The notes beneath the pieces were generated by a model. It did not search any database. It saw only the letters and a list, made by a program, of their open reading frames with translations, and was not told the DNA's origin. From Bacteroidota bacterium (GTDB lineage Bacteria; Bacteroidota; Bacteroidia; J057): 25,591 nucleotides of DNA. The position numbers and the translations under genes are program-made. Location of the stretch: positions 1-25,591 of the forward strand of contig JBCDBC010000001.1 of the NCBI GenBank assembly GCA_039184535.1. The letters are read 5' to 3'. Position 1 is the stretch's first letter; every line of letters begins with the position of its first letter. This document shows, one piece after another, positions 1-25,591 of the stretch.

Positions 1-10
1 CATTATGTCT

Positions 11-553
11 TTATACAATTTCCTGCTGCTCAACTGCTCGAGGATTACCATTTTGGGGTAGGTAGGGAGCCTCTTCTTTGTTTGTTTCTTTTCCATTATA
101 CTTGACTACAAGGAAATAACTTAGGGCTAGAATGACGGCGCCCATCCCTACACCAAATCCAAGTAAGTCTGTCTTCTCATCCCAGGTAACCACTTTATTA
201 GTGAAGGATACACTCATGACTACAATGACAATTTTAACCAACATGGATTTAAGTTGATCCAGGTCCTTTACTACCAGCCATTTTGGTAGACCTTTGATAT
301 CGCTGACAAATAGCTCAAATAAACCCACAGACATGATGAATATCGCGATGCCAAGTAGGTACAAGTCTACGGCATGTAGGGACTTTTTGACTACATCTCC
401 TTCAGTGGCGTAATCACTAACTGCCGTCTTTATGACCAGAAAAGTCTCGTAAGAAGCATAGCCGATCACGCTAATGGATACCAGTCCTATTCCGATGATA
501 GAGGTTATTCCCACTCCCTTAAGGATGGATTTAAAGACGGTTGATGAGTTCAT
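11..553 (-). CDS. YqhA/UPF0114-family membrane protein
   Basis: 180 aa with about 4 hydrophobic segments. The motifs 'DLYLLGIAIFIMSVGLFELF' and 'WLVVKDLDQLKSMLVKIVIV' resemble YqhA/UPF0114 proteins. Confidence 0.75.
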   Translation of the reverse strand: MNSSTVFKSILKGVGITSIIGIGLVSISVIGYASYETFLVIKTAVSDYATEGDVVKKSLHAVDLYLLGIAIFIMSVGLFELFVSDIKGLPKWLVVKDLDQLKSMLVKIVIVVMSVSFTNKVVTWDEKTDLLGFGVGMGAVILALSYFLVVKYNGKETNKEEAPYLPQNGNPRAVEQQEIV

Positions 554-682
554 TTGTGGAGATTAAGCAAGTCTGTAAGTATGATCCCAATGGAAAGATA
601 CCTTTATTGAAAAGTAGATTTAGGGAAAATAGTTTTAAGCTCTTTGGCTAATGTAGGTATGAGCCTTAAGCAACTAGTTTCC

Positions 683-690
683 TAAGTTTG
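683..690 (+). promoter_or_regulatory. Possible Bacteroidota sigma-A -7 element (TAAGTTTG) upstream of the BNR/VPS10 gene
   Basis: Exact match to TAnnTTTG, ending 83 nt before the ATG at 774. No TTTG -33 element at canonical spacing. Confidence 0.3.
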
Positions 691-773
691 ATCCTGTAGC
701 CTAGTAATTTTTCAAATTCTCTGCCCATACGGTAGAAATTTGTTATTTTGGTAGGCTATTTATTAATAGAATT

Positions 774-3700
774 ATGAGAAACCACTTTGTTAATCTTTCA
801 GGAATTTTTGTCCTGCTATGTCTGATTTTTTCTGTTCCATCTGCATATGCCCAGCAAGAGAATCTGGCTGAAAGCTGGATGCAAGGACTCCTCTATAGAA
901 ATATAGGACCTTACAGAGGAGGAAGGGTAACCACGGTTACAGGGATCCCGGAAAAGCCTTATACCTTCTTCATGGGAACCACTGGTGGAGGTGTTTGGAA
1001 AACAGCAGATGGAGGTAGTACCTGGAAAAACATTACGGATGGCTATGTAAAAGTAGGTTCTATAGGCGCCGTAGAAGTGGCACCTTCTGATCCAAATGTT
1101 TTGTATGTGGGGACAGGTTCCGCCAGTCCCAGAGGAAATATTTCTACCGGAAAGGGGATCTATAAATCTGTAGATGGAGGGAAAAGCTGGTCCTTCATAG
1201 GACTGGAAAAGACAGGGCAGATAGCTAAAATCGTCATTCATCCCGATAATCCCGACTGGCTATATGTGGCTGCCTTGGGAAATATCTTCGGCCCTAATCC
1301 TGAAAGAGGGGTGTATAAAAGTACTGATGGAGGTGCTAGCTGGGAGAAAGTATGTTACCTAAGTGAGAAAACGGGAGCTATAGATCTGGTGATGGATCCT
1401 ACTAATCCCCGCATTCTATATGCAGGTTTTTGGAGAGTAGAAAGAAAACCCTGGACTTTGATAGATGGGGACCTGGAAGGAGGGGTATACAAAAGTACCG
1501 ACCATGGAGAGACATGGACCAAGTTGGAGGGAGGACTCCCCAACGGGGTAGCAGGAAGAATAGGGATAGCTATTTCTCCCGTAAATCCTAATAAACTATG
1601 GGTGATCAGAGAGGCTAAGGAAGAAAGTCAGGGAGGAATCTTTTTTTCTCAGGATGCAGGTAATAGTTGGAAACGAATTAACAGAGATCATAAACTCAGA
1701 CAGAGGGCCTGGTATTATTCACGCATTTTTGCTGACCCGCAGGATGAACATACCGTCTATGTTACTAACACAGGCTTTTATAAATCGGTAGATGGTGGAA
1801 AATCCTTTATCCGTATTCGTACTCCTCATGGGGATAACCATTGTTTGTGGGTGAATCCTCACAATACCGACATCATGATAGAGTCTAATGATGGAGGTGC
1901 CAATGTCTCTTTCAATGGAGGGATGACCTGGTCCACACAGTATAATCAGCCTACGGCTGAGTTCTACCGTGTATCAGTAGACAATCGGTATCCTTACCGA
2001 GTATATGGTGCTCAGCAAGATAATTCTACTATAACAGTACCCAGCAATAGTCCCGGAGGGATCTCGCCTAAGCAACATTGGTATGCGGTAGGGGGAGGAG
2101 AGAGTGGACATATAGCGGTGGACCCACGTGATGCTAACATCATTTATGCAGGCAACTATATAGGACGAATAGACAGAACGGACAGAAGTAAAGGACATAC
2201 GCGTAACATAGTGGCCTATCCCCAAATGCATGATGGGGTAGCACCCAGAGATATCAAGTACCGCTTTCAGTGGAATGCGCCTATTCGCCTTTCTCCACAT
2301 AATCCGGATGTCTTGTACCACTGCTCTCAATATGTGCACAGATCGAAAGATAAGGGAGACACCTGGGAGGTGATTAGCCCAGACCTGACTACCGATAATG
2401 ACGACTATCACGATATTCCCGGTGGCCCTGTCCAACATGACCATACAGGAGTGGAGCTTTATACCACCATTTTCTCTTTCGAAGAGTCTCCCCTGACACA
2501 AGGAGAGCTATGGGCCGGGACAGATGACGGCAGAGTACATATTAGCACCAATGATGGAGAAAACTGGACAGAAATTACTCCGGCAGATATGCCCAGAGAA
2601 GGAACTGTAAATACACTTGACCTTTCTACTCACGAGAAAGGGAGATGTATTATGACAGTGTATAAATACCGTGATGATGATTCTCGTCCATATGTTTTTC
2701 TCACCAATGATTATGGGAAAAATTGGAAGCTCTTAACAGATGGGAATAATGGAATCCCAGCTGATCACTTTGTAAGAGTGGTAAGAGAAGATCCTGACAG
2801 AAAGGGGCTATTGTATGCCGGAACAGAATTCGGGATGTTTATCTCCTTCAATGAAGGAGAGAGCTGGGAGCCTTTCCAGCTAAATCTACCTCATACGCCT
2901 ATCACGGATATGCTGGTGTACAGAAATGATCTGGTCATTTCTACTCAGGGAAGGTCTTTCTGGATTTTAGATGATATTAGTCCTTTACATGATGAGGGCT
3001 TTGGGAAGGATGGTAATCAGGCTTACCTATTCAGCCCAAGAACAGCTTACAGAACGCAGCTACGTGGCTTTAGGGGAGGTAGTGCGCCTAAATCAGCGCC
3101 TAGAGGAGCCAGTATGTATTTCTACATGCCAGAAGATCAACTATTAGATCTTGTGAGGGTAGTGGTGAAAGAAAAAGACGGAACGCTGATTCGGACCTTT
3201 AGTACTCAACCTGACAAATCCTTAAGGGAAGATAAGCTTTCCCTAAAAGCGGGCTTGAATAGATTTATCTGGGACCTTAAATACCCTAAGGTAGAATTAC
3301 AAAAAGGATCTTTTATGTCCCTTGCCAATACAGGTGGAGCATGGGCGGCTCCTGGCACCTACACCATAGAATTGGAGGCTGGTGATCAAACCTTAAGTAC
3401 TGAGCTTACCATCAAAGCTGATCCTCGTTGGGAAGCATCTGAAGAGGATCTGCAGGAACAGTTCAGACTCACCCGAGAAGTGCAGATGAGTCTGGAAGAA
3501 ATCCATCAGAACATAGGGAAGATCAGGTCTATCAAGAAGCAAAGCCAGGAAACGGCCAAGCGTGCTGTAAGAGCAGGTTTTGATAAGTCGCTGGTAGTAA
3601 TGGCGGAGGAACTGGGAAGTAAACTCTCAGAAATAGAGGAAGAACTCATTCAGGTAAAAAATGAGAGTAGCCAGGACCCCATCAATTATCCACCCAGATT

Positions 3701-3908
3701 GGATGATCAATTTGCGTACTTGTATTCTACCGTAAATAGCCAGGATGATAGACCTACGCAGGGGTGCTATGAGAGATATGAAGATTTGAAAAAAGAATAT
3801 CAGTTATATCAGGAGAAAATAGACAAGATCATTTCGGAGGATCTGAAAGCTTTTGATATAGCACTGGAAGATGCGGGTGTTCCGAGGGTGATACCTTCAG
3901 AGAGATAA
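774..3908 (+). CDS. Secreted BNR/Asp-box repeat (VPS10/sortilin-like beta-propeller) protein, putative glycosyl hydrolase-like
   Basis: 1044 aa with an N-terminal signal peptide (ending SAYA-Q). About 11 Asp-box repeats of the S/T-x-D-x-G-x-(S/T)-W type (WKTADGGSTW, YKSVDGGKSW, YKSTDGGASW, YKSTDHGETW, FFSQDAGNSW, HRSKDKGDTW, FLTNDYGKNW and others). C-terminal helical tail. Confidence 0.85.
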   Translation: MRNHFVNLSGIFVLLCLIFSVPSAYAQQENLAESWMQGLLYRNIGPYRGGRVTTVTGIPEKPYTFFMGTTGGGVWKTADGGSTWKNITDGYVKVGSIGAVEVAPSDPNVLYVGTGSASPRGNISTGKGIYKSVDGGKSWSFIGLEKTGQIAKIVIHPDNPDWLYVAALGNIFGPNPERGVYKSTDGGASWEKVCYLSEKTGAIDLVMDPTNPRILYAGFWRVERKPWTLIDGDLEGGVYKSTDHGETWTKLEGGLPNGVAGRIGIAISPVNPNKLWVIREAKEESQGGIFFSQDAGNSWKRINRDHKLRQRAWYYSRIFADPQDEHTVYVTNTGFYKSVDGGKSFIRIRTPHGDNHCLWVNPHNTDIMIESNDGGANVSFNGGMTWSTQYNQPTAEFYRVSVDNRYPYRVYGAQQDNSTITVPSNSPGGISPKQHWYAVGGGESGHIAVDPRDANIIYAGNYIGRIDRTDRSKGHTRNIVAYPQMHDGVAPRDIKYRFQWNAPIRLSPHNPDVLYHCSQYVHRSKDKGDTWEVISPDLTTDNDDYHDIPGGPVQHDHTGVELYTTIFSFEESPLTQGELWAGTDDGRVHISTNDGENWTEITPADMPREGTVNTLDLSTHEKGRCIMTVYKYRDDDSRPYVFLTNDYGKNWKLLTDGNNGIPADHFVRVVREDPDRKGLLYAGTEFGMFISFNEGESWEPFQLNLPHTPITDMLVYRNDLVISTQGRSFWILDDISPLHDEGFGKDGNQAYLFSPRTAYRTQLRGFRGGSAPKSAPRGASMYFYMPEDQLLDLVRVVVKEKDGTLIRTFSTQPDKSLREDKLSLKAGLNRFIWDLKYPKVELQKGSFMSLANTGGAWAAPGTYTIELEAGDQTLSTELTIKADPRWEASEEDLQEQFRLTREVQMSLEEIHQNIGKIRSIKKQSQETAKRAVRAGFDKSLVVMAEELGSKLSEIEEELIQVKNESSQDPINYPPRLDDQFAYLYSTVNSQDDRPTQGCYERYEDLKKEYQLYQEKIDKIISEDLKAFDIALEDAGVPRVIPSER

Positions 3909-3954
3909 AAAAGTAAGTAAGGATTTATAGTCGTAGGAAAAATCATTCATCTCT

Positions 3955-4004
3955 TTTAGCTCTTACTAGCTTGGGGTTTAAACCCCAAGCTAGTAAGAGC
4001 TAAA
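3955..4004. repeat. Perfect 50-bp palindrome (REP-like; probable bidirectional terminator)
   Basis: TTTAGCTCTTACTAGCTTGGGGTTT|AAACCCCAAGCTAGTAAGAGCTAAA has 25-bp arms and no spacer. It lies between convergent genes. A partial copy occurs at 4031-4045. Confidence 0.9.
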
Positions 4005-4059
4005 TGCTGGCAAATGATTGGTTAAATCACTAAACCCCAGGCTACTTTTTTATGATTTA

Positions 4060-4929
4060 TTATTCATCCAACAGCTTATCTATTTTCCCGCCCAAGCTGG
4101 CAGGTAAGTTTTCTCCAGGGAAGAAGCCGACATGTCTAAATCGGATATTTCCTTTTTTATCAATGATAAGGGTATTTGGAATGGAACTGATGTCCATTTC
4201 CCCTTGTAGATTATAAAAGTCTAAGGCTATGGGAAGGGCATACTGTTTCCGTTCCTGGAAGGCCTGAACCCTCTCTGGCGTATCTCCGTTTCCTAAGGTA
4301 TTCAGAAACCAAAACTGTACATCTTCATTTTCCTCATATTGACTATAAAGAATCTCCATATCCGGAAAAGCTTGTAAGCAGGGCCCACACCATGTTCCCC
4401 AAAAGTCAAGAACTACCACTTTACCTTCGGATTCTTCAGGAAGAACGGTCTTCCCATCCAGGGTTACAAAGGTCAGGGCCGGCGCAGGTGTATCATCTGA
4501 AGAGTTCAGAAACATAGAGAAAGCAAAAGGGAAGAGCACAAAAGCAACTACTGGAATCAGGGCTGCCGGGATCACTATTTTCTTCAGAAACTCTTTCTCT
4601 TTCCATTGGGCTAATCCAGCTGCATATTCGGCTCCTGTACTAGCCATGATGAAGGCAAATAGGGGGAGGAAAACATCCCTTTCTATCAGAAACATAAGCC
4701 CAAAGAAGGTAATTCCTCCTACAGCTGCTCCCAGATAGGAAGGGTTGACCTCATAGAATTCTCTATGGATCAGGCCTCCTGCTAGAGCTACTAATCCTAG
4801 GAAGGTGAACTTCCAGGCAAAGGATAGTTCCTGAAGAAAGTATAAACCTATCAGAATAACCACAGAGGTCAGGACAGCCGGTACATAGCTGAGAATGGTT
4901 TTACTAATTTCTCCTGATCTTTTTTCCAT
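4060..4929 (-). CDS. TlpA-like thiol-disulfide oxidoreductase with an N-terminal multi-pass membrane region
   Basis: C-terminal thioredoxin-fold motifs 'VVVLDFWGTWCGPC' (CxxC) and 'SIPNTLIIDKKGNIRFRHVG'. The N-terminal ~145 aa are hydrophobic. The ORF-track start at 4941 is TTG; the first ATG is at 4929. Confidence 0.85.
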   Translation of the reverse strand: MEKRSGEISKTILSYVPAVLTSVVILIGLYFLQELSFAWKFTFLGLVALAGGLIHREFYEVNPSYLGAAVGGITFFGLMFLIERDVFLPLFAFIMASTGAEYAAGLAQWKEKEFLKKIVIPAALIPVVAFVLFPFAFSMFLNSSDDTPAPALTFVTLDGKTVLPEESEGKVVVLDFWGTWCGPCLQAFPDMEILYSQYEENEDVQFWFLNTLGNGDTPERVQAFQERKQYALPIALDFYNLQGEMDISSIPNTLIIDKKGNIRFRHVGFFPGENLPASLGGKIDKLLDE

Positions 4930-5024
4930 GAGAAAGTTCAAAAAGGTTTATTGAGAGTTACGGACAAATTGCATTTGAGATATGCTCCCAGTTGTCTTCC
5001 AACTGATAGTTGACGGAGTTTCTC

Positions 5025-5756
5025 TTATTTCGATAATAGTGGTGGGTAGATGAAAACCCTGGTATCTACCTCTTCTTGCACCTCTATGGTTTCCCAACTG
5101 ATTTGCTGGATGAGTTGGTCATTGATGCGTGTTTCAAGCGTATAGGGAAGCATATAACCCTCCGTTTCCCTATAATCACTCATATAGGTTTCTAGTCGTT
5201 GACCACGAGCAGGTCCTGTGGGGATGATTTTGCGGTTGAGCGTAGGGCGATACAGATCAGGGTCTATGAAGTAAAACTCCAGAATTTGTTCTTGATTAGC
5301 CAAGCTCAGCATATAAGCATCTCTATCATCTACTTTTATTTTTCCCAACAAGGTAGGCGTTAGGCCCTTTTCTGCTGTTCTGAAAAGGTTATTATCGAGA
5401 GAATTAGACTGCCATTCCAGCAGTTGATCTTCGGGCAAAAAGGAAGGGGATGGGTTTCCATTTAGGGGATTCAGCATCCATGCTCTTTGTCCATCAAAGG
5501 CCTGTATGACAGTATCTCCTCTGATGACCATTTCTACCCGCTGTAGATTAGGTTTTACCTGGGTAACTTTTATAGGGTAGGTTTCTTCCCCTAATATGAT
5601 ACTCCCCTGAAAAGTAATGGATTCCAGTTCTTCCCATAATTCCTCACCTCCGGCGTTAATTCTATATTTCTCCAGGACCTGCTGGGCTGTACTATCCTGA
5701 CCGAATGTGTGACCTACCATCAGCAGGGAAAGGAAAAGGAAAGTAATGGATCTCAT
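5025..5756 (-). CDS. Exported LolA-like (outer-membrane lipoprotein-sorting-type) protein
   Basis: The ATG at 5756 gives a clean signal peptide (MRSITFLFLSLLMVGHTFG-Q). The motifs 'AQQVLEKY..AGG', 'IQAFDGQRAW' and 'DYRETEGYMLPY' resemble Bacteroidota LolA-like proteins. The ORF-track start at 5816 runs through the eno terminator. Confidence 0.65.
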   Translation of the reverse strand: MRSITFLFLSLLMVGHTFGQDSTAQQVLEKYRINAGGEELWEELESITFQGSIILGEETYPIKVTQVKPNLQRVEMVIRGDTVIQAFDGQRAWMLNPLNGNPSPSFLPEDQLLEWQSNSLDNNLFRTAEKGLTPTLLGKIKVDDRDAYMLSLANQEQILEFYFIDPDLYRPTLNRKIIPTGPARGQRLETYMSDYRETEGYMLPYTLETRINDQLIQQISWETIEVQEEVDTRVFIYPPLLSK

Positions 5757-5777
5757 ATTTGTCAAAACAATTGGATA

Positions 5778-5785
5778 CAAATATA
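5778..5785 (-). promoter_or_regulatory. Candidate -7 element TATATTTG for the LolA-like gene
   Basis: Exact TAnnTTTG match on the minus strand, ending 21 nt before the ATG at 5756. The nearest TTTG is at a non-canonical 12-nt spacing. Confidence 0.4.
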
Positions 5786-5813
5786 CCCCAACTTCCACAA
5801 AAGAAAGCTGGGG
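5786..5813 (-). terminator. Probable intrinsic terminator after eno
   Basis: The minus-strand hairpin CCCCAGCUUUC-UUUUGU-GGAAGUUGGGG is followed by UAUAUUUGUAU and starts 26 nt after the eno stop. Confidence 0.6.
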
Positions 5814-5839
5814 CATCCAAATTTTATCTCAAAAGAAGA

Positions 5840-7213
<1,374 letters not shown>

Positions 7214-7279
7214 TTATGTTGAATATAGTGCTATGCTTGTACGGCTTATATAGGCCATTCTCTCGAACATCTTTGTTAC

Positions 7280-8074
7280 ATGAATTCATTAACGGTTTCT
7301 GCCCTTCAGCTCGACCTAGTCTGGGAAAATCCTACAGAAAATAGAAAGAAGATTGAGCGCATGCTGCTGAATGGAGCGCCTCCTTCTGACGTAATCATTC
7401 TTCCGGAAATGTTTACGACCGGATTTACCATGGCTTCTTCAAAATGTTATGAAGAAATGGGGGGAGATACCCATCAGTGGCTGGAGGAAATGGCCCGACA
7501 ATACCACTGTCTGTTTCTGGGAAGTCTCATCATTAAGGAGAATGAACAGTATTACAACAGATTGTTGGCAGTGAGTGAAGATGGGCTGTTAGCGCAGTAT
7601 GATAAACGCCACCTTTTCAGGATGGCCAATGAAGATGAGAACTATACCAGAGGAGAGGACTGGGTAACTTTCGAATATAGAGGGTGGAAAATCTGTCCTC
7701 AGATTTGTTATGACCTTCGTTTTCCTGTCTGGAGTAGGAACAAAGAGAATGATTCACAAGAGATGAGCTATGACCTCCTCATTTATGTAGCTAACTGGCC
7801 TGCGAAACGGGTTCACCACTGGGACACCCTCCTAAAAGCCCGCGCCATAGAAAACCAGGCCTTTGTGGTAGGCGTGAATCGTGTGGGAGTAGATGGGATA
7901 GATATTCCTTATACCGGACATACGGCTATTCTCTCTTATGTAGGGGATGCTTTGGCCTACAGTGAGAATGAAGAAAACCTACTAACAGCTACCCTCCGCC
8001 CGGAAGGGATCCAAAAGTACAGGCAGAGTTTTCCTGTATGGAAAGATGCTGACAAGTTTTCTCTACATGATTAG
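7280..8074 (+). CDS. Carbon-nitrogen hydrolase (nitrilase family; omega-amidase YafV/Nit2-like)
   Basis: The Glu-Lys-Cys triad is intact in the motifs LPEMF, YDKRHLF and QICYDLRFP. Also LLKARAIENQ and GVNRVG. Confidence 0.9.
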   Translation: MNSLTVSALQLDLVWENPTENRKKIERMLLNGAPPSDVIILPEMFTTGFTMASSKCYEEMGGDTHQWLEEMARQYHCLFLGSLIIKENEQYYNRLLAVSEDGLLAQYDKRHLFRMANEDENYTRGEDWVTFEYRGWKICPQICYDLRFPVWSRNKENDSQEMSYDLLIYVANWPAKRVHHWDTLLKARAIENQAFVVGVNRVGVDGIDIPYTGHTAILSYVGDALAYSENEENLLTATLRPEGIQKYRQSFPVWKDADKFSLHD

Positions 8075-8079
8075 ACGAC

Positions 8080-8706
8080 TTATTTCTTATCAAATAGTAC
8101 ACGCTGCCAGAACTGCCAGCTTTGTAAGCCCGTTTTCTGCATCTTTTTGTAGCTTTCAAGAGGAAGAAAACAAGTAACCTTCACAAAGGACTGTTCGTGG
8201 ACAGCTTTTTCAATTTCGTCTTTCCCCATTTTGTTCAGGGGGGTATATGTTTGTGGTTGGTAGATCCAATCCCAAGGAGTTTCATCAGTTACCCAATAAA
8301 AGCCAGCCGGGTAACTTTTAGAGAAGGTGTATAACTTTTTCCCATATTTTTCCAGGTAGGATCCACTTAAAATTAAATGGAAACTGAAGTGGTGCCCCCA
8401 CAGCGCCAGGGATCTAAATAGAAATATATCTCCCTGCTGAATATGTCTGGGGAAATCTAACACTCTGTAGGAGTAAGTCTGGTAATTCTCTCCCTTGGAG
8501 ATCTTAGGCCCCTGGGTGAAAATACTTTCCGGTAAATCATACTTTGAGTCCAGCGAATTTATATTCAGTTGAGTATGTAACTCACTGAGCATATCCTCAA
8601 GCTTTTGAGAAATCCGCTGTTTGAGAGGCATAAGGGCTTTATCCGTTAGCAGATTCAGTTCTTCTTCATTGAATTCTGTAACGCGTTCCATTTCTATCTG
8701 TAGCAT
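8080..8706 (-). CDS. Conserved hypothetical protein
   Basis: 208-aa ORF filling the gap between genes. The segment 'PKISKGENY...VLDFPR...WGHHFSFHLILSG' looks like a Bacteroidota family of unknown function. Confidence 0.7.
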   Translation of the reverse strand: MLQIEMERVTEFNEEELNLLTDKALMPLKQRISQKLEDMLSELHTQLNINSLDSKYDLPESIFTQGPKISKGENYQTYSYRVLDFPRHIQQGDIFLFRSLALWGHHFSFHLILSGSYLEKYGKKLYTFSKSYPAGFYWVTDETPWDWIYQPQTYTPLNKMGKDEIEKAVHEQSFVKVTCFLPLESYKKMQKTGLQSWQFWQRVLFDKK

Positions 8707-8876
8707 CCGTGAATGGGTAAGTGGTTACGTCAGGTAAATTTGATGTATATATTAGTAAATCAAAAATGAAAATGACCTATGGGCCTTACCTTAAAGTCAA
8801 AAAATCTGATCCACTTGTCAATTATGGTACCTGATAGGTCAAGGTGTTTTTTTAGTACAAACGAACTATTCAATCT

Positions 8877-9425
8877 ATGAAAAGAAACGGTTGGGTGTTA
8901 GTAATCATTTTGCTTCTGGCAGTGGCTTGTGCACCTGTAAGCAAGAAGCAGTTTATTGCCGAGCATGAGCACTTTGTAGCTCAGGTAGCTACAGACTATG
9001 AAAACTATGATGAAGATGATTGGGAAGAGAAAAACGAGCGAATGAAAGAGTACTGGGAAGAGGTATACCCTGAGTTTGAAGATGAGATGAGTTTGGAAGA
9101 AAAGACAGAACTTACTGCCGATGCAGTGCGCTATTATCTCTACCAATACAGGGACCAGACCTTGCACATGATTGATCAGGCTGATGAGAGACATCTGGAA
9201 ATCCTTAAGGAGAATATGCAGATCGCTACTGAGGCTGGAGTGGACTTTGTAGATGAGATGCTGCCATATTTTGAAGAAATGTTACCTGAATTTGAGGCGC
9301 TTGCCAGAAAACTGGAAAAACAGTTTAACAGCAAGGACTTTCAGCGTCAATTAGAGAAAAGTTTGAATAAGCTTAAGGATAGGATAGAAGAGATGGAGGA
9401 TATTGAGATCGAGGTAGAGGACTAA
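8877..9425 (+). CDS. Acidic, alpha-helical lipoprotein of unknown function
   Basis: Signal peptide II (MKRNGWVLVIILLLAVA-C, Cys18). The mature region is very Glu/Asp-rich with helical patterning. Confidence 0.75.
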   Translation: MKRNGWVLVIILLLAVACAPVSKKQFIAEHEHFVAQVATDYENYDEDDWEEKNERMKEYWEEVYPEFEDEMSLEEKTELTADAVRYYLYQYRDQTLHMIDQADERHLEILKENMQIATEAGVDFVDEMLPYFEEMLPEFEALARKLEKQFNSKDFQRQLEKSLNKLKDRIEEMEDIEIEVED

Positions 9426-9460
9426 CCATCTATATGTAAGTTGAATATTGTGAATATAGC

Positions 9461-9495
9461 CTCCCTTTGCTAAATGGTAAAGGGAGTTTTTGTTT
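9461..9495 (+). terminator. Intrinsic terminator after the lipoprotein gene
   Basis: CTCCCTTTGC-TAAATG-GTAAAGGGAG forms a 10-bp stem with one G:U pair and is followed by TTTTTGTTT. Confidence 0.85.
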
Positions 9496-9575
9496 GGTGG
9501 AATGAAATTTTATGTAGTGTATAATACTGTTTGATAAATTGGGTTTATAAGTAGAGGACACATCAATAAAGCAGG

Positions 9576-11345
9576 ATGAATAAGTTGATTATTCTCTCTT
9601 CCCTCCTTATGCTCTACCCATCTTTGTACGCCACTACCTATACCGTTACAAATAATAATGATGCTGGTGCTGGCTCCCTTAGGCAGGCCATCACTGACGC
9701 TAACGGAAACGCTGGAAGTGATAGCATCACCTTCAACATAGCAGGAGTTCCTCCTCATACCATTACGCTGGTAACGGTTTTACCAACGGTTACGGATACC
9801 TTATGGATAGATGGTGCTACTCAACCAGATAATGGGTTTGGGGGCACAGATCCTAAAATTGTTATTGATGGACTCCCTGGTAATGGTGCAGGGCTAAGTG
9901 TACAAGCTAGGGCCTGCCAGGTATATAGGCTCAGATTTACTGACTGTTTTGATGGGATAGAGTTTACGGGGTCTACTTCTGAAGGCTTCATAGTAGAAGA
10001 AAATGTCATAGACAATTATACTGATAAAGGTATTCAGGCATGGTTTACTACGGGAGGGACAATCCGAAGAAATTATCTGGGCGTTTATCCGGGTTCAAGT
10101 ACTTGTATACCTGGAACGGGCGGGAATGAGGCTATTGCTGTTCAATTTTCCTCTAATGTTCTTGTTACAGAGAATATCATGCCATGCTCAAATGTGAGTG
10201 TAAATATTTCTGTTTCAGATGGGAATACCATCACAGCTAACGAGATATACTCGTCAGAAAATGATTGTGATGACTTTAATCTACTGGGTATACAAGTCTT
10301 AGGATCTAATAACCAGATTGGAGGAACTGGAGCTGGCGAGGCTAATCTTATCTCTTCCAGGCAAGATGCTATCAGAATTGTAGGGTTCGGGTCCGGTTCT
10401 GTCAATAATGAAATCTCAGGTAACATTCTTCAATGTATTTCTGACAATGCGGTTAGTCTGCTGTCCAGTGGAAACAATGATAAGGCTGCCCCTGTCATCA
10501 CTTATGCTGACGGAGTACTCGTTAGTGGGACCGCTCAGGCAGGAGATATTATAGAAGTTTTTCGCCAACCAGATAATGCTAGCATAGGCTGTGTATTGAC
10601 TTCCATTCCGCAAGGAGATATCTACTATGGGACAGCTACTGCGGATGGAACAGGAAATTGGGTGCTAGCGGATGTATTTGAAGGGGAAGTTACGGCTACT
10701 GCTTATGATCCCATTAATGGGACCTCCCCTTTTACTACTCCTGTGGCTACTGGCTCCGCTTATACTACTTCCGTAGGGAATTGTCTGGGAGCCGTTTTGG
10801 ATGTTTTTCCTGTACTATTGGAGGTAGATGAACTGAGAAACCAAGAGGTCAAGTTGGTCTGGAGAACTTCCCAAATAGATCAACTGGCAAACATACATTT
10901 GCAGAGGAGTAAGGACGGCAGCCTGTGGGAAAGCATTTACACACATAGTATACCCCCGACTAAGGAACTTAAGCCTTCCGCCATCCTATGGGATACCCAA
11001 CCCCTCAAAGGAGTGAACTATTACCGAATTGCCTACCAAAGAACAGATGGCCTTTCAGGCTATTCTAATGCTGTTTCGGCACAGGTATTAGGAACATTAC
11101 TGATGGATGTTCTGCTAGTCAATCATCCCTCTAATGAAGCCAAGCTTCAGGCAGTAGGGGGAAGTTTTTCAGAGGGGACTATCATTAAAGTGAGAGACCT
11201 AAGTGGGCGAGTCATTTGGGGAATGCGTATTTCTGCCTCGAGTTCTAAGATAGAGCTTCCAGTTCGCGCCGTAGTTACAGGTATGTATGTAGTGGAAGTC
11301 GAGACTTCCGAAAGAAGTTTTCTCAAGAAATGGATCAGAAACTGA
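9576..11345 (+). CDS. Parallel beta-helix repeat protein with a T9SS type-A C-terminal sorting domain (paralog 1)
   Basis: Signal peptide, then 'YTVTNNNDAGAGSLRQAI', Asn/Gly-rich beta-helix repeats (NNQIGGTGAGEANLIS) and an Ig-like 'WRT..LQRSKDG..NYYRI' module. The C-terminus 'GMYVVEV...KKWIRN' is T9SS-CTD-like. Confidence 0.8.
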   Translation: MNKLIILSSLLMLYPSLYATTYTVTNNNDAGAGSLRQAITDANGNAGSDSITFNIAGVPPHTITLVTVLPTVTDTLWIDGATQPDNGFGGTDPKIVIDGLPGNGAGLSVQARACQVYRLRFTDCFDGIEFTGSTSEGFIVEENVIDNYTDKGIQAWFTTGGTIRRNYLGVYPGSSTCIPGTGGNEAIAVQFSSNVLVTENIMPCSNVSVNISVSDGNTITANEIYSSENDCDDFNLLGIQVLGSNNQIGGTGAGEANLISSRQDAIRIVGFGSGSVNNEISGNILQCISDNAVSLLSSGNNDKAAPVITYADGVLVSGTAQAGDIIEVFRQPDNASIGCVLTSIPQGDIYYGTATADGTGNWVLADVFEGEVTATAYDPINGTSPFTTPVATGSAYTTSVGNCLGAVLDVFPVLLEVDELRNQEVKLVWRTSQIDQLANIHLQRSKDGSLWESIYTHSIPPTKELKPSAILWDTQPLKGVNYYRIAYQRTDGLSGYSNAVSAQVLGTLLMDVLLVNHPSNEAKLQAVGGSFSEGTIIKVRDLSGRVIWGMRISASSSKIELPVRAVVTGMYVVEVETSERSFLKKWIRN

Positions 11346-11493
11346 TTTATTCTATTAGGAAAGAATTGCTGCATGATAGAAAACAAAAGAAGCTATAGAA
11401 CTACCACTTAATACTCATTATTGGCATTTAGAGAGCAAAATAGCTCTTCCAAAAAAATAAGGAGCATTTTTGAGAATAATTGAACCCAGGTAG

Positions 11494-13269
11494 ATGTATT
11501 TAAGAATAGGAATATTTTGCCTGCTCTACTCATTTTCTTTCACTTTCGCTACTACTTACACTGTTACTAATACTAATGACACTGGTGCAGGCTCCCTAAG
11601 GCAGGCCATGACTGACGCTAATGGAAATGCCGGTAGGGACAGCATTGTGTTTGATATAGCAGGTTTACCTCCTCATACCATTTCTGCTGTTACAGCCCTT
11701 CCCAATATTCAAGATACCTTATGGATAGACGGAGCTACTCAACCAGATAATGGCTTTGGAGGAACTGATCCCAAAATCATCATTATTCCACCGCCCCTTC
11801 CCTCTACAGCAGCTGGGTTAGTCTTGAGGGCACCTGCAAGTGAAATATGTCGTATTCGGTTTACAGGAAGTTATAATGGAATTCAGATTTTTGGAGGTGA
11901 CAGTCCTGATTTCCTCGTCGAAGAAAATGTATTCGATGATTTTATCAATAATGCTGTACAGGTGATTGGTGGTACTTCAGGTACTATTCGTACTAACTAC
12001 ATTGGCGTATACCCAGGCTCTACGGCTTGTATTCCAGGTTTTGCAGGAAATGAGGCGATTATGGTTATTAACTCTTCAGGGGTTTCTGTTCTGGATAACA
12101 CCATAGCCTGTAATAGATTAAGTGTCAGCCTGACGAGGTCTGATAATTGTATAGTCACAGGAAATGAGATTTTCTCCACGGGTAATGATTGTGATGATTT
12201 TGAAGCCACAGGGATTACCGTTACAGGAAATGATAATCAGATAGGAGGAACTGCGGCTGGGGAGGCCAATTTGATTTCTGCGAGAAATGATGCCATTATT
12301 ATCCTTGATGGAGGAGCTGGAGGCATCAGAAACAGGGTGACGGGAAATGAATTTCAGTGTATCTCTAGCAACGGTATCTTTCTGTTTGGAGGAGGGAATA
12401 ATGGAAAAGCTGCTCCAGTCATCAACTTTGCAGACGGAGTAGTAGTGAGTGGAACTGCCCAGGCAGGAGATGTTATTGAGGTGTTCCGTCAGCCAGATAA
12501 TACAGGCGTAGGATGTGTGCTTTCTGCTATCCCACAGGGTGATCTGTATTATGGTAGTGCTACTGCTGATGGAGCAGGGAATTGGGTCTTGGCGGATGTT
12601 TTTGAAGGAGAAGTGACAGCCACAGCCTATGATGCTACTAATGGTACATCCGCTTTTGCAACTCCTGTTTCTACAGGAGAAGCTTACGCCACTTCAGTGG
12701 GGAGTTGTCTTGGGGCTGTACTTGAAGCTAATCCTATTCTCCTACAGTTTGAGGGAATCAAAGATGGGCAAGTAAGCCTATCCATATACGCCTCCCAGGT
12801 TGATACACATTCCGAATTCAGGCTTGAAAGAAGGGTAAATTCAGAATCCTGGTTGACCATTCATAGGCAATCTTTTTCCCCATCTCCATCTTCTGCTAAT
12901 TCTCAGCTAATGAAGGATGAACAACCTCTGATAGGGGTAAACTATTACCGAATAGCTTACCAGGGAGAAAATGGGGAGATAAAGTATTCGAATATCATTT
13001 CGGCTCAGATCCATGGTGAGGATATAAGGGGAATTGTTCTCAAGGAAAATCCATCTATGGAACCCACCATTATGCCTTTAGGAGCTTCTTTTCCTGAGAA
13101 TACTAAGGTCTCAGTTTTTGATCTTAGTGGTAGAAAGGTTTGGGAGAAGCAATGGAGTGATTCTCAATCGGATATTCCCATTCCCTTATTACCCATAGCT
13201 GACGGAATCTATCATATCAGACTGTCCACATCAAGCAGTGTATTCACAAAGAAGTGGGTAAAAGGCTAG
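11494..13269 (+). CDS. Parallel beta-helix repeat protein with a T9SS type-A C-terminal sorting domain (paralog 2)
   Basis: Same architecture as 9576-11345 and co-linear with it (GSLRQA, DTLWIDGATQPDNGFGGTDPKI, EVFRQPDN, GNWVLADVFEGEVTATAYD, NYYRIAYQ). C-terminus 'GIYHIRL...KKWVKG'. Confidence 0.8.
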   Translation: MYLRIGIFCLLYSFSFTFATTYTVTNTNDTGAGSLRQAMTDANGNAGRDSIVFDIAGLPPHTISAVTALPNIQDTLWIDGATQPDNGFGGTDPKIIIIPPPLPSTAAGLVLRAPASEICRIRFTGSYNGIQIFGGDSPDFLVEENVFDDFINNAVQVIGGTSGTIRTNYIGVYPGSTACIPGFAGNEAIMVINSSGVSVLDNTIACNRLSVSLTRSDNCIVTGNEIFSTGNDCDDFEATGITVTGNDNQIGGTAAGEANLISARNDAIIILDGGAGGIRNRVTGNEFQCISSNGIFLFGGGNNGKAAPVINFADGVVVSGTAQAGDVIEVFRQPDNTGVGCVLSAIPQGDLYYGSATADGAGNWVLADVFEGEVTATAYDATNGTSAFATPVSTGEAYATSVGSCLGAVLEANPILLQFEGIKDGQVSLSIYASQVDTHSEFRLERRVNSESWLTIHRQSFSPSPSSANSQLMKDEQPLIGVNYYRIAYQGENGEIKYSNIISAQIHGEDIRGIVLKENPSMEPTIMPLGASFPENTKVSVFDLSGRKVWEKQWSDSQSDIPIPLLPIADGIYHIRLSTSSSVFTKKWVKG

Positions 13270-13391
13270 AGATTTCCAGCTTCTACTGGCATAGAAAAGG
13301 CTTATATTGGCAGATTAGCATAAGAGATGAGGCAGTGAAAGAGGTAATCTAGCTGTCAATTTCGTATATAGTGTTTTTCTAGCCATAGTTT

Positions 13392-14441
13392 ATGCGATTC
13401 GCCAGAGGCCTTTATATTTTTACTCACATAGCCATTTGGCTTACCATAGTACTCATCCTGAGTCCACTCCCCTTCGGCTTGCTGGAATTTACCGTAGATT
13501 CCTTAAGTCCAGGAGAAACCACCTTCTTCTTTATTTATGGAGCTATACTTAACGTAGTTCTATTCTACGTCTATGCCCATAACTCTCTACCGTCATTTTT
13601 AAAAAATAGAAAAGCATACGTCTTTCTCTTTACCAATGCGCTTTACTTGGTAGGCTTTACCCTTGGAGAAAGTTTCATTGATTTTCTGTTCTTTCTGGCT
13701 GTCCATCCTGAGGAGAAAATGCAGATCCCTTCCTTCTTTCTTAACAATGGTATTTCTAATCTTATTATGTTGATTACGGCTAACCTATACGGCTTTAGTT
13801 ATGACTGGATTAGACAGCAGAAAATCCGGGGAGAGCTGGAACAGGAAAAGCTGAAAGCTGAACTATCAGCTCTCAAGCATCAGATCCATCCACATTTCCT
13901 CTTTAATAGCCTGAATGCCCTTTACGGCATGGCCCTGAAGAGTAATGACGAAGATACAGCAGAAGGGATAGCCAAGCTCAGTCATATGATGAGGTATGTA
14001 CTCTATGAGTCCTTTGATGATAGAGTCCCACTCCTCAAGGAGCTGGAGTACATACGGAATTACCTGGATCTTCAGAGAATGCGACTTCAGGATAAGGTAG
14101 AGATTACCTTTGAGGTGAAAGGAAACCCGGAGGGCGTAGAGATAGGATCCATGATATATATTCCCTTTGTGGAGAATGCCTTTAAGCACGGTATCAGTAC
14201 TACCTTCTCTTCTTGGGTACATATATCCTGTGAGATTCATGAAAAGCAGATTCTCTTTATGATAGATAACTCCGTTCATAAAAGATCCTTTGAGGTGGAG
14301 GAAAAGATGTATGGGGGGATAGGAATCAAAAATGTGAGGAAAAGACTTCAACTCCTGTATAAGGGCGCGTTTGATTTAACCATCAAACAAGACCATTCTT
14401 TATACCAGGTAGTAATAGCAATACCTAAAAAACTACAATAA
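13392..14441 (+). CDS. LytS/YehU-type sensor histidine kinase
   Basis: About 4 N-terminal TM segments, H-box 'LKHQIHPHFLFNSLN', and HATPase motifs 'FVENAFKHG' and 'GIGIKNVRKRL'. Confidence 0.92.
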   Translation: MRFARGLYIFTHIAIWLTIVLILSPLPFGLLEFTVDSLSPGETTFFFIYGAILNVVLFYVYAHNSLPSFLKNRKAYVFLFTNALYLVGFTLGESFIDFLFFLAVHPEEKMQIPSFFLNNGISNLIMLITANLYGFSYDWIRQQKIRGELEQEKLKAELSALKHQIHPHFLFNSLNALYGMALKSNDEDTAEGIAKLSHMMRYVLYESFDDRVPLLKELEYIRNYLDLQRMRLQDKVEITFEVKGNPEGVEIGSMIYIPFVENAFKHGISTTFSSWVHISCEIHEKQILFMIDNSVHKRSFEVEEKMYGGIGIKNVRKRLQLLYKGAFDLTIKQDHSLYQVVIAIPKKLQ

Positions 14442-14442
14442 C

Positions 14443-15150
14443 ATGAGATGCTTAGTTATTGATGATGAGCCATTAGCCATAGAGATTCTGGCTCGCTTTA
14501 TAAAGAAAGTTCCCTTTCTGGAACTGGTAGAAACATTTGAGAATGCAGTAGAGGCATCTACCTACTTACAGCATGATAAGGTAGATCTTCTCTTTTTGGA
14601 CGTGCAAATGCCCGACCTGAATGGACTACAACTACTCCAATCTCTCTCAGAGAAACCATTAGTGATATTCACTTCTGCCTATTCTCAGTATGCTTTAGAG
14701 AGCTATTCTCTGGATGCAGTAGACTATCTCTTAAAGCCCATACTATTTGAGCGTTTCTTAAAAGCAGTCAATAAAGCTCAGAAGCTCCATCAACTCCAGG
14801 CACCCGGTTCAGAGATTATTGGAGAAGAGGATGACTTTATCTTCATTAAGTCAGACACTCGCTATTTTAAGATTAACTATGCTGATATTCAGTACATAGA
14901 AGGGATGAGGGACTATGTAGCTGTCCACACGCCGGGGCAGAAGATTCTCACCCTGATGAGCATGACCAATATGCTGGATAATCTTCCGTCGGGTGATTTC
15001 ATGCGGGTCCACAAATCTTATATAGTAGGACTTAAGCATATTTCCATGGTTCAGCATAATCGTATCAAAATTGGAGAGAAGGAAATACCTGTGAGCAACA
15101 CCTACAAGGAAGGCTTAATGAAGTACATTGAGAATAGAGGAACCCATTGA
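14443..15150 (+). CDS. LytTR-family response regulator
   Basis: Receiver domain (IDDE, FLDVQMP, DYLLKP) and LytTR domain (IEGMRDYV, FMRVHKSYIV). It starts 1 nt after the kinase stop codon (TAA-C-ATG). Confidence 0.95.
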   Translation: MRCLVIDDEPLAIEILARFIKKVPFLELVETFENAVEASTYLQHDKVDLLFLDVQMPDLNGLQLLQSLSEKPLVIFTSAYSQYALESYSLDAVDYLLKPILFERFLKAVNKAQKLHQLQAPGSEIIGEEDDFIFIKSDTRYFKINYADIQYIEGMRDYVAVHTPGQKILTLMSMTNMLDNLPSGDFMRVHKSYIVGLKHISMVQHNRIKIGEKEIPVSNTYKEGLMKYIENRGTH

Positions 15151-15214
15151 TTTGCCCTTCTTAATTATGAGCCTGAAAATAAAAACCTAAAAAGAATGTA
15201 AAATTTTCATTTCT

Positions 15215-15246
15215 TTTGGACATTCTAATAAAATACTTCATATTTG
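15215..15246 (+). promoter_or_regulatory. Predicted sigma-A promoter of the ilv operon
   Basis: TTTG (15215-15218), a 20-nt spacer, then CATATTTG (15239-15246). This matches the Bacteroidota TTTG-N19-21-TAnnTTTG consensus with one mismatch. Confidence 0.6.
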
Positions 15247-15250
15247 ATCA

Positions 15251-15266
15251 CGCTAAATTTTTAGCG
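15251..15266. promoter_or_regulatory. Palindrome at the predicted transcription start (operator or 5' hairpin)
   Basis: CGCTAAA-TT-TTTAGCG has perfect 7-bp arms and begins 4 nt after the -7 element. Confidence 0.5.
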
Positions 15267-15289
15267 CAAATAATATTGATAACTAATTC

Positions 15290-15343
15290 ATGATAGTCGT
15301 CTCTCAAATTCTGGGTATTCTAGTGCTCGTCTTTAGAAAGTGA
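15290..15343 (+). CDS. ilv operon leader (attenuator) peptide MIVVSQILGILVLVFRK
   Basis: ATG ATA GTC GTC TCT CAA ATT CTG GGT ATT CTA GTG CTC GTC TTT AGA AAG TGA. Ten of 17 codons are Ile (3), Leu (3) or Val (4). It lies between the promoter and the first ilv gene. Confidence 0.85.
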   Translation: MIVVSQILGILVLVFRK

Positions 15344-15404
15344 GGGTGGCTATATTTATACAATCTTTTATTGAAGCCATCCTCGATAACGAGGATGGCT
15401 TCAA
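15342..15404 (+). promoter_or_regulatory. Attenuator: antiterminator segment plus 15-bp hairpin
   Basis: The hairpin TTGAAGCCATCCTCG-ATAA-CGAGGATGGCTTCAA spans 15371-15404. GAGGGTGGCT (15342-15351) can alternatively pair with AGCCATCCTC (15375-15384), giving 10 bp with one G:U. Confidence 0.8.
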
Positions 15405-15439
15405 GCTTAATAGGACACTGTATTCGCAACTAGTTCAAG

Positions 15440-16327
15440 ATGAAACAGATCGGGAACATAGTATTCTGGGACCAAAAGTTTATCAATGCTGATCAGGCTT
15501 CTGTGTCAGTCTGGACCCAGTCCCTTCAATTTGGGAATAGTGTCTTTGAGGGCATAAGATCCTATGATACCGCCGCAGGACCGCGTTTATTCAAGGTAAG
15601 AGAACATTATAAGCGCTTTTTGCATTCCTCTAAAAGCGTAGGACTCAATGTCCCCTACAGCCTTGAGCAGCTAATAGAGATTTCCTATGAGCTTCTACAG
15701 AAAAACGGGTTTACGGATGCCTTCGTAAAACCCCTCCTTATTTCAGATCCAGGAACTAACCTGATGGAGAGTGATAAAGCACAGCTATGCATCATGGTGA
15801 AAGAATGGATACCTGAGCTGGAACTCAGACCCTCTTCACTGGCCATATCACGAATTCAGAAGCCGGACCCTGCCTCTCAAATCCAGGACGCAAAGATCTG
15901 CGGCCAGTATATTCATTCCCTGATGGCTACTACGGAAGCTGGGAAAAGAGGCTTTGATGATGCCATATTACTGGATAACAACGGCTATGTATCTGAGGCT
16001 TCTACTGCCAATATCTTTTTTGAGAAGGATGAGGTATTGTATACTCCACCTTGTGGGCATATTCTGCCTGGCATTACCAGACAAACAGTTATTGACCTTG
16101 CCAGAGAGCTGGATATCAGTTTGAGTGAGCGATTCATTACACCTGAATTTATGCTGGAAGCAGATTCAGCCTTTTTGACAAGCACTACCTTAGAGGTTTG
16201 TCCCATTGATAAAATTGAGAACCAGACACTTCCTCTTCAGTGGGAGGAAAGCGTAGGCTATATGATAGCTGAGAAATATAGAAAATTGACAACTGAACGA
16301 GATAACTTTCATTTTACAGTTATCTAA
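15440..16327 (+). CDS. ilvE: PLP fold-type IV aminotransferase, IlvE-like with divergent specificity residues
   Basis: Retains VFEGIR, HxxR59, the catalytic Lys152 (AKICGQY), Glu186 and ILPGITR, and is the first gene of the ilv operon. Several BCAT-defining residues differ (see findings), so the symbol is provisional. Confidence 0.7.
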   Translation: MKQIGNIVFWDQKFINADQASVSVWTQSLQFGNSVFEGIRSYDTAAGPRLFKVREHYKRFLHSSKSVGLNVPYSLEQLIEISYELLQKNGFTDAFVKPLLISDPGTNLMESDKAQLCIMVKEWIPELELRPSSLAISRIQKPDPASQIQDAKICGQYIHSLMATTEAGKRGFDDAILLDNNGYVSEASTANIFFEKDEVLYTPPCGHILPGITRQTVIDLARELDISLSERFITPEFMLEADSAFLTSTTLEVCPIDKIENQTLPLQWEESVGYMIAEKYRKLTTERDNFHFTVI

Positions 16328-16354
16328 GACTAACAAGAAGAAGGGCGACTACCC

Positions 16355-18037
16355 ATGAGTGAGAACAAATACAGCAAAACTATTACCCAGAGTGATTCGC
16401 AGCCAGCCTCACAGGCCATGCTACATGCCATAGGGTTGACGGATGATGATCTGAAGAAGGCGCAGGTAGGGATAGTAAGTACAGGTTATGAAGGCAATCC
16501 CTGTAATATGCACCTGAACGGACTGGCCACTCAGGTAAAGAAAGGGGTACATGAGGCAGGCTTACTCGGACTTATTTTTCACACCATAGGAGTAAGTGAC
16601 GGGATCAGTATGGGGACAGCCGGGATGAGGTATTCACTCCCTTCAAGAGACATAATCGCAGACTCAATAGAAACTGTAGTTCAGGCCCAATGGTACGATG
16701 CTGTTATACCTGTTGTGGGCTGTGATAAAAATATGCCAGGCGCCATGATGGCGCTGGGGAGGCTTAACCGGCCAGGCATCTTAGTATATGGTGGAACCAT
16801 AGCCTCAGGTCGGTACAAGAATCAAAAACTCAACATCGTCTCAGCCTTTGAGGCTTGGGGAGAACACGTAGCTGGCAAAATCTCTAATGAAGACTACAAA
16901 GGAGTCATCCACCATGCTTGCCCAGGTGCAGGTGCCTGCGGAGGGATGTATACCGCTAACACCATGGCCACAGCAATAGAAGCTATGGGAATGGCCCTTC
17001 CCTTTAACTCCTCTAATCCTGCAGTAAGTTCTGAAAAGAAGGCTGAATGTGCCAAACTTGGAGAGGCTATTAAAAGCCTGCTGAAGAATAATATTTGTCC
17101 CAGAGATATCATGACCAAGAAAGCATTTGAGAATGCGCTTACCATGATCATGGCACTAGGAGGATCTACCAATGCCGTTATGCACATGATCGCCATGGCG
17201 AAGGCAGCTGAGGTTTCCATAGACCTTAAGGATATCCAAAGAATCAGTGATAAGACGCCTTTCCTGGCTGATATGAAGCCCAGTGGAAAGTATTTGATGG
17301 AAGACCTGCATGCCGTAGGTGGTACTCCTGGAGTGATGAAGTATATGTTTCAGGAAGGCTATCTGCATGGAGACTGCCTGACAATAACCGGAAAAACCAT
17401 AGCTGAAAATCTGGAAGATGTTCCAGATTTGCGAGAAGGACAGGCAGTCTTTAGACCCATTGCTAATCCACTTAAGAAAACAGGCCACTTACAGATTCTC
17501 TTTGGTAACCTGGCTGAGGATGGAAGCGTGGCTAAAATTACCGGAAAAGAAGGCTTGCGCTTCGAAGGATCTGCCAGAGTATTTGACAGTGAGGTAGCTG
17601 CCAATGAAGCCATAGGAAAAGGTGAAATAAAGGCTGGAGATGTAGTCGTGATCAGATATGAAGGGCCCAAAGGAGGACCGGGAATGCCAGAAATGCTCAA
17701 GCCTACTTCCGCCATCATGGGAGCCGGCTTAGGAGATGATGTAGCACTGATTACAGATGGCAGATTCTCCGGAGGAACACATGGTTTTGTAGTAGGCCAT
17801 ATTACCCCTGAAGCCCAGCTGGGAGGAATGATAGGTTTGCTGGAAGATGGAGATAAGATCATCATAGATGCAGCAAATAACCTCATAGAGGTTGAACTGG
17901 AAGAAGAAGAAATCCAGAACAGAAGGGATGGATGGATACAGCCAGAACTTAAATTCAAAAAAGGAATTCTATATAAATATGCCAAGACAGTATCCACAGC
18001 TTCAGAAGGCTGTGTAACAGATGAGAACCTGAATTAG
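16355..18037 (+). CDS. ilvD: Dihydroxy-acid dehydratase
   Basis: Motifs [54 protein letters not shown] and TDGRFSGG. Confidence 0.98.
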
Positions 18038-18080
18038 CAAGGGAAGCAAAGGAAATTTTTATTACTTAACAATCAATCTC

Positions 18081-19835
18081 ATGTCTACGTTCACCAAAAC
18101 GAGAGAAAACGCGGGGGAAGATTCATCCCAGCATCAGTTGAAAACGGTAAGTGGGGCAGAAGCTGTCATTCTGTCTCTGATAGAAGAAGGCGTGGATACC
18201 GTCTTTGGCTATCCAGGTGGTGCCATTATGCCGGTCTATGATGCACTGTATGATTACAGAGATAAGATTAATCATATCCTGGTGAGACATGAGCAAGGAG
18301 CTACCCACGCTGCTCAAGGCTACTCCAGGGCTAATAACCGCACAGGTGTATGTATTGCTACCTCCGGACCTGGTGCTACCAACCTGGTTACAGGTATAGC
18401 AGATGCGCAGATAGACTCTACACCCATGGTGTGTATCACAGGACAGGTTCCCAGTCATCTACTAGGTACTGATGCCTTCCAGGAGACGGATGTGATTAGT
18501 ATGACCATGGCCGTTACCAAAGCCAACTTCCAGATCACACGTGCAGAAGAGGTCCCTGAAGTCATGGCTAAGGCCTTCTACATTGCCAATTCTGGTCGTC
18601 CCGGTCCGGTAGTAGTAGATATCTGTAAGGATGCAGAGAATGGAACCCTGAAATTTGAGTACAAGCCTTGCAAAAACATTAGAAGTTACATTCCTGTTCC
18701 GGAAACAGATCCTAAGATGCTTGATGAGGCGGTTAAGCTCATAAATGAAGCCAAGAAGCCTTTCATTCTGGCTGGACATGGAATTCTGATCTCGGAAGCA
18801 GAGCAGGAGTTTCTTGAGTTTGTAGAGAAATCCGGTATACCCGTAGGATGTACCCTACAGGGACTATCCTGCATCCCGACCAATCATCCTCTGTATAAGG
18901 GAATGCTCGGGATGCATGGAAACTATGGGCCTAATATCAAGACCAATGAGTGTGATGTCCTTATAGCTGTAGGAATGCGCTTTGATGACAGGGTAACAGG
19001 AAATGTAAATAAGTATGCCAAGCAGGCAAAAGTCATCCACATTGAAATAGACAAGGCAGAGATCAATAAAAATGTATACGCCCATGTCCCCCTACTGGGA
19101 GATGCAAAGGTGGTACTGGAACAACTTACGCCCAGGCTAGAGAAAAAGACCTACCCAGACTGGTTAGCTGAATTTGAAGTGTGTGAGAAAGAGGAATTTG
19201 AGAAAGTCATTAAGACAGACATAAATCCTGAATCAGACATGATTCATATGGGAGAAGTGGTAAACATGATTTCTAAAATGACGGAAGGAAAGGCCATCAT
19301 CGTGGCAGATGTAGGTCAGCACCAAATGGCAGCAGCACGCTACTATGATTACTTGGAGCATGATAGCTGGATTTCTTCCGGAGGACTGGGGACCATGGGT
19401 TTTGCGTTACCAGCCGCATTTGGAGCTAAACTGGCTAAGCCTGAAAGAGAGGTAGTTGCCATTATAGGAGATGGGGCCTTTCAAATGACCCTACAGGAAT
19501 TGGGCTGTCTTTCTCAGCATGATGTGAGAGTGAAGGTAGTCATCCTAAATAACCATTTTCTGGGGATGGTAAGACAGTGGCAGCAGCTCTTCTTTGACAG
19601 AAGATATTCTTTCACAGAATTAACCAACCCTGACTTTGTGAAGATAGCGGAAGGCTTTGGCGTTTCAGGTCAACAGGTAATGGAAAGGAAAGAATTGGAA
19701 GATTCTCTCAAGAAGATGCTGGACTTTCAGGGACCTTACCTGCTGGATATTAGGGTAGAGAAAGAAGCTAATATTTTCCCAATGGTTCCTGCTGGAGCCG
19801 GTATTTCAGATATTTTATTAGAGCCTGCACAGTAA
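18081..19835 (+). CDS. ilvB: Acetolactate synthase large subunit (biosynthetic)
   Basis: Motifs [43 protein letters not shown] and the ThDP motif GDGAFQM...NN. Confidence 0.97.
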
Positions 19836-19841
19836 ACAATC

Positions 19842-20387
19842 ATGGAAAAATTATATACCATCTCCATCTTTACGGAGAACGAACCCGGATTACTTCACCG
19901 GATAACCACAGTTTTCACCAGAAGACACGTGAACCTAGAAAGCTTTACCGCTTCCCAGACCAAAGTGGAAAGCATTTACCGCTTTACTATAGTGGTAAAA
20001 ATGTCTTATGAGCGGGTGATCAAGATTGTTAAGCAACTGGATAAGATCATTGGGGTATTTAATGCCTTTCTGCATCAGGAGGAAGATGTGGTCCATCAGG
20101 AAGTAGCGCTTTATAAGCTCCCAACTCATACACTGGTTAATGGGAAGATAGAAGAGATCATGCGGGAGAATGGTGGAAGAATTCTCTCTGTAGAGCCAGA
20201 CTTTCTGGTCATTGAGAAAACGGGTAAGCATAATGAGACTCAGGATTTCCTGGAAAAGCTACAGCCATATGGGGTCCTTGAATTTGCCCGTTCAGGTCTG
20301 GTAGCAGTCATGAAAAGGAATTATAGTTTGGAAAAATATATCAGAAAAGATCCTGAAGAGCAGGTAGAAGCAGAAGCTAAAGCCTAA
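19842..20387 (+). CDS. ilvN: Acetolactate synthase small (regulatory) subunit
   Basis: ACT domain 'ENEPGLLHRITTVFTRRHVNLES' and C-terminal 'LEFARSG'. It lies directly after ilvB. Confidence 0.93.
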   Translation: MEKLYTISIFTENEPGLLHRITTVFTRRHVNLESFTASQTKVESIYRFTIVVKMSYERVIKIVKQLDKIIGVFNAFLHQEEDVVHQEVALYKLPTHTLVNGKIEEIMRENGGRILSVEPDFLVIEKTGKHNETQDFLEKLQPYGVLEFARSGLVAVMKRNYSLEKYIRKDPEEQVEAEAKA

Positions 20388-20447
20388 GTAAGGATACTGA
20401 TTGAAAATTAATCATCTTACAAATTCAACCTAAGCACTCAAAGGAAC

Positions 20448-21491
20448 ATGGCAAAAATCAATTTTGGAGGGGTAATCGAAGATGTGGTTACACGAGAAGA
20501 ATTTCCCCTGGAAAAAGCCCTGGAGGTATTAAAAGACGAAACTATCGCCATCATAGGATATGGAGTACAGGGACCCGGACAGGCGCTTAATATGCGTGAT
20601 AATGGGTTTAATGTCATTGTGGGCCAAAGACAGCCTTCCAAGTCATATGACAAAGCGGTAAAAGACGGGTGGGTTCCCGGAGAAACCCTGTTTTCCATAG
20701 AAGAGGCCCTAGAAAAAGGGACAGTCATCTTCTATTTGCTGTCAGACGCCGGTCAGATTCACCTTTGGCCTACAGTCAAGAAGCACCTGACGCCTGGAAA
20801 GACGCTCTATTTCTCACACGGATTTGGGGTGACTTATAAGGACCAAACAGGCATCATACCTCCTGAAGGGGTAGATGTAGTACTGGTGGCTCCTAAAGGT
20901 TCTGGAACCAGCTTGAGAAGACTGTTTGTAGCAGGTGAAGGATTAAACTCCAGCTATGCTATCTTCCAGGATGCTACTGGAAATGCTAAAGAAAGAGTGA
21001 TGGCTATCGGAATCGGAATTGGTTCAGGTTATCTGTTTGAAACTACTTTTGAGAAAGAAGTTTTCAGTGACCTTACCGGAGAAAGAGGAATCCTGATGGG
21101 AGCCCTGGCCGGTGTCATGGAAGCCCAGTATGATCTTCTGCGTAAGAAAGGACATTCTCCTTCTGAGGCCTTCAATGAAACCGTTGAGGAACTTACGCAG
21201 TCTTTGATCCGTCTGGTAGCAGAAAACGGCATGGACTGGATGTACGCTAACTGCTCTACCACTGCTCAGAGAGGAGCTTTGGATTGGAGACATAAGTTCC
21301 GTGATGCTACAGTTCCTGTATTTGAAGAGCTGTATGAAAGTGTAGCTACAGGAAACGAGGCCAGAATTACCATAGAGGCTAACCAAAGAGCTGACTATAG
21401 AGAAAAACTGGAAGAAGAACTGTCTGAGATCCATAATTCTGAGATGTGGCAGGCTGGTGCAGCAGTGAGAAAACTGCGTCCTTCCAAGTAA
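20448..21491 (+). CDS. ilvC: Ketol-acid reductoisomerase
   Basis: Motifs IGYGVQG, LSDAGQ, FSHGF, VAPKGSG, EVFSDLTGERGILMG, EAFNETVEE and CSTTAQRGA. Confidence 0.97.
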   Translation: MAKINFGGVIEDVVTREEFPLEKALEVLKDETIAIIGYGVQGPGQALNMRDNGFNVIVGQRQPSKSYDKAVKDGWVPGETLFSIEEALEKGTVIFYLLSDAGQIHLWPTVKKHLTPGKTLYFSHGFGVTYKDQTGIIPPEGVDVVLVAPKGSGTSLRRLFVAGEGLNSSYAIFQDATGNAKERVMAIGIGIGSGYLFETTFEKEVFSDLTGERGILMGALAGVMEAQYDLLRKKGHSPSEAFNETVEELTQSLIRLVAENGMDWMYANCSTTAQRGALDWRHKFRDATVPVFEELYESVATGNEARITIEANQRADYREKLEEELSEIHNSEMWQAGAAVRKLRPSK

Positions 21492-21510
21492 TGTTACCCT
21501 ATATTTTGAT

Positions 21511-21546
21511 ACACATTATTTCCCCAACTTCGGGGAAGTAATGTGT
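21511..21546 (+). terminator. Intercistronic hairpin between ilvC and ilvA (terminator-like or mRNA-stabilizing)
   Basis: ACACATTATTTCCCC-AACTTC-GGGGAAGTAATGTGT forms a 15-bp stem with one G:U pair and is followed by the pyrimidine-rich TCCTATTCTCTCTTT. Confidence 0.6.
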
Positions 21547-21583
21547 TCCTATTCTCTCTTTGACTGGAGAGAGTAACCTAATC

Positions 21584-22864
21584 ATGGCGGGACCTGATCT
21601 TATGACTTCTACTAAAACCAAAATGTTACCCCCTTCACTCATAGTGAAGGCCAGACAGCGCTTATCAGAGGTAGCTGAATCTACTCCTTTGATGTATAAT
21701 CATAACCTGTCAAACAAGTTTGGTTGCCATGTATGGCTGAAAAGGGAAGACTTACAGGTGGTAAGGTCATATAAAATCAGAGGCGCATTTAATCGCATGA
21801 GCTCTCTGAGTCAGGAAGAGCGACAAAAGGGAGTCATCTGCTCCAGTGCAGGAAACCATGCACAAGGAGTAGCCCTCAGCTGCTATGAACTAGGCATACA
21901 CGGTAAAATCTTTATGCCCATCACCACCCCTCGTCAGAAGGTGGATAAGGTCAAAATGTTTGGGCAGGACAAAGTAGAAGTTTTCCTAGTAGGGGATACC
22001 TATGATGACTCCTATGACGCCGCCATGCAAGAGCTGGAAAGGAGTGGGAGCATATTCATTCATCCCTTTGATGATGAGGCTATCATAGCAGGGCAGGGGA
22101 CCGTAGGCATGGAAATCCTCAGAGATGCCAAGCAAACCATGGATTTCATCTTCCTGGGTATAGGCGGAGGAGGACTAGCCGCAGGGGTAGGAAGCTATAT
22201 CAAGCAACTAAGTCCAGAGACCAAGATCATAGGGGTAGAGCCAGCCGGAGCCCCTTCCATGAAAATTTCTCTTGAAAAGGGAGAAGTAGTAACCCTGGAT
22301 GAGATAGACAAGTTTGTGGATGGAGCTGCTGTACGTAAAGTAGGTAGCCTGACCTTTTCTATTTGTCAGGAGGTGATAGATGACATAATTCTCGTGCCGG
22401 AAGGTAAAGCCTGTAGTACCATTCTCCAGTTATACAATGAGGAAGCCATTGTAGTGGAGCCAGCCGGAGCCTTAAGCATAGCCTGCCTGGAGTTCTACAG
22501 GGAGCAGATCAAAGGAAAGCATGTGGTCTGCATAGTAAGCGGAAGTAATAATGATATTACCCGTACGGAAGAAATCAAGGAAAGGTCTCTGCTGTATGAA
22601 GGCCTGAAGCACTACTTCATCGTAAACTTCCCACAGAGAGCAGGGGCCCTAAGAGAGTTTCTTACGAATGTCCTGGGACCGAATGATGACATTACCCGCT
22701 TTGAGTATATCAAGAAGAACAACAGGGAGAATGCACCTGCCTTAATTGGGATAGAATTGCAGGATAAGGAGGACTATGAGGGACTCATCCAGAGAATGGA
22801 TAAGTTTACTGTCCAATACCAGATCGTGAATGACGATCCTACCTTATTTAATCTATTTGTTTGA
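21584..22864 (+). CDS. ilvA: Threonine ammonia-lyase, biosynthetic (short form with one ACT-like domain)
   Basis: Motifs LKREDLQ..RSYKIRGA (PLP Lys), SAGNHAQG, GIGGGGL, EPAGA, SGSNND and the regulatory 'FPQRAGALREF'. The start is uncertain: TTG 21560, ATG 21584 or ATG 21602. Confidence 0.96.
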   Translation: MAGPDLMTSTKTKMLPPSLIVKARQRLSEVAESTPLMYNHNLSNKFGCHVWLKREDLQVVRSYKIRGAFNRMSSLSQEERQKGVICSSAGNHAQGVALSCYELGIHGKIFMPITTPRQKVDKVKMFGQDKVEVFLVGDTYDDSYDAAMQELERSGSIFIHPFDDEAIIAGQGTVGMEILRDAKQTMDFIFLGIGGGGLAAGVGSYIKQLSPETKIIGVEPAGAPSMKISLEKGEVVTLDEIDKFVDGAAVRKVGSLTFSICQEVIDDIILVPEGKACSTILQLYNEEAIVVEPAGALSIACLEFYREQIKGKHVVCIVSGSNNDITRTEEIKERSLLYEGLKHYFIVNFPQRAGALREFLTNVLGPNDDITRFEYIKKNNRENAPALIGIELQDKEDYEGLIQRMDKFTVQYQIVNDDPTLFNLFV

Positions 22865-23977
22865 TCGGAAAACGGGAGCCGCTTCAGTTGAACCACCCAG
22901 AGGTTTCATATTGAAATCTTCTCCTATGGTGTGTATGCTACCACCCGTCTTTTCGGCTATTTCTTTATAATGAGGGTGGATCTTCTCCTGATCAGTATCA
23001 CAGAGAATGATATGCACCGGTCTATTGATCTTCACCAATAGTTCCATATCTCTCACTTCACTTTTATTATCAGCTATGAGAATGATGTCCTGGTACTGAT
23101 TGAGGTGGTTAATTCCAGTGAGAACTGCCTCAAGGTCATTCTCTTCAGCATCTCCTCCATCTCCTTTTTTCATCACAAAGGCCATGGTTTTGATGATGTA
23201 TTCAAGATCATGGGAAGGGGTCTTGTAGATTCCACCTGTTTTACCAGGCTTCTTCTGCCAGTTCTTTCTGTTATTCCCATCATTGAATAAGACCAGGTGC
23301 TTAATGCTGGAATTATTATCCTTCAATTGTTGTTTGTGCCACAGCAGCATTTGAAGACCGTACTTATACATACTGCCAGTCCAGTCCATGACTACCAACA
23401 TATCATTCCATTGTTGATTTCTTTCCATGACTTTAAAGACAGTAGAGTCTTTTATTCTCGCATATCCATTCAGTACAGATCTCATGTCCTTGGATGACTT
23501 GATCCTGTCCAGGGTACGTACCTTTCTGGGTCTGTATTTGATGACAAATCCGTGAAAGTATTCTTTAGCCTGATCTTCAGACTCACAGCTGGTTTGTAAG
23601 TACATATTCCATCTGATAGTAGGATCATCCTTCAAACTGGGATCCAACTTAAACAGGGCTTCCATCCTGTCATTTAGCAGACTTGAGTAGTCCGTGCGCC
23701 ACTTGGCGGTATCCACAGGATACATGGTGAAAACGAGATCTATTTCCAGCGCTTTAACATAGGGGGAGCGTTTAATCCAGGCGGATTCTCCCTCTTCTGC
23801 CACTTCAGAGCGGGCATAATTCATTTCGAGTTTTACATGTGGTGTAAATTGCTCTACTTTGTAATCGGGAACTTCTATTCGCTGAAAGAAAATATTTTTG
23901 ATCTTGACTATGTCGTCAGCCAATATTTCAGTTGAGAAAAACCCGAAAATCATGATGATACTTGCCAGATACTTCAT
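22853..23977 (-). CDS. Exported protein with a C-terminal vWA-like domain
   Basis: Signal peptide (MKYLASIIMIFGFFSTEILA-D). MIDAS-like 'VVMDWTGSM', plus 'LVLFND', 'GGDAEENDLEAV' and 'IILIADN'. Confidence 0.7.
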   Translation of the reverse strand: MKYLASIIMIFGFFSTEILADDIVKIKNIFFQRIEVPDYKVEQFTPHVKLEMNYARSEVAEEGESAWIKRSPYVKALEIDLVFTMYPVDTAKWRTDYSSLLNDRMEALFKLDPSLKDDPTIRWNMYLQTSCESEDQAKEYFHGFVIKYRPRKVRTLDRIKSSKDMRSVLNGYARIKDSTVFKVMERNQQWNDMLVVMDWTGSMYKYGLQMLLWHKQQLKDNNSSIKHLVLFNDGNNRKNWQKKPGKTGGIYKTPSHDLEYIIKTMAFVMKKGDGGDAEENDLEAVLTGINHLNQYQDIILIADNKSEVRDMELLVKINRPVHIILCDTDQEKIHPHYKEIAEKTGGSIHTIGEDFNMKPLGGSTEAAPVFRSNK

Positions 23978-24186
23978 GACGCAGAAATTTAGATCAAGGA
24001 TGAACGTACAACTTGTTTGATAGTCAGAGGGTTGATTTGTGCATGCGCTATATTATGAGCTAGTGTATAAGTAAGTTAAAAATACCTCCAGTAAGAATCA
24101 ACTCTTCACAAACTGGAAATTTGACCGTTGGGGTAGCATTTTAGATCTCTTTGTGCTTAAATCTTACATACAATTGAAAATACAAC

Positions 24187-24876
24187 CTAAATATCTCCCA
24201 AAGCAGGCCGTATGACTATATCTTCTACTACGGTTCTTTCTGATAATTGATACGTATCCCAAACCACTTTTCCTATATCTTCTACCGGGATGAATCTTTC
24301 ATCTGGAAGATCTGTTCCGTCCCAGGAAGCAGTTCTCACAGCACCTGGCAGAACACTTACCACCCTAATATTATACGGTTTTAACTCCTCTCTTAGCATT
24401 TTTGAAAAGCCTAAAAGTGCAAATTTTGAAATACAATAGGACCCACCGTTAGGATAGGCCTTTAAGCTTGCTACACTGCAGATGTTAAAAACCATTCCAG
24501 CTTTTCTTTCTATCATGGGAGGAAGCAGTATTTTGGACAGGTAATATGCACTGTCAATGTTTGTTCTCATTTGCGCTTCATAGATTTCATCCTCTTCCTG
24601 ATGAATGAGACCCGGCAGAAACACGCCTCCATTGTTCACTAATACATCCAAAGTGCCAAATTCCTTTAAAACAGTTTGTCCCAATAATTTTACCTCCTTC
24701 TTATCTGACAGATCACAAGTGAAGGTATGTATGTTTGGCATTTCAGCTTTGGCAGCAGTTAGTCCTTCCTGCCCCCTGGCACAAATGATGGCCTCAAAAT
24801 CATGCTGATAAAAAATCCGGGCTATAGCCAGTCCTATCCCTTTGGAGGCACCTGTTACAAGAATCTTTTTGGACAT
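24187..24876 (-). CDS. Short-chain dehydrogenase/reductase (SDR)
   Basis: Motifs TGASKGIG, DVLVNNGG, NICSVAS and the catalytic YCISK (YxxxK). Confidence 0.95.
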   Translation of the reverse strand: MSKKILVTGASKGIGLAIARIFYQHDFEAIICARGQEGLTAAKAEMPNIHTFTCDLSDKKEVKLLGQTVLKEFGTLDVLVNNGGVFLPGLIHQEEDEIYEAQMRTNIDSAYYLSKILLPPMIERKAGMVFNICSVASLKAYPNGGSYCISKFALLGFSKMLREELKPYNIRVVSVLPGAVRTASWDGTDLPDERFIPVEDIGKVVWDTYQLSERTVVEDIVIRPALGDI

Positions 24877-25000
24877 ATATGATTGTTAGTGTTAGAATTG
24901 ATCGCCTAAGATACACGCTTTCCAACTACCAACTTTGAGAGAAGCGTAATTTTAGTATTATTGCTGAGCATTTGCATATTCTCATCCATTATACTAAGGC

Positions 25001-25591
25001 TTGAAAACCCTACTGTCTCATTTTGGAAGGTACCTCTTGATGCTGGGCGACATGTTTAAAACCATGGAGAAGCCCAGAGTATATTATCAGCTGTGGTTGA
25101 CGGAAATCACAGCTATGGTGGGAGGGAGTCTTACCATAGTAGTAATTATTTCTACTTTCATTGGGGCTGTAATGTGCCTTCAGACTGCCTATCAGCTGGA
25201 TAGTGATCTCTTTCCAGACTCAGTTATAGGTTCTGTGGTATCTGCTTCTACCCTCCTGGAACTTTCCCCTACGGTGATGACGCTGGTACTAGCCGGAAGG
25301 ATAGGGTCTCAGATCTCCTCACAGCTAGGGAACATGCGGGTTACAGAACAAATAGATGCCATAGAAGTGATGGGTATCAACTCGGTAGCCTACCTGATCT
25401 TCCCAAAAGTGATTGCAGGAATTTTTGCTTTACCTATGCTGGTAACCGTCTCAGCTTTTCTCGCTCATGCAGGAGGAATGATGGCGGGAGAAGTATCAGG
25501 AGAGGTAACAGCCATAGAATTTGCCCTGGGAATGCGTCAGTATTATGATCCCTTTCAGGTGACGGTGATGTATGTAAAGGCCTTCATCTTC
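25001..25591 (+). CDS. mlaE: MlaE-family ABC transporter permease, 3'-truncated by the window edge (not in the ORF track)
   Basis: Open frame from TTG 25001: LKTLLSHFGRYLLML...ELSPTVMTLVLAGRIGSQISSQLGNMRVTEQIDAIEVMGINSVAYLIFPK, which carries the MlaE signature. No stop codon before the window end. Confidence 0.9.
   Translation, partial: MKTLLSHFGRYLLMLGDMFKTMEKPRVYYQLWLTEITAMVGGSLTIVVIISTFIGAVMCLQTAYQLDSDLFPDSVIGSVVSASTLLELSPTVMTLVLAGRIGSQISSQLGNMRVTEQIDAIEVMGINSVAYLIFPKVIAGIFALPMLVTVSAFLAHAGGMMAGEVSGEVTAIEFALGMRQYYDPFQVTVMYVKAFIF

Follow-up and report, generated by a model that had tools for sequence, protein, structure and literature searches.

The region upstream of the ilvE-like/ilvDBNCA operon in this Bacteroidota genome is very probably a ribosome-mediated (leader-peptide) transcription attenuator of that operon. 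This reading is strongly supported since the whole arrangement is conserved across the family, the phylum and metagenomes, and it gains further support from the substitution pattern in close relatives and from covariation in both helices. The earlier note, made from the sequence alone, had proposed such an attenuator. Its leader and its fold switch were upheld by conservation and covariation, whereas a U-tract terminator was not evident in the sequence of the locus itself.

Leader ORF, predicted promoter and operon

The window, that is the whole stretch of 25,591 nucleotides analysed here, stems from a marine metagenome assembly of 6.35 Mb which is 78% complete and fragmented. The closest IlvD relatives of this source genome are found in Chitinophagales/Saprospiraceae MAGs. 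Among the sequencing runs searched, those that contain this DNA were DNA runs, and none was an RNA run. The following features delimit the leader, its predicted promoter and the regulated operon.

15195-15246, forward strand: predicted promoter block (TTTG, spacer, CATATTTG), conserved in the same-genus genome G002
15290-15343, forward strand: leader ORF, from the sequence read and homologous ILV-rich ORFs in family, phylum and metagenomes
15440-22864, forward strand: regulated operon, ilvE-like followed by ilvD-B-N-C-A (NCBIfam)
15440-16327, forward strand: ilvE-like aminotransferase gene (NCBIfam, below cut-off)
16355-18037, forward strand: ilvD (NCBIfam, above curated cut-off)
18081-19835, forward strand: ilvB (NCBIfam, above curated cut-off)
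19842-20387, forward strand: ilvN (NCBIfam, above curated cut-off)
20448-21491, forward strand: ilvC (NCBIfam, above curated cut-off)
21560-22864, forward strand: ilvA (NCBIfam, above curated cut-off)

The leader ORF opens with an ATG at 15290, ends with a TGA at 15341-15343 and encodes the peptide MIVVSQILGILVLVFRK in 17 codons. Since an in-frame TAA lies two codons 5' of this ATG, it is the first possible start; the leader start carries no Shine-Dalgarno sequence. Ten of the 17 codons specify Ile, Leu or Val (ILV), the count initially claimed: three Ile (ATA, ATT, ATT), three Leu (CTG, CTA, CTC) and four Val (GTC, GTC, GTG, GTC). Taken by itself this enrichment is modest, with a binomial P of about 6e-3 based on local base composition and of 8e-4 based on proteome frequencies. 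The run I10-L11-V12-L13-V14 (15317-15331) constitutes the likeliest set of control codons. GTC accounts for three of the four leader Val codons, and CTA and CTC for two of the three Leu codons. These three are among the rarest codons in the genes of the window, with a mild bias, and such little-used codons would sharpen the sensitivity of the leader.

Bacteroidota sigma-A promoters follow the consensus TTTG / TAnnTTTG. A motif of this -33/-7 type, picked by eye, was found with TTTG at 15215-15218, a 20-nt spacer and CATATTTG at 15239-15246. The block lies 44 nt 5' of the leader ATG and predicts a transcription start around 15250-15254. Its 52 nt (15195-15246) are 100% identical in G002, a genome in which both flanks of the block have diverged and IlvE is only 78% identical, and motifs resembling CATATTTG occur about 20 nt 5' of the leader ATG in family relatives. 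An exact-match scan of metagenome contigs with the promoter block gave no match. A scan with sigma-70 and terminator consensus patterns returned no terminator-like site and merely a weak sigma-70-like promoter.

An ilv operon had been postulated downstream of the leader, and the scores of ilvD, ilvB, ilvN, ilvC and ilvA above the NCBIfam curated cut-offs confirmed it. The ilvE-like gene reached 240 bits against an NCBIfam cut-off of 279 for branched-chain aminotransferase, and 217 against 245.6 in a further comparison. Its product shows 78-94% identity within the genus and only about 37-44% to the other ilvE homologues of the family. The upstream neighbour of the leader region is a LytTR response-regulator gene (14443-15150).

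Alternative folds of the leader transcript

Downstream of the leader ORF, TTGAAGCCATCCTCG (15371-15385) and CGAGGATGGCTTCAA (15390-15404) form a hairpin of 15 perfect pairs around the loop ATAA, with a folding energy of -26.7 kcal/mol (z = -8.2). The box GAGGGTGGCT at 15342-15351 shares two bases with the leader stop TGA and is complementary, one G-U pair included, to AGCCATCCTC (15375-15384) within the hairpin 5' arm. The overlap with the stop and the complementarity asserted in the earlier note could thus be read exactly. The alternative helix, 15341-15351 with 15375-15385, comprises 11 pairs (-16.5 kcal/mol, z = -3.6). Because both structures use 15375-15385, antiterminator and hairpin are mutually exclusive, and on this point too folding agreed with what had been proposed.

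The minimum free energy (MFE) fold of the whole leader (-58.8 kcal/mol, z = -6.4) contained in addition a helix between 15293-15306 and 15341-15354, by which leader codons 2-6 are able to pair with the stop region in the manner of a classical '1:2' helix. As the 1:2, 2:3 and 3:4 helices are all possible, the leader region contains the classical four segments, listed here with a further small hairpin.

15251-15266, forward strand: small 5'-proximal hairpin CGCUAA/UUAGCG in the leader transcript (MFE fold)
15293-15306, forward strand: segment 1, AUAGUCGUCUCUCA, leader codons 2-6, pairing with segment 2 (MFE fold)
15341-15354, forward strand: segment 2, antiterminator 5' strand UGAGGGUGGCUAUA, overlapping the TGA stop (folding, family conservation)
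15371-15385, forward strand: segment 3, hairpin 5' arm, common to the antiterminator and the terminator-like hairpin (folding, covariation)
15390-15404, forward strand: segment 4, hairpin 3' arm, followed by GCUUAAUAGG (folding, genus comparison)

In the folding model, the helix of segments 1 and 2 would be an anti-antiterminator or a pause helix. The hairpin ends 35 nt 5' of the ilvE ATG, which is not sequestered in the fold. The small hairpin at 15251-15266 is weakened in the same-genus contig L118 and absent in G002, hence not conserved, and it is probably incidental. The MFE fold also showed a long-range pairing of 15276-15285 with 15431-15438; this pairing was not evident in G002 and was set aside as chance.

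Comparison within the genus

The genus set consisted of the source genome, G001 (truncated within the hairpin by the end of its contig), G002 and L118, a contig from a metagenome. The IlvE of L118 is about 88% identical, and changes in this contig were confined to the 5' UTR, two non-ILV codons (G9S and K17Q), the spacer and the hairpin loop; the ILV codons and segments 1-4 were unchanged in every base. The G002 leader peptide, MVVVSLNLSILVLVWKH, likewise has 10 ILV residues out of 17, and its I-L-V-L-V run was kept by way of four synonymous third-base changes (CTA to CTG, GTG to GTA, CTC to CTT and GTC to GTG). The top pair of the G002 hairpin changed from G-C to A-U, a compensatory change on both sides of the stem. 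Such substitutions would be predicted for a frame that is translated codon by codon and for stems that have to pair.

Segment 1 in G002 was identical save for its last base and A15293, which is replaced by G with the pair to U kept. In more distant relatives this segment was not recognisable, so that it was seen within the genus only.

Comparison across family, phylum and metagenomes

The family search covered 24 other genomes, 17 of which had a homologue of the ilvE-like gene. At 12 of these 17 loci an ILV-rich ORF, for example MKKLQVIINLIVGVVVSDHEQ, MQTLQIIIIRILLVVLLVPSE or MKIIQVIPLILLIVVVILRL, ends at or just after a box that is complementary to the 5' arm of the following hairpin, and family members share a conserved TGAG-box at the leader stop. 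In an alignment of 10 sequences (A3), the terminator helix was 91.7% paired, as compared to 27-54% when the partner strand was slid, with compensatory changes in 5 of its 12 pairs; the antiterminator helix was 96.2% paired. One position covaried in three strands, with A/G in the box, U/C in the 5' arm and A/G in the 3' arm. Covariation within the family is limited since the stems are conserved in sequence, and since the genomes are related the counts, which speak for the structure, do not represent independent events. The alignment of upstream regions of relatives that had been suggested initially gave conserved ILV-rich upstream ORFs, at the 12 of 17 family loci, and compensatory changes in both helices.

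As a null for the box complementarity, a swap of hairpins between family loci was uninformative, the stems being alike, and shuffled windows were used instead. Complementarity was complete (9 of 9 positions) at 7 of 14 loci, as against 0.8% of the shuffled windows.

The leaders of the family mostly start with MK.LQ or MQTLQ (ATGAAA...TTGCAA), as seen in L007, L009, L013, L017, L019 and L020. This start is absent from the genus of the source genome, the leaders of which are also shorter than those of their relatives. Five family loci (L008, L009, L013, L014 and L016) carry two tandem hairpin units 60-330 nt 5' of ilvE, the first with a stem of the GCCATTCTC type and the second with one of the GCCTTTCTC type; the second unit of L009 has an ILV-rich mini-ORF of its own, MFSRLFALFLEIILVVVLTGYQGERLSS.

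On the level of the phylum, 80 Bacteroidota ilvD loci were searched over 3.1 kb upstream for an ILV-rich mini-ORF with a hairpin within 80 nt. The combination was found at 23 loci in sense and at one in antisense orientation. Represented among these loci are Flavobacteriaceae, Cyclobacteriaceae, Runella, Saprospiraceae and Salibacteraceae, together with an Ignavibacteria MAG. The Flavobacteriaceae show the same geometry with a box and stem of quite different sequence (TGATACAGAC / GCCTGTATCA).

Metagenome contigs were scanned with the RNA motif alone, that is TGAGRRTGGY, a gap, GCCATYCTC, a loop and GAGRATGGC, leaving the upstream frame unconstrained. Among the 120 matches, 101 had a mini-ORF of 8-45 codons whose stop is the TGA of the motif, and in 92 of these 101 the ILV content was at least 40%. 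The first gene 3' of the motif was ilvD (long type), ilvE or leuA; where a locus gave no match to the Ilv proteins of the window, leuA (2-isopropylmalate synthase) was found in all four cases checked. By these comparisons, the element belongs to a widespread family of putative ILV leader attenuators, conserved in sequence, that precede branched-chain biosynthesis operons. It shares with the Bacteroidota leaders preceding ilvE, ilvD or leuA the box-hairpin TGAGRRTGGY...GCCATYCTC...GAGRATGGC and an ILV-rich ORF terminated by the TGA of the box. Unlike the other members, the genus has the shortest leader, no MK.LQ start and no T-tract, a feature that 111 of the 120 keep.

At the metagenome loci L109-L228, the composition of the leader tracks the first gene, the hairpin sequence being common to both types. 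Leaders before leuA, such as ..NISILSLIIGIILLI.., contain much Ile and Leu and next to no Val, and those before long-type ilvD, such as ..HILLVVLVLVI.., are rich in Leu and Val.

Proposed mechanism

In trp, ilvGMEDA and ilvBN attenuation, the antiterminator is masked once a ribosome has arrived at the leader stop. In E. coli, the leaders of ilvGMEDA and ilvBN respond in a multivalent way to several aminoacyl-tRNAs. For the present element we propose a corresponding sequence of events. Transcription would start about 40 nt 5' of the leader ATG, and a ribosome would translate the 17-codon leader. With Ile-, Leu- and Val-tRNAs all charged, the ribosome would reach the TGA at 15341-15343 and cover segment 2 (15341-15354); once the stop codon occupies the A site, the ribosome is expected to reach about 12 nt further, so that 15341-15353 would be covered. 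With segment 2 masked, segment 3 would pair with segment 4, and the 15-bp hairpin would stop or strongly reduce transcription into ilvE.

If any of the three charged tRNAs became scarce, the ribosome would stall at the ILV codons, chiefly at the I-L-V-L-V run 15317-15331. As this stall site lies 10-24 nt 5' of segment 2, most or all of segment 2 would stay free and could pair with segment 3 before segment 4 is made; the hairpin would not form and the polymerase would read into the operon. In the case of no translation, segment 1 would pair with segment 2 and the hairpin of segments 3 and 4 would form by default. Sensing of Leu by an operon without leu genes, as had been proposed, is unsurprising because IlvB, IlvN, IlvC and IlvD make the leucine precursor 2-ketoisovalerate. 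The last step of leucine synthesis falls to a transaminase.

The missing U-tract and alternative explanations

Neither the sequence read nor the terminator scan revealed a U-tract after 15404, where the tail is GCUUAAUAGG. A U-tract after the hairpin was also absent in the three closest relatives of the source genome, the tail of the genus being GGCTTCAAGCTTAATAGG with no T-rich run. Among the 120 metagenome motif matches, in contrast, 111 have a T-rich tail, defined as at least 5 T among the first eight bases 3' of the conserved GGC. Since no U-tract is present here, we infer termination as the output in this genus from the homologues. We nevertheless think that the U-less hairpin still works, perhaps less efficiently or helped by a factor, because it is stable across four genomes with its stem maintained.

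Terminators with a U-tract exist in the same genome, for example at 9461-9486. Among its 318 strong hairpins, 145 had a T-rich tail on one side and about half had none on either side. Some of the U-less ones sit between convergent genes. A survey of the gene context showed that many hairpins classed as lacking U hide a U-tract within the stem or are REP-like palindromes.

A second perfect 15-bp hairpin without U-tract, ACACATTATTTCCCC/GGGGAAGTAATGTGT, is found within the operon at 21511-21546, in the spacer that separates the ilvC stop (21489-21491) from the ilvA start. G001 has conserved this hairpin and G002 kept it through compensatory changes, which suggests that hairpins of this kind play some part in the lineage. 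The sequence AAGTAATGT (21485-21493) overlaps the ilvC stop and repeats part of the 3' arm of this second hairpin; as a candidate 'box' it was only partly kept in G001 and G002, and the resemblance is probably due to chance.

These observations bear on what the hairpin of the leader does. We regard it as rather unlikely that the genus kept the ribosome-sensing switch and swapped the hairpin-plus-U-tract for a long U-less hairpin whose output is U-tract-independent, possibly factor-assisted, termination or RNA processing. A broader version, in which the switch is real and the U-less hairpin of this genus is not a simple intrinsic terminator, appears unlikely to us as well. The output might then be a factor-assisted (NusA/NusG- or Rho-type) pause or termination, or the hairpin might set the level of ilv mRNA as an element of RNA processing or stability. 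Such an output would fit the tail GGCUUCAAGCUUAAUAGG, the most U-poor among genuine ILV-leader homologues, as well as the conservation of a U-less tail in four genomes whose stem was kept by compensatory change. The conserved U-less hairpin between ilvC and ilvA and the lack of a T-rich tail in about half of the genome's strong hairpins, some of them between convergent genes, point in the same direction. However, 111 of the 120 homologues resemble ordinary terminators, so that a weakened version of the same function is the simplest reading. Moreover, the distance of the hairpin to the ilvE ATG and the accessibility of that ATG do not favor a different output, and a factor-binding or cleavage site is not readable from the sequence.

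Loss of the U-tract could also mean that the element is a decaying relic, an inherited attenuator that no longer terminates in this genus, with the operon constitutive or controlled elsewhere. The short leader without MK.LQ start would agree with such decay, which we nonetheless consider very improbable: the ILV codons, the stop-overlapping box and both hairpin arms are intact in four genomes down to an IlvE identity of 78%, and substitutions fell only in loops, spacers and non-ILV or synonymous positions, whereas decay would have altered stems and codons. The chance that the arrangement is a coincidence or serves another function seems close to negligible. The ORF would then be a chance frame or encode a small hydrophobic membrane peptide, and the hairpin would be the terminator of the LytTR gene (14443-15150). 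ILV-rich peptides do look like membrane segments, the enrichment alone has a P of only about 1e-3 to 6e-3, and the hairpin is the first strong one past the upstream gene. Yet a conserved, predicted promoter block lies between that gene and the leader, 17 residues are too short for a membrane span, and conservation extends to the ILV content and to where the stop lies with respect to the box, but not to the sequence of the peptide. The arrangement furthermore tracks ilvE, ilvD and leuA in many genomes, and the antisense control gave one locus versus 23 in sense. Attenuation by the leader peptide thus accounts best for the arrangement as a whole.

Relation to known systems

The element resembles the ilvL (Ile/Leu/Val) and ivbL (Val/Leu) leaders of E. 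coli/Salmonella in having a short codon-rich ORF before branched-chain genes and mutually exclusive antiterminator and terminator helices, with the antiterminator masked by a ribosome at the stop. Unlike these leaders, with which it shares no sequence similarity, it has a predicted promoter of the Bacteroidota type, no Shine-Dalgarno sequence, a much shorter leader (17 codons) and a hairpin without U-tract, and its operon runs ilvE-like, D, B, N, C, A. With E. coli trpL it has in common the segments 1:2 (default/pause), 2:3 (antiterminator) and 3:4 (terminator), a leader stop adjoining segment 2 and control codons a short distance upstream. It differs from trpL in that three amino acids would be sensed and not one, segment 1 is limited to the genus and the U-tract is missing. 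Bacteroid-trp (RF01692), which presumably holds a Trp-codon mini-ORF and a terminator, is similarly a cis-regulatory RNA motif of Bacteroidetes before amino-acid biosynthesis genes; it concerns another amino acid, belongs to another sequence family and gave no match to the leader region. It has been listed as cis-regulatory and not as a riboswitch (PMC2864571, Table 1).

The search of 14900-15700 with Rfam cmscan at E <= 10 yielded just five chance-level matches to unrelated families. None of the curated Rfam leaders (Leu_leader, Thr_leader, His_leader, Trp_leader, Phe_leader, leu-phe_leader and Bacteroid-trp) matched, nor did the Rfam T-box and riboswitches in 14900-15700. The leader peptides of five relatives (20-26 aa) were compared with the NCBIfam models for such peptides (IlvL, IvbL and similar) and matched none of them at E <= 10. 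The description of the element as unannotated therefore stood, with no Rfam or NCBIfam model found. As of 2010, leader peptides had been demonstrated only in Proteobacteria and Actinobacteria (PMC2965389), and unvalidated leader-like sORFs have been mentioned in B. thetaiotaomicron 5' UTRs (PMC7366714). Our literature search found no experimental study of leader-peptide attenuation or of an ilv leader peptide in Bacteroidota, in agreement with the statement of the earlier note that it knew of none in this phylum. Vitreschak et al. reportedly predicted leader-peptide attenuation in 2004, in a work whose abstract is said to name Bacteroidetes/Chlorobi. The element is hence uncatalogued yet mechanistically textbook, and leader-peptide attenuation in Bacteroidota is a mode of control that had been predicted before.

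The data add a comparatively supported case to the view that classical leader-peptide attenuation governs branched-chain amino-acid synthesis in Bacteroidota. Bacteroidota do without Shine-Dalgarno-led initiation and have their own promoter type. As the family before ilvE, ilvD and leuA is absent from RNA and protein databases, genome annotation overlooks the mini-gene along with the regulatory logic; with an Rfam-style model of the box-hairpin motif, hundreds of loci would be annotated. Having lost the U-tract, the genus offers a small natural experiment on the terminator requirements of Bacteroidota. If U-less hairpins still stop or gate transcription, the locus would lend itself as a natural and switchable system in which to test non-canonical termination in this phylum.

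Other sites in the source genome

The whole genome was scanned on both strands for an ATG mini-ORF of 10-40 codons with a stop-overlapping box complementary to a following hairpin, and 254 sites were returned at loose settings. Only one of them had an ILV content of at least 55%, the leader before the ilv operon. With the same detector, no convincing leader for other amino acids was found in this genome, itself 78% complete and fragmented, and its leuCD-leuB cluster had no leader. On contig C223 of G000 (6440-6665), the 220-nt spacer between leuD and leuB is full of short tandem repeats of the TCATTCAAAA(T/C)TCAA type. On the same contig leuC is preceded by a gldA-like ABC ATPase gene, with a 100-nt spacer that contains no leader ORF or hairpin.

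Long palindromes around AGCTTGGGGTTTAAACCCCAAGCT were observed at 3955-4004 of the window and on the G000 contigs C234, C277, C284, C887, C1256, C239 and C374. They are often intergenic and resemble a REP-like family of dispersed repeats.
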